Shown here: positions 1 to 64,000 of the stretch, piece after piece
How the letters are laid out: each line of letters starts with the position of its first letter
How positions within the stretch are numbered: position 1 is the first letter of the stretch
From: an uncultured archaeon
GTDB lineage: Archaea; Asgardarchaeota; Lokiarchaeia; Sigyniarchaeales; SOKP01
Reading direction: 5' to 3'
Length of the DNA: 64,000 bases
NCBI GenBank assembly: GCA_964632315.1
Contig: CAZWEM010000008.1
Location: forward strand, 1 to 64,000
The notes under the pieces: model-generated
The model's input: the letters and a program-made list of their open reading frames with translations, nothing else
Told to the model about the DNA's origin: nothing
Database searches by the model: none
Made by a program: the position numbers and the translations under genes

Positions 1-1
1 A

Positions 2-337
2 TTAAGAAATATCATATATTGGGCTCCTTGTGCCTTCAAGCGAGATACTGGAGAGCTGGTAGGAATCATTCTCTCCTTGCCAAACCTTTATCAATTATGG
101 GCGGGGGAATCCTTTTCGAGGTGCAATGTGGATACTGCCATGGTAAATAAGGATCATTCTGGTAAGGGAATATTTTCTGCACTTAATAATATCGGAAGGC
201 TCACGTTAGAGATGTATGGCATCATTTCTGCGGAAGGAACCACCATCTGGGCTAACAACGATAGAGCCATCAAGACTATTTTCCCGCATTCTGAACCGCT
301 GAGAACCCATTACGTGGTACAAAAACGAGTAAAATAA
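2..337 (+). CDS. C-terminal part of GNAT-like N-acetyltransferase (5' end outside window)
   Basis: Frame open from nt 2 (LRNIIYWAPCAFKRDTGELVGIILSLPN...). Acetyl-CoA-binding-like V-N-K-D-H-S-G-K-G-I and 'IWANNDRAI' segments. Confidence 0.55.
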   Translation, partial: LRNIIYWAPCAFKRDTGELVGIILSLPNLYQLWAGESFSRCNVDTAMVNKDHSGKGIFSALNNIGRLTLEMYGIISAEGTTIWANNDRAIKTIFPHSEPLRTHYVVQKRVK

Positions 338-505
338 TCACTCTCTTTTTTTTCAAAAAAATGGGTATCAACGTCAAATAATTTCATTTATAATATATAT
401 CATTCCAGTAGAATCAGATTTCAAGTATCAACCTATCCCAAGAAAGTTAATAAAATCATTCTCATTATTTTCATATATCAAAAAAAGAATCGATGACGAG
501 CTTAA

Positions 506-1348
506 ATGAATGTTTCTCCAGAAAAAGATCGTAAAAAGAAATTTCCCATTGAGACGGGTTATTTCGAGGATGGATTACCTTAGGCTAAGATTGGAATTAA
601 ATCAAAAATCTTGTTAAATATTGAAGCGTTATCGACTGAACACAAACCACCTTCCGGATTCGTTCTACAACAATTTAAAAAAGATGCTGAACCGTTTTTA
701 GACGATTATACTGTATATCTCATCGGAAGAAGACCTAATTTACCAGAAGGTTATTTCATGGATAAAATGGCTGAGGATTATGCTACTCTTATCCGACGAG
801 AGTTCAATGAACCTGTGGATGTTATCGGAGTCTACACAGGAGGGCAAATTGCTCATTTTTTAGCCGCAAATCATCCCGATACAGTTCGGAAAGTGGTCAT
901 TGTTTCTGCAGCATTCAGGATAAGTGAGAAGGGCAAGGAAATCGAAAGAAAAGGCGCAGATTACTTCCAGCAAAAAAAATACGGAAAGAGCATGGCTGCA
1001 ACCTTGGAAATGGTTTATTCTCCCGGAATTAAACGGGCTCTCCTTAAAACTTTCATCCGATTAATTGGAAAATTATTTTTTCGGAATTTAAAGTATCCTA
1101 ATGACTTTTTAATAGAAGTACAAGCGGATAGAGAAATGGATTTCAGGGATAGATTGTCAGAAATTTCAGCTCCAACATTAATCATGAGTGGAGTGGATGA
1201 CGTTGCTTATGATGTTGATGATGTTCGCACGACTGCTGATGGCATTCCAAATTCGACATTAATATTATATGATGATTATGGGCATAACTTGGCAGTGTCT
1301 AATAGAAAAGAAGTGCTTAAAGAAGCTCTTAGATTCTTGAAGGAATAA
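506..1348 (+). pseudogene. alpha/beta hydrolase, probably pseudogenised (in-frame TAG at 581-583; nucleophile elbow G-V-Y-T-G)
   Basis: ATG 506 is in frame with ORF 611-1348 (MNVSPEKD...YFEDGLP*AKIG). GxSxG has Tyr instead of Ser. 'PTLIMSGVDD' and 'YGHN' typical of the fold. Confidence 0.65.
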
Positions 1349-1495
1349 TATTATTACGTCGTGTAAAAGCAAATAGTTTTTAGTATTTTTATTATTCTGT
1401 TATTTCTCTTTTTGTTCTGAAACAAGTACTCAATTCACCTAATTTTTTCCTTTAAATATCTCCATTAGATTCTGATGTAAAAATGATGAAATATC

Positions 1496-2665
1496 ATGAC
1501 TCTAAATAATATTATCTGTAAAAATTGTATCTTAATGGATGGATTCTTAGGTATTGATATTAATGAGGATCATCTCTGTAATTTTTGTGCAGATCCTACA
1601 TATAAGAACCCAAACTGGTCAAAAAGAGAGATTACTGATGAGCAACGAATAGCTAAAAAAATTGATTGGGAACAAACCGCGAAAAGAATGCAGCAAACTC
1701 ACGATGGCTCTCATTATGATTGTGTAATTGGCTACTCAGGAGGGAAAGACTCCACTGCATTGATTGACATGTTTGTAAATGAATATCATCTCAATCCCTT
1801 ACTCATATCTGTTGACACTGGATTTATGACGAGTGTAGCAAAGCAGAATATGAAAGATACTTTGAATAAGATGAAGCTGTATGATAATCATATTCTAATC
1901 GAAGATGCTAATCCTACCTTTAAAAAATTATACCAATATTACTTTTTCAATCATAATTCTCCTGAAAAAGCCTTGACAGTGGAAATTTGTCATAAATGTA
2001 CCGACTTGATCCATACGATCATTATCAAGGAAGCCTTAAAACGCAACATTCCATACGTCATTATTGGCTTCTCTCCCGACCAAATTGCGCGCTACTTTTA
2101 TGAAACTCATCCTGAAAATATAATCGAAGATGGTACTCCTTTATTTATTTTCAGAGATAATGAAAATGATCTTAAATGGTATTTATCACAAAGTGAGAAG
2201 GAGAAAATGCAAGTTGAATGCCCAAGGTTACTCTATCCATATCATGTCATTGACTATAATGAGCAAGAGATCATTTCTCGGTTAGAAGGTAAAGGTCTTA
2301 TACAAAAAGGAAAAGGAGATCCACTACTTACTAATTGTCACGTAGTTAAGGTCGCACTTTTTCATGATTTCTATCGTTATGGAGGAATTACATACGCTTT
2401 GCAATATGCTGAATTGATTCGACAAGAAAAGGATGCCATTAAACGCAAAAATTCCAGAAAGTCATGGCTTAGAACTTATAAGCAAGTTGCGAAAGGAATT
2501 TTAAATAGTACATTTAATAAAGAAGGCAATCAAACTTTTTTTGCTAACATAGGAATCACCCGAGAAGAATTATTACAAAAAGTTATTGAAAAAAGGGAAT
2601 CCGATGATAATATAAAGAAAATTCTTAATAATATCCAAAGAATTGCTTCAAATCAATTGAAGTAA
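1496..2665 (+). CDS. PP-loop ATPase, N-acetyl-sugar amidotransferase (WbuX-like) family
   Basis: N-terminal CxxC...CxxC; YDCVIGYSGGKDS PP-loop; CHKC. Confidence 0.75.
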   Translation: MTLNNIICKNCILMDGFLGIDINEDHLCNFCADPTYKNPNWSKREITDEQRIAKKIDWEQTAKRMQQTHDGSHYDCVIGYSGGKDSTALIDMFVNEYHLNPLLISVDTGFMTSVAKQNMKDTLNKMKLYDNHILIEDANPTFKKLYQYYFFNHNSPEKALTVEICHKCTDLIHTIIIKEALKRNIPYVIIGFSPDQIARYFYETHPENIIEDGTPLFIFRDNENDLKWYLSQSEKEKMQVECPRLLYPYHVIDYNEQEIISRLEGKGLIQKGKGDPLLTNCHVVKVALFHDFYRYGGITYALQYAELIRQEKDAIKRKNSRKSWLRTYKQVAKGILNSTFNKEGNQTFFANIGITREELLQKVIEKRESDDNIKKILNNIQRIASNQLK

Positions 2666-2755
2666 TGCTTTTGTACTGAGCAATAAAAATGGTCGCAAAT
2701 CTTAAAGCAAGAAATTAAAAAATTAAAAAAAAAACATTCAAGAGGTTTTTAAAAA

Positions 2756-2863
2756 TTGAATAAAGAAAATATAACTATCTTAATCACAATTATAATCGGA
2801 ATTACTTCGTTAATTACGACATTTCTCGGAATTTTATCAGGTGTGAAGTTTGGATTATTTAGT
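2756..2863 (+). CDS. putative 35-aa single-TM peptide or remnant of a decayed membrane-protein gene
   Basis: TTG start after AGAGG; MNKENITILITIIIGITSLITTFLGILSGVKFGLF*. Below the ORF-track cutoff. Confidence 0.3.
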
Positions 2864-3101
2864 TAATTCATTTAAAATTTTTTATTTAAAAAGAACTGCA
2901 ATTAATCCCATTTAAAAAAAGTTCTTGGAGAGATTTTAGTTGACAATAAAACAAAACTTCAGTTGGGAAATAAAATGGGCGACTACTATGAACAAGATTA
3001 AAAAATTAATGTTTCAAGATGTCGAGTCCACCAATGATCAAATGAAAAGGCAAAAAACCATAGATAAAAAAAATTAATTTTTTTTTCTTCTTCTATTATT
3101 T

Positions 3102-3935
3102 TTAATGTGTAAAGTATGATTTCATGACATGTAAGTCGTTCCCATTGAGATATATTTTTATTTTTTGTTTTAGAATGTCATATATCAAGTCCACGCCATA
3201 TTTTCTCCCAAATTTTGCTGTTATAGCACATAAAAGCTTATCTTTATCAGAAAGCTCTTTGAGTGAGGAAACGATCTTGGTCAGAAGGGGTTGATTTGCT
3301 AAAAACAACTTAATTTCTTTAAGACATTGGTCTCGAACATTTTCGTCATTAAAACGAGCCAATTTTAGATTCAAATTTTTAAATAATTTAAGTTCTAAAC
3401 TTTCTAACTCCCCCAATACAATACTCTTTAGTGATCTTGATTTTCGATAATAATTAAATCCCACAGGAAGAAATTTTTGCTCATAAAAACAGTTAAAGTA
3501 GAGGGGATAAAGAGGAGTGTGATTCCCCGTTTCGAACGCATTTATATAATAGACTCTACCATGGAACAATTTCTGGCAAGTCTTTTCAAAATTCAAAACG
3601 CGAGCGCTAGCTTCATTTTTTGGGTATCGATCAAATGAACTTGCATTAAAAACCCAGAGTACATGACAATCGCTATCATTATAATCTCTAGTTCTTTGAA
3701 TAATACTTTTAACTGAAATCATTGAATGCTGGACTTCTATGACTACTTTTTTATCGTTGGCTAATTGACAAAAAATGTCGGCAATTCGATTCCCTATAGC
3801 GACTTCTTCTCTAATTATCTTGATATTGTTGTCTTGTGGGATGTTTTTCATTAAATATCTCTTAATCTTAACATGTTGAAAAGATTCTCCTCTTTTTTCA
3901 TTTGAAAGATGGTTTTGAATTTCCATGCATTTCAT
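3102..3935 (-). CDS. CoiA-like PD-(D/E)xK nuclease
   Basis: ESFQH...EEV...RIADIF...VIEVQHS...RTRDY...VLWVF, matching the CoiA nuclease pattern. Confidence 0.75.
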   Translation of the reverse strand: MKCMEIQNHLSNEKRGESFQHVKIKRYLMKNIPQDNNIKIIREEVAIGNRIADIFCQLANDKKVVIEVQHSMISVKSIIQRTRDYNDSDCHVLWVFNASSFDRYPKNEASARVLNFEKTCQKLFHGRVYYINAFETGNHTPLYPLYFNCFYEQKFLPVGFNYYRKSRSLKSIVLGELESLELKLFKNLNLKLARFNDENVRDQCLKEIKLFLANQPLLTKIVSSLKELSDKDKLLCAITAKFGRKYGVDLIYDILKQKIKIYLNGNDLHVMKSYFTH

Positions 3936-4097
3936 TTTGAATTAATCTATTTAAGCCAATAGATTTTTATTTAACTGAAATAGAAGCAAAACAGCTTTGA
4001 TCTTCGACAAACGAGTTATTTTGAGATCACTATTATTTCTGTGACTCAAAAAAAATCAATTTTCTCTTTATAAAGAAAGGAATCATCAGTAGTCATA

Positions 4098-4484
4098 ATG
4101 TATCAAGAACAAATTAAAGCGAAGAAGAAAATCTGCTTAAAATGCTCTATCTGTAAAAAAGAAATTATCGGAAAACATCGATTTGTAAGATTAGCTATAA
4201 ATTATGGAGTTATCTGTCAAGAATGTAACGAAATATTCAACGATGCAGAAATAGAGTTGGCATCAAATCTGTTTACTGCCTTTGGGGGATATTTTGGATC
4301 ACAAAAAGAGGAATCAAGTGACCCAGGAATTTTAACTATTAAAAGACTTTCGAAGTTTTATAGATATGCGGGAGACAACATTAATATAAATGCCCTGGAT
4401 GTTAAAATTCTCCATCAAGCATTACTCCATAGAATCTCACCTAATCAAATCGTAAAAGGTTTAACTTTACGAATCGATAAGTGA
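4098..4484 (+). CDS. hypothetical zinc-finger protein
   Basis: CSIC...CQEC pairs. Confidence 0.65.
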   Translation: MYQEQIKAKKKICLKCSICKKEIIGKHRFVRLAINYGVICQECNEIFNDAEIELASNLFTAFGGYFGSQKEESSDPGILTIKRLSKFYRYAGDNININALDVKILHQALLHRISPNQIVKGLTLRIDK

Positions 4485-4539
4485 AAGAGTTAAGAGTAGA
4501 TTTGATAATGGTATATGAGCTTTGCCATTTAGTTCATTT

Positions 4540-5373
4540 TTAATTCTCAAAAAGAGTGACAATTGTTTCGAGTTCTGAAAAATTAAAAGGCTTAAAAAAA
4601 CTTCCCTCGACACTCCTGTCCCCTAATTGTTTTTTTAAGGTATCGCGTGGAAAAGCAGTTATAATATAAATTTTAATTGGATCATATTTGTGATTTTTAC
4701 GAATTAGATCATATAATTCTATTCCATTCATATCAACAAGCATTATATCTAGTAATAAAACTTTAGGTTGAACTCTTTCCAATTCTTTGATAGCTTCAGA
4801 AGCGTATAGAACCCCCTTACATTGAATATCATATGATTTGTAGAATTCTATTAGAAGTCTAATGGTTTCTTCCTTATCATCCACTATTAAAATATCATAA
4901 TCATTAACCTGATCAATATCATTAATTTTTGTTTCAATTGCTCGACAAGAATCGATTATTAAATCAAGCTTTTTGGATAAAGAATCTTGAAGGGTCAAAT
5001 TACGTTCTTGAATGATTAATTCCGCATTTCCCTTAATCAAGGTCAATTCTTCTTTTATTTGATGTATAAAATAATAAAAATCGTGGTCCGTTATGCTAAA
5101 GCGAGTTTGTAAAATCGAACTTGGATTATTTATAAAAACTCGTACTACTTTTCGTATAAGTTGAGAAAAGTTCTTAAATTGAAGATTTTGATCAATGAAT
5201 TCTTTCCACTCTATTTTTTCCTTCGCATCAAGATAAAATGAGATCCTTTCTTTTTCACGGGAATAAATTTTCTTACCCTCTTCCCATTTTTGAAAATTTT
5301 TAGTGATATTTCCCTTCCAAATGGAATTTTTACCCGTTTCTTGTTCAAATTTATCAACTTCGGAGGATTTCAT
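4540..5373 (-). CDS. response regulator: Trp-motif + ribbon-helix-helix + HisKA-like + receiver domain
   Basis: RISFYL...SQLIRKVV (RHH); HQIKEELTLIKGNAELI (H-box-like); ILIVDD / LLLDIML / TA / KPF (REC). Confidence 0.8.
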   Translation of the reverse strand: MKSSEVDKFEQETGKNSIWKGNITKNFQKWEEGKKIYSREKERISFYLDAKEKIEWKEFIDQNLQFKNFSQLIRKVVRVFINNPSSILQTRFSITDHDFYYFIHQIKEELTLIKGNAELIIQERNLTLQDSLSKKLDLIIDSCRAIETKINDIDQVNDYDILIVDDKEETIRLLIEFYKSYDIQCKGVLYASEAIKELERVQPKVLLLDIMLVDMNGIELYDLIRKNHKYDPIKIYIITAFPRDTLKKQLGDRSVEGSFFKPFNFSELETIVTLFEN

Positions 5374-5561
5374 TTTTTACCACGAACCTTGATTTTTTTA
5401 TAACTAAATCTTATTTATTACCACAAATTATGTTTAACTCCTTTTTAAACTTTGTTGTTGTAAAAAATGTGTTAAAAATTCCTAAACCATGTCAAAATTA
5501 TAAAAGTTATAGATAATTCCGCGTTTTATTATATTAAGATTCAAAAAATTGGTTAATTGAA

Positions 5562-6689
5562 TTGCAAACTAAAAAGTTAAAAATTGGAGTAATCGGATGC
5601 GGAACAGTAGCAAACATCGGACATTTACCAAATTATTCTAGATCTCCTTTAGCTGAAATAGTAGCTGTATCAGATCCACTCGAGTTGCATCTTAAACGCG
5701 CAAAAGAAAAGTATAATGTCTTGAAAACTTATCACGATCCAAACGACTTATTGGAAGATCCCGAAATTGAGGCAGTTAGTATATGTTCTCCGCATTGGTT
5801 TCATGCTGAGCAAGTGATTAAAGCGGCTGAGAACGGAAAACATATTCTATGTGAAAAACCTATTGGTATAAACTTAGAAGAAGTAGATGAAATGATTAAA
5901 GCTGTAGAAAAGAATAATGTCATTTTTCAAGCTGCTACGCAAAAAAGGTTTGATTTAGGCTTCCAATTCATCAAAGAAAAAATTAGTGAAAAAGAGATTG
6001 GTGAAGTATTCCACGCTTCAGTATCTTGGTATCATTCCATGCCAAATTTAGGAAAAAATCTTAGTGAAGATGCAATTAAGGAAGCAGGAATGTGGAGGAT
6101 AACAAATGAGTGTTGTGGAGGCGGAGATCTTTTGGATCATGGACCACATTATTTTGATTTATTCAGGTGGTGGTTTGGAGATGTCAAGAGTGTAAGTGCC
6201 CAAGTAAGGCGAATTCATAAAAGTAGAGTGAATGAAGATCATTGTTCCGTTTTATTAAATTTTAAAGAAACTGATGTAGTTGGTCTTTTTGAACGCTCTG
6301 AAGCTTTTGTAGGGAGCGTTTATGGAGAAGAATCGGGGAGAGTCCACGGAACAAAAGGAACCTATTTTTTTGACGTTCCAAATGAATATTTCTTAAAACC
6401 AATGACAATAAAAAAGCGTTCTCGAAAAAGTGAAACAAGTAAAATTAAGGAGGAACAAATTTCGTTTCCTAAAGATTCGTGGAATGTTTCTTATGCTCGA
6501 GAGATACGTAGTTTCATCAATCAAGTTTTAAACATTTCAAATGAAGATGTTGGATTTCCAAAAGAGTGGATTCCCACCATATACGATGGCAGAGCTGGCC
6601 TAGAAATCGTTTTAGCATCTTATGAATCCCAGCGCACCCAAAGTACCATCAAATTACCTTTAAAGAATTATAAATCGCTGGAATGGTAA
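5562..6689 (+). CDS. Gfo/Idh/MocA family oxidoreductase
   Basis: GVIGCG; HILCEKP; GGGDLLDHGPHYFD. Confidence 0.92.
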   Translation: MQTKKLKIGVIGCGTVANIGHLPNYSRSPLAEIVAVSDPLELHLKRAKEKYNVLKTYHDPNDLLEDPEIEAVSICSPHWFHAEQVIKAAENGKHILCEKPIGINLEEVDEMIKAVEKNNVIFQAATQKRFDLGFQFIKEKISEKEIGEVFHASVSWYHSMPNLGKNLSEDAIKEAGMWRITNECCGGGDLLDHGPHYFDLFRWWFGDVKSVSAQVRRIHKSRVNEDHCSVLLNFKETDVVGLFERSEAFVGSVYGEESGRVHGTKGTYFFDVPNEYFLKPMTIKKRSRKSETSKIKEEQISFPKDSWNVSYAREIRSFINQVLNISNEDVGFPKEWIPTIYDGRAGLEIVLASYESQRTQSTIKLPLKNYKSLEW

Positions 6690-6778
6690 AAGTTCTCCGA
6701 TTTTGTTAATGGTTAATTTTATTACCTTTTAGAATGATAATTCAATATCAGCTATTTTCATACATTATCCTCTATAAA

Positions 6779-7711
6779 ATGATAAATTTTAATCGAGAGC
6801 AACAAGTAATAGAGATTGAGGGAATAAAGTTCGGCGGGAAACCAGGTGAATTTCCGACTGTATTGATCGGAAGCGTCTTTCATAAGGGAGATAAAAAAGT
6901 TAAGGATGAAGGAAAAGGAATATTTGATAAGAAAAAAACTGAAGAATTAATTTTTAAACAGAAAGAACTTTCAGACAAGACGGGCAATCCATGCATGCTA
7001 GATGTGGTTGGTACTAGTGAAACTGCCCTCCGAAAATATATTGAGTATATTTCAGGGTTAACTCCTGATCCTTTTTTACTAAATGCTGTTTCTTCTGATG
7101 TCAGAATAAAGATAATGAAATTCATCGAAGAAATTGGTTTAATTGAGAAAGTGATCTATACATCAATTAATTATACAGTCACGCAAGAAGAACTTCAAGG
7201 ACTTTCAGACGTCAGTGCTAAATCAGTAATCATTCAAACCCTTAATCCAAGAAATCCTAGAATTTCAGGAATGATAGATATTCTTAGAGGCACGGATGCA
7301 CAAGAGGGTTTAATTTCCAATGTAATAAAAGCGGGTATACAGAATATTTTACTTTTTACTAGTGTTTTTGAGGTTCCTTCCATAGGAGTTGCTGCCAGAG
7401 GGATTTATGAATTAAAGAATACATTTAGTTATCCGGCAGGCACAGCACCTGTAGGAGTGATAGGAAGATGGTGCTTAACAAATGATATTTTTATGGGAAA
7501 CTATAAAAAAGCTTGCGAATCTACCGGAATAAGTTTATCAGTAGCTATGGGTGCAGATTATATCATCTATGGAGCATTAGGGAAAGCTGAGTATATATTT
7601 CCCTCAGCTGCAATAGCAGATGCGATGATTTCAAGAAATTCGAAGATGACCTTTAAAAATAGGTTTGATATGAAGGAGCATCCTATTTTTAAGTTATACT
7701 TTTCCTTATAA
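6779..7711 (+). CDS. mtrH: tetrahydromethanopterin S-methyltransferase subunit H-like methyltransferase (stand-alone)
   Basis: FNREQQVIEIEGIKFGGKPGEFPTVLIGSVFH...TGNP; GADYIIYG. ATG 6779 preferred as start. Confidence 0.85.
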   Translation: MINFNREQQVIEIEGIKFGGKPGEFPTVLIGSVFHKGDKKVKDEGKGIFDKKKTEELIFKQKELSDKTGNPCMLDVVGTSETALRKYIEYISGLTPDPFLLNAVSSDVRIKIMKFIEEIGLIEKVIYTSINYTVTQEELQGLSDVSAKSVIIQTLNPRNPRISGMIDILRGTDAQEGLISNVIKAGIQNILLFTSVFEVPSIGVAARGIYELKNTFSYPAGTAPVGVIGRWCLTNDIFMGNYKKACESTGISLSVAMGADYIIYGALGKAEYIFPSAAIADAMISRNSKMTFKNRFDMKEHPIFKLYFSL

Positions 7712-7877
7712 GTAGTGAAATCAAGAATATACAAAAAAATATAAATATAATAACTCTCTTTCTTTTCAAGAAAAGCTATCAAGCAAATTAGAGCAAAATT
7801 AGAAATTATTTCCAAGAGTAAAGGTATCAATTACTCTTACTTTGATAAGTCACCAAAATAATGACAAAATGCTCTAA

Positions 7878-8963
7878 TTAGGTTTTTTTTTTAGTAATTT
7901 TATATCGAATGATTGATGGTATAATTCTGCTCATAAGAGGTAACCTATCTTTAGGCGAAATTTGACCTAAAAGCCCAAATATCCACTGTCTGGTTTTAAT
8001 TGGAGTTCCACTTGGCAGAAAGAGATTTTCGGATTTTAATTGATTTTCTAAACGGGTTCTTCCATTCCCTATTTCAATCACATCAATATTGCTTAGATTA
8101 GTTGGTGTAAGCCCTTTTTGGTTTAAATTTAAGAAAAACTCGATCTCTTCAGGTTTAAATCCCATGAGTGATGCTGTTATTAAATCTGCCACTGCTAAAT
8201 TTTTAGAAATAGTTAAGATGTTCCATTCAACTGGAGAGACTCTCACGTTTCCTTCCATAACTCCTGCGAATTGTCCGCCATTGACTCCTACACACGTGAC
8301 ACCAGCCCTGTGAATCTTATCTAAAGCATCTACAATAAAACCTTGTAATCCAATACCAAGATCTGAAAATGCCAAATGCAAAAGATTCTTTTTTGAAAAC
8401 AAGATTGATCCCATTATAAGCGCTTTCCCACTGAGAGAAAACGGCAATCCATTGAATCCTGCCACTTTTTCAGAAAACGGTGCTTTTGGATTACTGAAGC
8501 TGATGATTAGATTTTCTTTATCAAATAAAAAACTCGGAAGATTTAGAGGAGGATATTCAAATCCATAATCTAACGCGATAACTTCTTCGTTTTTAAAAGA
8601 GTCTTTTTCAAAATACAATAATTGAACATTAGAGTATTTTTTTACAAGATCAATATATCCTAATTTTTCAAAGACATTTTTAATATTTCTGTGGGCTGTT
8701 GCTGGGGTTTCATATATCGTTATCTTTTTTCCAGAACATGCCGAAATAATTGCATCTACTAACTCAACATTTAAATAAGTTCCTTCTAAAGGTACTTGAT
8801 CCTTAAATAAAGTTGCTCCTATAGGTACATGAATATATACTTTACGAGAATTATGTATGAGGGAAGTTATTCCTGCTTTATCGAATGCTTCATGTACATG
8901 TCCGCGCAAGTTTTCTAATTTCATATCTAAAATTACTGCTTTTTCTTGATTTTCAGAATTCAT
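7878..8963 (-). CDS. divergent DUF362-like protein
   Basis: Overall layout and 'NLAVADLITASLMGFKPEEIEF' resemble the DUF362 C-terminus. Canonical KPN and KTH motifs are degenerate. Confidence 0.55.
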   Translation of the reverse strand: MNSENQEKAVILDMKLENLRGHVHEAFDKAGITSLIHNSRKVYIHVPIGATLFKDQVPLEGTYLNVELVDAIISACSGKKITIYETPATAHRNIKNVFEKLGYIDLVKKYSNVQLLYFEKDSFKNEEVIALDYGFEYPPLNLPSFLFDKENLIISFSNPKAPFSEKVAGFNGLPFSLSGKALIMGSILFSKKNLLHLAFSDLGIGLQGFIVDALDKIHRAGVTCVGVNGGQFAGVMEGNVRVSPVEWNILTISKNLAVADLITASLMGFKPEEIEFFLNLNQKGLTPTNLSNIDVIEIGNGRTRLENQLKSENLFLPSGTPIKTRQWIFGLLGQISPKDRLPLMSRIIPSIIRYKITKKKT

Positions 8964-9235
8964 AATTTTCCATCAGATATTTTTAGTTTGTTATTTTAGA
9001 TTACTGATTGGAAGTATTTATTGTTATTTCTTTAATCAATAAGATTTCAACTTAAAGAATCATTCTCTCTGATCGAGCAAGATTATTTTGTGCTTAAAGA
9101 ATTCAATTTTAAAAAGTAGTAATTATGGTAATTAGGTGTTTAAAATGATTAATAAGTACAAAATTCAAAGTAAAAGAATTTATTATGATATAGGAAGTAA
9201 ATATTTTAATATATTAACTTTAAATAGTCAATCTC

Positions 9236-9982
9236 ATGACTAAATTTATGAAAATCGCTAAAAACACGGTTTTAATAACGGGAGGAGCAAGTGGCATAGG
9301 ATTTTCGCTTGCCGAACATTTCTTAAATGCGGGTAATAAAGTCATAATCTGTGGAAGACGAGAAGCGAAATTAAAGGAAGCAAATAAAAAATACCCAAAA
9401 CTACATTTTACAACATGTGATGTAACAAATCCAAAGGATCGAGAATCATTATTCGATTGGGTTAACTCAAATTTTGAGGATTTTAATATCTTGATTAATA
9501 ATGCAGGAATACAAAGAGCAATTGACTTAAAAAAAGGAGTGGATGGATTAAAGGGAGAGGATGAAATTGAAGTAAATTTGAAAGCTCCAATCTACTTATC
9601 TACACGTTTTATTCCTTTGTTGTTGAAACAAGAGGAAGCTGCGATAATTAATGTATCATCAGGATTAGGATTTGTACCAATTGCTTCAATGCCAATTTAT
9701 TGCGCTACCAAAGCTGCAATTCATTCATTTACTATTTCCTTAAGATATCAATTAAAAGACAGTTCAATTAAGGTTTTTGAAATCATTCCTCCAACCGTAG
9801 ATACGGAATTAGATAAAGGTAGAAGAGGATCTTATCGGGGAATTGATCCTTCTGAAATTGGAAAAGCGACTCTGATTGGTGTAGAAAATGATAATTTTGA
9901 AATTACTGTGGGCGAATCTGAAGGATTAAGAACTGTATCGCAAGAAAATTTTGATCAAATTTTTAGTAGAATGAACCATTAA
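9236..9982 (+). CDS. short-chain dehydrogenase/reductase (DltE-like)
   Basis: TGGASGIG, NNAG, YCATK. Confidence 0.92.
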   Translation: MTKFMKIAKNTVLITGGASGIGFSLAEHFLNAGNKVIICGRREAKLKEANKKYPKLHFTTCDVTNPKDRESLFDWVNSNFEDFNILINNAGIQRAIDLKKGVDGLKGEDEIEVNLKAPIYLSTRFIPLLLKQEEAAIINVSSGLGFVPIASMPIYCATKAAIHSFTISLRYQLKDSSIKVFEIIPPTVDTELDKGRRGSYRGIDPSEIGKATLIGVENDNFEITVGESEGLRTVSQENFDQIFSRMNH

Positions 9983-10016
9983 AAATTAATTTACAATTAA
10001 GCTCAAGAAATTTACA

Positions 10017-10745
10017 ATGAACGATAAAAATATTTTAAAAATAATAAAAGAAAGACAATCAACGAGGTCACGGTTTGATCCAACACGGCCTATAACACAA
10101 GATGATTTAAATGCCATTTTAGAAGCGGCTCGTTGGGCTCCAACACCTCATAACATGCAAAACTTCGAGATAATTGTGATTGACGATGAAAAAATTATAG
10201 AAAGAATCGCAAATATTCAATATACGATATCTGATGATTTCATAAAGGAAAATTACGAACAATTGTCTTTTTCAGAAGAAGAATTATTGAGAAAAAAAGT
10301 TGGATTATTAGGAACAATGTTTCCTCGTGAATTAAGAAATCCTAATTTTGGTTCAGAAAAAAATCCTAAAGAGGAAATGATTTCCACTGTAGGAAGATTT
10401 CTCCAATCAAATCATATCCTCCTTGTAATCCTCTATGATCCAAATGTTAGAGCTCCTGCTTCAGAGGGCGATTTTTTTGGAAAAATGGGTTTAGGGTGCG
10501 TCATGGAAAATATGTGGTTAATGACTCAATCCATGGGAATCGCTTTTCATGTAATAACAGCACTCAACGCGGATTCTGTAGAAACTGAAGTGAAATCTAT
10601 CCTTAGCATACCCAATCATATGAAAATCGCATATAGCGTAAGAATTGGTTATCCCGCAACAAGTTCGTATAAATATCTAAGAGTACGTCGAGAAATCGAA
10701 GATTTCGTCCATCATAATCAATTTAATAATAAATATAAAAGTTAA
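10017..10745 (+). CDS. nitroreductase family protein
   Basis: RQSTR; ARWAPTPHNMQ; ENMWL; IGYP. Confidence 0.9.
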   Translation: MNDKNILKIIKERQSTRSRFDPTRPITQDDLNAILEAARWAPTPHNMQNFEIIVIDDEKIIERIANIQYTISDDFIKENYEQLSFSEEELLRKKVGLLGTMFPRELRNPNFGSEKNPKEEMISTVGRFLQSNHILLVILYDPNVRAPASEGDFFGKMGLGCVMENMWLMTQSMGIAFHVITALNADSVETEVKSILSIPNHMKIAYSVRIGYPATSSYKYLRVRREIEDFVHHNQFNNKYKS

Positions 10746-10818
10746 TTCCTTAATTTGAATTAAGATAAATTAAGTTTTTTAAGATAATAATAAATATATA
10801 TTAAATAAAGGTAATAAT

Positions 10819-11022
10819 ATGCCAGTAGTTCATGTAAACATGTGGAAAGGAATTACCCAAGAACACGTTAATCAAATTATTTCTGGAATTACAAACGTGT
10901 TTGTTGAAATGGGTATTCCTGTTCAAGCAGTGGAAGTACTTGTCCATGAGGTCCCAAAAGCTCATTGGGGCATAGGAGGAAAACCAGCTACAGAAGCTCT
11001 TCCAGACGAAAAAGGAATATAG
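10819..11022 (+). CDS. 4-oxalocrotonate tautomerase family protein
   Basis: Catalytic Pro1 (MPVVHV); HWGIGG. Confidence 0.9.
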   Translation: MPVVHVNMWKGITQEHVNQIISGITNVFVEMGIPVQAVEVLVHEVPKAHWGIGGKPATEALPDEKGI

Positions 11023-11041
11023 GATCGAAAGAAAATTAGTA

Positions 11042-11917
11042 TTAATCTTTTTTCCCAAGAAGAAATCTGAAATATTTCCCCCATCTCGTGGGGTAAGGGA
11101 ATACAGCGGGCACCTTCCTCCTATATTCAATAAAGGAAGCTCCAAATCGTTCTATCAGTTCTCTTTCTTCCACCAAAAAGATATGAATTAAAAAACCAAG
11201 GTAATATATTATGAAGAAAAATGCTGAATAGAGGTTAAAGTGTAAAATAAACCCACCAGCACATAAGAGTATTAATCCAGAGTACATAGGATGACGTATT
11301 ACCGAATAAATTTCACTCTCTTGAAGAGAACTTTCTTCAGGAAAATATAAATAAACCACTGTCATGTAATCAAATCCGAAAGTTAAAAGCGATCTAAACA
11401 TCATGAGTATTGCTACAATGCTAATCACCACACCAAATGATAATCTTATAATATCTAAGATGAACGAAATCGGTGGAAAGTACGATGTAAAGGTGGTAGT
11501 TAATAATGAATATACTCCATTCGACCAAAATTGAGGGTTTAGTGTATAAAATGGAATGAAACTGTGAAAGGAAAGGACAATCAAGATGAGTATCCCAGCA
11601 AACCCTGCGAGAAATACTTTCTGATATGCTAATTGCCCGTATTTAACTTTTAAGCGTTTTCGCCAAAACCACATCTGATAAACTAAAATAAGTCCTATAA
11701 TCTCGAAAATTCCTACTCCAATGACGGGAAACCATGGTCTAAAGACCCCTAAATGTTCTCCTATAAGCAAAGGACCAAGATCTAAAATTATTAAAATCGC
11801 AAAGCTACTTAAAATGATGAATATAACATAAAAACCAAAAAAAATAATCTTCTTTCCAGAAAATTTTGGAATTTTTTCTCTGAATTTCTCGATTCCCTTT
11901 AACCTAATTGTAAGCAC
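11042..11917 (-). CDS. isoprenylcysteine carboxyl methyltransferase/PEMT family membrane protein
   Basis: Multiple TM; IYSVIRHPMY...EERELIERFGASFIEYRRKVP. Confidence 0.85.
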   Translation of the reverse strand: MLTIRLKGIEKFREKIPKFSGKKIIFFGFYVIFIILSSFAILIILDLGPLLIGEHLGVFRPWFPVIGVGIFEIIGLILVYQMWFWRKRLKVKYGQLAYQKVFLAGFAGILILIVLSFHSFIPFYTLNPQFWSNGVYSLLTTTFTSYFPPISFILDIIRLSFGVVISIVAILMMFRSLLTFGFDYMTVVYLYFPEESSLQESEIYSVIRHPMYSGLILLCAGGFILHFNLYSAFFFIIYYLGFLIHIFLVEERELIERFGASFIEYRRKVPAVFPYPTRWGKYFRFLLGKKD

Positions 11918-12008
11918 GTCTTTTTATCGAAATTGAGTATTTTGACTAAATGCTACAAGTTTATTAAACTTACTTTGCTTTTCTCTATCCTTTGTGAGAT
12001 AAAATAAA

Positions 12009-12941
12009 TTATTGTCCGGAAACGGTATCAACATTTCGAAAAATGAGCCTTAATTTGGTAAGAACATCTTCTGGAAGTGGAGGTCTTGAAAAAGATTTAA
12101 TATTGGCCTTTAGATGTTGTATATTGCTTGTTCCTGAAAGAATGACATCAGCTCCAGTTTCAAAACGGCAAAAACGATAAGCAGCATCGACAAGATCCTC
12201 TGCTCCACCTTCATCAATGAGAAATTGAAGTGGATTCTCAGCGTTAATATCTGAAGAATTTATTTCTCCTTTTTCAATTAGTTCCTTGATTATTTCTTTC
12301 AATCTTTTCAATCGACTAAACGCCAATCTCACTGGAAACATGATCAAAGTTCCTATATTTTTCTGAATTGTTTTAGGAAATACTGATTCACGGGCAGTCT
12401 GGTTTAAAATGTTAAAACCAACCATCATTACATCCCAAATATCCTCCTTTAGGGCTTTTTCAAGCATTTCATGCCGAGAATCAATATCAAATCGTTCAGT
12501 AATACCAATAAAATGAATTTTTCCCTCTTTTTGCAATTTTCTGAAAGTTGGAAGAGCATTGGAAACGATTCTATCATAATCTTCCGGAAGGACGGCATGA
12601 AGATGATATATGTCGATATAGTCTGTGCCAAGGTTCTGTAGGCTTTTATTAAAACTCTTCTCTATTGCTTCAGGAGTAAATTTCCCCCACGCCGATTTTT
12701 TAGTTGATATAATTATGGATTCTCTATCATACCCTTTAATCGCTTCCCCAACGATCTTTTCGGTACGATAGAATTCTGCTGTATCAATGATATTTATACC
12801 ATTATCGAGAGCGTGACGGACAAGAGCTACAGATTCTTCAGTTGTTTTACCCGTACCTTTTCCAATTCTACTTGGACCACCAGCACCTAACCCCATCACA
12901 CTTGCTTTTAATCCCGTTCGTCCTAATGTCACATAATCCAT
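12009..12941 (-). CDS. aldo/keto reductase
   Basis: LGRTGL; IDTAEFY; SLQNLGTDYIDIYHLH. Confidence 0.92.
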   Translation of the reverse strand: MDYVTLGRTGLKASVMGLGAGGPSRIGKGTGKTTEESVALVRHALDNGINIIDTAEFYRTEKIVGEAIKGYDRESIIISTKKSAWGKFTPEAIEKSFNKSLQNLGTDYIDIYHLHAVLPEDYDRIVSNALPTFRKLQKEGKIHFIGITERFDIDSRHEMLEKALKEDIWDVMMVGFNILNQTARESVFPKTIQKNIGTLIMFPVRLAFSRLKRLKEIIKELIEKGEINSSDINAENPLQFLIDEGGAEDLVDAAYRFCRFETGADVILSGTSNIQHLKANIKSFSRPPLPEDVLTKLRLIFRNVDTVSGQ

Positions 12942-13217
12942 AAAGATTTTTTATTTGCTAAGTATTTATTGTTTTTCGTTATAAATTTTTAAGTAAAAAC
13001 AGCAAAATAAAAGATTTAGAACTGATTGACTCGCTTGAATCTCTAATATTACAAACTTAATAAAGAAAAAGTGTCCATCAGAGTAATAATTAGAAAAATT
13101 AAATGTTTGTTATATTAATAAAGAATAAATTTTTAGGGTTTATCTTTGTTGAAGATAATAGGTATTAAAGCAACTAATAATGGGTTATGAATTTATTATT
13201 GGAAATTTTTATCTAAA

Positions 13218-14417
13218 ATGACCGAATTTGAGGATTTTTTCGCATATAATGTGGAAGAAACAGGGAAATATAAAAAGTTAGACATTTCAATAAATGATTT
13301 AGAACATAAACTTAATCCAGAACAAGTTATACTACTTGTTCGAGAAGACTTGCGAAGGATTTTTATTTGGAAAGGAGCTAAATCCCCCGTTAAAAAGAGG
13401 TTTATAAGTTCTAAGGTAGCGAGAGAGCTTCAATCAGATTTAATGGGGAAACATCATTTTCATCATTGTAAGATCGTTTCTATTGATCAAGGAGATGAAA
13501 TGCAAGAATTTCTTGACGCATTTAATCTGGAATCGATGGAAGTCAAAGATAGATTACCTGATATGAGATACGTTCGAAATAGTGAAAAACTAAAAACTAA
13601 AGTTGATCAGATATTTCCTGAGGAAAAAGAATTTAGAATTAATGAACACATTACGTTAAAATTAATTAAGGGGAAAACAGTTATCTTTGTTGATGAAAAA
13701 CCCTTCAATCAATGTAAATATCTCCTTTTGAACCTTACGCATAAAGATTTTACTATGTTTGATGAAATTGAATCTATCGATGAAGCATTTGAGATTTACA
13801 ATAAAATTGATAAAATGCATGAAAGAGCAGGGGATCTAATTGATCCAGAATCAGAATTCATTGGGCATTGTTCAAATTTACAAGCTTGGTATGAACATGG
13901 ATATGATCTTAGAATTTTACATAGTAGCTTGTCTATTCCCTTGTTAAAAAAGTTGGCTTTTTTAGGAGATAAACAAGCAATTATTCGTTTGAAAGAAAGC
14001 ATTGCAACTAGGATTACGTCAAAAAATTTTAATACACTAATTTTTTATCTAAATGAAAAATATTTTAATCTATTTTCAAACGAGGAACTTGAAGTTATAT
14101 TTGAAGAATGGCTTAATAAAGACGTGAAATTTACTTTCATGGAAAAACGAAGATTATGGTATCCCCTTCTCAAGGAAATGATTAAACGAGGAATTTCAAA
14201 AGCAAAAGAAATCCTCAAGAATGAAATGATTTATTATTTGAAAAGACATGATAGTGATGCTTATCGATACTTGATACGAAAAAAATTCTTCCACCTTCTT
14301 AGTTTGGAAGACCTTGAAGAGATTTATGATTTTTTTCCTCAAAATGATCGGTTTAGTTTACGACACATTGAAACCCTCATACTCAAAGCTACATTAAGAA
14401 AGAGAATTCAAAAGTAA
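13218..14417 (+). CDS. gelsolin/villin-like domain fused to an unnamed ~140-aa module
   Basis: VILLV...RIFIWKGAKS...VSIDQGDEMQEFLDAF (gelsolin-like). C-terminal half is homologous to the N-terminus of 29634-31169. Confidence 0.7.
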   Translation: MTEFEDFFAYNVEETGKYKKLDISINDLEHKLNPEQVILLVREDLRRIFIWKGAKSPVKKRFISSKVARELQSDLMGKHHFHHCKIVSIDQGDEMQEFLDAFNLESMEVKDRLPDMRYVRNSEKLKTKVDQIFPEEKEFRINEHITLKLIKGKTVIFVDEKPFNQCKYLLLNLTHKDFTMFDEIESIDEAFEIYNKIDKMHERAGDLIDPESEFIGHCSNLQAWYEHGYDLRILHSSLSIPLLKKLAFLGDKQAIIRLKESIATRITSKNFNTLIFYLNEKYFNLFSNEELEVIFEEWLNKDVKFTFMEKRRLWYPLLKEMIKRGISKAKEILKNEMIYYLKRHDSDAYRYLIRKKFFHLLSLEDLEEIYDFFPQNDRFSLRHIETLILKATLRKRIQK

Positions 14418-14517
14418 TAAAATTGAGTATAGGCGAAAAATTTAAATTTTTTTAAACGGAAAAATAGCTATTATCTTATATTTTAAAATAAAGACAAAAA
14501 TAGTTGATTAAAACAAT

Positions 14518-15315
14518 ATGAAAAAAAGAGTAGTTGGTTTGATGTATATAACCTCTGTTATTTGCATTCTATCTATTTTTAATAATGGAGTCCAAGCCAC
14601 ACCGTTAGATCCGACTCCTGGTCAACCATTTGAATCAGCACAATGGGGTATCAACATTGGTTATATTGGGACATGGGAATTTTCTCGAGATAATGGCACA
14701 GGTTTAAAGGTTGTCCAGGAATATTCATTTAACATTACAGGTTTCGAACTTTTTTCTTGGAATTCAACGGATTGGTATGTTTTAGATGCGAAAGTAGGCC
14801 ATTTTTACGTTCAAAACAGCACTTTTGATCCTTTCTCTAGTGCAAGGCTTTCTTTTATTAACTTTACAGACCAATATATCTACAATCCTTTAACTGTTAT
14901 AACTTTCCTTCCACTTAATAATTCTGGATTAATGCTTGAATGGTGTGCATCCGCTTTATTATATCCATCCCCTTATAATTTCATACTTCAATACTTGAAT
15001 GGTTCCGATCACATAGTTATAACAACTCATAAATCTACGAATAATAACATGATCCAGTATGTGAAATCTACTAACGGAGACTATATAAAGTTATTTTTTG
15101 ATGATAAGGGCGTGTTGTTTTCCATGGAATCATTTTATTATAGTAATAGCTTAGAGATTCATGTAACTGATTATGTAAAGAGAAGTTTTCCCGCTATTCC
15201 AGGATCTACTTTACCACCATCGATTCCTTTAGGAAATTTCTTCATCTTAATTACACTATTATCTGTATGCGGTTTAACTTTCTATGTCCATCAAAGAAAA
15301 CAAATAACATCCTAA
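14518..15315 (+). CDS. secreted/surface protein with C-terminal membrane anchor (Loki-CTERM-like)
   Basis: Signal peptide; several N-x-S/T sequons; SIPLG + TM + basic tail. Confidence 0.7.
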   Translation: MKKRVVGLMYITSVICILSIFNNGVQATPLDPTPGQPFESAQWGINIGYIGTWEFSRDNGTGLKVVQEYSFNITGFELFSWNSTDWYVLDAKVGHFYVQNSTFDPFSSARLSFINFTDQYIYNPLTVITFLPLNNSGLMLEWCASALLYPSPYNFILQYLNGSDHIVITTHKSTNNNMIQYVKSTNGDYIKLFFDDKGVLFSMESFYYSNSLEIHVTDYVKRSFPAIPGSTLPPSIPLGNFFILITLLSVCGLTFYVHQRKQITS

Positions 15316-15499
15316 TTTCTTTTCTTTAATTTTTTTTAATTAAATTAGTGGGTCATTTTTAAATATATAAATAACATACTTTCATTGGTTTTTTTTACAT
15401 TATATACTCGATATTCATACGAAATCTTACCTTTTTAATTATATTATTATTAATAATCGCAAAAATTAAAAGCAAGATTTAAAGAATTATTTCTATATC

Positions 15500-16093
15500 A
15501 TGAAAAATGAAACAGATCCAGATAGTAAGTCAAGATTACCTCCTGGTCAGCATTTAACTACGCGTTTTCCCGTCCTTCAAAGCGGAAGAGTTGTCCATGT
15601 AGATAGGGAAAGATATAAATTAAAAATTGATGGAGAAGTCGAGCAATCAACGAATTTGACATTAAAAGAACTGGAAAACTTGAAAGATATTGAGATAGAG
15701 GAAGACATTCACTGCGTTACCACTTGGAGTAAATTTGATACAGAATGGGGAGGGATATCTTTCAAGAAGCTTTTCAACTTGGTAAAGCCTAAAGAATCTG
15801 CATTATTTGTCGAATTTTTATGCGCTGATCATGGATTTACGACTACCGTACCCATCGATCGATTAAAGAGTGAGAATGCAATTTTAGCGTTAACCTATGA
15901 AGGAGGACCAATTAATGACAAACATGGAGGTCCCGTGAGAGCTGTTATTCCAGATTTATATTTTTATAAGAGTGCAAAATGGGTAGTTGGGATTAACTTC
16001 CTCAAGGAGGATAGATTAGGATATTGGGAAAGAGGAGGGTATTCAAATAAGGCCGATCCTTGGAAACAACAACGTTATAGTTATCAGGATTGA
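15500..16093 (+). CDS. sulfite oxidase-like molybdopterin-binding oxidoreductase
   Basis: RLPPGQ; DIHCVTTWS; HGGPVR; YKSAKW; GYWERGGY. Confidence 0.92.
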   Translation: MKNETDPDSKSRLPPGQHLTTRFPVLQSGRVVHVDRERYKLKIDGEVEQSTNLTLKELENLKDIEIEEDIHCVTTWSKFDTEWGGISFKKLFNLVKPKESALFVEFLCADHGFTTTVPIDRLKSENAILALTYEGGPINDKHGGPVRAVIPDLYFYKSAKWVVGINFLKEDRLGYWERGGYSNKADPWKQQRYSYQD

Positions 16094-17154
16094 ACGTTAG
16101 TGGATCCTAGGTTTCCTCGCTTTTCTTTCAAATTTTTATTAATAAGATGAATAAAGGATCCCATTCCAACCATACTAATGGTAATAATAAAGGTAAGTAA
16201 TAATGGCCAATATCGATTAAAAGTAGTGGAATTTGGGATTATAGGAAAGCTGTATGCGTGAGCTCCTTTCTGTAATTCTACATTGAGGTCAAATTTTATC
16301 TCATTATCGAAATCTCGTTGAATATAGAGATGAATTGCTTGAGACTTTAATTCAAAAATGTTAGAATAGACAGATCCAAAGTAATCTCCCTTTTGTGGAA
16401 CATTCACTGCTTTAAGAATAAAAGTTAAATATCTACGATCAATTTCTCTTTCACCAGAGATTTCTTCCAGCTGATTTGAAACAAATTCATATCTTTTACA
16501 AGGATACCAACCTTGAGAGTGATTTACAAGGTTAAAATTCGTAGAAACAAGATAATCTCCCGTTTTTCGCGTGAATGCAAGACTTTGATATGGATCTGGA
16601 CCTATAATGACTGCGTCACCCGTTTTATCTGCCCAATGAATTTGATAATCCCACCACCCTCCCATATTACGAGCTTGATACCATTCAATTACTTCCGAAA
16701 CCGAGCTACATTCATTTAAAATCATTTGCCAAAAAGAATTATAACTAGCTATTAATCCCAGTGACGGTGAATAGCTTACCAAAGAGGAAGGTAATATCTC
16801 ATTTGCATCAAAGCAAAGTCCTTGACTATTGATCCCTCCAATAGCAATTCCAACAAACTCATCATTTGAGTCATCTTCTAGTAAAGATAAATAAGCACAA
16901 CCATATGTATCCTCGTACATTGCAGGAGAAAACCATATTTTCACATATCTCTGATCTTTATTTCCATCTTCGCTGTTTCCAAAAAACACATCATGTTCAC
17001 TTGAAATCGTAAAGATCGTAGTATTGGTAGGATTTATTTGATCATCAACTTCAATAATAATAATAAAATTAGCTATTAGAATTACTATCGAACTAATTAC
17101 TATTAAAATAGGAATATGAATTCTATGATTCCATTTAAATTTCGTTTTCTGCAT
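16084..17154 (-). CDS. membrane-anchored Ntn-hydrolase (C45/choloylglycine hydrolase-like)
   Basis: TTIFT...FFGNSED; GGINSQGL; ADKTGDA; STNF; CKRY. N- and C-terminal TM. Confidence 0.75.
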   Translation of the reverse strand: MQKTKFKWNHRIHIPILIVISSIVILIANFIIIIEVDDQINPTNTTIFTISSEHDVFFGNSEDGNKDQRYVKIWFSPAMYEDTYGCAYLSLLEDDSNDEFVGIAIGGINSQGLCFDANEILPSSLVSYSPSLGLIASYNSFWQMILNECSSVSEVIEWYQARNMGGWWDYQIHWADKTGDAVIIGPDPYQSLAFTRKTGDYLVSTNFNLVNHSQGWYPCKRYEFVSNQLEEISGEREIDRRYLTFILKAVNVPQKGDYFGSVYSNIFELKSQAIHLYIQRDFDNEIKFDLNVELQKGAHAYSFPIIPNSTTFNRYWPLLLTFIITISMVGMGSFIHLINKNLKEKRGNLGSTNVQS

Positions 17155-17274
17155 ATAATACCAAAATTATCACGTATCCAAATAAAATTTATTATGCTAC
17201 ATGTTTCATTTACTTATTAATCAAGTGAGCACAACTAATAATCGGTGATTAATTCATATAAAAGAAGATTTATT

Positions 17275-17862
17275 ATGCCAAAGAGCAAGCAGAACCTAAT
17301 TGTACGAGTTGGAGAAAAAAAAATTTATGTTTCTGAAGAAACATTATACTTAGGCAGTATGGGAATTGAAAATCTCTTAGAAATTAAATACTTGGAAGAT
17401 CTTACCGAACTTAAAGAGCTGAATTTATATAACAATCATATTTCGGTTATTGAGAATCTTGACTCGCTAATCGGATTGGAAAAATTAAATCTTTATGGAA
17501 ATGAAATCTCTGAAATCAAGGGATTAGATAAGTTGCGAAACTTGAAGGTTTTATATCTATCAGAAAATAAGATTACAAAAATTGGGGGCCTTCGCAAATT
17601 ATTCAACTTAGAAAACCTTTCCTTGGAAGATAACCAGATTCGTAAAATCGAGGGTTTCGAAAAACTTGCTAACTTGATACACCTTAATCTTTATGGGAAT
17701 GAAATCACCATTATTGAAGGACTTTCTCCTCTGAAAAAATTACAGACCTTTAGAATTGGGAATAATCCGATACAAAGTGACATTCTAAATGAATGCGGAG
17801 GAATTGATGCTAAGGGATACGCAAGATTTCCTCAGAAATTTGTTGATTTTCGCTTTAAATAG
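17275..17862 (+). CDS. leucine-rich repeat protein (SDS22-like)
   Basis: Repeated 22-aa LxxLxLxxNxIxxIxGL units. Confidence 0.9.
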   Translation: MPKSKQNLIVRVGEKKIYVSEETLYLGSMGIENLLEIKYLEDLTELKELNLYNNHISVIENLDSLIGLEKLNLYGNEISEIKGLDKLRNLKVLYLSENKITKIGGLRKLFNLENLSLEDNQIRKIEGFEKLANLIHLNLYGNEITIIEGLSPLKKLQTFRIGNNPIQSDILNECGGIDAKGYARFPQKFVDFRFK

Positions 17863-17970
17863 CATAACTTTAAAATTTATATAACGGGAATTCTGAGACT
17901 GATTTCAATGAAAACTTTTATTAAATCGAATATTTTTTAACTTAAATAATAATTCAAAAGGAAGTATGAT

Positions 17971-18363
17971 ATGGAAGAAGAGCGCTATAAAAGAGGATGG
18001 GAAAAACTCAAACAAATAGATGGCGAAGCGGGAGAAAAAGTTATCGATAGTTTAAAAGATATCGCTCCTGATTTAGGAAAGTATACAATAGAATTTCCGT
18101 TTGGAGACGTTTATTCTAGACCAGGCTTAGATCTAAAATCGCGCGAGATTGCGACAGTTGCTGCTCTAACTGCTTTAGGTCATGCGTTACCACAATTAAA
18201 GGTCCATATTAATGGAGCCCTCAATGTGGGATGTACACGTGAAGAAATAATAGAAATCATAATTCAAATGGCGGTCTATGCGGGATTTCCAGCAGCTCTA
18301 AATGCAATGTCCATTGCAAAAGAGGTTTTTGAAGCTCGTGACAGAAACAGACTGAAGGAATAA
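17971..18363 (+). CDS. carboxymuconolactone decarboxylase family protein (copy 1)
   Basis: FGDVYSRPGLDLKSRE...HINGALNVG...YAGFPAA. Confidence 0.92.
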   Translation: MEEERYKRGWEKLKQIDGEAGEKVIDSLKDIAPDLGKYTIEFPFGDVYSRPGLDLKSREIATVAALTALGHALPQLKVHINGALNVGCTREEIIEIIIQMAVYAGFPAALNAMSIAKEVFEARDRNRLKE

Positions 18364-18383
18364 AATTAAACGTGGAATTTGTT

Positions 18384-18872
18384 TTATTGTTTCTGTTTTA
18401 ACTGTTCTAATGCTTTTTCTACAGTCTCTATGACCCTCTCCCTTTTCTCGTCCTGCAACAAGTGTTCAAGTGGTCCTATTGCCTTTATATCTCCTATCTT
18501 CCCCAAAGCTTCTGCTGCTCTCCACCTTACCCACGAATCTTTATCTTTCAGCGCTTGGATGAGCGGTTCTATTGCCCGTATACTTCCTAATATCCCTAAT
18601 ACTGTTGCTGCTCCTTTTTTTACCCTATAATCTTCATCTTTCAGTGCTTGGATGAGTGAATCTTCAGCATGTTCTCCTGTCCTACTTAATGCCTTTACTG
18701 CTGCCCATCCTACATCCAAATCATAATCCCCCAACGCTTCAATCAATGCTTTTACTGCACGTGAGTCATTTAATCCCCCCATAGTTCCAGCTGCCGATAT
18801 TCTTTTCCATTTATTATCATCTTCAAGTAGTTGTTCCACTAATTCTTCTAGTTTTTTTCCATTTAGATTCAT
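18384..18872 (-). CDS. HEAT-repeat (PBS lyase-like) protein
   Basis: Repeats of LIQALKDxDxxVRxxAAxALGxIG. Confidence 0.9.
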   Translation of the reverse strand: MNLNGKKLEELVEQLLEDDNKWKRISAAGTMGGLNDSRAVKALIEALGDYDLDVGWAAVKALSRTGEHAEDSLIQALKDEDYRVKKGAATVLGILGSIRAIEPLIQALKDKDSWVRWRAAEALGKIGDIKAIGPLEHLLQDEKRERVIETVEKALEQLKQKQ

Positions 18873-19312
18873 TTGTAATATTATGAAGCTTATTTTTTTT
18901 CATTTTGTTAAATATAGTTAAGACTAAATTTTTCTCCGAAACAATTGAAAAATTCGAGGAATATAACTCAAAAGAAAAAATCGATTGGAATTTAGAACAA
19001 TAGAATATCAACTTATTAAATGTTATAGGAAAGAACTTTTCAAACCCGCAATATAAAGAAAAAAGGGAAGAAAAAGAATCAGAGGGGAAAAAAATGGAGG
19101 AAGGTAAACAAGGGTAAGAAAAAAGATAAGGAAAAGATTTCAAATTATTCTTCAATAGGTATCCATACTAGAAGAACTAATCTACCTATAGTAAATGATT
19201 TACGATTTTTTTCTTGAATTGAATTTATATAAAGGAAAGAATACCTCATCTATAATATTTACAATCTATTAGCATAATCGTTATAAATACAATAAAACTA
19301 TTCTATCCAATC

Positions 19313-19741
19313 ATGAAACTGTCTAGTAATGACTTTAAGCATAATGAAATGATGGATAAAAAGTTCTCATTTCGAAAGGGAAATATATCTCCTCATCTAA
19401 AATGGACGGAGATCCCAGAGAATACAAAGAGTTTTGCCATATCTTGCAATGACCCGGATGCTCCCGCCCATAACTGGATTCATTGGATGGCATTTAATAT
19501 TCCTGCGACTACCACAGAAATACCGCAAGGGGGATCCATTCCCGGAATTGAACTTGAAAATGATAGCGGGCAAGTAGGATATAGCGGACCAGAGCCTCCC
19601 TCAGGAACTCACAGGTATTTTTTTAGAGTATATGCATTAAACGTAGAACGTTTAGAAGGAATAACCAAAAAGAATTTCATGCAAAAGATTAAGGAGCATG
19701 CTATTGAAACTGCTGAACTAATGGGTCGTTATAAAGCTTAA
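19313..19741 (+). CDS. YbhB/YbcL (PEBP, Raf kinase inhibitor-like) protein
   Basis: DPDAP...WIHW; GPEPPSGTHRYFFRVYAL. Confidence 0.92.
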   Translation: MKLSSNDFKHNEMMDKKFSFRKGNISPHLKWTEIPENTKSFAISCNDPDAPAHNWIHWMAFNIPATTTEIPQGGSIPGIELENDSGQVGYSGPEPPSGTHRYFFRVYALNVERLEGITKKNFMQKIKEHAIETAELMGRYKA

Positions 19742-19837
19742 ATCTTATCTCCACTTGCGCGGACTTGAATATTATTTGGTTTCGGTTAGTATTTATTTCT
19801 ATCTTCTTAATATCAGCTTAATATCCCACTCCATAAG

Positions 19838-20242
19838 TTATTCAAGAATAAGTTCAGCATTATCCTCTTCTTCACTTCCTCCAAGGCAGTGATTTCGAAT
19901 GACTTCAACTAACCAATCGAATACTGTCGGCCCTTTTTGTTGCTTTGCTTCATCAATTTGTTTTTGAATAGAAATTACATTATCTGGATGACATTTCTCA
20001 AGTCTTTTAGTTAATTGCCTAACTGTTTCCTCATATCCGAGGAATTGCTTCGATAATTGCCAATTTTTCCAAATGAGTACATACCCTTGTTCGGGCATGA
20101 AATCTGAACGTAATATATCATTCAATGCATCCAAATTGCGACCCCACCATGAAGGAAGTGAGAGAACATCAGTGATCTCATCATAAAATTTCTCGAGCGT
20201 TTTAAAGTTATTTCCATCCATAATGAATTTAGGTTTACCCAT
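19838..20242 (-). CDS. barstar family protein
   Basis: DGNNFKTLEKFYDEI...WGRNLDALNDIL. Confidence 0.85.
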   Translation of the reverse strand: MGKPKFIMDGNNFKTLEKFYDEITDVLSLPSWWGRNLDALNDILRSDFMPEQGYVLIWKNWQLSKQFLGYEETVRQLTKRLEKCHPDNVISIQKQIDEAKQQKGPTVFDWLVEVIRNHCLGGSEEEDNAELILE

Positions 20243-20596
20243 ATCTTCTAATTGAATAATGGATGATATTTATTTTTAGTGAAAACGGGCAATCATTTAC
20301 TAATATTTTTTCTTCGGTGTGAGTAATTCTCAATGGATAAACATTATTTGATAACTTCTTTATACGATAAGACGCTGAATTTACCTTTCCCTTCAAATTT
20401 TCTCTCAATGGACAGCTATTTTTTTAAGTAAATAGATTTCTATTTAAAAGTATTTCAGAAAACTACCGATAAAACTATAAAAAAAGAACTAAAGTCATAA
20501 TTTGAGGTTATATGTTATTTATTTCCGTCCAATTTGCTACTAAACTATTTGAAAAAAACAATAAAAGAAATGCCGTTAAATTCTTGGGTACAAGTT

Positions 20597-21871
20597 TTAG
20601 CTTTTCCTTCGTTGTTCGAGAATTTCTATGAAACTTTCGATTTGATTAGTGACTTGAGTTTCATTAAATTTTCGAGGATCGTTCATATCTGCCGTGATGA
20701 TGAGGCTGGGAATATCAAAATCGTCATATAGGTGTCGTTTTAAATCATATAACCCGCAAGAGTTCGGTCGGCATGATAAATTTTCGTGCATTAATACCCC
20801 ATCGATTTTCCAGTCTTTTACCGTCTCGGCAAATTTCTTGATACGAGTCTTCAAGTCATAAATGTACCAGAAACTCAGCATGAGCTCCGACATCGCTTCA
20901 ATTGGCTTGCTTAAAACCATTTCCTTGGTTACTTTCGGATTCATGTACTTGCTAAATGCGTACGTATATGGTTCATATACGATAATAGCCCCATACTTCT
21001 CTAAAGTGCTGAAATACTTTAGGGCGTACCAAAAGGGAATGCCTTCGAAAAGTAAACGGTATTTCTCTTCCTTAAGTGCACCGATTCCCTTGTCAACTCT
21101 TTCCTTCGCTTCCCGATACATTCTCTTGTATAATTTTATGGGAGCTTTCAACCCAGGCATGCAGAAAAGGGGAAAAAGTCCACCAAAAGTATCACGCGTT
21201 GAAATGGGGCAAGGAACATTTTTCCTCAACTCATATATCCGCTTCCATTCCTCACTAAGGTTCCACGAGTTTTCAGTGACTTTCCTCGCTTTTTCTTCCT
21301 CATACTCATGTCCAGTAACCTCTTGCATAAAGTTAATGAATTCATAGAGTTGTTCAGTGATGTATTTCTTGAAATAATTATACTGACGATTGGACGTGTT
21401 GCTTACCACGTGCGGGACGTCAATAGAATAATGCGGAACGCCAAATCTCTCAGCTTGGACTTGGAACCAATTCACATGCGTATCACATATTACATCGGTC
21501 GAGAGCATAAATGTCGGTTTCCGAGTGCCTCCTTCAGTCATTCCGGCATTGCTGAGAACGGCACCAACATTGGTTTTGAAATATGAGCAAAGATCATACG
21601 AGAATCCTTCTGCTTCAGCAATTTCAATGAAGTTTTTTGAATACTTTTGAGCTGCTGAAACAGTTGCGGAATTTTCTGGGAGCATTGGTTGCACGTCCAT
21701 TGCATAGAGCATTTCCACGGGGCTTCCCGAGGTAGCCCACGCTGTGGGCTTTCCATCGCGATATGCTTGCTCGATGGCTAAGAAATGCCTTCCCATGATG
21801 TTTTTCAGTCCTTGGGTGGCATTTAACATCTTATTATGTTGTGGTTTTGTCGTTTTTTCAGTTGTAGCCAT
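20597..21871 (-). CDS. 2-hydroxyacyl-CoA dehydratase subunit (HgdA/FldB/BcrB-like)
   Basis: PEN; DLCSY; ICD; DGV...SCRP. Confidence 0.9.
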   Translation of the reverse strand: MATTEKTTKPQHNKMLNATQGLKNIMGRHFLAIEQAYRDGKPTAWATSGSPVEMLYAMDVQPMLPENSATVSAAQKYSKNFIEIAEAEGFSYDLCSYFKTNVGAVLSNAGMTEGGTRKPTFMLSTDVICDTHVNWFQVQAERFGVPHYSIDVPHVVSNTSNRQYNYFKKYITEQLYEFINFMQEVTGHEYEEEKARKVTENSWNLSEEWKRIYELRKNVPCPISTRDTFGGLFPLFCMPGLKAPIKLYKRMYREAKERVDKGIGALKEEKYRLLFEGIPFWYALKYFSTLEKYGAIIVYEPYTYAFSKYMNPKVTKEMVLSKPIEAMSELMLSFWYIYDLKTRIKKFAETVKDWKIDGVLMHENLSCRPNSCGLYDLKRHLYDDFDIPSLIITADMNDPRKFNETQVTNQIESFIEILEQRRKS

Positions 21872-21883
21872 TTTTTTAACCTC

Positions 21884-22921
21884 CTAAATCATCTCAGCAA
21901 ATGCTGAGAAACGTGTTGATAATTGAGAATAAGATTCACGATTGTAAGTCATTTCAACAAAAAGATAGGGGATATCGAGTTCCTTAAACTTTTTTTTGAG
22001 ATAAGGATGGTCATAAAGAACAGGTTCGCAAAATTTTTGGGCAACATTGATAACCCCCGAGACCTCGTATTTTTTAGCAAGGCGCTCTAACACCTCAAAT
22101 CGTTCATAAGAGGGAAATTTAGTGGAATGAATTGGTTTTTCAAGGTGATATTTTGCGATTGCTTCTAAGGGCATCTCATTCTCATTAACTGAGTCCCAGA
22201 AATACTTGGTTCCAACTCCTAAATCATCGATAATAACATGAAAACCGAGTTTTTCAAGCAAAACCAAGAACTCTGAATCATCAATATCAGAACCTGTTAG
22301 TAAAATCGGCTTCATTCCATCTCTAAGAGAATTTTGAGCTTTTTTTAATTCATTTAGGCGTGTTGATAATAAGTCAAGTACTTCATTCTTAGGGAGTTGT
22401 TGAGCTTTTTTTACCAGTGCGTGAAATTCAGAACCTTTTATTAAATATTTAGAACGGAATTCGGATATCTCTCTTAACAATGCTCGAACCTTGTTCATTT
22501 TTTGAATTGCTTTCTCTAATTTTGAATCCGAAATTTCGACCTTAAAAGTTTCTTGTAATTGGTCTTTAAATTCGTTTAAATCATCAAGGAAGAACTTAAG
22601 TGCAAGATCATCACGTTTGCGCGGAGAATTAAGGAAATACATGAACTTGTAATCTAAACATTCAAGCCAGATATCAAACTCTCGGTTTGTACGATCGCAT
22701 CCATGACTTGAAACGATGCCAACAATGTCTTCATCCAAACCTAAAATTGCTTGCTCTAACAGATTTCGAGTCCATATGCAATGAGTTGGAGGGATATGTT
22801 CGTTTGCTTTTTCGGGTTCAATGGTAGGATCTCCAAAAAGCCTGAATGGAACAAGTCCCGCAGCCATGATGATCTCTTCGGGGGTTTCAACCCCGCTATC
22901 AAAAATCCCAATTTTTTGCAT
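21884..22921 (-). CDS. 2-hydroxyacyl-CoA dehydratase subunit (HgdB/FldC/BcrC-like)
   Basis: PEEIIMAAG; GCD; KFCEP; QLSTRFSAFAEMI. Co-oriented with 20597-21871. Confidence 0.9.
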   Translation of the reverse strand: MQKIGIFDSGVETPEEIIMAAGLVPFRLFGDPTIEPEKANEHIPPTHCIWTRNLLEQAILGLDEDIVGIVSSHGCDRTNREFDIWLECLDYKFMYFLNSPRKRDDLALKFFLDDLNEFKDQLQETFKVEISDSKLEKAIQKMNKVRALLREISEFRSKYLIKGSEFHALVKKAQQLPKNEVLDLLSTRLNELKKAQNSLRDGMKPILLTGSDIDDSEFLVLLEKLGFHVIIDDLGVGTKYFWDSVNENEMPLEAIAKYHLEKPIHSTKFPSYERFEVLERLAKKYEVSGVINVAQKFCEPVLYDHPYLKKKFKELDIPYLFVEMTYNRESYSQLSTRFSAFAEMI

Positions 22922-23047
22922 GATCCTTAATGTCAAAAAGAGTACAGTTATTATTACTTGAGAGAAGAAATCCTTTAGAATAAAAAAATATTTATATTTT
23001 TTCTACATTTTATGGCATATTCTATTAAATTCTAAAGAGTTTTCAAG

Positions 23048-23407
23048 ATGTCCCAACACACGATTTCAAGAACATTAAGCAAAGCAATCCTCAAGGATGA
23101 AGTTCGAATCAAGTTGAAGATTTGGAACACTTACTTAACTGGAAAATTGGTCAGGTTTGATAATTACATGAATTTAATCGTAGAGGATGCTAAAGAGATA
23201 TATTTTGGACGAGGAGGCAAGAGAAGTAAGGATTTAGGAACGGTTATGATACGGGGGGCATCCGTGATATTTATTGGACAGGATCGGGAAAAACTCATTT
23301 TTGCTGATAATGATGAAGATAAATTGATGCATCGAGACGAATTTGAAGAAGAAGAAGAGGAAAAAGATAAAAATAAAAAAAGCTCAAAATCTGGAGATGA
23401 AAACTAA
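23048..23407 (+). CDS. Sm-like (Lsm/SmAP) RNA-binding protein with acidic C-terminal tail
   Basis: GKLVRFDNYMNL (Sm1); LGTVMIRG (Sm2). Immediately upstream of rpl37e. Confidence 0.88.
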   Translation: MSQHTISRTLSKAILKDEVRIKLKIWNTYLTGKLVRFDNYMNLIVEDAKEIYFGRGGKRSKDLGTVMIRGASVIFIGQDREKLIFADNDEDKLMHRDEFEEEEEEKDKNKKSSKSGDEN

Positions 23408-23608
23408 ATGGGAAAAGGAACACCAAGTAAGGGGAAGAAGAATAAAGCAGCATCTCATAAAACCTGCAGAAGGTGTGGGAATCACTCTTATCATCGCCGA
23501 AAGGGATATTGTGCTAGTTGTGGCTTCGGTAGAACGGCAAAATTACGACAACCTGGTTGGCGAAATCGATACCGTCCCTTTAACGGCAATAAAGGATTTT
23601 ATCGATAA
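23408..23608 (+). CDS. rpl37e: 50S ribosomal protein L37e
   Basis: MGKGTPS.GKKN...H..CRRCG..SYH....CASCGFG. Confidence 0.97.
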   Translation: MGKGTPSKGKKNKAASHKTCRRCGNHSYHRRKGYCASCGFGRTAKLRQPGWRNRYRPFNGNKGFYR

Positions 23609-23743
23609 ACATGGCATTTTTATAGATAATTAAAAAATAGCCATTATTTATTATAGAGTTATTTCAGATAAGAAAGAACCATCAATTGAGTAATTTTTTA
23701 TTAACAGCACGTTCTTAATGTTTACCTTCAATTATAATATATA

Positions 23744-24343
23744 ATGGAAGTTAAAGAGATTGTATCAAGTGGATACAATAAAATAGCAGAATCGTATTAT
23801 GCTAATAGAGATCTAAATAAATTTGAGAGAGAATTAGAAAAATTTATCAAAATGCTTCCAGAAAATGCTCATGTTCTGGATGCGGGTTGTGGTGCTGGAA
23901 TTCCAACTGCTAAATTTTTAACAGAAAGAGGTCTTAAAGTAACCGGAATCGATATTTCCAAGAAGATGCTCGAACTGGCTAGCAAAAATGTTCCACTTGG
24001 TAATTTTTTACAAATGGATATGAATGATATTAATTTTGAACCAAACGTGTTTGATGGAATTATCTCTGTGTACTCCCTATTCCATATCCCAAAAAGAAAG
24101 CACGCTTCAATATATGAAAAATTTTATACTGTTTTAAAACCGGGAGGAAAACTCTTGATAAATACTGGAATAAACGATTCTGAGGGATTAAGCGATTTTT
24201 TCGGAGTTCCCATGTTTTGGAGTAATCTTGATCCTAAAAAGACTTTAGAAGTAATTAAAAATGTCGGGTTTGATATTGATTTCGAAGGAGTGTTGATGAG
24301 AGGGGGAGAATTTCAATATTGGATTTATGCAACCAAATTTTGA
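23744..24343 (+). CDS. class I SAM-dependent methyltransferase
   Basis: VLDAGCGAG; GIDIS; LKPGG. Confidence 0.92.
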   Translation: MEVKEIVSSGYNKIAESYYANRDLNKFERELEKFIKMLPENAHVLDAGCGAGIPTAKFLTERGLKVTGIDISKKMLELASKNVPLGNFLQMDMNDINFEPNVFDGIISVYSLFHIPKRKHASIYEKFYTVLKPGGKLLINTGINDSEGLSDFFGVPMFWSNLDPKKTLEVIKNVGFDIDFEGVLMRGGEFQYWIYATKF

Positions 24344-24402
24344 TTGAATTGATTATTATTTAAAGGGAAAAAGTTCTTACTAGGTCACAGAGCAATTAAT
24401 TA

Positions 24403-24795
24403 ATGTATGGTTTATTTTATCTCATGAATTCCTATGACATCGACATATTAAAATATGAATTGGATAGGATTTCATCAACCTTAGGAATAATTGGATGTGC
24501 TTTAGTTGAGAGAAACGGCCTTACAATCACTTCAGAACTCCCGAGAACTTTGAATGAAAAAAGTTTAGCTGCCATGACAGCGACAATGTTCGAAGCGATG
24601 GAATCTGCCATCCCTAACAAAGAAAAAATAATTTCCAATATAACGGTTGAGTATGAAGACTATGAAATTTTCATAACTAAAGTAAATGGCCAAGTTTTAT
24701 TTATCGGTTTAATTGAGTATAACATCGATTTGGGATTAATTTTGATAGAAATTGAAGAATTTGTAACTAAAATTTCACAATTATTGGAGAATTAA
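24403..24795 (+). CDS. roadblock/LC7 domain protein
   Basis: GIIGCALVERNGLTITSELP...LAAMTATM...NIDLGLILIE. Confidence 0.85.
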   Translation: MYGLFYLMNSYDIDILKYELDRISSTLGIIGCALVERNGLTITSELPRTLNEKSLAAMTATMFEAMESAIPNKEKIISNITVEYEDYEIFITKVNGQVLFIGLIEYNIDLGLILIEIEEFVTKISQLLEN

Positions 24796-24797
24796 TC

Positions 24798-25550
24798 ATG
24801 TTAACTGAAGAACAAAAAGAAAGATATTCCAGACAGATAAAATCTCCTTCCATAGGTGAGGAAGGCCAGGAAAAATTAAGTAAAGTGAGAGTGCTTCAGA
24901 TAGGGGTTGGGGGATTAGGTTCTCCCTTTTCCTTATATCTCGTAGCTTCTGGCATTAAAGAATTGACGATTGTTGATAATGATACCGTTTCAATTTCAAA
25001 CCTGCAAAGGCAAATATTATACGATGAAACTCAAGTCGGTCAAAACAAGGTCGACATTGCTTTCGAAACATTATCTAAGCTTAATTCAAACGTGGAGCTT
25101 AAAATCTATAAAGAGTATGTCAATGATGAAACTATTTTGAACTTCTATGACGGACAAGACTTCATTGTGGACTGTAGTGATAACATGAAAACTAAATTCC
25201 TTGTAAACAAGACAGCAATCAACACGAGGACAAAATGTGTAATAGCAGGTATCAAAGATTTCTATGGCCAGATAATGACAATCATTCCAGGAAAAACCGC
25301 ATGTTATGAGTGCGTTTTTAATGAACCTGAGGAAGAAAAAGGACGAAAAAATCCTTTACCAGTTATAGGCGTCACGCCAGGGATTCTTGGAACTTTAGAA
25401 GCGTTGGAAGTCATAAAAACCACTTTAGGATTACCAAACCTGGAAAATAGGCTTCTCATGGTTAACTTATTGAACTTATCTTTTGATATGATTGACGTAG
25501 TTAGGAATGAAAAATGTAGTTGTTCAAATTCCTTATCGACTAATAAATAG
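24798..25550 (+). CDS. HesA/MoeB/ThiF (E1-like) adenylyltransferase
   Basis: ERYSRQ; GVGGLG; SNLQRQ; DCSDN; CYEC...CSC. Confidence 0.92.
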   Translation: MLTEEQKERYSRQIKSPSIGEEGQEKLSKVRVLQIGVGGLGSPFSLYLVASGIKELTIVDNDTVSISNLQRQILYDETQVGQNKVDIAFETLSKLNSNVELKIYKEYVNDETILNFYDGQDFIVDCSDNMKTKFLVNKTAINTRTKCVIAGIKDFYGQIMTIIPGKTACYECVFNEPEEEKGRKNPLPVIGVTPGILGTLEALEVIKTTLGLPNLENRLLMVNLLNLSFDMIDVVRNEKCSCSNSLSTNK

Positions 25551-25579
25551 GAGATAAAAAAAAGAAAGTTTTGATTAAA

Positions 25580-26107
25580 TTACATCCATTTTTTAGTAAT
25601 GAGAGCACAGATACATCCATAGAAAAAGCCATTTACTACTCCAGCAAAGATCAAGTTAACAATTCCGCCTATAGCACCATAATCCCCTAACAATCCCGAC
25701 CAAACTAAATAAAGATATGATGATGTTGCTTGCCCAACACCTAAAAACACAGCATATAGACAACAAGAAATAAATGCCGTTACAAACCATGCTCCGAATC
25801 CTGTAAATTGATTATCACCTATGAATGCAGCCACAATCAGTGATACAATAGGAGGGATAATTAACCCTAAGAAAACCATCCAAACCGTGAGAGAAGCAGG
25901 GTCAGACATAAGTGCGACTATACCGCTATCAATCCACGCTGCACCTGGATAAACTGTGATAGGCGCAAAAATCGAAGCAACGATATACCAAACATCGGTT
26001 GCTGGAAATCCAGAAACTGTAAACATTGCAATCAACGCAAAAACAGTATTCAAAACTAAATAAATAACAATTGTAATAATAAAAGTTTTCCAGAAATTCA
26101 TTTTCAT
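25580..26107 (-). CDS. hypothetical multi-pass membrane protein
   Basis: 4-5 hydrophobic segments. Confidence 0.75.
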   Translation of the reverse strand: MKMNFWKTFIITIVIYLVLNTVFALIAMFTVSGFPATDVWYIVASIFAPITVYPGAAWIDSGIVALMSDPASLTVWMVFLGLIIPPIVSLIVAAFIGDNQFTGFGAWFVTAFISCCLYAVFLGVGQATSSYLYLVWSGLLGDYGAIGGIVNLIFAGVVNGFFYGCICALITKKWM

Positions 26108-26277
26108 TTTACTCTTTTTTTATGTTTTAAATAAAACAGATTTCTATATACTTCTTTTATCTTTCTCGATATATAAATATTTTAGAAGATAAGTGATAAA
26201 TTATTTAGAAAAAATTGGTTACTGAAGATAAGTAAGAAAATCTTATTAATTTAAATTAAAAAATAGGGATTTAATTT

Positions 26278-26829
26278 TTAATAGTCGGGGTTCTCTTTGA
26301 AAAATTTCTTGAAAATCCGTCCATTTTCAGCGTAAGTTCCCGAAGTTTTTGCTCCTATTGGTTTACCTGATTTTGATAATTTCTTTTTAACCTCAGCAGG
26401 AACTCCTACTGCTAAAGTTCTGGAAGGAATCTCTTTATTAACCAAAACAGCACCAGCACCGATCATTGAGCCTTCACCCATCTTTGTACGATGCAAAACA
26501 TTAGCGTCAATTCCAACTAGGCATCCATCCGAGATCTTACAAGGACCATGTATCATAGCGTGATGGCCTATAATGCAATTGTCTCCGATTTCTACAGTAG
26601 AATTCACTTCATTATGGATCGCCACGTGTTCCTGGATGCTTGTATTTTTACCAATGATGATTGTACCCCAATCTCCTCTTAAAACTGCTCCAAACCAAAT
26701 ATTAGAGCCTTCACCAATCGTGACATCACCAATGATTGTTGCATTAGGGGCAATGAATACTGAATTGTGGATTTGAGGAACTTTTCCAGTCCTAGGACTC
26801 GGTATAATTATTGGTTTCATGTTTACCAC
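26278..26829 (-). CDS. gamma-carbonic anhydrase family protein
   Basis: Hexapeptide repeats; IWFGAVLRGD; IGHHAMIHG. Confidence 0.92.
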   Translation of the reverse strand: MVNMKPIIIPSPRTGKVPQIHNSVFIAPNATIIGDVTIGEGSNIWFGAVLRGDWGTIIIGKNTSIQEHVAIHNEVNSTVEIGDNCIIGHHAMIHGPCKISDGCLVGIDANVLHRTKMGEGSMIGAGAVLVNKEIPSRTLAVGVPAEVKKKLSKSGKPIGAKTSGTYAENGRIFKKFFKENPDY

Positions 26830-26866
26830 TTGTAAGTAAATATGACTTGATTAAAAAATTCAAAGC

Positions 26867-28546
26867 CTAATTATAATAACCTGAATCTTCAAGCATTTTT
26901 TTATGGTCAAATGCTAGTTTTAGTTTTTTTAATTCCTCTTTCGAAATTAAAAATACCTCTGCACTATCATCTCCACTTTTCATTTTCTCTTTTCCACCTA
27001 TTATCTTACACTTATATGCCGTAGAGTGCACATTTCCTCGTGGATCTCTCCCTGGATCGTTATAAACTCCAACCTTAGTTTGGATTTTAACGTCTAAATT
27101 CGTTTCTTCTTTGATTTCCCTAATTAAAGCTTGTTTTGGGGTCTCTCCCTTTTCCACGCCACCTCCTGGTAAAGCAAAATAATCTTTATACGGGGGATAT
27201 TTTCTTTTTATCAGCACGACATTGCCATCATCATCTTCAATAATCGCATCAACGGCGTATTGGATTTGGGTTTTATTCCTCATAACTCTCGCATAAATAT
27301 AATAAGTGACAGTGACCACTAAGATCCCGATGATGATGAGACCAATAACGCTATTTAGTAATGTTGCAAGAGTATCACCTTCTTGTAGTGTAAGAGCAAC
27401 CATTATAACACCTGCTAAGTCTGCTAAAATACCAGCTCCAAAAAGAAGGTTTAAGAGATTTAACCCCCTTTCAGTACGTTTTTGATTCTGCTCACTCTGT
27501 TTTTGATATAAGTCTTGGATAGCTTCATAAATCGTTTCAAACTTGTTATTTATTCTTTCAACAATACCATTTATATCAAATTCATTTAAAAGGTATTTCA
27601 AGACCTTGGTATAATGTTCTCTTCTGTTATAATCAAGCTCATTATAGATCACGCTGAGTCTTGTTTGTATTAAACCACGCAATAATCTTAAATTCTTTAT
27701 CTTTTCTTCAATATAGTCTAAGTTTTCAAAAACATCTGTTTGAGACTTCAAGAATAAAAGGTCTAATGATTCATTTATGGATCTTAATGAAAATTGGACA
27801 GCCCTCATTTTTGGAGTTGGTTCGAGCACATATCTTATCATGTAGGATGAGAAAAATTGTTCATAATTATCTTCGGCCATGTAGATAAAACCCGAATTTC
27901 GGCGAATAAAATGTAATTCAGAAAGCCTATTAGAAAGGTTTCCCCGAATCCTTCGAGTGTATAGATCATCAGAATAATCTGGCCACTGTCCGGAGTAAAT
28001 AACCGTCCAATAAGAGATAACTTTCTTGTACTTTTCGATATTTTCAGTTGTCCAGTCTATGTTCATGGGTCTACTACCATTTGAAGTCGCAAAAATGTAG
28101 AGTGGACTTTCTAAATCCATGAGAATTCCTCTATATTCCTCCCTTTTTGACAACTCGATCAAAACTCCAAGGACGAGATAAGGTATTTGTTGAAGGATCA
28201 TTGGATCCATGACTTGCTTTTTGGCAGGATCATCTGGAAAATGATCAACATCAAATTGAAAATAACCTAAAATGTTAAAGCCTCGATCAGAATTTTCATC
28301 TTGATAAGGGAAATTTTCAACATAAGGAACCCAAAAGCATTCAATATTTGTGTTTTGAGCAACTTCTATTATTTTATCCTTGAAATCTTTCCTATAAATA
28401 TCCCTTTCAGATAGTGTATTGAATTTATGCTTAACTGCGCTCTCGATTTCTTTGCTAATTTGATCTCCATCTACCAAACTTGAATTTATGAATGCACTTA
28501 CATAATAAAAAACATCCTTTAGTAAAAATTGTAGATTTTCCGTCAA
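26867..28546 (-). CDS. membrane protein: large N-terminal domain + helical stalk + 2 TM + ADP-ribose pyrophosphatase-type NUDIX
   Basis: Nudix box GGVEKGETPKQALIREIKEETNL; RDPR and LAFDH motifs; two TM helices before the NUDIX domain. Confidence 0.85.
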   Translation of the reverse strand: MTENLQFLLKDVFYYVSAFINSSLVDGDQISKEIESAVKHKFNTLSERDIYRKDFKDKIIEVAQNTNIECFWVPYVENFPYQDENSDRGFNILGYFQFDVDHFPDDPAKKQVMDPMILQQIPYLVLGVLIELSKREEYRGILMDLESPLYIFATSNGSRPMNIDWTTENIEKYKKVISYWTVIYSGQWPDYSDDLYTRRIRGNLSNRLSELHFIRRNSGFIYMAEDNYEQFFSSYMIRYVLEPTPKMRAVQFSLRSINESLDLLFLKSQTDVFENLDYIEEKIKNLRLLRGLIQTRLSVIYNELDYNRREHYTKVLKYLLNEFDINGIVERINNKFETIYEAIQDLYQKQSEQNQKRTERGLNLLNLLFGAGILADLAGVIMVALTLQEGDTLATLLNSVIGLIIIGILVVTVTYYIYARVMRNKTQIQYAVDAIIEDDDGNVVLIKRKYPPYKDYFALPGGGVEKGETPKQALIREIKEETNLDVKIQTKVGVYNDPGRDPRGNVHSTAYKCKIIGGKEKMKSGDDSAEVFLISKEELKKLKLAFDHKKMLEDSGYYN

Positions 28547-28668
28547 TTCTCACACTTCTAATAAATAATAATTATAATTTTATTCTAATCTTCCTTTCCA
28601 TAAAAGTAATATGCTCTTGCGTCTTATATATATGCAAAGATCAGCAAATTGTGAATGAATGAACATTG

Positions 28669-29610
28669 ATGGATACTGATTTATCAAAAGAGATCGAATT
28701 GTTGAAGAAGCAAAATGATGTAACGATATTAGCACATTATTATCAATCCATTGAAATCCAAAGGATTGCAGATTATCTTGGAGATTCATTAGGATTATCG
28801 CGTATAGCAAAAGATAAAGCAAATACCAAATATATTATTTTTGCTGGCGTTGATTTCATGGCAGAAACGGCATCAATTTTGAACCAAAAGAAACATGTCA
28901 TACTGCCAAATCCTGAATCCTGCTGTCCCATGGCAGCTTTCCTAGACCCTGAAAAAGTAAAACTTTATAGAAAGGAACATCCCAATTTACCCGTTGTTAC
29001 CTATGTTAATAGCACTGCAGCGGTAAAAGCGGAATCTGACGTTTGTTGCACCTCATCTAACGCTGTTAAAATCGTGAAAAAAATATCCAAGGAATTTGGA
29101 ACCGAAGCAGTATTATTTGGACCAGATAGCAACCTAGCTGATTATGCTGAGCAAAAATCGGGGATCAAATGCATTAAAATGCCCGAGAATGGACATTGCT
29201 ACGTGCATTCTCAAATTACAATGGATGATTTTAGAAATGCAAAAGAGAATCATCCTGATGGGTTAGTTTTAGTTCACCCAGAATGTAAAAGAGAGGTAAG
29301 GGATGTTGCGGATTTCGTTGGTTCTACTGCACAAATGTATAATAGAGTCAAAAACGCATCGAAACAAGAAAAAACTTTTATTATAGGAACCGAGATGGGA
29401 TTATTAGAGAGGATGGCTGAAGATTTTCCTCAAAAAAACTATTATTCAATACGAGAAGGGCTTATTTGTTATAACATGAAGAAGCATACCATAGAATTAA
29501 TCAAATACGTGCTTGAAAACTTAGATGATAAGAATTTTGAAGTTAAAGTTCCCGAAGAAATTGCTAAAAAAGCCTTAAAACCAATTGAAAAAATGTTGAA
29601 ATTATCGTGA
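28669..29610 (+). CDS. nadA: quinolinate synthase
   Basis: ILAHYYQ; GDSL; GVDFMAE; CPMA; YVNS; CTSSNA; CYVH; HPEC; GST; C.NMK. Confidence 0.96.
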   Translation: MDTDLSKEIELLKKQNDVTILAHYYQSIEIQRIADYLGDSLGLSRIAKDKANTKYIIFAGVDFMAETASILNQKKHVILPNPESCCPMAAFLDPEKVKLYRKEHPNLPVVTYVNSTAAVKAESDVCCTSSNAVKIVKKISKEFGTEAVLFGPDSNLADYAEQKSGIKCIKMPENGHCYVHSQITMDDFRNAKENHPDGLVLVHPECKREVRDVADFVGSTAQMYNRVKNASKQEKTFIIGTEMGLLERMAEDFPQKNYYSIREGLICYNMKKHTIELIKYVLENLDDKNFEVKVPEEIAKKALKPIEKMLKLS

Positions 29611-29633
29611 TTTTTTCACTTTGTATAAAACAA

Positions 29634-31169
29634 TTACCAAAAATCTGATAATTTCGTTTGCGGTTTTTCAAACAACCATTTAAGAAAATTAGAAGTAGGT
29701 TTCCAATTCCAAATGCTTTTCTTATTCGTCAGGAATTCAAACTGATTTAAATCTTGATACTTTAAGTTATATTCCTTCATTAAAAGACGAATCTTGAAAA
29801 GCCATTGTACAAAAGCCTTATATAACTGACCATTTGAGCCTGCTTTGTTCACGTGATGAGATTCATAATAATTTATATCATCTTGGGAGAAATTTGAATA
29901 ATAACGATAATTCTGATCATTCCAAAAGAACTGAGATGTACTTTTAACAAATTTATCTATGTTGCAATTCGACATTACAATTGATTCTAATGAGGGATGC
30001 TCACTTAAGAAATCTGGAATTTCAGTTATCTGTCTATTTCCAGAAAGGTCGATCTTTCTCAAGTTTTTGATATCACTAATTCCCTCAAGGCTACATATGT
30101 CGTTGTTACGAAGACTCAAAATCTTCAAGTTATTTAACTTGGTAAAACCTTCTAAAGTACCTATCTTGTTATTATTTAAGTTCAATTTTTCCACATTGGA
30201 GAAGCTCTCAATTCCTTTCATGCTTTTTATCAGATTATTAGATAAATCGAGTTCTTTAGTGTAAGAATATTCATCATCTGGCAATTTAATCTCAAATATG
30301 TTTTTTATATTTTGTTCTCGTAGATCTAGTTTGTCTTTAGTAAAAATGCTAACAATCTTGTCATTGTAGTTTACATACTCTCCTCGATGGTCAAAGTGTT
30401 CTAAATGGGAATTGAGAAACTCGATTATCGGGAAGTTGCGATTGGTTTTGTAAGTTTCATACACAAACTTAACAAATTCTTCCTTGTCATTATTTGAAAT
30501 ACCCTTTATCACGTGAGATAGAATGAATGGGATATTTTGCATCCCCATATATCTCTTGGTAGAATTAATTAGGCCCTTTAACCGTCTATATAATTCTTCA
30601 TTGTTTAGATGTTTTAAAGCTGAAGAAAAGTCGGAAATTAACGTGTTCAGAATCGGAAGCTGATTGTCGTCCAGCAAGCATTCTAATTCATCACGTGTTA
30701 AATATTTCAAATATCCATTATGAATCAAAAACATCATCACGGTATTATGTCCACTAGCATATCTTAGAGCAATTTCCTCTTTGAACCTTTTTCTGGCCAA
30801 CGGATCCCCCGCATCAGTTAGCCTCTTTAATAAGGGAAATGCTAAATTCCTATGCAGAATTCTCGTATCATAATCATTTTCATACCATGCTTGTATGTTT
30901 GAGCAGTGCCCTCGAAATTCTTCCTCAGGAGAGATCTCATAAACACCTCTTCCCCCTCCTTCCATGGATCTATCGAGCATTTCTGCTGCTTCGTCTATTG
31001 AGTCAATGTTATCATATTGCCTGATTCTATTAGTGGGAATGTTCAAGAGAAGGTACATGCATTGCATGAATACCCTATTTTTTACATAAATATGGGTTCT
31101 TCCTTGTTCCAATCTTAATTTAAGAAAGTCATTTACAACATATTCTTTAGAATAATTATTATAATTCAT
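29634..31169 (-). CDS. LRR protein with unnamed N-terminal module and C-terminal Trp-motif repeats
   Basis: LDLSNN/LNLNNN/LSLRNN/IDLSGN repeats. N-terminus homologous to the C-terminal half of 13218-14417. Confidence 0.85.
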   Translation of the reverse strand: MNYNNYSKEYVVNDFLKLRLEQGRTHIYVKNRVFMQCMYLLLNIPTNRIRQYDNIDSIDEAAEMLDRSMEGGGRGVYEISPEEEFRGHCSNIQAWYENDYDTRILHRNLAFPLLKRLTDAGDPLARKRFKEEIALRYASGHNTVMMFLIHNGYLKYLTRDELECLLDDNQLPILNTLISDFSSALKHLNNEELYRRLKGLINSTKRYMGMQNIPFILSHVIKGISNNDKEEFVKFVYETYKTNRNFPIIEFLNSHLEHFDHRGEYVNYNDKIVSIFTKDKLDLREQNIKNIFEIKLPDDEYSYTKELDLSNNLIKSMKGIESFSNVEKLNLNNNKIGTLEGFTKLNNLKILSLRNNDICSLEGISDIKNLRKIDLSGNRQITEIPDFLSEHPSLESIVMSNCNIDKFVKSTSQFFWNDQNYRYYSNFSQDDINYYESHHVNKAGSNGQLYKAFVQWLFKIRLLMKEYNLKYQDLNQFEFLTNKKSIWNWKPTSNFLKWLFEKPQTKLSDFW

Positions 31170-31303
31170 AATTGAGTTGGAAAAGTTGCTTGGAAACGGA
31201 TTTTTGGATGAATCTTGTTAAGATTATTTATTATTAAAAAACTTAGTCTATTAAAATTTTTTGATTTTTCTGTGTGACTTAAGCTCTCTAATATTATTCA
31301 ATC

Positions 31304-32398
31304 TTAAATAATAGTGAGCAGATTAAGATTTATCTCTTTGATTTTATTATTCAATATAGATTCTCGAAGCTCTAGGCCCTCTTTTGAGGATTCAAGAAGC
31401 TTAGATTGACTTATTCCCTCCATCAATACTTTTCTCTCAATTTCTAAAAAACCCATTTCAATGGCACTATTAATTATTAAATTTAACACTAATAATTGAA
31501 ATTGTTCTTGAATTCCTTCCCAAATTAACCCCATCTCTTTTAATTGAGTTGATATTTCTTCAGACATTACGTCCAAGTCATAAATCTCCTCGTAAACGCC
31601 TTCTTGGAGGTTAATAATCTCATCAATCAATCTATCTTTAATCAAACGTTTTGTTGTAGTCCCTAAAAGATCCTCATCATGGAAAAAAAAGTCATTTTCT
31701 CCACGCTTTACTAAGAAAAAACCGAATTCCTTCTTTATCAGCTTGTAACATGCCAAATAATCGATTGCCTCCCGGGGAATGTTAAATAATTCACAAAATT
31801 GATTAATATTTAATTTATACCCTGAAAATTTCTGTGTTGAAATTTCATCAAAGTGCCAATATTTGCTTGCAAGTCTACCTTGGCCCAAAATAGAATTGTA
31901 GAAAATGTAAAAAAGTGATAAGAAGAGATCTCGATCTTGTTGGAGTGTAAAGAAATTATCTCCTATCTTTGAAATGATCCTTATGATATGAATAATGAAT
32001 TGATCCTCAACATTAATTTCTTTATAGAATTCAATTAATCGCTCTAATTTACTGACATTATTTTTAAGTTCATTTATGATGAAGACCTCATCCTTTAGTT
32101 TTAAGGGTCTTTCACCTAACTCATCGATTCCTTTATCAGTAATGACGTAGCACATGTATTTTTTATTAGAATTCTTGTCAGTAACTAATCTTTTTTCAAC
32201 ATTTCCATTTTTTTGATGGAAACTTAGATGATTTGAAACAGTTGACCTACTTAATTGTGAATACTTCAGGATACTGGTAAATCTTTGGGGTCCAAAGTTT
32301 CTGAGGATAAAGAGTAATCTATTCTTATTATCTTCAATACTGCTTGCTTTTTGTAATAATTCACTTTCTAACTTTTTAGAAATACTCCAACTCTCCAT
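31304..32398 (-). CDS. winged-helix (ArsR/MarR-like) DNA-binding protein
   Basis: RFTSILKYSQLSRSTVSNHL...YVITDKG. Confidence 0.75.
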   Translation of the reverse strand: MESWSISKKLESELLQKASSIEDNKNRLLFILRNFGPQRFTSILKYSQLSRSTVSNHLSFHQKNGNVEKRLVTDKNSNKKYMCYVITDKGIDELGERPLKLKDEVFIINELKNNVSKLERLIEFYKEINVEDQFIIHIIRIISKIGDNFFTLQQDRDLFLSLFYIFYNSILGQGRLASKYWHFDEISTQKFSGYKLNINQFCELFNIPREAIDYLACYKLIKKEFGFFLVKRGENDFFFHDEDLLGTTTKRLIKDRLIDEIINLQEGVYEEIYDLDVMSEEISTQLKEMGLIWEGIQEQFQLLVLNLIINSAIEMGFLEIERKVLMEGISQSKLLESSKEGLELRESILNNKIKEINLNLLTII

Positions 32399-32575
32399 AA
32401 TTATTATATTATAGTTATTGTATTTAAAATTGCATTTTTTAGACCTTTTTTTATGAATAATACCAAAAAATTAAGACTAAACACAAAAAGGTTATTATGG
32501 TATAGTTGATAGATGATCGCATATTAAATGCTTGGAGATGTAAGATACAAATAATCGAGAATCATATATTGTATT

Positions 32576-32773
32576 ATGACGATTGAGAATCCCGATCTCC
32601 TCAGTAGGATCAGATCCATTGAAAAACGATTAGATAAGATTGAATCACGATTGTCCACGATTGAAAATAGATTAAGTCGATCTCCCCTCCATCCACAACC
32701 ATCACCCGAACCATCACGTCCTGATAGGCCACCTGGTCCCCCTGGACGACCACCAGAACCTTTGCGATTTTAA
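32576..32773 (+). CDS. small coiled-coil + proline-rich protein
   Basis: Heptads IEKRLDK/IESRLST/IENRLSR followed by a Pro-rich tail. Confidence 0.7.
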   Translation: MTIENPDLLSRIRSIEKRLDKIESRLSTIENRLSRSPLHPQPSPEPSRPDRPPGPPGRPPEPLRF

Positions 32774-32904
32774 ACTGAAGACTTTTTGAGTGAAAGTGTT
32801 GGAACGACTGCAGTTGTTTATTTCAAACCATAGACCTTAAAATAAAAAAATCCATTATATTGATAATAAAATTTCAAATATTACAAGTAGATAGTGAAAT
32901 AATC

Positions 32905-33159
32905 ATGGCACAATATCGTTTTCGGTTGACCGGAGTTCCTCCTGATCAAGCAATTAAACTCATTGAAGTTGATCCAAACCAAAGCATAGCAGAAATTAAG
33001 AAAACCGTTCAAAGAGAATACAAATTAAACCCGATTTTGGCGATTCAATTCATTTTTAAAGGTAAAGTTTTACCAGACCAGCTAAAATTTGCTAAAGTAG
33101 GTATCCATCCGAAGAAAGATGTAATAACCGTTATGGCTACTCAAGCGGGCGGTTGTTAA
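32905..33159 (+). CDS. ubiquitin-like (beta-grasp) protein ending -AGGC
   Basis: 84 aa from ATG 32905. IEVDPNQSIAEIKK and QFIFKGKVLPD parallel ubiquitin's LEVEPSDTIENVKA and RLIFAGKQLED; di-Gly near the C-terminus. Confidence 0.85.
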   Translation: MAQYRFRLTGVPPDQAIKLIEVDPNQSIAEIKKTVQREYKLNPILAIQFIFKGKVLPDQLKFAKVGIHPKKDVITVMATQAGGC

Positions 33160-33299
33160 TTTCGAGTTAGCTTCATATAATTTTATTTTCTATTTCTTTT
33201 TATACAGATAATTTAGACTCGAAATTCTGAGACATATATTTATATTTATACTCAGCAAATTACTTATTACCCAAAAGTTTGAAGTCAAGATATTCGAAA

Positions 33300-34973
33300 A
33301 TGAATAAGAAATACCTCGCTATATGGATTCTTTCAATTATTTTAATTATATCCAGTATCACTAACGTGGTAATCATTTTAAATTACCCTAAGGTTACTCC
33401 TGAGGATATATCAACGTTAGTGATAGGTACCTCAGCGGGACCACATACTTTAGAGATTGTCGATTCCTGGGATAGCGCTTCCAATGATGTACTTGAACAA
33501 GTGGTGGAAACATTGTTTTCTCATGATCTTCGAGATCCTACTTTACCTCGAATAAACTTACTTGCGGAATCCTATTATTGGCAAAACAAAACATCACTTC
33601 AGATCAAATTACGCGAAGATATTTCATTCCACGATGGTACCCCGTTTAATTCTATCGCAGCGAAATGGAACTTGGATCGATTACTATACCTTACGAATTG
33701 TACGGGAAAAAATAATAGGACTGTTGCACAAACCCGAACTTTATGGCTGCGTCCAGATGGGAAGACGCCCATTATCAACAATGTGGATGCAGTTGGGGAA
33801 TATAACATTACAATTACCTTAAACGATCCCTATGGGCCTTTTTTAAATCTTTTAACGTATATAAACGCAGGCATGATATCTCCAACTGTACACAATGCTA
33901 GTGTTCATAATTTTATTCCTCTCGATAGTAAAATAGTGGGTACTGGTCCTTTCGTGTATGACCATTACACTCCAAAAGAAGAGGTTGTTCTAACTAGATG
34001 GAAATCATATCGAGAACACATTGCCTATTTTAATGTGCTCAAATTTAAAATATATGCTGACTCTGATAAAGCCCATGAAGCGATGCTAGATGGTAAGATA
34101 GATTTTAACTACTTTGCTAGTCATGAAGATATTCTTGCTTATGAAACTCGTGAAGACATCACGGTAAAGCATTATACGGATGATACTGGTATACCAAGTT
34201 TGTTATATCAATATATTACCTTTAATAATGAGAAATTCAATCAAACTTGGAGAAAAGCAATGAGTTATGCTATAAATTATACCTATATTTTGGAGGTATT
34301 ATTACAGGGAAGGGGAAAGAGAGCGAGTTCTCCAATTTCTCCCGGTTTTGGTGCCTCTTATAATGAGTCTGCAAAAGCACCGAATTTTAACATCACGAAG
34401 GCGCGTGAAATCATGGTTTCAATGGGATTTGGAGATATGGGATGGAGTGATCAACAATGGAGTGATCATAATTTTAAATCAGTTCGATATACCTACAACC
34501 TTGGAAATACTTTTCGTGAGGATTTAGGTGTTTCATTAATTGGTAGTTTTAAGTTAATAGGTATTGATCTTTGGCTCGATGATTGGACACCTTGGGATCC
34601 TTGGTATCCTTTACTTCCCTATGATCACTTTACGACAAATTATGAACTTCTTGGACTATTTGCTAGAGGATGGGCTCCCGATTACCTTGAACCTTATAAC
34701 ATGCTTGATCCATTTTTCAATCCGATTTCTCTTTCAAATATAGCTTTAGTAAATGATACAAAATTGAACACAATGATGAATCTTGCATTAGAAACGACTA
34801 ATGATACTGCTCGGAATATCATTTATAAGGACATTCAAGGCTACCTAACTGAAGCTTGTTTCCATGCTCCTTTATACCATTCCAAAATCATCTCGGTGCA
34901 TTCTTCAAATTTACGGAATGTTCCATATAATTCAATGAGAAAGTTTCAAGCATATGGGATGTGGCGAGTATAA
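33300..34973 (+). CDS. ABC transporter substrate-binding protein (peptide/nickel family 5)
   Basis: N-terminal TM; LREDISFHDGTPFN; VGTGPF; RKAMSYAIN. Confidence 0.9.
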   Translation: MNKKYLAIWILSIILIISSITNVVIILNYPKVTPEDISTLVIGTSAGPHTLEIVDSWDSASNDVLEQVVETLFSHDLRDPTLPRINLLAESYYWQNKTSLQIKLREDISFHDGTPFNSIAAKWNLDRLLYLTNCTGKNNRTVAQTRTLWLRPDGKTPIINNVDAVGEYNITITLNDPYGPFLNLLTYINAGMISPTVHNASVHNFIPLDSKIVGTGPFVYDHYTPKEEVVLTRWKSYREHIAYFNVLKFKIYADSDKAHEAMLDGKIDFNYFASHEDILAYETREDITVKHYTDDTGIPSLLYQYITFNNEKFNQTWRKAMSYAINYTYILEVLLQGRGKRASSPISPGFGASYNESAKAPNFNITKAREIMVSMGFGDMGWSDQQWSDHNFKSVRYTYNLGNTFREDLGVSLIGSFKLIGIDLWLDDWTPWDPWYPLLPYDHFTTNYELLGLFARGWAPDYLEPYNMLDPFFNPISLSNIALVNDTKLNTMMNLALETTNDTARNIIYKDIQGYLTEACFHAPLYHSKIISVHSSNLRNVPYNSMRKFQAYGMWRV

Positions 34974-35286
34974 AACTAATAAAAAATGAAGAATTTGATG
35001 AATTTTTTTTTGGAATGGATACTGTTAAAAGAAGTTGTTATGATCGCAGACTAGAGAAACAAATTTCTCGATTTTATCAAAATTTTGGGCATGATTTCCC
35101 ATCGGAAAATTAAATTCACTTAATTTGACAATTAAGTGATTTAGATTATAAAGATCCCATTTAACTTGAAATCATTTCAGTAAATTTCACAAAGGTTTAA
35201 ATATTTTCAAGGTTATATACTAACTCAAATAATACTCATAGGTTTTTCACGAGAAATCCTATTAATAAAGAAGAGATTTAGGAAAA

Positions 35287-35949
35287 ATGACAATCATATT
35301 TGGATATTTTCAGTATTTGAGTTACATGTATCTAATTTCAACTACGATTCCCTGGATAATCCAAGCGTGCTTTTACATCACAATCAATTTTTTGATAATA
35401 AGATCAAGTAAAACTAACTTTGGAGAAAAAGAGCGACCAGAACTACTTTATTACATTGGTGTGATCAATATTATTTTTCTGTTAATTCGGTTTGCTATTC
35501 CAATATATAGCGGAACGAGTACAACTGACATTGAGTTATTTTTTGAAATTACATACGTGATTTCATATGGTTTAATACTGTCCTTGCCATCTCTAATCAC
35601 GTATGGAATATTCATGTTCAAGTATGGGAAAGTAAATGAACAACGATTTAATAAATACCTAAAAATTAGCGGGATTCTTTGGATAATCTCTTTTTCCATT
35701 GGCACGCTCATGCTTAATGGGTATTTGCTTTCGATAGTTTTTTACTTTTTACCCTATTCTTATATAGGGTGGTATACATTAACTACATTGTTAAGCATTT
35801 CTGGGTTAATCTCTCTCGTAGCTTGGATCCTACTCATTATTCATTCTGTAAAAAACAATGATAAAAATCTACTGATCAGCGGAATTCTTGCATTTTTAGC
35901 GTTGGGAGCTTCCTACATATATAGCATGTTTCTACCCCTTCTAATTTAA
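35287..35949 (+). CDS. hypothetical multi-pass membrane protein
   Basis: About 6 TM segments. Confidence 0.75.
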   Translation: MTIIFGYFQYLSYMYLISTTIPWIIQACFYITINFLIIRSSKTNFGEKERPELLYYIGVINIIFLLIRFAIPIYSGTSTTDIELFFEITYVISYGLILSLPSLITYGIFMFKYGKVNEQRFNKYLKISGILWIISFSIGTLMLNGYLLSIVFYFLPYSYIGWYTLTTLLSISGLISLVAWILLIIHSVKNNDKNLLISGILAFLALGASYIYSMFLPLLI

Positions 35950-36095
35950 TATTTTTTTATACTTCTTTTTCTGCTTAATTTTACAAAAATACCCTTCATA
36001 AAGGATCAAATAAGTCTACTAGGATCTTTGCATTAATTAATTTAGACAAACCCTAATATAAACTCACGAATTAAATATTAGTATTAAAAAAATCA

Positions 36096-37331
36096 GTGAA
36101 GAAGCTCATGAAAAATGCTACACTAGTTGCAATTCAAAAGATAGAATCAGAAGATATTGAAAAATCAGTTTTTAAAGCATTAGAGTTGATAAATGCTAAA
36201 GAATTAATGAAAAATGATCAAACGATATTACTAAAACCAAATCTTCTTGGGGCTTGGCCTCCCGAACGAGCAGCCACGACTCATCCTGAAGTGGTAAGAG
36301 CTGTAATCCGGTGGGTTAAGCAATACGAGCCAAAGAAAATATATTTATGCGATTCTTCGGGTACAGCCAAAACGGAAGTAACTGAAAAAGCGATGAAAGT
36401 TAGTGGTTTGCAATCAGTATGTGAAGAAGAGGATGTGGAATGCATACCATTTGAAAAAACTGAACGAAAAATCTACCAAGTACCATCCCCATTAGAGTTG
36501 GAAGAAATAACAAGCTCCAAGCTTCTTGAAGAAGCAGATCTCATCATCAATCTTCCCAAAATTAAGACCCATGGTCAATGCTTGCTCACTTGTAGTATCA
36601 AAAACATGTTTGGAACCCTTCTTTTGGGAAATAAGGCAAAAACGCACGCGAGATCAGCAAGAATTGAACGATTTTCTGCGGCACTAGCTGATATATATTC
36701 TGTTTCAAAGCCCGATTTGACCATAGTAGATGGTTACTTATGTCAAGAAGGCCAAGGGCCTTCTGCGGGCGATGTTGTAAAAATGGACGTGATTTTAGCA
36801 GGTTATGATCCAGTAGCATTGGATACCGTGGCATGTGAGATTACTGGAATTAACCCAAACGATGTAATACATCTAAGAAAGGCAGAAAAAAAAGGATTAG
36901 GTACGATGGACTTAGAGAAGATCAATATCGTGGGGAATTCACCAAAAGAAGTATATCGGAAATTTAAAAAACCAAAAATAAGACCCGTATCTGCTCCGTT
37001 ACCCCGTTGGTTGGCAAATTATATTGCTAAAGTCGTTTTTAGAGCGAGTGTAAAATTTAACCATGATAAGTGTAGATTATGTGGTACTTGTTGGGAAAAT
37101 TGTCCTGGAAATGCAATAGTTCCTCCAGAACAGATGAAAAAGGGAAATACACCTACCTGGATTAAAAAGAATTGCATAATGTGCTATTGTTGCGTTGAAT
37201 TGTGCCCGTATGAAGCCGTTAACTTTAAAATTAATTATGCTAAAAACGTACTAAAATCTTGGGCTGGTGTTGGTCTATTATGCGTGATAGCAATATTAAT
37301 ACTAATTTTCATTTTGATTTTTGCGTTTTAA
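36096..37331 (+). CDS. DUF362 domain protein with 2x[4Fe-4S] ferredoxin domain and C-terminal TM
   Basis: LLKPN; TTHP; LPKIKTH; CRLCGTCWENCP and CIMCYCCVELCP. Confidence 0.9.
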   Translation: MKKLMKNATLVAIQKIESEDIEKSVFKALELINAKELMKNDQTILLKPNLLGAWPPERAATTHPEVVRAVIRWVKQYEPKKIYLCDSSGTAKTEVTEKAMKVSGLQSVCEEEDVECIPFEKTERKIYQVPSPLELEEITSSKLLEEADLIINLPKIKTHGQCLLTCSIKNMFGTLLLGNKAKTHARSARIERFSAALADIYSVSKPDLTIVDGYLCQEGQGPSAGDVVKMDVILAGYDPVALDTVACEITGINPNDVIHLRKAEKKGLGTMDLEKINIVGNSPKEVYRKFKKPKIRPVSAPLPRWLANYIAKVVFRASVKFNHDKCRLCGTCWENCPGNAIVPPEQMKKGNTPTWIKKNCIMCYCCVELCPYEAVNFKINYAKNVLKSWAGVGLLCVIAILILIFILIFAF

Positions 37332-37602
37332 ATTGTAATTAATGCTCTGGAAAAATACAGATGGTTTTACCCCTATTTTGAGTGGCTCTAATATTATATT
37401 TTTTAGCATCCCATTTTCTTGAAAAACTATGGTTTTCTATTTTCAGAATCAACAAAATATTCATAAACTTCAGAATTGTTAATAAATATATATGTTTTGT
37501 AACATTAGAAGAAGAATATTGTTAGCAAGATTTGCCTTCTTCTTGTAGTATTCAATCCGAATGATGTATTCATAGAAAATATTATTAATAGAGGTATTTT
37601 AA

Positions 37603-38988
37603 TTGAAATTTGCGATTTTAAATGGAAGCCCAAAAGGTCCCGAGAGTGTCTCGATGCAATATGTTCTCTATATCCAGAAAAAACATCCTGAACACGAATA
37701 TAATATTCTCAATGTTGCCCAAATCATTAATGTTCTTGAAAAGAATGAGGATAGATTTAATGAGATAATAAAGCAAATTGAAGATTCTGATGGGGTTATT
37801 TGGGGTTTTCCCGTGTATGTCATGCTCGTATGTTCCCAATTTAAAAGATTTATAGAATTGATATTTGAGAGAAATAAGCAAATTGTTTTCAAGGATAAAT
37901 ATACTGCTGTTTTATCTACCTCAATCCACTTTTATGATCATACTGCTCAAAATTACATCCATGCGATTTGTGATGATCTTGGAATGAAATATGTAGGGTA
38001 TTTCCCAGCAGACAGTTGGGACTTATTATATCCTGATAGAAGGGCAAATTGGTTATTATTTGCCGAAAAGTTTATTGAAGCGATTCAGACACAACAACCT
38101 ACAACGCAACATTATCAAAAAGCTCAAGTTAGAGATTTCACATATGAACCATCAGACTCTGTTGATGAGAAGTTAAATACAAGAGAGCGAAAAGTTCTTG
38201 TACTTTCAGAAGATACCAGCAATGAGATTAATCTTGGAAAAATGGTAAAAAAGTTTGTAAAGTCATTTTCTGGAAATGTGGAGTTAGTAAATATTTATGA
38301 TATCGATATAAAGGGGCCTTGTATAGGATGTACAAAATGTGGCTACTCACACGAATGTATATATAAAGAGAAAGATGATTTTACCAACTTTTGGACTCAT
38401 AAAGTGATGAAAGCGGATATATTGATATTTGCAAGCATAATAAAAGATAGATACCTATCCTCACGTTGGAAACTTATTTATGATCGAGCTTTTTTCAACA
38501 ACCATACTCCAACCCTAATCGGAAAACAGATAGGTTATATTATATCTGGTCCATTAAGCCAGAATCTGAATTTAAAAGAGATGTTGATTGCACACGTGGA
38601 ATATCAAGATTCTAATTATGTAGACGTGGTTACTGATGAGTTTGGGGACTCTACTCATATTGATGCTCTACTTCATAACCTAGCCAAAAAAATGGTGGAC
38701 TATTCTTTAGCAGGATACATTAAGCCAATTTCGTTTTTAGGAGAGGCTGCGATGAAAATCTTCAGAGATGACGTTTTTGGAAGAAATAGATTTGTCTTTC
38801 TTGCTGATCATAAGTATTATGAAGCTCATGGCGTATACGATACATTTCCACAGAACGACGAGAGAGCAAAGAGAATGAATGAAAAGCTAATCCCATTGAT
38901 GAAGATTGATAAAATGAGAAGCAAAATCGACTTAAAAAAAGAATTTCTAAAACCATTCCAAAAAGTTTTAGAAGATCCGAGGAAGTAA
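37603..38988 (+). CDS. tandem flavodoxin-fold NAD(P)H-dependent oxidoreductase / iron-sulfur flavoprotein
   Basis: LNGSPK; FPVY; CIGCTKC...C..K.DD. Confidence 0.85.
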   Translation: MKFAILNGSPKGPESVSMQYVLYIQKKHPEHEYNILNVAQIINVLEKNEDRFNEIIKQIEDSDGVIWGFPVYVMLVCSQFKRFIELIFERNKQIVFKDKYTAVLSTSIHFYDHTAQNYIHAICDDLGMKYVGYFPADSWDLLYPDRRANWLLFAEKFIEAIQTQQPTTQHYQKAQVRDFTYEPSDSVDEKLNTRERKVLVLSEDTSNEINLGKMVKKFVKSFSGNVELVNIYDIDIKGPCIGCTKCGYSHECIYKEKDDFTNFWTHKVMKADILIFASIIKDRYLSSRWKLIYDRAFFNNHTPTLIGKQIGYIISGPLSQNLNLKEMLIAHVEYQDSNYVDVVTDEFGDSTHIDALLHNLAKKMVDYSLAGYIKPISFLGEAAMKIFRDDVFGRNRFVFLADHKYYEAHGVYDTFPQNDERAKRMNEKLIPLMKIDKMRSKIDLKKEFLKPFQKVLEDPRK

Positions 38989-38992
38989 AAAT

Positions 38993-39175
38993 ATGGCGTG
39001 GGGAGGTTCTTTAAATAAGGAAGGTTCTGATCACATTAGAGAATTAAAGGAAGCAGATAATGTGGTAAAATTCTTAGAAAAATTTAAGGAAAAGTTAGTA
39101 AAGGAAAAGAAAGAGAAAATTAATGCCGTAATTGATGTTATCGTTAAATATTACACGCAAGATGATCATTCATAG
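38993..39175 (+). CDS. small hypothetical protein
   Basis: ATG 4 nt after upstream stop; helical, charged 60-aa product. Confidence 0.5.
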   Translation: MAWGGSLNKEGSDHIRELKEADNVVKFLEKFKEKLVKEKKEKINAVIDVIVKYYTQDDHS

Positions 39176-39739
39176 TTTCAATATTGAGTTTTTTATTAAA
39201 TCAATTATTTGATTAGCCACTTTTTCAATTTTAGGTGATAAATTGATTTCAAAAAAAGGTAGATCGACATTTTCATTTAAATCTTCTAAAGACAATTCCC
39301 CGTATTTATACTGACGTAGTTCAACAAATCCTTCAAGACTTTTAGGGACTATCCCAATCATAAAAGCGTCCAAATTTGGAAGCTTTTCAAGTAGTAAATC
39401 GATCATAATATATATAGGGATAGTATGAGAAGAAATAGGGACCAATTCTTTAATATCTTCCCTTTCTATTATTGCTACTGTTCCAGGTTCTGCATTTAAA
39501 GTACATGTATCTATTAATATCAAATGAGAGGGATTAAATTCAATGACCTCATCCATTCTTAACATTGGATCAGTAGCTCCGTTAATAAACAACATGGTAT
39601 CATTAGAATATGTCAGTAATTCACTTATTATGTAAGGACCTACTCCATCATCTGAAAGTTTTTCCTCGCCAATCCCCATGAATACGATACGGGAATGATT
39701 TTTAAGCCGTTCCAATAATTTATCATGAAAGTCTTTCAT
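39170..39739 (-). CDS. hycI: hydrogenase maturation protease (HycI-like)
   Basis: MGIGEEKLSDDGVG; LILID; SSHTIP. Confidence 0.8.
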   Translation of the reverse strand: MKDFHDKLLERLKNHSRIVFMGIGEEKLSDDGVGPYIISELLTYSNDTMLFINGATDPMLRMDEVIEFNPSHLILIDTCTLNAEPGTVAIIEREDIKELVPISSHTIPIYIMIDLLLEKLPNLDAFMIGIVPKSLEGFVELRQYKYGELSLEDLNENVDLPFFEINLSPKIEKVANQIIDLIKNSILKL

Positions 39740-39815
39740 TACTAATTAAATGAAATGTATCAAATACTAAAAGCGATTTGGTAAGTTTTAAATCCTTATA
39801 AAATTTGATTTAAGT

Positions 39816-40697
39816 ATGCTTTTAAAAGGGAAAAATATTGTAATAACTGGCGCTGGACGTGGCATAGGCAAATCAATTGCATTAGCATGTGCAAAGGAAG
39901 GAGCTAATGTCGGATTAATTTCAAGAACTATTGAAGAATTAAATAAGACCAAAAAAGAAGTGGAAGAATTGGGAACTGGAGTGAAGGTTATTGTTAATTC
40001 CACTGATATAACAAAATTTGAAGAGGTTGAAGAGGCTTTTAAAGTGTTCTACAATGAAATGGGTTTGTTAAACAGAGTAATCGCTAATGCAGGATATTCT
40101 CGAATGTGGGCAACCCATGAATTTATAAACGAAAAATTTGCTGAAATCTTAAACGTCAATATACTCGGGGTGTTCTATACATTTAAAGCTGCATATCCAT
40201 ATTTGAAAAAGGATGATAAAAAAGATAAAGCAAGATTTATAATTACTGGAAGTGAAGCATATCCAAATGCTCCAGCAAGACTTACTGCTTATGTTGCAAG
40301 TAAATATGCTGTCGTAGGAATGCAAAAAGCAATGTCAGCAGAATACAAAAGGGAAAGTATTAATTTTACGATGGTTTTACCTACACAAGTCGATACTACT
40401 CTATTGAGAGGCAAGAATGCAGGTGATGGAAATAAACCAGATCATGTTTTAAATCCCTGGGATTTAAATGAGTATTATCTTTTTCTCCTTTCTGAAAATG
40501 CTAATAGGATCGACAATGGCTTAATCTTTACCTACGATTTTCAAGTGGTCAAAAGAGTTTTAGCTGCAGCACCAGTGGGTAAGAGGGAGAATTGGGAGGT
40601 TTTTGAAAGTTATTTTAAGGAAAATGCTCCAAAAAGTTATGATAACGTAAAAGATTATGGAAAACTAGTCGATTTTATTATCTCTCGTTCCCAATAG
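39816..40697 (+). CDS. short-chain dehydrogenase/reductase
   Basis: TGAGRGIG; ANAG; YVASK. Confidence 0.92.
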   Translation: MLLKGKNIVITGAGRGIGKSIALACAKEGANVGLISRTIEELNKTKKEVEELGTGVKVIVNSTDITKFEEVEEAFKVFYNEMGLLNRVIANAGYSRMWATHEFINEKFAEILNVNILGVFYTFKAAYPYLKKDDKKDKARFIITGSEAYPNAPARLTAYVASKYAVVGMQKAMSAEYKRESINFTMVLPTQVDTTLLRGKNAGDGNKPDHVLNPWDLNEYYLFLLSENANRIDNGLIFTYDFQVVKRVLAAAPVGKRENWEVFESYFKENAPKSYDNVKDYGKLVDFIISRSQ

Positions 40698-40854
40698 GTT
40701 TTTTTTGTTATTTGCCATAAATATGATTAGTGATTTAGATAAAATCATGATAGGATTTTAGATTGAACGGGAATGTTGACTGTTTAATTGTCGGCTCCAT
40801 CAATTTTAATATGATCAAGTTCTTTAGAAATGATGGTTTATTAATAAAGAGAAC

Positions 40855-41472
40855 ATGACGGAAAACACGGATGAAAAGCCAGAAAAAAATCAGTATACTG
40901 GTTTTATAGAAACTGAAAAAGTTTTTATAATTGACCAAGAAGCTATTGATGAATTTTATAATGCTTCATACATTGGGACTCTAGAAAATGAAGATGATGA
41001 AGAATCTCGTCTAATACTAAGTTCTGTTGAAGTTTTATTGCTTTTCGAACGGAATAGAATACAGATTTACCACAATAATGATATCGCTGAGGAGCAATAC
41101 ACTTTTGAGGAAATTTTAACGTATTTTACTCAATATGATGATAATTTATGGCAAAAATATATCATTTACATGGATTTACGAAAAAGGGGTTACATCGTTC
41201 GGACTGGATATGGTGAGGGTATTGAGTTTAGAGTGTATAAAAGAGGCGCTGATTTTGAAAAGGATTCTGCAAAATATTTAATATATCCCGTCTTTGAAGG
41301 AAATCCAATTGAATTGAGGGATTTAGATAAAATTTCAAGAGTAGCATTAGGCTCAAGAAAGGATTTGATCATTGCTACAGTAGATCGTCTAAGTAAAGCC
41401 ATATATTATAGTGTAAATAAATTTGAAATAATTAATAACGTAGAATTAAAAGAAGAGGATTATGCCAGATAA
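40855..41472 (+). CDS. endA: tRNA-intron endonuclease subunit (possibly non-catalytic)
   Basis: YMDLRKRGYIVRTG...FRVY...YLI...RVA...RKDLIIATVD. Confidence 0.85.
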   Translation: MTENTDEKPEKNQYTGFIETEKVFIIDQEAIDEFYNASYIGTLENEDDEESRLILSSVEVLLLFERNRIQIYHNNDIAEEQYTFEEILTYFTQYDDNLWQKYIIYMDLRKRGYIVRTGYGEGIEFRVYKRGADFEKDSAKYLIYPVFEGNPIELRDLDKISRVALGSRKDLIIATVDRLSKAIYYSVNKFEIINNVELKEEDYAR

Positions 41473-43102
41473 ATTTGCATGTGATACTTCAGTAATTTTT
41501 AATGGTTTGATTATTGATTTGATAGAAGATGGCGAGCTAGGGGAAAAACCTGAATTATTTGTCTCGAACATTGTGGTCGCTGAAGTAGAATATAGGACTA
41601 ATATTCAAAAAGAAATTGGATTCTTTGGGCTAAATGTATTAAAGCAGTTAAGAAAACTTGACGTTGAAGGAAAAATTACGCTTCATTTAATAGGACATCG
41701 CCCAACTCGAGAAGAAATCAAAATGGCACCTGGTGGAGAATTAGATGCATTAATAAGGAAAGGGGCAAGAGAAAATAATGCAACCTTAATTACAGCAGAT
41801 AGAATACAAGGAGATGTGGGGATTTTTGAAGGGTTAAATGTGATGCCTGTAAAAGAAAAACGCACCCCATCTCAAAAGGAGGTAAGAAGCTTAAGGTTAT
41901 TTAAATATTTTGATGAACATACAATGAGCATTCATTTAAAGCAGGATCTTCCTGTTTATGCTAAAAAAGGAAGTCCGGGTAATTGGTACATGGAACAGGT
42001 TGGGTATGAAGTTATAGACAAAAAATTAATAGAAGATCTTGCTATTGAAATTGTTGAATATGTTAGAGAAGATCCAAAATCATTTTTAGAGATTGAAAAA
42101 TTTGGAGCCGTCGTGGCGCAATTAAGAGAATTTAGAATCGTAATTACACGTCCTCCGTTCTCTAATGATATCGAAATCACTGCCGTTCGTCCTTTAGTAA
42201 GTTTAACCCTTGATGATTACTCAATTGATAAAAGGCTCAAGAACCGCTTGAATAAAGCAGAAGGGATCTTAGTTTCTGGTTCTCCAGGCGCAGGAAAGAG
42301 TACTTTCTCAGCTGCTTTAGCTAATTATTATTCAGGTCAGGATAAAGTAGTTAAAACTCTAGAAAGCGTGAGAGATCTCCAAGTAAATCCTAATATAACT
42401 CAATATACAAAATTAGAAGGGAGCCTTGAAAATTCTGCAGATATTTTATTGCTAGTACGCCCAGATTTTACAATTTTTGATGAAGTGAGAACATCTAAGG
42501 ATTTTCAAATTTTTGCTGATTTTCGACTTTCTGGAGTCGGCATGGTAGGTGTTGTTCATTCAGCTTCCGCAATTGATGCAATTCAGCGATTTATTGGCAG
42601 GATAGAATTAGGAATGCTCCCATCCATAATAGATACAATTATATTTATCGAAGCAGGAGACATTTCAAAAGTATTAGCAATTAAAATGACAGTAAAAGTT
42701 CCCTCTGGATTTCGTGACAAGGATTTAGCCAGACCCGTAGTTGAAGTTCGTGATTATTTAACAAAAGCATTAGAATATGAGATGTATTCATTTGGGCAAG
42801 ATATAGTTGTAAATCCTATAAATCCCTCACGATCTAAGAGGAGACACATATTAAATTATGATGATACAGATAGAAACAAAAAAATTCATCTTGACGTCAA
42901 CATTTTCAGGCAAAAAGTTCGGATAAGTGCTGATCCAGAGTACGCAAGTCAAAATATAATAATCTATGCAAATGATCAAGCGATTTTCTCGGGTTCTTTG
43001 AGTAGGAATGCTGATATGTCACTTTCCCTTTCCAGTAAAGATGGAAGGAAAATCGCAAAAGAGTATAATAAATATAAGGATATTTATGGTAAGCTTAAGT
43101 AG
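41462..43102 (+). CDS. PIN-domain P-loop ATPase (PINA, Holliday-junction branch-migration ATPase family)
   Basis: N-terminal PIN (DTSV...DALIR...LITAD); GSPGAGKST; LLVRPDFTIFDEVR; RIELG. Confidence 0.9.
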   Translation: MPDKFACDTSVIFNGLIIDLIEDGELGEKPELFVSNIVVAEVEYRTNIQKEIGFFGLNVLKQLRKLDVEGKITLHLIGHRPTREEIKMAPGGELDALIRKGARENNATLITADRIQGDVGIFEGLNVMPVKEKRTPSQKEVRSLRLFKYFDEHTMSIHLKQDLPVYAKKGSPGNWYMEQVGYEVIDKKLIEDLAIEIVEYVREDPKSFLEIEKFGAVVAQLREFRIVITRPPFSNDIEITAVRPLVSLTLDDYSIDKRLKNRLNKAEGILVSGSPGAGKSTFSAALANYYSGQDKVVKTLESVRDLQVNPNITQYTKLEGSLENSADILLLVRPDFTIFDEVRTSKDFQIFADFRLSGVGMVGVVHSASAIDAIQRFIGRIELGMLPSIIDTIIFIEAGDISKVLAIKMTVKVPSGFRDKDLARPVVEVRDYLTKALEYEMYSFGQDIVVNPINPSRSKRRHILNYDDTDRNKKIHLDVNIFRQKVRISADPEYASQNIIIYANDQAIFSGSLSRNADMSLSLSSKDGRKIAKEYNKYKDIYGKLK

Positions 43103-43151
43103 TAATTCAACTTCCACTTAATTAAATTTTTAAAGATTTTCAACATTTCGT

Positions 43152-43913
43152 TTACTGCGACTGATTTTTATTTAAATCTTTTACTCGTTCAATAATTGGA
43201 GGAAAAACATCACTTATAAGTTCAAAAAACCTAAGATCCGCTAAATCATCATATGGAGTTTCACCCTTATTCAAAATTATCAGCTTTGCTCCATTTTTTT
43301 TAGCATATCCTGGCATATTTGCTGCTGGAGATACTACTAATGATGAACCAATGACGAAAAATACATCTGATTGTTCCGATCTCCGAATCGCTTCTTCTAA
43401 TTCTCCCAAGGGTAAGGGATCTCCAAAGTTAACAATGCTTGATATCACTCTTCCTCCGCAACGAGGGCAACTAGGCTGGCCATTTTTTACTTTACCCGTT
43501 CGATATCCCTTTCCCCATTGTTTTTTGTCCCAACCTACTTCCTCAAATGTCATTTTTGCATTGCAGCTCAGGCATTTTAGGAAATAAAGATTGCCATGTA
43601 ATTCTGACATTAACTTAAATGGAATACCGGCCTTAGCATGAAGTCCATCCACATTTTGGGAAATTAAATAATCAAGTTTTCCCATTTCTAATAACTCTAC
43701 TATAAGATAATGTGCTTGATTTGGTTTAACTTGATCCCAGGAAGGCGATTTTGGTGGGGGCAAGCCGGCATCTCTTCTCGTCCAGACTCCATCAGGACCG
43801 CGGAAATCTGGAAGTCCGCTATCCGTCGATATTCCCGCACCAGTAAAAACAACTAGTTTTTTAGATTCATAGATCCATTGAGCAGCGAGATCGATTTTTT
43901 CTTCTAATTCCAT
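43152..43913 (-). CDS. cobB: Sir2/CobB NAD-dependent deacylase
   Basis: TGAGISTDSGLPDFRG; SQNVDGLH; ELHG; CxxC...CxxC; GSSL. Confidence 0.93.
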   Translation of the reverse strand: MELEEKIDLAAQWIYESKKLVVFTGAGISTDSGLPDFRGPDGVWTRRDAGLPPPKSPSWDQVKPNQAHYLIVELLEMGKLDYLISQNVDGLHAKAGIPFKLMSELHGNLYFLKCLSCNAKMTFEEVGWDKKQWGKGYRTGKVKNGQPSCPRCGGRVISSIVNFGDPLPLGELEEAIRRSEQSDVFFVIGSSLVVSPAANMPGYAKKNGAKLIILNKGETPYDDLADLRFFELISDVFPPIIERVKDLNKNQSQ

Positions 43914-44069
43914 AATATCATTTAGTGATTAGTCTTTTAAAAAGTAAGATGTGGCATAAATATTGATGCTTGCCACCTCCTAACTAAGTCAAAATACGAC
44001 CATTCTGAAGTTTTAATAATCTTAAAAATATGTAATCTATATATTTTCGACTTCAATTATGGTATTATA

Positions 44070-44357
44070 TTAATAATCCCCTTGCTTCCCTAATTTAGAG
44101 AAAAATAATAGTTTTAGTAAATTTACATAATGATCACTAATCGAATATTCCGGAATATTAGTTGCATCTGAAATTAGTTTCTGTGTAAGAATTGCTTTCT
44201 GATAATTTTCTTGAGCGAGTAACTTATCAGCTAAATAAATAACAGCACCAGTCAAAATTAACAGATTTCTTCCCTCTCTATGCCATCGGGTTAATTTAGC
44301 TAAAATTTGTCTTGATTTTTGAGTTAATCTACTCTGAAATTCTTCTTTTGTCCACAA
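44070..44357 (-). pseudogene. 5'-truncated fragment of a TFB/TFIIB-like cyclin-repeat protein
   Basis: GRN..ILTGAVIYLA...LTQKLISDATNIPEYSI resembles the second TFB cyclin repeat. An in-frame stop lies just upstream; no Zn ribbon. Confidence 0.55.
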
Positions 44358-44553
44358 TTCTTACATTTTTTCATTTTCTTTATCTTTTGATTTATACACT
44401 CCTATAGTATATTAGAGGGTCAACGAATTTATATAAACAACTGGTATTGAAATCATAAATTTATATTACAATGCGATCATATATGAAATTCTCTTCTATA
44501 TCGCTTTCATACCGGGATGTAGATGTTTACTCACATCTTAAGTCCACTTTAAG

Positions 44554-45294
44554 CTAAATAGGTTTTAATTTCTTGTCTAATTCTGCTAATAATGTTAATA
44601 AGTTATCGAGGAGATCATAATTCTTTATTGCCATAAAGGGATCTTCGATGTCTCCAACATTAGATAAAGTATGAGAGTCACATCCAATTGAAACGGCAAT
44701 CATCCTTTCTTTTATCTTTTGGAAGAATTGCGTGTATTTTGTGGAATAATATTGAGAATAACTGGAATTGAATTCGAGAAAGATGTTAAATTCGGCTATG
44801 AACGAAAAAAGGACTTCCATATCATTAAAAATAAAGAAAGACGGATCAAAATGTGCCAATCCCAATATGGGTATTTGAGTCTCATTATAAGATACTTTCC
44901 AATTGGTTATGATATTTTTCGAAAATGAGATAGCTTCTGGACTTTCGAGGTATTCAAAGAGGATGAGATCAAAATCATTTGGTTTAATTAAACTTGAAAT
45001 ATAATTGTGGGAACTACTTAAATCAATTTCTATTCCTTTTAATACTACTAGTTTCTGCTTATTTTCTCTCAGTTGATTATTAATGATTTCAATTTCCTCC
45101 AGGTAATTTTCGATTTTTTCACGATTATTTAATGTGGGGATGATATTGGATTTCCAAGAGTTTGAGAAATGATCTGTAATTGCGATATATTCTAAGTTCG
45201 CATTTAAAGCACTTTTTACGATTTCTTCAATGGAATTCTTTCCATCTGAATATTTGGTATGGATGTGAAGGTTTATTCTTCTACTTATTTTCAC
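44554..45294 (-). CDS. PHP domain protein
   Basis: NLHIHTKYSDG; ITDH; GIE; AH; GCDSH. Confidence 0.9.
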   Translation of the reverse strand: MKISRRINLHIHTKYSDGKNSIEEIVKSALNANLEYIAITDHFSNSWKSNIIPTLNNREKIENYLEEIEIINNQLRENKQKLVVLKGIEIDLSSSHNYISSLIKPNDFDLILFEYLESPEAISFSKNIITNWKVSYNETQIPILGLAHFDPSFFIFNDMEVLFSFIAEFNIFLEFNSSYSQYYSTKYTQFFQKIKERMIAVSIGCDSHTLSNVGDIEDPFMAIKNYDLLDNLLTLLAELDKKLKPI

Positions 45295-45297
45295 TGA

Positions 45298-47154
45298 TCA
45301 TATACCAATTGACTTTAATTCTCTATTTGTAATCCAGAGTAAAGTTCCAGATAAGACAAGAACAATCCCAAGTATTATCATTATGGAAGAATAAATATAA
45401 TTGATGGTGTTAGGGAGAATGACAGTTGAATTAATGATGACTTCACCTATGCTTAACTCATTATCAATGTTGAGATACCCAATCCAAAGTAAGATGATTG
45501 CTGAAGTTATTTGTATCAAGGATAAAAAATAATTCATATAATGTATAAATTTTGCCCTCTTTTTTCCCAACTCGATAATTTGACCCGTTCCGATGCTAAT
45601 TACAACTTTTTCTTTATCAATTTTCTTTACAAAAAAATACACTAACTCCCGTAAAGGAATTATGTCAAAAATCGCAGTTGCAAAGGTAATTACCGTGATA
45701 ACTGTTAGAATTCGATTAATAATGACTAAGGTAATATTAACTTCAGTTAAATTATTGATCAACCAGATAAAAAAGCTCATTATCAATGCAAGGAAAGTTT
45801 TGATTCCTGCTAAAGTTAAGGATTTCGAAGCTCGATCACTAATTGAAATTAAGAAATATCCAATCCCTATTGATAAAATGATTAATCCAAGTAAGACTGC
45901 TTGAGGAGAAAAGAAAAATAATGCAAGCACTACAAAACTTCCACTCAAGATAAAGGGGAGGATGGGAAAAAATGGGGCTTTAAATGGGCGATCTAACTCT
46001 TTTCGTGTTCTTCTCAGCTTCACAGCAGCATAATTAATAAAAGCAAGGCCAAAGAAATATATAAACGTGGTTGTTTCTGCAGCCAATCCAATGCTAGCAA
46101 AATAAGTGAAGACAACTGAGATTAATGTTGTTAGTGATAATGCAAGTACCGGCATTTGCGTTGTTTTTTTTATTTTTTGGATTGTCTCAGGTATATAGCG
46201 GTCTCTAGCTAAAGCTGTTATTACACTTACACCTGAACCCAAACCAGCGTTTATTGCAATCATAGTTGAAATAAAAGCTGCTGCTGCCATTAAATAAAAA
46301 CCAAAAGGTCCTAAAATGTTTCCTAGAACGTCAGCTAATAAGACTGGGGTTTCACCTATATGTGGTGGCGGATTACCGATATTAACCAACACCACGAATG
46401 TTATAGATAAATAAATTATCAATGATATCGTGATCGCGAGGATATTGATTCTTGGTATATTTCTTGAAGGATTTTTAACTTCTGAATTTAAGTATGATAA
46501 ATTTGAGATGATTGGAGTGAATAAAATAAAGAGCAATGGTAAGGCACTTATCACGGGAATTATTTGTATGGGTCGTAAAAGAACTGAATAATCAACTGAT
46601 GCAGTTATTGGTGCTATAAGCAATCCAGAAAAAACAAATATCCCAAATAAAATTATTAAAACAACTGTGAATAATATCAAGACTCTGATAGCAATTTTTT
46701 GAGTTCGGAAAAATACTAGACTCGTGAAGAGAATAGCTATGATTGCGATAGATACCATAATAAAAGGATTTATATTTACTCCAAATAGATTAAATATTTC
46801 CCCAAAAACTGCTGAGAAAGTAAGGGCTGAAAAGGAACACGCAGAGATATTTCCAATCCAGAGAAAAAATCCGATTATAAATGCTAAAAAACCCCCTAAT
46901 CCTTCTTTACTAAAATTATACGCTCCTCCAGCAAGTGGTAGACTAGTAGACAATTCTGCATAATTTAGTGCGGTAAAAAATATTAAAACACCACCGAATA
47001 AGAGACTAAATAACACTCCTGAATCTGCAATGTCAATACCCGTGCCTAAAAGTACGAAGATCGATCCCCCAATTCCACAACCAACTCCGTATAAAATAGC
47101 TTGGGAGAGGGAAAGAGATCTTTGTTTCACTTTATGTTCTTTAGTCTCATTCAA
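45298..47154 (-). CDS. APC family amino acid permease with C-terminal membrane extension
   Basis: GCGIGGSIF; YAELST..P.AGGAY; EVKNPSRNIP; ARD; RPFKAP. Confidence 0.9.
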   Translation of the reverse strand: MNETKEHKVKQRSLSLSQAILYGVGCGIGGSIFVLLGTGIDIADSGVLFSLLFGGVLIFFTALNYAELSTSLPLAGGAYNFSKEGLGGFLAFIIGFFLWIGNISACSFSALTFSAVFGEIFNLFGVNINPFIMVSIAIIAILFTSLVFFRTQKIAIRVLILFTVVLIILFGIFVFSGLLIAPITASVDYSVLLRPIQIIPVISALPLLFILFTPIISNLSYLNSEVKNPSRNIPRINILAITISLIIYLSITFVVLVNIGNPPPHIGETPVLLADVLGNILGPFGFYLMAAAAFISTMIAINAGLGSGVSVITALARDRYIPETIQKIKKTTQMPVLALSLTTLISVVFTYFASIGLAAETTTFIYFFGLAFINYAAVKLRRTRKELDRPFKAPFFPILPFILSGSFVVLALFFFSPQAVLLGLIILSIGIGYFLISISDRASKSLTLAGIKTFLALIMSFFIWLINNLTEVNITLVIINRILTVITVITFATAIFDIIPLRELVYFFVKKIDKEKVVISIGTGQIIELGKKRAKFIHYMNYFLSLIQITSAIILLWIGYLNIDNELSIGEVIINSTVILPNTINYIYSSIMIILGIVLVLSGTLLWITNRELKSIGI

Positions 47155-47192
47155 GGAATATCAACTACTCGATGCATTTAAGCTTATGAAAA

Positions 47193-48659
47193 TCAAGATT
47201 TTTCTAAATGAAATACTCCTGAAGCAATCGTGAAGAGTGCTCCAATGACTAACAAAATCCCAAAAATAGGAGAATTCATATTTCCAAAATCTATAATATT
47301 AACCCAGAATCCTATTCCCAATATTATGAATACTAATCCCATTGCGATTAAGATACCCCCAAAAAATTTAGATAATCGATATATGGTCGACAATAATTCT
47401 AATCTATGGATCCTGCTCTCTTTATCTCTGATTTCCTCTTCTTGGCTTTCTAATTCTGTTTTTAATTTTTGAAGTACAGCTCGGGCGTCATTAGTGGTTT
47501 GATCTATAACTTCCTTTGATTTTATGAGTTTATCGTGTTCGGCCTGCATATCTTCCAATTTCTCAGTTAAAGAATTTAGGCGTTCTTCACGTTCTATGTA
47601 TTCACTATTGGATGATTCTATATCATTTTTTAGATCCTGCAATCTTTTTTCGTTTGCTTCTATAAGATTTGTCTTGCTAGTAATTTGCTCTTGAAGTGAA
47701 CCAAGAGTCTCATTTGACTCCTGTATTTTAGACTCTAAACTAATTACATCTTGTTGTTTTTCAGTCAATTGTAGTTTATATTTAGAAAGAAGTTCTTCAT
47801 AGGTTTCTCTTTGTTTCTCCATTTCTGGAAATCCTTCTTTATAATCCTCGATTTGATTTTCTATTGTTTTGAGCCTTTGCTCTTTCTTTTCTATTTGATC
47901 AGATAATAACTTTTTTTCTTCCTCTTTTGCTTCTATTTCTTTATCAGAATGTTCTAACTCGAATTTATTTTTACCAATAGATACTTTTAATGTTTCATTT
48001 TCTGCTGTTAGACTCTTAATTTTTTTATCGAGAGCTTCGGCATCTTCCTTTAAATTATTAAGTAGATATTGTTTCTCCTCAATTTCTTGATTCATTTTAC
48101 TAAGTTTATTTCTTAATTCGTCTTGTTGAGAAACTTTTTCCTTCACGCTGTCTGTTAATACAATTAAATCAACTTGACGTGTTTCATAAGATTTGACTAA
48201 TTGTTCGTTATTTTTTAGCAATTCTTGATATTCATCTTCTAAATTGCTTTTACTTTCTTCAATAATTTCTATACGTTCTTCAAGATTCTTGAGATCTTCA
48301 TTTTTCCGGTTATATTTTTCTTGTAAGTTTTCAATTTCTTCTTGTAATACGGTTAAATATTCCTCTTTATCGTCTACTCTTTTCTTTACTGCTTCAAATT
48401 GTTCTTTTAATTCTAAAAGTTGTTTGGAAAGTTCTTCAACTTCTTCACTTTCGAGTTCTAATTCCTCTTCTTCCTTTTTGCCATTATTAATTGTATCGGA
48501 TATATCTTCAATGCTATTTTCAAAGCTTCTTAATTTTTTATCAATAATATCTCTTGAATCCTTTGCTTTCGATAAGAACTCTTTATCTACACGATCAAAA
48601 TCCTTTTCTGATTTACTTTCGGGTTTCTCTTGCTTCTCTTCTTCAATTTCGTCCGTCAT
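47193..48659 (-). CDS. long coiled-coil protein with C-terminal two-TM anchor
   Basis: About 400 aa of E/K/L/Q-rich heptads followed by two hydrophobic helices. Confidence 0.85.
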   Translation of the reverse strand: MTDEIEEEKQEKPESKSEKDFDRVDKEFLSKAKDSRDIIDKKLRSFENSIEDISDTINNGKKEEEELELESEEVEELSKQLLELKEQFEAVKKRVDDKEEYLTVLQEEIENLQEKYNRKNEDLKNLEERIEIIEESKSNLEDEYQELLKNNEQLVKSYETRQVDLIVLTDSVKEKVSQQDELRNKLSKMNQEIEEKQYLLNNLKEDAEALDKKIKSLTAENETLKVSIGKNKFELEHSDKEIEAKEEEKKLLSDQIEKKEQRLKTIENQIEDYKEGFPEMEKQRETYEELLSKYKLQLTEKQQDVISLESKIQESNETLGSLQEQITSKTNLIEANEKRLQDLKNDIESSNSEYIEREERLNSLTEKLEDMQAEHDKLIKSKEVIDQTTNDARAVLQKLKTELESQEEEIRDKESRIHRLELLSTIYRLSKFFGGILIAMGLVFIILGIGFWVNIIDFGNMNSPIFGILLVIGALFTIASGVFHLEKS

Positions 48660-49098
48660 TTTACTAGTTTTTTGAATTTTAGGATTTTTAATTGTTAATA
48701 GAATAAAAGTAGAGTTTGACTTATAAAATTTAATTTTTATTTAAATAGGAAAGTTGATCAAAAATTTGCTTAAACTGATATTGATATGAATAATCAATCA
48801 TTTTATTTATCTTACAAGCTTTCTTATGACTAGACGTCATTACACGTATTTAAACTTTTAACTTTTATTTCAGATTATATGCTGATCTTTATGCAATTGA
48901 ACGATAAATTTATAAAGGAATAATTTCTGGAGCCTTTTTTTTTCTGAAACAAAAATTTAGTCGAGTGAGGTTAAATCACGGAGAATAACTACCCAAACTC
49001 ATTATCAGCTAGATATTCTTATAAGATGACTTCAAATTTAGATCTTATAGATTTAATTTTAGGGGAGTGTATTTCATTGGATAAAATTATTTAATTAT

Positions 49099-50589
49099 TT
49101 AATCAAACTTAGTTGCTTCAGTATCTTTAGTGATTCTCAATTTAACTAAGAGATGAAATGATCGAGGACCAAAAGTGACTAATACATAGAAATTCTCACG
49201 ACTACCTATTTCTAATTCTCCCCCAAGAATTGGAATGATTATATTTCTCATTCCATAAGTACTTGCAAGCTCGTGATCATAATGATTAAAGTCAGCTCGA
49301 TTCTCTAAGGCTCTTACAGTATGCAAGTAGTTAGAGGAATTTAAATCTGAAATTTCAGCGAATTTATAATGTAAATCTAGATAATTCCCATATTCATGCT
49401 CATTTATTATTAAACTCGTGGTAGTATGGTAAGATCTGATGAATAAATCACCATTTTTTAGTGAAGGGTATGTCTTTTTTGCTTCTTTTAAGATGTTTTT
49501 AATCATATCTGTAATGAATAGCAATTGGGTAACTGCATAACTGCGAAGGTGAATGTCATAAATTAAATTGACTTCACATTCATTTTCATAGCTTGATTTT
49601 AAACTACATGACACAAGAGTCTTATTAGACATAATTTTTTCTTTTGGCTTGAAAATTGTTTGATTTAAACGAACAATATTTCGAAAACCCCATGTCCTTA
49701 ATAATAGTTTTTGTGCAAATGGTAATTCTCCTGTTGCTTCTATAAAGCCTCTTTTTATTTGAGATGATTCTAAAGTCGGTGTTGCGCTCCCAAAAGAAAT
49801 ACGATTCCATGAATTTTGAACAAAACCCTCTATAGAAAAAATTTTAAGTAAGATATCTCTTGGAGTTGTTCCACCAAAAGATCTAGGCTCAAATTCAAGC
49901 CAGAGATTATTAAAATATTTTATTAATTGATAATATAGTGGAAAATCACCAGAAACATCAAGACCTGATAATATGATCGGGATATTTTGATGATCGGAAA
50001 CGAATTTCTTTATTGCCTCAATAGACGTGAACTTAGATTCATTATCAGGGAGATATCCATTCCCAATATCAATTTTTAGGAACAAGCTATTTTCTCTGCA
50101 GAAGCTTATTAAACTAGATAATTCTTGTTTATTTGAATTATTTAGATCGAATTTGGCTAAAGAAGGATAGAGCGCAATTCCGACCACAGGAATTTTCTTC
50201 TGGATCTTAATAATATCCTCAACAATATTTTTCTGATTTAAGTTATAAGAAATTACACCTGAAAACAATTTTTGGTCCAATTTTACAATATTAACAACAT
50301 CTGAATTTGAAATTCCATAAGGTCTGTTTAAATCCATTGCCTGGATGAATGCATGATCTATTCCCGAACAATTTAGTTCAATTTTAAGATCAATAAGATC
50401 TATCTTTCTATGATAGAAATATGGGCGTCCTTCCACGTTTTTAAATTGTAATAACATTTCTAAAGGTTCAGATGGCTTTATATCATTCAAAATTGGCCAT
50501 ACCAAACTATCCACTTGATCATAACTAAAGGCATTCGCATAATTTAGCCCAAAAATGCACTGAAAATCAGGTTGATATAATCTTTCCAT
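49099..50589 (-). CDS. amidohydrolase-like TIM barrel fused to YjbQ/UPF0047 domain
   Basis: GIALYP, IILSG, NLWLE, RISFGSATP in the N-part; HTTTSLIINE...IPILGGELEIGS...GPR in the C-part. Confidence 0.75.
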   Translation of the reverse strand: MERLYQPDFQCIFGLNYANAFSYDQVDSLVWPILNDIKPSEPLEMLLQFKNVEGRPYFYHRKIDLIDLKIELNCSGIDHAFIQAMDLNRPYGISNSDVVNIVKLDQKLFSGVISYNLNQKNIVEDIIKIQKKIPVVGIALYPSLAKFDLNNSNKQELSSLISFCRENSLFLKIDIGNGYLPDNESKFTSIEAIKKFVSDHQNIPIILSGLDVSGDFPLYYQLIKYFNNLWLEFEPRSFGGTTPRDILLKIFSIEGFVQNSWNRISFGSATPTLESSQIKRGFIEATGELPFAQKLLLRTWGFRNIVRLNQTIFKPKEKIMSNKTLVSCSLKSSYENECEVNLIYDIHLRSYAVTQLLFITDMIKNILKEAKKTYPSLKNGDLFIRSYHTTTSLIINEHEYGNYLDLHYKFAEISDLNSSNYLHTVRALENRADFNHYDHELASTYGMRNIIIPILGGELEIGSRENFYVLVTFGPRSFHLLVKLRITKDTEATKFD

Positions 50590-50686
50590 TATTGTTCATT
50601 CCTTTTCAGTTATAGATTTGTGATAGTAAATCACAATAAATTACTTTAACTAATAAATTCAAATTAAATTAACTAAAATAATTACT

Positions 50687-52690
50687 TTGCTCATGAATAG
50701 TAACATATTTTTAGACCTAACCAAGGGAACTTTTCCATTTATTATAAAACCAAATTTAGGTCAACCTACATTTCTCAATTTACAAAAAGGATATGGGACA
50801 TCTGAAAGCATGCATAGGTTTAAATCCTACCTGATTGCAATGTCATCGGATTCAGTTGAAATAATATTAGAAACTTTCTATTCGAATATATATATTCAAC
50901 CTATATTGAAAGGAGACGGCGATTTTGAGAAAAGACGAGGGGAAAGATATCCAATTAAACCAATTAAAATAAGTAAAGTAGAAAAATTAGATTTTGAAGA
51001 ACAGGGGATGCTTCGAGAGGAGAAATGCATTGTACATGACTTTTATAAGATGCTTTTAGACATAGATGAGATTTTTGGAAAACGAAAGGCTTTATATGAA
51101 ATAATTTTCGAGATTTCGGTGCCTGTTATTAATGCTATAGGGCACCTCCTAAATCAAACCAATAGAAACGTCATGATTTTTGATATCATCCATGAGATTC
51201 CTAATACAAATTTGAAGAAAGTGAATTTTCATAGTATTGCGGTTTTCGATAAAGATTGGTCAGATTTTAAGTTTATTCAAGCTACAGATCTACATGTTGC
51301 TAGAAGAAATGATTTCATTATTGACTTTCTTAAAAATAAAGTGAGGAGTAAAATTGATAAATCTGGAAATAAGGAAAGGAAATTACGCAAAATTGACCAA
51401 TTTGTTTTAAATAGAGACTATGAATTTAGAGAAGGATTTCAGGAAGGTCGATTAGATGATTTAAAATTTGCTAAATACAATTTTAATTATAATTTAAGAA
51501 AGCTCATTGATTTTACTAATTCCAAAGTTGCTTCAAAAGAATGTGATTTTGTCCTTTTAACAGGTGATTTAGTAGATTATTTATCTATTGGAAAAGGAAA
51601 TAACGTCTATAAGAATAATCTAGAAGTTTTTCTAGAGATCATTCTGGGAATTAATAAAGGTTCGGATAAATGGCCGTTTTTTGAGGAGGATCAAGAATTT
51701 TTTAATAAGAAAGAGATATTAGCACCAATTATTACGACTGTTGGAAACCACGATTACCATAAGGGTCTATATGGTGTACGATTAGCAGGGATAAACAAGA
51801 TATTTGGAATAACTCATTCTGAATTAATAGGTTATCGCGATATTAAATTATGGAATTATATCTTTTCTTTTTATTCTCGAAATAAATTTATAGCAGATTA
51901 TTTTAGGTATGTCAACCCTAATTGCAACTTCATGATGCAAATTGGAGATGAATATAATTTTATATTTTTAGATACCGGAGCGGATTCTCTGGCAGATTTC
52001 CATGATCTAATGAAAGGTGGTGCTAGCACTAAGGGAATTAAGGATTTCCAAGTAGATATCTTACGGACTTATATTCAAATTTCTCTAAATAAAAAAATCA
52101 TCATTGTAATGCACACCCCACCCGTTTCTCCTAATTTGAGTCGTTCAAAAAGAAGAAAATATAAAAAATTATTTAATATTAGAAAAAGAAAACTTCAATG
52201 GTCAGATTTCTATGAAGAAAATTTGAGCAAACTCAATCTTTCAACGAGGATAGAACAATTTCTTAACATGAAATATCAAACAATAATGTATAACTGGAAA
52301 ATTTTTCTAAAAATCATCACTGGTTCAGATAAAATTATCAATAGGAAAGTTGATCTTGTGCTTTGTGGTCATACACATAGCATCAAAGAATATCGCCTAA
52401 GGGAAACTGATGAAGGTCAGATGTTAAATTATGGATTTTGGGGCCTTCCGTTTTATATTGAAATTCCGTGTGAAATTTATGCTTCAATATACAGAGAAAG
52501 GTTAAAAGAGTTCCAAAATGAACAGGATAGAAGGATTTGGTTTGATGTGAATAAACCTTTTGTACTTCAAACCCAGGCTCTTGGACCGCTCTCAGCAAAA
52601 TTTGATACTAAATCTCCCGGATTTCGATACGTCACGATTAAAAATAATCAGCTAGTTGGTTTAGATATTTTCTCATTACACTTAATTTGA
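50687..52690 (+). CDS. large calcineurin-like metallophosphoesterase
   Basis: TDLH, GDLVD, GNHD, MHTP, GHTH. Confidence 0.88.
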   Translation: MLMNSNIFLDLTKGTFPFIIKPNLGQPTFLNLQKGYGTSESMHRFKSYLIAMSSDSVEIILETFYSNIYIQPILKGDGDFEKRRGERYPIKPIKISKVEKLDFEEQGMLREEKCIVHDFYKMLLDIDEIFGKRKALYEIIFEISVPVINAIGHLLNQTNRNVMIFDIIHEIPNTNLKKVNFHSIAVFDKDWSDFKFIQATDLHVARRNDFIIDFLKNKVRSKIDKSGNKERKLRKIDQFVLNRDYEFREGFQEGRLDDLKFAKYNFNYNLRKLIDFTNSKVASKECDFVLLTGDLVDYLSIGKGNNVYKNNLEVFLEIILGINKGSDKWPFFEEDQEFFNKKEILAPIITTVGNHDYHKGLYGVRLAGINKIFGITHSELIGYRDIKLWNYIFSFYSRNKFIADYFRYVNPNCNFMMQIGDEYNFIFLDTGADSLADFHDLMKGGASTKGIKDFQVDILRTYIQISLNKKIIIVMHTPPVSPNLSRSKRRKYKKLFNIRKRKLQWSDFYEENLSKLNLSTRIEQFLNMKYQTIMYNWKIFLKIITGSDKIINRKVDLVLCGHTHSIKEYRLRETDEGQMLNYGFWGLPFYIEIPCEIYASIYRERLKEFQNEQDRRIWFDVNKPFVLQTQALGPLSAKFDTKSPGFRYVTIKNNQLVGLDIFSLHLI

Positions 52691-53647
52691 TTCATCAATA
52701 AATTTAATTACATCTTCAAATGTGGTATCTGCCATCGGCCCAAAATGGCTAACTTTCAGAGCGCCCACCGCATTTGCAAACTGTAAGCATCTTTTTAAAT
52801 CCCATCCTTTTAGATAGGATGAAATAAATGCACCTCCAAATGAATCACCCGCTCCGGTAGGATCTCTTTCTTTAATCTTAAAAGAGGGAACATGAAGTGG
52901 TATAGTGATATTCTTGCTAAAAATTGTTGATCCCCGATCTCCTTGTTTTAAAATAACGAGATCTGGATTTCCCTTTAGTAATTCGAAACATGCTGATTTT
53001 TCGCCCTTAATACCAGCCAACATTTCTGCTTCTTCTCCACTTGGTAGTAGAACATTTGTCTCTTCCAAAACGGGTTTACTGATTCTCAGAATCTCTTCAA
53101 TGTCAAGCATTTCTGGACGTAAATTGGGATCAAATGATACAATAGCCTTGGGATTCATCATTCTGGTTATTTTAATTGCTTTATAACATGCATCTCTTGA
53201 ATTCTTACTAATAGACAAAGAACTTCCCATTATATGTAATGACTTAACATTTGTAAAATATTCTTGGTCAATATCATTAGGAGAAGTATCTGCAGCTGCT
53301 CCAGCTGCAAAAATGAATTTTCTCGATCCATCAGAATTATACTGGTTAAATGCAATACCCGTGGTTAATGATTCGGTTATTCTTATCTGAGAGATATCGA
53401 CTTTATCATTTCTTAGCTTGCTTAGCACGCATTCTCCAAATTCATCGTGGCCCACTACACCAATAAACCCCGTTTTTAGAGTAGTGTCTCTTGTCATTCT
53501 CGCTGCAGAATCTATAAATATAGCTGGTGCACCACTCGGAAAGGGGCCTTTATAAATTGCCCCAAGTTTTCGATGTGGTACGTCCTTTTCATTTCGCATT
53601 ATCTCAACTAACAACTCACCTAAACATATAATCTCGGGATTTCTCAT
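52682..53647 (-). CDS. PfkB family sugar kinase
   Basis: SGAPAI; FDPNLR; DPTGAGDSF. Confidence 0.92.
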   Translation of the reverse strand: MRNPEIICLGELLVEIMRNEKDVPHRKLGAIYKGPFPSGAPAIFIDSAARMTRDTTLKTGFIGVVGHDEFGECVLSKLRNDKVDISQIRITESLTTGIAFNQYNSDGSRKFIFAAGAAADTSPNDIDQEYFTNVKSLHIMGSSLSISKNSRDACYKAIKITRMMNPKAIVSFDPNLRPEMLDIEEILRISKPVLEETNVLLPSGEEAEMLAGIKGEKSACFELLKGNPDLVILKQGDRGSTIFSKNITIPLHVPSFKIKERDPTGAGDSFGGAFISSYLKGWDLKRCLQFANAVGALKVSHFGPMADTTFEDVIKFIDESN

Positions 53648-53943
53648 ATTAAGATCATAATTAATTATAATAAAAATGAGTTTTGGAAATTATTTTTTCC
53701 TTATCCAATATTTACAACAACTTGGATATATCTTATAATATCAGGGAAAAAATGCCTATCATTAGACTATTTAATAATAAAATGAAAATAGAAATCCGTA
53801 AGCCATATCGAACAATTTTGGGTAAAATCTTACTTTATTTTTTAATCTCATTTTCAATTTATAAAGAGAATTAATCTTTAAATTACATTAAAATTAATAC
53901 TCTAGTAATTATAATCTTCTAATTCAGAATAAAAGGGTTAAAA

Positions 53944-54975
53944 TTGTTAGAGACAAATATTACAAAATTGTTTGGAATAAAGAATCCTATTGTTGCAGCC
54001 CCGATGGGTCCTTTCTATACCACTGAGTTAACCATTGCGGTATCTGAAGCGGGTGGTCTTGGAGTATTAAGCCATACTAATTTATTTGGTAAGAGTAGCA
54101 TTGAGGAAATGAAAAAAAACATGCTTCACGTGATAGAACATACAGATAAACCCTTTGGATTCAATATAAGAACGTCTAGATTACAACTTGATGCACCATT
54201 ATTGTGTCGTCAAATTCCCAAGTTTATACAAAGCAACCCTAAATTACGAGATCAATGTTTATATGCTGTTACAAGTGCAGGTAGTCCCAAAACAATGCAT
54301 AGTAAACAATTTCTGAGATTAAAGGAGTCTGGTTCTCAAATTAAGCATTTTCATGTTGCACCAGCACTCTGGCTCGCAGATAAATGTGTTGCAAATGGAG
54401 TGGATGGGATGGTTGTCACGGGTTGGGAAGGAGGTGGTCATCAATCGTATGAAAAAATAAGTTCATTAGTCTTGCTTCAGCAAGTACGTCAAAAGCATCC
54501 TGATATTCCTATTATTGCTTGCGGTGGTTTTGCTTCTGGAGAGGGTCTTGCCGCGGCATTATCTATGGGTGCAGGAGCAATTGCTATGGGTTCAAGATTC
54601 ATTGCCTCAAAAGATAGTGAATTTCATGAAAAATATAAAAATATTGTTCCATCTGCTAAAGCGGATGATACAGTTTGGGTAACGGGAGTATTAGGGCCAA
54701 TCAGGTTATGGAAAAATGAATATTCACTTCACCATGGTATGATATCAAGTAAGGAAGAGAAAATGGCATTAGAAGCTAAAATCACGCCTCAAATGGCGCT
54801 TGAGGATCAGAAACACTACGAGATGACCTATGAAGGAGATATCACGAATGGAGCAGTTTTGCTAGGCCAAAGCATCGGGTTAATAGACTCAATAAAGAGT
54901 GTTAAAGAAATCGTTAATGGTATTATAAAGAGAGCTCAAGAATGTTTAGAAAATGGGGCACGTCTAATTAAGTAA
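53944..54975 (+). CDS. nitronate monooxygenase / FabK-like flavoenzyme
   Basis: VSEAGGLG; GWEGGGH; IIACGG; MGSRF; GQSIG. Confidence 0.9.
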   Translation: MLETNITKLFGIKNPIVAAPMGPFYTTELTIAVSEAGGLGVLSHTNLFGKSSIEEMKKNMLHVIEHTDKPFGFNIRTSRLQLDAPLLCRQIPKFIQSNPKLRDQCLYAVTSAGSPKTMHSKQFLRLKESGSQIKHFHVAPALWLADKCVANGVDGMVVTGWEGGGHQSYEKISSLVLLQQVRQKHPDIPIIACGGFASGEGLAAALSMGAGAIAMGSRFIASKDSEFHEKYKNIVPSAKADDTVWVTGVLGPIRLWKNEYSLHHGMISSKEEKMALEAKITPQMALEDQKHYEMTYEGDITNGAVLLGQSIGLIDSIKSVKEIVNGIIKRAQECLENGARLIK

Positions 54976-55045
54976 TCTTTCTTTTTTATTTTAAATTGCT
55001 ATTTCTTAATCAAATTAATATATTGCTTAAGCTAAATTAATAAGT

Positions 55046-55285
55046 ATGGAAAACCGAAAAAAAATTGAATTAATTGCAGAAGTTTTGGAACGGTATGATA
55101 AGGGCACCTGTTTTTATTGCGTTAGTGTTTTAAACGGAGATATGGAAGCATATGATCGAGATGAGGGTTTTGATGATGATTGGTGTCCTAATTGTTGTGA
55201 AAGCATTGATCCTAATGATGATTGGGATGAAGCATGTATAAGTGCTATCGAAAAGGTTATCCATAATCAAGAATTTGTACCCTAA
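55046..55285 (+). CDS. small acidic Cys-rich (putative Zn-binding) protein
   Basis: CFYC...WCPNCC; Asp/Glu-rich. Confidence 0.6.
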   Translation: MENRKKIELIAEVLERYDKGTCFYCVSVLNGDMEAYDRDEGFDDDWCPNCCESIDPNDDWDEACISAIEKVIHNQEFVP

Positions 55286-55307
55286 AAAACCTAATCAGGT
55301 GATTAAA

Positions 55308-55775
55308 ATGACAAGCAGAATAGAAATCCAACCTTATCAATACATGGAGTATTTTATGAAAGAGGCCGCCCATATAGTTTCAATGAGTAAGGAGGGCAAT
55401 TTGAACGTGATGGCAGTTTTATGGAAGACTATTGGTGAATTGTGGGGTATTCCCATAATCACAATAGCTGTTTCGCCGGCCAGATATTCTCATGAATTTC
55501 TATCACAAGGAATTCCTGAATTTTCATTAAATATTCCATCCAAGAATATTGCTCATACAATCAATATAACTGGAACTAAATCTGGAAGAAATACGGATAA
55601 ATTCAAAGAAGCAAACTTAGAAATTATCGAGGGAAAAACAACTAAAGTACCTACAATTAAAGACTGCATCTTAAATTATGAATGTAAAATAGTACATTCG
55701 TGTAAATCTGGCAGTATGGCAAGCCATACCTTATTTTTTGGTGAAATCTTAGCAGCTTATACTTCCATTGAATGA
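55308..55775 (+). CDS. flavin reductase family protein
   Basis: NVMAV; RYSHE; GTKSGRNTDKF; YECK; HTLFFGEI. AGGTGA precedes ATG 55308. Confidence 0.88.
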   Translation: MTSRIEIQPYQYMEYFMKEAAHIVSMSKEGNLNVMAVLWKTIGELWGIPIITIAVSPARYSHEFLSQGIPEFSLNIPSKNIAHTINITGTKSGRNTDKFKEANLEIIEGKTTKVPTIKDCILNYECKIVHSCKSGSMASHTLFFGEILAAYTSIE

Positions 55776-55805
55776 TTAGGCATAGATATAAAAAAAATAT
55801 AAAAA

Positions 55806-56417
55806 TTATTTTGGAGATTTTTCTTTTTCCTCAATAATGTAAATTTTATCAAAAGCTTGGATTAAATTAGTAGTTATAGATTTTCTTGCGAAACCAACAA
55901 ATAATAATGAAACAATCGCACTTAGTCCAAATTGAACTGCTCCATTGAAAAACAATTCAAATAATGCACTTGGAAATCCATATAAAATTATTTCCGCAAT
56001 AAAATATCCCACCACCATTATAGTACCCCCAATAATAACCCCAATAAAATCCTTATAGTTTATTTTAAGATAATTTTTTCGTGGATTACTTATGAGTCCC
56101 ACTATAAATCCCTCTAATCCTTTAATTATTAAAGTTGCTAGAGCATATTGAGGTGCTAAAAAAATGTCAGTCAAAGCAGAACCAAATCCACCCGCAATAC
56201 CCCCAATTATAGGTCCAAAAAGTAATCCAGAGATCATCACTCCAATATCTCCTAAATTGATATACCCTTGGGTGGTGGGAATTGTAAATGGCACAATAAA
56301 GGTTAAGATGCATGTTACTGCGGCAAAAATTGCTGCAACAGGTAAAACAATGATATTATTTAGCAAATAATATCCCATAAAGTTAGAATTTTTACGATTA
56401 CTACTCATTTTGATCAA
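55806..56417 (-). CDS. ECF transporter S component
   Basis: IPTTQGYINLGD...LLFGP..GGIAGGFGSALTD...TLIIKGLEG. Confidence 0.9.
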   Translation of the reverse strand: MIKMSSNRKNSNFMGYYLLNNIIVLPVAAIFAAVTCILTFIVPFTIPTTQGYINLGDIGVMISGLLFGPIIGGIAGGFGSALTDIFLAPQYALATLIIKGLEGFIVGLISNPRKNYLKINYKDFIGVIIGGTIMVVGYFIAEIILYGFPSALFELFFNGAVQFGLSAIVSLLFVGFARKSITTNLIQAFDKIYIIEEKEKSPK

Positions 56418-56527
56418 TTAGGTATTAATTATAATTGGTAAGAATATTCTTTCCAAAGAACCAATTGTGGTTTCATGTATATAAATCTCATTGATAATAT
56501 AAAAATTATTAAAAAATTAGTAAACAT

Positions 56528-56572
56528 TAGTCCCCCCGCTGCAAGAGGGTTACTTAGGATATCAGTCCTTTT
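56528..56572 (-). promoter_or_regulatory. GC-rich two-hairpin element upstream of the ECF S component (candidate cis-regulatory RNA)
   Basis: Minus strand: AGGA-CUGAUA-UCCU hairpin, then a CCCUCU/GGGGGG stem using G-U pairs, in an otherwise very AT-rich spacer. Confidence 0.25.
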
Positions 56573-56718
56573 AAACCAATTGAAAAAGCGTTATGGACAA
56601 GAGGTTAAATTAACTTTTCTTCAGAAAAGTGCATTAATTTAGAGGGTTAAAAGATTAGATATAAATTTAGATTCTTTTACTATAAAAAATAGTCAGATTT
56701 TATTTAGAGAATTTTAAG

Positions 56719-58233
56719 ATGAATGAGAAATTAAGTGAAGAATTTAATAGGAGCATTTCTCAGACATTGTTAAAGAATCATCCAGACATAATTCTGATTC
56801 TTGACGGGGAAGGCAAAATTATTCAAGTTTCTGACAATATTATTAAGACATTTAATGATTATAGCAGAAATGAATTAATTGGTAAATCTCTTGCTGAATT
56901 CATGGTTGAAAAAGATAAAAAAGTGTTCAAGAAGCAGTTAAAAGAAATCTCGGAGAAAAAAATCTTAAAAATGGAGGAATACAAGTTCATAAAGAAAGAT
57001 CACTCAAAGATAGCTGGGGAGCTAAGTTTAAGCATTGTTGAATCTGAAATTGGAAATGATATCTTATTGGGGATCATGAGAGACATCTCCAATCAAAAAT
57101 CATTAGAAAAAGACCTAGTCAAAAGTAAACAAATGTTCCAACTTGTTATGGACAATATTCCACAATTACTCTCTTGGAAAGATATTAATTCAATTTATAT
57201 TGGATGTAACAAGAATTTCGCCCGTGTAGCGGGTTTAAACGAACCAGCGGAGATCATAGGAAAATCTGATTATGAGCTTCCTTGGAAAATTAGTGAAGCG
57301 GAGTCATTTTTTGAAATTGATCAACTGGTTATGGACACAGATAAACCAGAGTATCATATCTTCGAGCCACAATTACAAGCTGATGGAAAACAAGCCTGGT
57401 TAGATACGAATAAAATTCCACTTCATAATTCTAGAGGAGAAGTTGTGGGTATTTTGTGCACCTATGAAGATATAACCGATCGAGTCAATGCAGAGATCGC
57501 TTTGAAAAATTCAGAAAAAAAATATAGAGAAGCATTTAACAGAGCTGAATTTTATAAAGATGTATTCGCCCATGATATTAGTAATATTTTACAAGGGATT
57601 TTATCCTCTCTTGAACTTTCTCGTTTAACATTGAAAGACGTGGAGATTAACAAAATCGACAAATTTTATGAAATTATTGAAGATCAGATCAATAGAGGAG
57701 CAAATCTGGTTTCTAATATTCGTAAAATATCCTCAATTGATGATAATGAGAAAAAATTAATACCAATTAACGTATCCCAATACATTAAAGAAGCGATTGA
57801 GGTAGTTCGCAAAATTTTTCCAAAACGAAAAATCACTTTTCAATTAACAGCACCTCAAGATCTCGTGTATGTAAAAGCAAATAAATTGTTACTTGATGTA
57901 TTCCAAAATATCATATATAATGCTGTTAAGCACAATAAAAACTCTATAGTAGATATTGATGTAATTGTGAACGATGAATTAATTGAAGGAAAATCTCATA
58001 TTAAGCTACAATTTGTTGATAATGGTCTTGGGGTACCTGATCCCCAAAAAATTACTATTTTCCAAAGAGGGACGGTTGAATCTAAGAGTTTTAACAGATT
58101 AGGCCTTGGATTATCATTAGTTAAAAAATTGGTTGAAACTTATAATGGTCAAATTTGGGTCGAAGATAAAGTTAAAGGAGACCCTACTAAAGGCAGTAAT
58201 TTCATTATTTTGATTGAACAATCACTTATTTAG
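56719..58233 (+). CDS. PAS-PAS sensor histidine kinase
   Basis: Two PAS/PAC domains; AHDISN H-box; NAVKH; DNGLG; GLGL. Confidence 0.93.
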   Translation: MNEKLSEEFNRSISQTLLKNHPDIILILDGEGKIIQVSDNIIKTFNDYSRNELIGKSLAEFMVEKDKKVFKKQLKEISEKKILKMEEYKFIKKDHSKIAGELSLSIVESEIGNDILLGIMRDISNQKSLEKDLVKSKQMFQLVMDNIPQLLSWKDINSIYIGCNKNFARVAGLNEPAEIIGKSDYELPWKISEAESFFEIDQLVMDTDKPEYHIFEPQLQADGKQAWLDTNKIPLHNSRGEVVGILCTYEDITDRVNAEIALKNSEKKYREAFNRAEFYKDVFAHDISNILQGILSSLELSRLTLKDVEINKIDKFYEIIEDQINRGANLVSNIRKISSIDDNEKKLIPINVSQYIKEAIEVVRKIFPKRKITFQLTAPQDLVYVKANKLLLDVFQNIIYNAVKHNKNSIVDIDVIVNDELIEGKSHIKLQFVDNGLGVPDPQKITIFQRGTVESKSFNRLGLGLSLVKKLVETYNGQIWVEDKVKGDPTKGSNFIILIEQSLI

Positions 58234-58277
58234 AAGATATGACTAACTTTTTTTGATTGAAATAATAATTATTATTA

Positions 58278-60854
58278 ATGTTGTTTTTATGTATTGAGAA
58301 TCTCATTCCTTTAGACGTACAAATTGAAGAAATATCGATAATTCCGAATCCACGCAATCTCAAATTTATTGAAGATGGATGTATAAAAATCAGTGCAAAC
58401 TCTTCAATATCTCACAATTTGCCTTTCAACTCGGTTTATTTAATCGATAATTTAATGGAACACTTACTTAATAGTGGATTAAATTCCAAAATACCAGTCA
58501 AAAATAATGATAGTTACGATTATGATAAACTTCTAAAACTCTGTGAGATTAATTTTCCGAATAAATTTGCTGAAATAAAGAATCAAGAACTATTCAAGAC
58601 ACAAGGTTATATCCTCGCGATATCAGATAATAATATTAACATAATTGGAGATACTTCCCAAGGTATTTTTTATGGAATTCAAAGTTTATTACAAATTTTT
58701 GATTCTTACAACGATCACCTTATTTGCAATCATTTAGTTATAATTGATTATCCTCTACTCAAAATTCGGGGGATTTCAGATGATATTTCTCGAGGACAAG
58801 CACCCACGTTAGAAAATCTAAAGAAGTTCATGACTATTTTAAGTCATTATAAAATTAATCAATACTATTTAGTCTACATGCAAGACATGTATCAATTTAA
58901 AAATCATAGAGAGATTTGGGAGAGAAGAGGTGCTTATTCAAAAGAAGAATTGATAAGTTTAGTAGAACATGCAAGAAAATGTTTTATAGAGATCATACCA
59001 ATTTTTCAAACAGTTGGACATTGGGATAACATACTCTTCCATAAAACCTATTGGAAATACGGTGAATTTCCAGGATCTAATAGTTTAAATTTAGCAAACG
59101 AAGAAATTTATCAATTATTAGAGGAAATGATTGAAGAATTGAGTGAAGTGTTTGAATCTAAGTATTTTCACATTGCAGCTGATGAAAGTTGGGATGTTGG
59201 AAGGGGAAAGTCAAAAAATTATATCCAAAAAGTAGGTATTGAACAAGCATATCTCACACATTACAAAAAAGTTTATGATATTGTTAAAAAACATGGTTTT
59301 GAAAAAGTGATCATTTATCATGATATTTTGTATAAGCATGAATTTGTTTTGAAAAACCTACCAAAAGATATAATCGTAATGTATTGGAAATATAACCTAA
59401 AAGAAAGTCATCCCATAATTGATTTACTAAACACCCATGATTTCCCGATTCTCGTTTCTCCTTCAATTTGGGATTATAATCGGATCTTCCCTAACATTTC
59501 TAATTTTGAAAAGAATGTTAGTAATATTGCTGCATATGGGTATGCAAGAAATATCGAAGGGATAGTTACTTCTAGTTGGGGCGATTACAAGAACAAAGAA
59601 TTAAGAGAAAATCGAATTTTTGGTTTTATATATTCCGCTGAGGTTGCTTGGAACTCTAGGACTCCCGTGAATCGCTTGCAATTTTGGAAATCAGTTTTTA
59701 ATGAGCTTTTTGGTACTAAAGAGATTCTCAAAATATTTAATAAAATCAGAGAAATCCAAGATAAGAAAAAATTACGCGTAAGACCGACTTTTTATTATAA
59801 TCATTTTTTCAGTCATCCATATCGGAAAAACACCAAGGGCTTCAGACGGAGTTTAAGAACGAGCCAATTTAGCAAATTAATTAAAGAACTAGGGGAAATG
59901 ATTAATACTTATAATAGTTTGTTAAAAAATGAAGATAAAAATCATCAGTTGCTACGATCACTTATTTTCGTTCTCCAACACATGCAATTTTACTGTTCTA
60001 AAAGGATTAATTCTAAGAAACTGGTAAACTTTAATATAAAAAGAACCAATAAAACGATTCTTAATATCATTATTAAAGAAATTGAAAACTTAAAAGGCCA
60101 GTTGGAAAATCTCTTGCTTGATTATGAAAAATTATGGCTTAAAATGGCAAAACCAGATGGATTTAGATCAATAAAACAGCAATACCTTTGGTTGATTCAA
60201 TTTTATAATGATAAGATACATGAGTTAAGTGAAAGAAAGAAATGGGAGGATCCAAACATACAAAGTGAATCAATTTATCTAAAAGATAAAGAGAGCGATT
60301 CTGTTCATACAACTTCATTCAAAAAAGTCATACTGCTAAAGGATAAAGTTCAAGAAGCCCACATTCAAGTCATTGCAGGTACTTATTGTGAAATTTATAT
60401 TAATGGATCTTTCATAGGATTTGGGATCACGAGACATACTTTAAATTATGTAATTCAAGACAACAATATTAAAATTTTTGATATTACAATCAATTTAAAG
60501 AAAGGAGAAAATACCATAATCCTTAAAAATACTGATTATATTGGAGGAATGGGAATAGTAAACTTATACGGAGAAATTAGATTAGAATCAGACGAAATAA
60601 TTCAACTTAAAACGGATAAAAGCTGGCTTGGCTCAAAAGAGGACCTCGGAGAATGGAAGAAAGTAAAAAGTTTCGGGAGACCTCCAAAACTAACGGGCGG
60701 ACTCAATTATCCTGATTTCAATAAAGGATTACATTCGAAAGAAAATGAGTATGTAGCATCATTCAATACTATCTTTAGTAAAACATCCCCAAAAATACGT
60801 TGGTTAATAAAGATCTTAGTAAAAATTTTCAACCGATATGATATTTTAGAATAA
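58278..60854 (+). CDS. GH20 beta-N-acetylhexosaminidase with C-terminal beta-sandwich
   Basis: [11 protein letters not shown]; DYP...RG...DISRG; YKIN; FHIAADE. Confidence 0.9.
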
Positions 60855-60954
60855 AAAAAGAAGAGTTAATTGTGTTTTTTCACATATTAAGATTAAATAG
60901 TAATTCAAATATAAAAATCAATTAGAAAAAAAAGAAATTTATGTGAAAATGGTA

Positions 60955-61452
60955 TTAAGTCCTTTCCAGACCACATGATGTGCAAAAATTTCCTTCCATG
61001 GGTGCTCCACAAGAAGTACAAAATTTTGATTGATCTTGTGTAGCAACAGGTTTGGGCGCAGAAACTGTAGTTTGGGGCACTTCTTGAGAATATTTTTTAT
61101 TTGATTTTGCAATGCTGAACATGCATATCCCAAAGATAAGTACTAAGACCCCTGCTATTAACAAGTAAAGTCCCACTCCCGCATCAAGAGAGAGAACACC
61201 TCCTACTATAAGGAAGATTCCAATTATAAGCGCAATAATACCGCCTCTCCTTGTTTTTCCCGCACTCTCTCCAGCTTTCTTCCTCGCAGTTGCTACAGCG
61301 CTCGCTACAATTTCATCTTGTTTCGCAGCAACATCAGCAGTAATTTTTTCAAAATCAATGCTGTCAATTATTGCCCTTTCGTCTGCGGTTAATCCATCCT
61401 CATCCCTTTCGATTCCGTCAGAATATTTTTTTTTCTTAGACAAATTTATCAA
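60955..61452 (-). CDS. two-TM membrane protein with C-terminal zinc ribbon
   Basis: Two TM; FCTSCGAPMEGNFCTSCG. Confidence 0.8.
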   Translation of the reverse strand: MINLSKKKKYSDGIERDEDGLTADERAIIDSIDFEKITADVAAKQDEIVASAVATARKKAGESAGKTRRGGIIALIIGIFLIVGGVLSLDAGVGLYLLIAGVLVLIFGICMFSIAKSNKKYSQEVPQTTVSAPKPVATQDQSKFCTSCGAPMEGNFCTSCGLERT

Positions 61453-61632
61453 CCCTCTATTAATTGTGGATCATATGGTTAATTATTATTACTTAGTTGA
61501 ATTTCATTATAAATCTATCTTTTGGTAATCAAAATCAGAAGATTATAAGTTAAAAATGTCATGATTTCTAAATTAAATTGTATCAAAATACGTAATTTGG
61601 TAATATTGAAAAAAAAAATTGAATAAGTAAAA

Positions 61633-62592
61633 TTAGAAATTTGAGTAGATCATGAATTTATTATCAGATCCGATTGAGTAAATTTCGAATTTACTCCCCT
61701 TCTTGGTTTCACAGAACATTTGGATCATTGGAAACAAATAAATCTGAGAGGTAATTTGAGTATCTTTATCTTTCTCATGGGATTTATAATCGCTACCTGC
61801 TGATGAGATAGTCTTTTTAATGTTTTTATTCCAATATCCTAATGAGGGTTCTGCTTTCGATTCCAATGTTTTAAAGTCAGAAAATTTTATTCCCTCCACT
61901 TCCTCGATCATTTTATGTAAATCATCACCCATTTCCTTTTCATATTTGGTTTGGGCACTGCTATGTAAGACGGGAACACCAGTAACTACTGTTTTGAATG
62001 GTACGGGGAGAATTTGATATTTATAGAGAGTTTTGTGACCATCGCATTCCTTGCAATGTTCTCTCCTTGTACCCGTCCCATAACAAGTTCCACAAGGATA
62101 AGAAAAGGCTTTCTTTTCCTTTTTTTGATCTTCTCCAACAAAAACCGTTATGGTCTCCTCGATTTTCCCGCTTCCTCCACATGTCTTACACTTGTCCTCA
62201 AGATATCCCTTTCCGTTACACTTCTTGCAAGTTATCCCTTGTATGGTATCATGCATCGGTACCAACTCATCCCCTTTCCAATTATCTTTATTCACTTGGC
62301 CTGCTCCTTTAAACGAATAAAAATATTCACGACTGATCCTTGGAGCTGGGAGCATTTTTTCTTCCTTACCTTGGGCTGCAGGTCCTAATGATTTTTTAAC
62401 GGCAAAGTAAATTGCTGCTTCTTTCATGGTGTCTTTTACATATTCAGCCGCACTAATAACATCTAAAGAAAAAACTGCACCCTTAGTCCCAAACTGTTTC
62501 TCCATCTTTTTCTTATCTTTCCTCATGGCACTTTGCTTCCACTTTTCAAATATGTCATCAAGATTTGGAGTTTTAATTTTCACATCTGGCAT
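61633..62592 (-). CDS. DnaJ-type CxxCxGxG zinc-finger protein without J domain
   Basis: CKKCNGKG, CKTCGGSG, CGTCYGTG, CKECDGHK; no HPD motif. Confidence 0.8.
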   Translation of the reverse strand: MPDVKIKTPNLDDIFEKWKQSAMRKDKKKMEKQFGTKGAVFSLDVISAAEYVKDTMKEAAIYFAVKKSLGPAAQGKEEKMLPAPRISREYFYSFKGAGQVNKDNWKGDELVPMHDTIQGITCKKCNGKGYLEDKCKTCGGSGKIEETITVFVGEDQKKEKKAFSYPCGTCYGTGTRREHCKECDGHKTLYKYQILPVPFKTVVTGVPVLHSSAQTKYEKEMGDDLHKMIEEVEGIKFSDFKTLESKAEPSLGYWNKNIKKTISSAGSDYKSHEKDKDTQITSQIYLFPMIQMFCETKKGSKFEIYSIGSDNKFMIYSNF

Positions 62593-62706
62593 TAGTTTTC
62601 ACTCATTGAATTTTGATTTCGAATACTAAATAGTTAAATTAGATTAATTTATAATGTTATATAACAATATACAGATTTTAATTACTCTCCTATTTATTAT
62701 ACACTC

Positions 62707-62874
62707 ATGTCAGCAGAAGAACGTCAAGCAGTGGAATACTTCTTACAATGGATGACGCCTAATGGCGGCGGACTTCATGACTGGATTTCCCATTTTCTCC
62801 AGCAAGGGGACGAGGAGAAGCTTCGGCAAATTAAAGAAGTATATGATAAAATCAAGCATATTTTTGGATTTTAA
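62707..62874 (+). CDS. 55-aa hypothetical protein (missed by ORF track)
   Basis: MSAEERQAVEYFLQWMTPNGGGLHDWISHFLQQGDEEKLRQIKEVYDKIKHIFGF*; coding-like GC island after an AT-rich promoter-like region. Confidence 0.6.
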   Translation: MSAEERQAVEYFLQWMTPNGGGLHDWISHFLQQGDEEKLRQIKEVYDKIKHIFGF

Positions 62875-63152
62875 TTATTCAATAGGGTATAGCAATATCA
62901 TTAGACCTTTAGAAGAGTCAATAGCGATTTTGGAAACGCATTTGATTGCTTGTTGAATAAAAATTGCTACTAATTATAATTTACTCAGATTCTTGATCAA
63001 CTTGCTAAAAAAATATAAGATTCTATGATTTAATATACTTAGAACAACAAATATAGAAATTGTAATCACGATGGCAACAGAAAAAGAGAATATTTTTGCA
63101 AATGATAAAGGACCTTCCTGATGATAGTACATTAGAGGATATCATATATCAT

Positions 63153-63542
63153 TTATATGCTAGAAAAAAAATAATTCGCTTCAAAAACCTCTTTTGCGAT
63201 GGTCATTGCATTTAAAGCTGCTGGAAACCCTGCATAGACCGCCATTTGAATTATGATTTCTATCACTTCTTCACGTGTACATCCCACATTGAGAGCTCCA
63301 TTAATATGGACCTTTAATTGTGGTAGAGCATGTCCTAAAGCAGTCAGAGCAGCAACAGTCGCGATCTCACGCGATTTTAGATCTAAGCCTGGTCTAGAAT
63401 AAATGTCTCCAAATGGAAATTCTATTGTATATTTTCCTAAATCAGGGGCGATATCTTTTAAACTTTCGATAACATTTTCTCCAGCTTCGCCATCTATTTG
63501 TTTTAGTTTCTTCCAACCTCTCGTATAACGTTCTTCTTCCAT
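63153..63542 (-). CDS. carboxymuconolactone decarboxylase family protein (copy 2)
   Basis: 7 substitutions over the first 122 aa relative to 17971-18363. Confidence 0.92.
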   Translation of the reverse strand: MEEERYTRGWKKLKQIDGEAGENVIESLKDIAPDLGKYTIEFPFGDIYSRPGLDLKSREIATVAALTALGHALPQLKVHINGALNVGCTREEVIEIIIQMAVYAGFPAALNAMTIAKEVFEANYFFSSI

Positions 63543-64000
63543 TTTTTTCCTCCTTTCATATTATTTTTGAATTGAGAAATAATCTATTTAATAAAAGTTT
63601 TTATCGAATTTTTTTGTTCTTAACGTCTTGACAAGCTAGTTACTCATTAATATGACCCGTTAAAGCGATATCGAACCGATAATTATAATCAATTTAAGAG
63701 ATTCGTTGAGATCTTGCGACTGAGGGAAAAATCTGATCAAGAAGGAGGAGATTCTAAATCAATCTTCTCAAATGAGGTTTGAATTCAAGCTTAACTTATA
63801 TCTCACAATATTAATCTTCTTATAATTGAGGAAAAACTATATTAAAGAAATTCCCCAAATAGGTTTTAACACTAAAAAATTTTTTAAAAGTGTGTTTAAT
63901 TTGTATCCAAAGACAAAATCGATTATATTTATTTTAGGGTTATTTATTATTTTGGTAATGATTTCTACTATTCCTTCTATAAACAATATAAGCAATGAAA

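Follow-up and report, generated by a model that had tools for sequence, protein, structure and literature searches.

The locus raises the question of what two of its open reading frames have in common, and what the common part may do. An earlier note had described, in a gelsolin-like protein and in a leucine-rich repeat (LRR) protein, an unnamed unit of ~140 amino acids present in two copies, C-terminal in one protein and N-terminal in the other. The window, that is, the whole stretch of 64,000 nucleotides analysed here, represents contig C8 of a genome of 4.45 Mb in 119 contigs. Both reading frames were confirmed, P0001 with 399 and P0002 with 511 amino acids, and all the sequence motifs quoted for them were found. 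The corresponding features are as follows.

13218..14417, + strand: P0001, open reading frame of 399 aa, consisting of a gelsolin domain, the module and an extra helical unit
13218..13622, + strand: gelsolin/cofilin-type domain, P0001 residues 1–135 (phmmer against PDB)
13623..14111, + strand: module copy 1, P0001 residues 136–298 (profile E 5.7e-63)
14109..14327, + strand: extra helical sub-unit, P0001 residues 298–370 (profile positions 91–162, E 2.8e-6)
29634..31169, − strand: P0002, 511 aa, consisting of the module, a helical linker, LRRs and a C-terminal tail
30654..31169, − strand: module copy 2, P0002 residues 1–172 (profile E 2.2e-80)
29940..30272, − strand: leucine-rich repeats, P0002 residues ~300–410 (Pfam LRR_4 and LRR_8)

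When the two proteins were compared by BLASTP, residues 137–297 of P0001 and 8–168 of P0002 aligned without a gap, with 68 of 161 positions identical (42%) and an E-value of 2e-38. This similarity is far above chance and is genuine homology, so that the gelsolin-like protein and the LRR protein do share a unit, as had been claimed. Its length is ~160–165 residues rather than ~140, and the genome has four full copies rather than two: two in the window, one on contig C51 and one on C83. Besides the module, the protein on C51 contains LRRs, and that on C83 has no Pfam match. The C-terminal half of P0002 carries LRRs, the only part of this protein recognised by Pfam, with both matches above the cut-off (LRR_4, 72.4 bits, E 2.6e-20; LRR_8, 39.8 bits, E 3.8e-10). 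The module is N-terminal in P0002, as described, but central in P0001, where it is followed by one additional copy of its own helical sub-unit (residues 298–370). The same repeat was visible within P0001 by BLASTP (E 0.002), residues 311–370 resembling the helical tail of the module.

Known relatives were sought by sequence and by fold. Pfam gave no match at E ≤ 1 on the module region of P0001 or P0002. A set of 40 modules searched at E ≤ 10 yielded only scattered chance matches, with no F-box and no PX (PF00787) among them, in line with the original statement that no Pfam name could be given. No NCBIfam model matched the module, and searches of PDB sequences with a single sequence and with a profile returned nothing below E 0.1. 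Foldseek found no match in the PDB at E ≤ 0.001, the best E-value being 0.65 with the module as query and 0.22 with the core. With VIA-wide, the best Z was 3.8 for the whole module (6d7k_H, rmsd 3.2 Å, 57 residues aligned) and 4.7 for the core (6d7k_H, rmsd 3.0 Å, 54 residues). Since models without a true match typically reach Z 7–8 in this search, these fold matches are noise. A shape search of the ESM Atlas retrieved only the family's own clusters (TM 0.87–0.89, all Archaea/Promethearchaeota), the feature search among named clusters of the same resource gave no usable match, and no paper on the module domain was found in the literature. The shared stretch is a genuine domain of ~165 residues that is absent from the catalogues.

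The family proved to be large. A word-indexed search collected 1,335 module proteins, and an exhaustive profile search gave 2,833 clusters (50% identity), of which 1,839 had E ≤ 1e-30. Among 149 full modules in 143 representatives, 112 were N-terminal, 31 internal and 6 C-terminal; seven of the 143 representatives carried two full modules. Pfam partners were assigned in 105 representatives: LRRs in 31, TPRs in 11 and Ras/Roc GTPases in 7, about half having no Pfam partner at 1e-5. Further forms included fusions to WD40 or Rad51-like domains, tandem-module and very long multi-module proteins, and near stand-alone proteins of ~205 residues. In the fusions to Ras/Roc-type GTPases the module lies C-terminal to the GTPase. 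LRRs, a GTPase and the module were not seen together in any one polypeptide.

The taxonomic spread, in contrast to this variety of partners, is narrow. In a sample of 301 genomes of the Asgard phylum, covering 30 Asgard families, the module was present in 63 of the 68 genomes that belong to the window's own GTDB family, against 4 of 232 outside it. Three of these four belong to the sister family (three of seven genomes); the lone positive among the 225 other genomes has 8% contamination. The module profile had no match in 28 of the 30 families. Many genomes have at least 12 scored copies. Hence, the module is shuffled onto LRR, TPR, WD40, Ras/Roc GTPase and gelsolin proteins within one Lokiarchaeia-type GTDB family, and the description of it as mobile, lineage-specific and attached to different adaptor partners held well. 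Its confinement to one family marks it as a lineage-specific invention, parallel to the adaptor families of eukaryotes and not ancestral to them. It may be noted that NCBI labels on some matches (Thor-, Odin-, Heimdall-, Hermod- and Hodarchaeota) clash with the GTDB-based sampling; the labels naming other Asgard phyla look unreliable, and we trusted the GTDB sampling.

In one Lokiarchaeial family, a large fraction of the LRR proteins have this domain as their constant part. LRR and other solenoid proteins represent an unexplained expansion common to Asgard archaea and eukaryotes, and the function of the Asgard LRR proteins is given as unknown in a 2026 preprint (10.64898/2026.10.28.762692). 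The domain also ties LRR proteins to small GTPases, to a gelsolin-type actin regulator and possibly to a ubiquitin-like protein (Ubl). If its partner were identified, a few recombinant experiments could test what thousands of orphan proteins do.

The anatomy of the module was examined on an alignment of 40 diverse copies (A1, mean column identity 53%) and on an AlphaFold2 model of P0002 residues 1–172 computed with A1, which was confident (pLDDT 86, pTM 0.80). The model predicts four short strands forming a β-meander (residues 8–34), short helices at 46–52 and 58–65, a poorly ordered variable loop at 71–75, a long helix at 81–97 that carries G-H-C-S-N-x-Q-A-W, and next to it a helical unit at 107–168. 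The latter is α-solenoid-like and, by itself, recurs one to three times behind the module in many proteins. When the core was modelled without it, pLDDT fell to 72.7 and pTM to 0.62, and this lower confidence suggests that the core and the first helical unit are one structural entity.

D59, S90, Q93, W95 and Y100 do not vary in the alignment A1; C37, H88, C89, N91 and H106 are present in at least 90% of its copies. Across 330 distinct modules, C37 was kept in 98%, H88 in 96%, C89 in 97% and H106 in 92%, all four together in 290, and W95 and Y100 showed no substitution at all. The Cys and His residues that had been picked out from two copies are thus conserved in the family at large, and the E-F-x-G-H-C-S-N-x-Q-A-W motif on the long helix is near-invariant. 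Neither a match to a known domain nor a loss of the Cys and His residues, the two outcomes named beforehand as speaking against the proposal, was found. Near-invariance extends across all architectures to N13, T25, D59, H88, S90, N91, Q93, W95 and Y100; near-invariant polar residues in proteins of every architecture fit a ligand shared by all modules. As for the position of the Cys and His residues on the long helix, C89 is probably buried, to judge by the periodicity, which places it on the face F85-C89-I92-Y96, with H88, N91 and W95, and likewise S90, Q93 and E97, on other faces. These residues may function as a metal site or as a catalytic site. Four points are established: this is a real domain missing from the catalogues, it moves between proteins, it hardly occurs beyond one family, and its Cys/His and polar motifs are conserved.

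In the gelsolin fusion P0001, residues 1–135 matched Thor ProGel (7c2f, E 3.9e-5) and Loki 2DGel (7whg, E 8.4e-5) in a phmmer search of the PDB. The Pfam Gelsolin score is 14.3 bits, under the 21-bit cut-off, while several P0001 orthologues have a precomputed PF00626 match. The assignment of the N-terminus as a gelsolin/cofilin domain, despite the sub-threshold Pfam score, is sound on these sequence matches. Among 120 gelsolin-domain matches listed, 52 were P0001-type proteins (400–435 aa, with the module and the extra helical unit) and nearly all of the remainder were proteins of ~265–335 aa without the module. The shorter paralogue occurs widely among Asgard families, its open frames spanning 288–322 aa, and its gelsolin domain is 60% identical to that of P0001. 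At its C-terminus, this ~300-aa paralogue is unrelated to the module (hhalign probability 0.6%). Gelsolin domains that are 60% identical, joined to unrelated C-termini, point to an origin of P0001 by domain exchange, and P0001 seems to descend from a duplicated 1DGelX-type gene whose C-terminal domain was swapped for the module. Like Asgard 1DGelX, P0001 has a single gelsolin domain with an uncharacterised region C-terminal to it. In P0001 this region is the module, to which the C-terminal region of the ~300-aa paralogue, the form used for this comparison, is unrelated. Thor 1DGelX severs actin filaments in vitro, and its domain X was proposed to bind filament sides (Akil et al. 2020, PMC7444086).

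The neighbourhood of P0002 offers a candidate partner for the module. The genes concerned are the following.

24403–24795, + strand: Roadblock/LC7 gene (Pfam Robl_LC7, E 2e-6)
24798–25550, + strand: ThiF/E1-like gene, 2 bp after the Roadblock gene (Pfam ThiF, E 3.2e-69)
31304..32398, − strand: winged helix-turn-helix (wHTH) protein of 364 aa with an ArsR/MarR-like N-terminus (Pfam HTH_5, E 4.3e-5)
32576..32773, + strand: mini-protein of 65 aa, coiled-coil and proline-rich (open reading frame)
32905..33159, + strand: Ubl of 84 aa, candidate partner, ending AGG-C (Pfam ubiquitin, E 4.8e-10)

The order in the window is LSm, L37e (~23048–23608), methyltransferase, Roadblock, ThiF, NUDIX, NadA, P0002, wHTH, mini-protein, Ubl, and the Ubl gene lies 1.7 kb from P0002. 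At the locus of P0021, a relative of P0002, the genes for NadA, an unnamed 435-aa protein, an 84-aa ubiquitin-family protein, ThiF and Roadblock are found, and the window contains the same genes. Orthologues of the mini-protein adjoin the Ubl at three further loci (L029, L067 and L068). In at least 27 genomes from at least four genera, a module gene, mostly the top-scoring one of P0002 type, lies 0.2–4.2 kb from the Ubl. The set of wHTH, mini-protein, Ubl and module-LRR genes has been kept together through three gene orders: the divergent arrangement of the window, seen also in G186; mini-protein, Ubl and LRR gene on one strand (G267); and this operon-like arrangement placed on the opposite flank of the wHTH gene, with a gap of 164 bp between Ubl and module (G138). 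Thus, in two of the three orders the Ubl is followed by the module-LRR gene on one strand, 100–170 bp apart.

There is reasonable evidence here that the P0002-type protein, through either its module or its LRR half, acts jointly with the Ubl. At eight loci of the Ubl orthologue outside the window's family, none of the wHTH, mini-protein or module-LRR genes adjoined it. The Ubl itself is 92–98% identical within the window's family, 74–86% in the sister family and 66–70% in two further families of the class; outside the window's family it was present in all seven genomes of the sister family and in the single genome each of families f3 and f4. The Ubl thus predates the module and has a wider spread, and the two distributions are nested, not matched. 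No Ubl was found near the gelsolin fusion or near three other module genes, so that the link to the Ubl is limited to the P0002 orthologue group. A search for neighbours common to the gelsolin fusion and these three genes gave none; Ras/Roc genes lie nearby but are abundant in the genomes. Fusions of Ubl and module (Rosetta stone) were likewise absent from 18 loci with Ubl domains.

When the module (A1) and the Ubl (A3) were co-folded, the median ipSAE was 0.50 (runs 0.29, 0.53 and 0.50), and the best of three controls reached 0.07. The partner pLDDT was at least 83 and contacts agreed to at least 88% between runs. The mark applied lets through 58 of 80 solved complexes and 2 of 110 mismatched pairs. 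In the range up to 0.60 it is passed by seven of those 80 complexes and by both mismatches, so a pass at such a score is more often wrong than right unless the pairing was likely beforehand. The co-fold therefore lends weak support to the pairing; with the synteny as prior, we put binding of the Ubl by the module at roughly one chance in three.

Which function would fit all this? A constant, mostly N-terminal domain, interchangeable repeats behind it, near-invariant polar residues and a huge family are together best accommodated by a docking module, and we tentatively favour this reading, with the Ubl as candidate partner, while giving it somewhat less than an even chance. The module would link the variable domains, whether for recognition or effector function, to a single conserved partner shared by all, for which the 84-aa Ubl is the best candidate; it is the only candidate with any support, and that support is weak. 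P0002 would then bring targets bound by its LRRs to the Ubl or to the machinery that conjugates it, and what P0001 would bring is a domain that severs actin. Two further considerations weigh against docking. The linkage of P0002 and Ubl could act through the LRRs instead of the module, and the family is young, so that its conservation may come in part from recent expansion and not from a shared ligand.

The logic of such a module resembles that of the F-box proteins, in which a small constant domain, mostly N-terminal, precedes variable repeats of LRR, WD40 or TPR type (FBXL, F-box + LRR; FBXW, F-box + WD40), and which likewise form a very large paralogous family; the candidate Ubl link is a further likeness. 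The F-box itself comprises three helices in ~45 aa and binds Skp1. The module, in contrast, has 165 residues and a β-meander, and neither Skp1 nor a cullin is implicated. No similarity in sequence or fold was found, no F-box structure having appeared among the Foldseek or VIA-wide matches, and the likeness is one of logic only. A bolder version of the docking reading, which we consider unlikely, is that the module founds a set of archaeal, lineage-specific Ubl adaptors or ligases, docking the Ubl or carrying it as a thioester on C89, and that the more than 2,800 LRR, TPR, WD40, GTPase and gelsolin clusters would be substrate receptors or effectors of one Ubl-tagging network.

The conserved Cys and His residues allow a different account, in which C37, H88 or C89, and H106, together with D59, bind zinc and stabilise a small N-terminal cap that closes off the helical/LRR solenoid and has no specific partner. 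Retention of all four residues in most modules agrees with it, as do the N-terminal position of the majority of copies and the way in which the modelled core leans on the solenoid. Structural zinc fingers use close ligand pairs, and the spacing C-x50-HC-x16-H is unlike theirs; H88 and C89 are moreover adjacent in a helix, where it would be hard for both to ligate one ion. The residues nearest to invariance are S90, Q93, W95, Y100 and D59 and not the Cys or His residues. A cap would also leave unexplained the copies behind GTPase and gelsolin domains and the ~205-aa stand-alone proteins. We regard a purely structural metal site as possible but not likely.

Could the module instead be a thiol enzyme of the Ubl pathway? 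It would be either a Cys-dependent ligase (a thioester carrier of NEL/HECT-like type) or a protease that processes the Ubl or removes it from conjugates, with C89 or C37 acting together with H88 or H106 and D59, and the attached repeats would choose the substrates. Besides the conserved Cys, His and Asp, the Ubl is encoded as a GG-X precursor that needs processing, the ThiF/E1-like gene is 4 kb away, and E3 ligases typically form large paralogous families in which the recognition domains vary, as they do here; the weak co-fold with the Ubl points the same way. No protease, DUB, E2 or E3 was matched in fold or sequence, however, and the genome encodes canonical E2 genes elsewhere. C89 is in the middle of its helix and not at the helix N-terminus, and this position, likely buried, is a mild argument against a papain-type nucleophile. 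Degenerate copies lose their Cys and His residues singly, not as a set. The closest parallel among known enzymes would be the bacterial NEL-LRR E3 ligases (IpaH/SspH/SlrP), which likewise combine LRRs with a conserved Cys-bearing domain and a possible ubiquitin-family connection. The NEL domain is C-terminal and all-helical, measures ~300 aa and has CxD as its catalytic motif; the module differs in being mostly N-terminal, 165 aa long and provided with four β strands, in having H-C-S within G-H-C-S-N and no CxD, and in giving no fold match. Taken together, an enzymatic role of this kind seems improbable.

A third possibility, to which we also assign a low probability, is that the module is a homotypic assembly domain, following the logic of death domains, BTB or COR and drawing the LRR, GTPase, TPR and gelsolin proteins together in assemblies for signalling. 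One domain on many signalling-type partners within a single genome would be expected of it, and the representatives with two full modules, as well as the modules placed behind Roc-type GTPases as COR is, are consistent with it; no COR, BTB or death-fold domain appeared among the Foldseek or VIA-wide matches. Roco proteins (LRR-Roc-COR) are the nearest likeness, in that the module is found joined to LRRs and to Roc/Ras-type GTPases and stands directly C-terminal to the GTPase like COR, and they differ in uniting all three parts in one polypeptide. That the module is a PX-like, lipid-binding head targeting its proteins to membranes is very improbable: among the 50 best VIA-wide rows obtained with the core, ~15 are PX domains (covering residues 13–108, Z 2.6–3.8; best 2ar5, Z 3.8, rmsd 4.0 Å over 70 residues; the PX+LRR protein Nischarin, 8esf, Z 3.4), but every Z is below 4 and inside the noise range, neither Foldseek nor Pfam at E ≤ 10 gave any PX match, and the conserved core residues are acidic or polar and not basic phosphoinositide binders.

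With regard to the remaining genes of the neighbourhood, the pair of Roadblock and ThiF genes of the window is syntenic at two other loci (L005 and L067); for the module, this pair is context only.

The ubiquitin-like protein (Ubl) encoded near the module-LRR gene has the form of a GG-X precursor, for which the window has C as the final residue X and some relatives have F. The Ubl gene always has that of a mini-protein beside it, whichever of the three observed gene orders is present:

32576-32773 (+): 65-aa mini-protein, coiled-coil heptads at the N-terminus and a proline-rich tail at the C-terminus
32905-33159 (+): Ubl, GG-X precursor

One possibility is that the mini-protein acts as a polyproline ligand (profilin or SH3-like binding). 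Alternatively, it could serve as a substrate or cofactor of the Ubl.

Ubl-like domains were also found embedded in very long open reading frames (420 to ~4,000 aa) of related genomes (contig G313:C1 and genomes G138, G282 and G315; loci L013-L028). The module was absent from all of these long frames.

Another gene pair of the window is kept in relatives (L005, L067):

24403-25550 (+): Roadblock/LC7 gene, then a 250-aa ThiF/E1-like gene, with 2 bp between them

The ThiF/E1-like protein carries a Cys-rich motif at its C-terminal end. Such an association between a GTPase-regulator fold and a Ubl-activating enzyme is unusual.

In the window's genome, a gelsolin domain is encoded by at least two additional genes, whose open frames span 314 and 332 aa; both lack the module:

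G000:C40:10674-11045 and G000:C14:19893-20210: widespread type, gelsolin plus C-terminal domain X

Module-bearing proteins come from MAGs labelled at NCBI as Thor-, Odin-, Heimdall-, Hermod- and Hodarchaeota. When genomes were sampled by GTDB, the module was almost confined to one family; many of these conflicting labels are therefore probably wrong.

Two further genes were recorded:

26867-28546 (-): 559-aa protein, C-terminal NUDIX domain per orthologue annotation
L049 7582-8667 (-): 361-aa protein with Ras/Roc and Roadblock/LC7 domains in one chain, beside a Ras-module gene

In the 559-aa protein, a long stretch without assigned domain and hydrophobic segments lie N-terminal to the NUDIX domain, and the adjoining of its gene by NadA is conserved in relatives. 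The neighbours of the 361-aa protein gene are a response regulator and the Ras-module fusion P0092, and a TIR-domain protein is also encoded close by.

Follow-up and report, generated by a model that had tools for sequence, protein, structure and literature searches.

Conserved fusion of a CorA-shaped membrane module and a Nudix domain of probable ADP-ribose type in an Asgard-archaeal gene

What kind of protein is encoded by the gene that lies head-to-head with nadA in an uncultured member of the Sigyniarchaeales (Asgardarchaeota)? The window analysed here, the first 64,000 nucleotides of contig CAZWEM010000008.1, carries a reading frame for which the preliminary description had proposed a soluble domain leading through stalk helices into two transmembrane (TM) helices and a C-terminal NUDIX domain, the whole perhaps forming a pore tied to NAD metabolism. 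All elements of this layout, the quoted amphipathic helix included, could be located in the 559-aa protein; the features of the locus are as follows.

26867–28546, minus strand: whole gene, 559 aa plus stop, present as an open reading frame with a TTG start.
27875–28546, minus strand: alpha/beta domain, predicted cytoplasmic, aa 1–224 (AF2 model; aligned to the CorA N-terminal domain).
27464–27874, minus strand: four helices and the cytoplasmic part of a long stalk helix (H325-386), aa 225–361 (AF2 model, conservation, CorA alignment).
27392–27463, minus strand: TM1, aa 362–385, continuous with the stalk helix (hydropathy, AF2 model).
27359–27391, minus strand: outer loop, aa 386–396, short and acidic, containing TLQEGD (alignments, hydropathy).
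27290–27358, minus strand: TM2, aa 397–419, followed by a basic RVMRNK linker (AF2 model, hydropathy).
26870–27262, minus strand: NUDIX domain, aa 429–559, NadM-Nudix/NrtR-like (second ADP-ribose clade; Pfam, NCBIfam, Foldseek).
27095–27163, minus strand: Nudix box GX5EX7REUXEEXNU, aa 462–484 (motif reading, orthologue alignment).
28547–28665, between the divergent genes: AT-rich intergenic region with TATA-like elements (sequence, intergenic alignment).
28666–29610, plus strand: nadA (quinolinate synthase A), divergent neighbour, starting at TTG 28666 or ATG 28669 (Pfam NadA, 5e-108).
26278–26829, minus strand: hexapeptide protein of the gamma-carbonic anhydrase family, co-directional, 37 nt downstream (NCBIfam, PDB).

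The start site is common to the homologues, some of which also use TTG. A total of 485 homologues were found with E ≤ 0.001, and the best 120 of these share at least 58% identity and nearly all measure 555–576 aa, a few shorter ones being probably partial; the number of homologues and the uniform length of the best ones indicate that 26867–28546 is a real gene. The fusion of a CorA-shaped membrane module to a Nudix domain of probable ADP-ribose type is real and conserved.

The domain that follows the membrane hairpin matches Pfam NUDIX (PF00293) over aa 429–553 with an E-value of 2e-20 and a score of 73.6 bits (cut-off 21.1). Its Nudix box reads G462-x5-E468-x7-R476-E477-I-K-E480-E481-T-N483-L, so that only the last glycine of the consensus GX5EX7REUXEEXGU is replaced (N483), and G462, E468, R476, E477, E480 and E481 do not vary among 24 orthologues. 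With RDPR at aa 500–503 and AFDH at aa 545–548, the motifs named in the preliminary description are all in place, and, read from these residues, the domain is apparently catalytically competent. The best solved relative in Foldseek is 2yyh (42% identity, TM 0.84, rmsd 1.4 Å), which has no assigned function in PMC5389931, followed by EF2700/NrtR, NadM-Nudix and the NrtR–ADPR complex; matches in the PDB include 2fml, 2qjo and 3gz8. Among the NCBIfam models, NadM-Nudix scores best (3e-13), followed by the ADPR-responsive repressor (3e-9), both far below their full-length cut-offs. The ADP-ribose specificity of the NadM-Nudix/NrtR clade is documented (PMC2330246, PMC5389931), and the best named matches, NadM-Nudix, NrtR and EF2700, point to the probable ADP-ribose-type affinity proposed earlier. 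Four divergent fused members (P0122, P0130, P0134 and P0136) retain the architecture and have lost the RE..EE residues, indicating that the role of the Nudix domain goes beyond catalysis and that it can serve as a ligand domain without enzymatic activity. Of the two options put forward in the preliminary description, a pore regulated by an NAD breakdown product or one hydrolysing it, these degenerate boxes, at the level of sequence, favour the former. Free homologues with about 50% identity to the domain are widespread housekeeping-type archaeal proteins, and a free Nudix paralogue with 47% identity is encoded in the same genome.

Residues 1–425 matched no Pfam or NCBIfam family, the Pfam library searched being one without PF27233 and PF27230. 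Hydropathy delimits aa 362–385 and 397–419 as the only two segments with KD > 1.6; lysines and arginines stand on the N- and C-terminal flanks of both helices and the loop between them is acidic, which, by the positive-inside rule, predicts that both soluble parts are cytoplasmic, on the same side of the membrane as had been proposed. In the family alignment (A3), most of the family-wide invariant residues fall in aa 1–224 (W165, K174, W180, YSG184–186, D190–Y191, R199, NLSNRLSE203–210, H212 and S218). Further conserved positions are D262, N307, H311 and K335 in aa 225–361 and N366, G370, A371 and D376 in TM1, where the polar residue N366 is kept across the wider family and D376 in close orthologues. 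Conservation thus peaks in the cytoplasmic domain and at N366, which sits at the mouth of TM1 facing the cytoplasm; the outer loop stands apart, neither the orthologue nor the family alignment having revealed in it a GMN or any other motif conserved across the family. Forms of the module that lack the Nudix domain, of about 400–440 aa, occur in other Asgard lineages, and the invariant residues are the same in fused and unfused forms; the N-terminal module is therefore autonomous and, being conserved without Nudix, has a function of its own. Overall, aa 1–425 form an autonomous module and represent a hitherto undescribed family. The neighbourhoods of the Nudix-less homologues and of one paralogue have no theme in common.

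Is this module a CorA? The AF2 model of aa 1–425 (pLDDT 89.1, pTM 0.80) displays the features of the CorA fold, namely, a predicted N-terminal alpha/beta domain, a stalk continuous with TM1, TM2 and an N-in/C-in topology, at a moderate Z-score. The VIA re-alignment placed CorA-family chains in every one of its top 18 rows, namely CorA of T. maritima, M. jannaschii, C. jejuni and E. coli, and CmaX, with Z of 5.8–7.6 over 119–241 aligned residues; values of 7–7.6 at an rmsd of about 6 Å are a middling result for a model made up largely of helices, and Z below 8 can reflect a common arrangement. Full-length CorA-family chains cover model residues ~9–419, ZntB reaches Z 5.1, and the next unrelated fold, at Z of about 5, is confined to aa 6–217. 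An unbiased structure search covering 48,161 chains yielded whole-length matches to CmaX and C. jejuni CorA only. Foldseek aligned the cytosolic domain of E. coli CorA with a probability of 1.0, it found no PDB match for the N-terminal module at E ≤ 0.001, and the full-length model retrieved Nudix matches only. A language-model search returned neighbours named ‘CorA-like protein’ at 0.93.

At the sequence level, no kinship is detectable. Hmmscan of the 559-aa protein gave no match to CorA (PF01544) at E ≤ 0.1, and a search of the genome itself with PF01544 found only a canonical CorA, on contig 4. Comparison of A3 with 25 Asgard CorA sequences by hhalign yielded a probability of 2%, its local alignment keeping the stalk and the TM hairpin in register, and A3, when run as a profile against the PDB sequences, returned only chance coiled-coil matches. 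The canonical Asgard CorA sequences all carry YGMN; the corresponding loop here reads TLQEGD, which bears out the reported absence of GMN. The CorA-like fold claimed in the preliminary description is accordingly upheld as to shape, the end-to-end matches being to CorA, CmaX and ZntB only, but not as to membership of the CorA family: the module is, on its predicted structure, CorA-like in shape and not a CorA member. The kinship with RMD1/DUF155 proposed alongside found no support, as PF02582 matched neither the protein (hmmscan, E ≤ 0.1) nor anything else in its genome; it was equally absent from 60 other Asgard genomes, a search with little power beyond the own genome given that the control genomes were silent too. 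Prediction of a tetramer of aa 225–425 scored 0.17 against a mark of 0.42, which is evidence neither for nor against an oligomer.

The N-terminal module is patchily distributed, being present in 15 of the 121 phylum genomes sampled, and in the same sample the fused form is restricted essentially to two genera. This weakens the idea, raised in the preliminary description, of conservation across Asgard genomes. In a quick maximum-likelihood tree, all fused forms group together. Across related species, the gene is syntenic and mostly single-copy, and two genomes contain paralogues; the paralogues measure about 580 aa.

The working model that we favour, to which, taken as a whole, we assign a probability of about 0.4, is that of a CorA-like oligomer controlled from the cytoplasmic side, with a ligand-binding or ligand-hydrolysing Nudix domain as its tuning module. 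The gene product is predicted to cross the inner membrane twice and to keep its two soluble parts on the cytoplasmic side, and one lineage appears to have joined a NadM-Nudix/NrtR-type domain to the module straight after TM2. The module would assemble into a CorA-like oligomer, whose membrane conductance or transport would be governed from the cytoplasmic side; the Nudix domain would bind a nucleoside-diphosphate ligand resembling ADP-ribose and, in this lineage, would tune or reset the module by hydrolysing it. Precedents by analogy are NrN, a phosphodiesterase that degrades the ligand and is fused to CRISPR-associated CorA effectors, and NUDT9H, the Nudix domain of TRPM2. A bolder version, which we regard as improbable, holds that this is an independently evolved Asgard channel-enzyme, a CorA-fold pore gated by Nudix-bound ADP-ribose or an NAD-derived nucleotide with hydrolysis as the timer, which would make it a prokaryotic counterpart of the TRPM2 logic within a wider, unrecognised class carrying Nudix, GGACT or GNAT domains.

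The same architecture could simply tether an enzyme. The module would then be a non-conducting anchor, scaffold or sensor that places or regulates an ADP-ribose/NDP-X pyrophosphatase, a possible though rather unlikely reading with which the intact and, in orthologues, invariant Nudix box, the housekeeping character of the ~50%-identical free homologues (one of them in this very genome), the lack of a conserved selectivity motif in the outer loop and the merely moderate resemblance to CorA all agree. However, a module kept without Nudix must have its own function, the dead boxes of several fused members are left unexplained, and the conserved polar residues of TM1 (N366, D376) would be odd in a plain anchor. 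If, conversely, the end-to-end fold matches to CorA, CmaX and ZntB and the in-register stalk and TM hairpin are taken at face value, the protein might be a divergent divalent-cation transporter of that superfamily to which Nudix was added for regulation; this appears quite unlikely, given the unconserved loop devoid of GMN/GxN, the profile–profile probability of 2%, the canonical CorA already present in the genome and the occurrence of the family in only 15 of 121 genomes. Similarly slight is the likelihood of an antiviral abortive-infection effector, in which a nucleotide second messenger would open a CorA-like membrane-disrupting pore and Nudix would clear the signal. Type III CRISPR CorA–NrN fusions provide a direct precedent (PMC10600005), the distribution in the phylum is patchy with paralogues in some genomes, and the Nudix part matches the PADLOC candidate-defence Nudix model PDC-S07 at 1e-17. 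That match was, however, judged generic, no defence genes lie near the gene, which sits in a stable housekeeping block, and the gene is syntenic and mostly single-copy in related species, the paralogues of two genomes notwithstanding; nor do the neighbourhoods of Nudix-less homologues show a defence theme. PADLOC models did not match the N-terminal modules of P0139, P0149 and P0161, and that of P0001 gave only a sub-significant Csn2 match to the stalk helix (E ~5e-4), taken as chance.

A last proposal concerns the neighbour rather than the pore, namely, that the gene and nadA are co-regulated from a shared divergent promoter region and jointly serve NAD homeostasis, ADP-ribose salvage or sensing being coupled to de novo synthesis. 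The divergent arrangement over some 120 nt, as first described, was recovered (119–122 nt, depending on the nadA start chosen), as was the downstream gene, a gamma-carbonic anhydrase family member by its NCBIfam match (5.7e-44, under the cut-off) and PDB gamma-carbonic anhydrase chains (down to 4e-34); the latter gene adjoins in some of the relatives. Genes for housekeeping and eukaryote-like proteins (nadA, gamma-carbonic anhydrase, ThiF, Roadblock, LSM and HGD-D) form a stable block here. Adjacency to nadA is found in all five of the closest species (the window and four other representatives) and in three of six more distant relatives (P0098, P0067 and P0028, the last with an intervening gene), and ADP-ribose-type Nudix domains such as that of NrtR are known to regulate NAD genes (PMC2330246). 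Against this, the adjacency is gone in P0049, P0075 and P0073, the ~580-aa paralogues lack it, and it fades together with the flanking syntenic block, which makes it weak evidence for a functional link; no independent re-association with nadA was found among the relatives compared. Alignment of the intergenic region showed TATA-like AT-rich elements but no conserved palindromic operator, and the window contains no NAD gene other than nadA. What stands of the nadA link suggested in the preliminary description is thus the adjacency in the closest and some distant orthologues, and co-regulation itself we consider doubtful.

What is new here is the N-terminal module without Nudix, the grouping of the fused forms and the existence of fused members with lost catalytic residues. 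If the model of a nucleotide-tuned, CorA-like oligomer is true, it would add a new family of membrane conductances under nucleotide control, found in the archaea most closely related to eukaryotes and built on a CorA-like scaffold invisible to sequence methods; it would carry the principle of ‘CorA effector plus ligand-degrading enzyme’, known to date from type III CRISPR defence, into a housekeeping context, and would place a second, independent channel-plus-Nudix design beside TRPM2. With live and dead Nudix boxes within one architecture, catalysis can be weighed against sensing in a natural experiment. Should the protein be only a tethered hydrolase, the outcome would be a modest annotation of an uncharacterised family.

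Among known systems, the Asgard protein shares with CorA, CmaX and ZntB (PF01544, 2-TM-GxN) the succession of alpha/beta domain, helical bundle, stalk–TM1, short loop and TM2 with both ends inside, but lacks both GMN/GxN and profile similarity, is most conserved in cytoplasmic residues rather than in the loop, and continues after TM2 with a 135-aa enzyme domain where CorA has a short basic tail. In type III CRISPR systems, the cytoplasmic part of a CorA-family effector binds the nucleotide ligand SAM-AMP, the effector lying next to, or in some species being physically joined to, the enzyme that breaks this ligand down (PMC10600005). Both cases, likened by description only, join a divergent CorA-type membrane protein to a hydrolase, which in the Asgard gene is Nudix and not a DHH or DEDD phosphodiesterase, without a CRISPR or other defence context. 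Among named proteins, the Nudix domain stands closest in sequence and fold to NadM-Nudix, NrtR and EF2700 of the ‘ADP-ribose (2)’ clade (PMC5389931), which have the RDPR and FDH motifs in common with it, and, as in the case of NrtR, catalytically intact members coexist with degenerate, ligand-binding-only ones (PMC2330246); the fusion partner, however, is a membrane module instead of an NMN adenylyltransferase or a wHTH domain. TRPM2, a eukaryotic cation channel, bears at its C-terminus, in the cytoplasm, an ADP-ribose-type Nudix domain that is catalytic or dead depending on the lineage, but its membrane part, a 6-TM TRP tetramer as opposed to a 2-TM CorA-like fold, is unrelated and its NUDT9H belongs to another Nudix subfamily, so that the likeness is one of analogy only. 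Literature searches on CorA–Nudix fusions, MJ0711 and MJ1149 retrieved nothing relevant, and an exhaustive profile search recovered 103 representative clusters only, matched over the N-terminal module itself, with no sequence link to MJ0711_N or MJ1566_N. By predicted structure, the uncharacterised archaeal and bacterial proteins of the MJ0711_N (PF27233) and MJ1566_N (PF27230) types are nonetheless neighbours of the module over 318–369 residues (TM 0.59–0.69), as they are in the language-model search, and the bacterial look-alikes share its plan but carry a C-terminal GGACT or GNAT domain in place of Nudix.

The fusion gene begins at a TTG codon whose position is the same in its homologues:

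26867-28546, minus strand, fusion gene, 559 aa, TTG start

The only Pfam domain of the protein is NUDIX (aa 429-553, E 2e-20), and aa 1-425, the N-terminal module, matched nothing in Pfam or NCBIfam. In a Kyte-Doolittle scan, only aa 362-385 and aa 397-419 stand out as hydrophobic segments. Given the K/R residues at both cytoplasmic flanks of these segments and the acidic loop joining them, both soluble parts should be cytoplasmic. The preliminary description of a 559-aa protein with two TM and a C-terminal NUDIX domain was accurate, as was that of its neighbours, namely, nadA (Pfam 5e-108), divergent across ~120 nt, and a gene for a gamma-carbonic-anhydrase-family protein 37 nt downstream.

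An initial AF2 model of the whole protein, based on 24 close orthologues, was of mediocre quality (pLDDT 72.5). When 1.84 billion representatives were searched exhaustively with a profile, 103 clusters and no more matched, including ~400-440-aa forms that lack both the Nudix domain and any Pfam family. With the Nudix-less forms added, the family alignment comprised 53 sequences and yielded a model of aa 1-425 with pLDDT 89.1 and pTM 0.80, consisting of:

aa 1-224, alpha/beta domain
after this domain, four helices
aa 325-386, 60-residue helix continuing into TM1
then a 5-residue turn and TM2

Foldseek searches of this model against the PDB gave no match with E <= 0.001; CorA chains recurred among the weak matches, with the E. 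coli CorA cytosolic domain at probability 1.0. Upon re-alignment of the best 1,000 Foldseek chains, the top 18 entries were all from the CorA family, and the best unrelated fold (Z ~5) spanned the alpha/beta domain only.

Re-alignment of the N-terminal module model with solved structures
T. maritima CorA: Z 7.6; 234 residues, rmsd 6.0 A, model range 9-419
M. jannaschii CorA: Z 7.1
CmaX: Z 7.0
C. jejuni CorA: Z 6.6; rmsd 2.5 A over 119 residues
E. coli CorA cytosolic domain: Z 6.4
ZntB soluble domain: Z 5.1; lower in the list than the top CorA-family entries

In a Foldseek-independent search of 48,161 chains, only CmaX and C. jejuni CorA matched over the whole length, the remaining matches being helical hairpins. 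Given Z values in the middle range and a large rmsd, the model suggests a CorA-like architecture with moderate confidence. Wider neighbours, which we treat as leads only, include, in the ESM Atlas, the protein's own cluster, Pfam MJ0711_N proteins (TM 0.63/0.69 over 318 residues) and bacterial clusters of 514-675 aa carrying the same module with a C-terminal GGACT or GNAT domain, and, in a language-model search, clusters named 'CorA-like protein' (0.93).

By sequence, CorA membership was rejected: in the same genome, the PF01544 profile recovered a canonical CorA, encoded on a different contig, and missed the fusion protein; hhalign against 25 Asgard CorA sequences gave 2%; and the outer loop is unconserved in the family, whereas all canonical CorAs compared carry YGMN, which bears out the reported absence of the GMN motif. 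Kinship with DUF155/RMD1 likewise found no support (no profile match). Of the CorA/RMD1-like stalk proposed initially, the CorA-like fold is thus moderately supported and the RMD1 alternative is not. Residues invariant across the family concentrate in aa 165-218, on helices (D262, N307, H311 and K335) and at N366, where TM1 begins on the cytoplasmic side, so that, on this alignment, the conserved functional end of the module is the cytoplasmic one. Such a pattern suits a site of ligand binding or regulation better than a selectivity filter on the outer side.

The Nudix box reads G462-x5-E468-x7-RE-IK-EE-T-N-L, followed by RDPR and AFDH; essentially intact, as first noted, it has only the last Gly substituted. 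The best solved relative is an Aquifex protein without assigned function (2yyh; 1.4e-21, 42% identity, TM 0.84) (PMC5389931), followed by EF2700 (2fml, an NrtR), NadM-Nudix (2qjo, 2qjt/2r5w) and the NrtR-ADPR complex 3gz8; the top NCBIfam matches are NadM-Nudix and an ADPR-responsive repressor. These NadM-Nudix and NrtR relatives would place the domain, by kinship rather than by substrate, in the second ADP-ribose clade (PMC5389931; PMC2330246), in line with the affinity originally proposed. Free homologues (~135-140 aa, ~50% identity) are common in archaea, and one with an intact box is encoded in the same genome (contig 29, 31867-32256; locus L043:1501-1890; 47% identity to the fused domain; top NCBIfam match NadM-Nudix, 2e-19). 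Accordingly, the fused domain appears to be a duplicate recruited into the fusion protein, and the free paralogue is likely its housekeeping counterpart.

A quick ML tree built on the N-terminal module places all fused proteins in one group (SH-aLRT 81) and Nudix-less forms in two other clades, a topology compatible with a single fusion event. The Nudix box is kept in most divergent fused members and lost in four, from other metagenomic lineages, that retain the architecture:

P0122, RE..EE changed to RL..KK
P0130 and P0134, most box residues gone, RDPR and AFDH altered (RDPR lost)
P0136, RS..ED; 849 aa, with long extra N- and C-terminal regions

To judge from these sequences, box losses arose at least twice. 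Since the four members keep the architecture, the domain can apparently serve without catalysis, as in NrtR and human TRPM2, which favours a ligand-binding regulatory role.

The family profile matched in 15 of the 121 genomes sampled from the phylum. Complete fused forms were recovered from eight of the nine other species of the window's genus and from one of two of a sister genus, and this sample revealed none in two further genera of that family; Nudix-less forms occur in other families. Conservation of the fusion, in this sample, holds among close relatives and not across Asgard genomes at large. Some genomes encode a second, ~580-aa paralogue: G113 (C22 and C25) and G104 (C50 and C11) each carry a ~560-aa form by nadA and a ~580-aa form elsewhere. 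One such longer form, in the relative P0124, is encoded divergently from an amino-acid permease gene.

The proposed nadA adjacency was recovered divergently in the window and the four other closest species representatives, in the homologues P0098 and P0067, and, with one gene inserted, in P0028; it failed at P0049, P0075 and P0073 and beside all paralogues examined. Wherever adjacency holds, the block LRR, nadA, fusion gene, gamma-CA, ThiF, Roadblock, L37e, LSM, HGD-D is collinear and agrees with the window, and the compared intergenic regions share nothing but AT-rich TATA-like elements. For these reasons, we consider the nadA link weak. A SepSecS/aminotransferase class V-like gene lies directly upstream of, and divergent from, the fusion gene at two related loci, between it and nadA in L003 (3651-4868) and at the position otherwise taken by nadA in L008 (3674-4888). 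Other features of the window are:

29634-31169, minus strand, 511-aa LRR protein by nadA, N-terminal ~300 aa without Pfam family; same place in L003, L005 and L007
25580-26107, minus strand, 175-aa very hydrophobic protein between ThiF and gamma-CA, without Pfam/NCBIfam family; unannotated gene of similar size at this position in L007
24403-25550 and 32860-33159, plus strand, Roadblock/LC7 and ThiF (E1-like) tandem, ubiquitin-family gene 7 kb off; order of this eukaryote-like set kept in L003, L005 and L007
19838-20242, minus strand, Barstar-family (barnase inhibitor) protein, Pfam 3.6e-16

Overall, the fusion protein is a real, conserved member of an undescribed family. In the best-supported reading, a CorA-shaped, probably oligomeric membrane module would be controlled from the cytoplasmic side, with the fused Nudix domain binding an ADPR-like ligand and, in the lineage of the window, presumably also hydrolysing it. 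Its rivals are a hydrolase tethered to the membrane, a divergent metal transporter and, disfavoured by the lack of defence context at the locus and of a significant PADLOC match for the N-terminal module, an abortive-infection effector. Channel function and a role in NAD metabolism are offered as hypotheses. The closest documented precedent for a CorA-like module joined to a ligand-degrading enzyme comes from type III CRISPR systems, whose CorA effector binds SAM-AMP and, in some species, is fused to the SAM-AMP-degrading NrN (PMC10600005); for a membrane module with a Nudix domain, TRPM2 provides an analogy only. The fusion is a variant on the theme of a CorA-like protein plus a nucleotide hydrolase.
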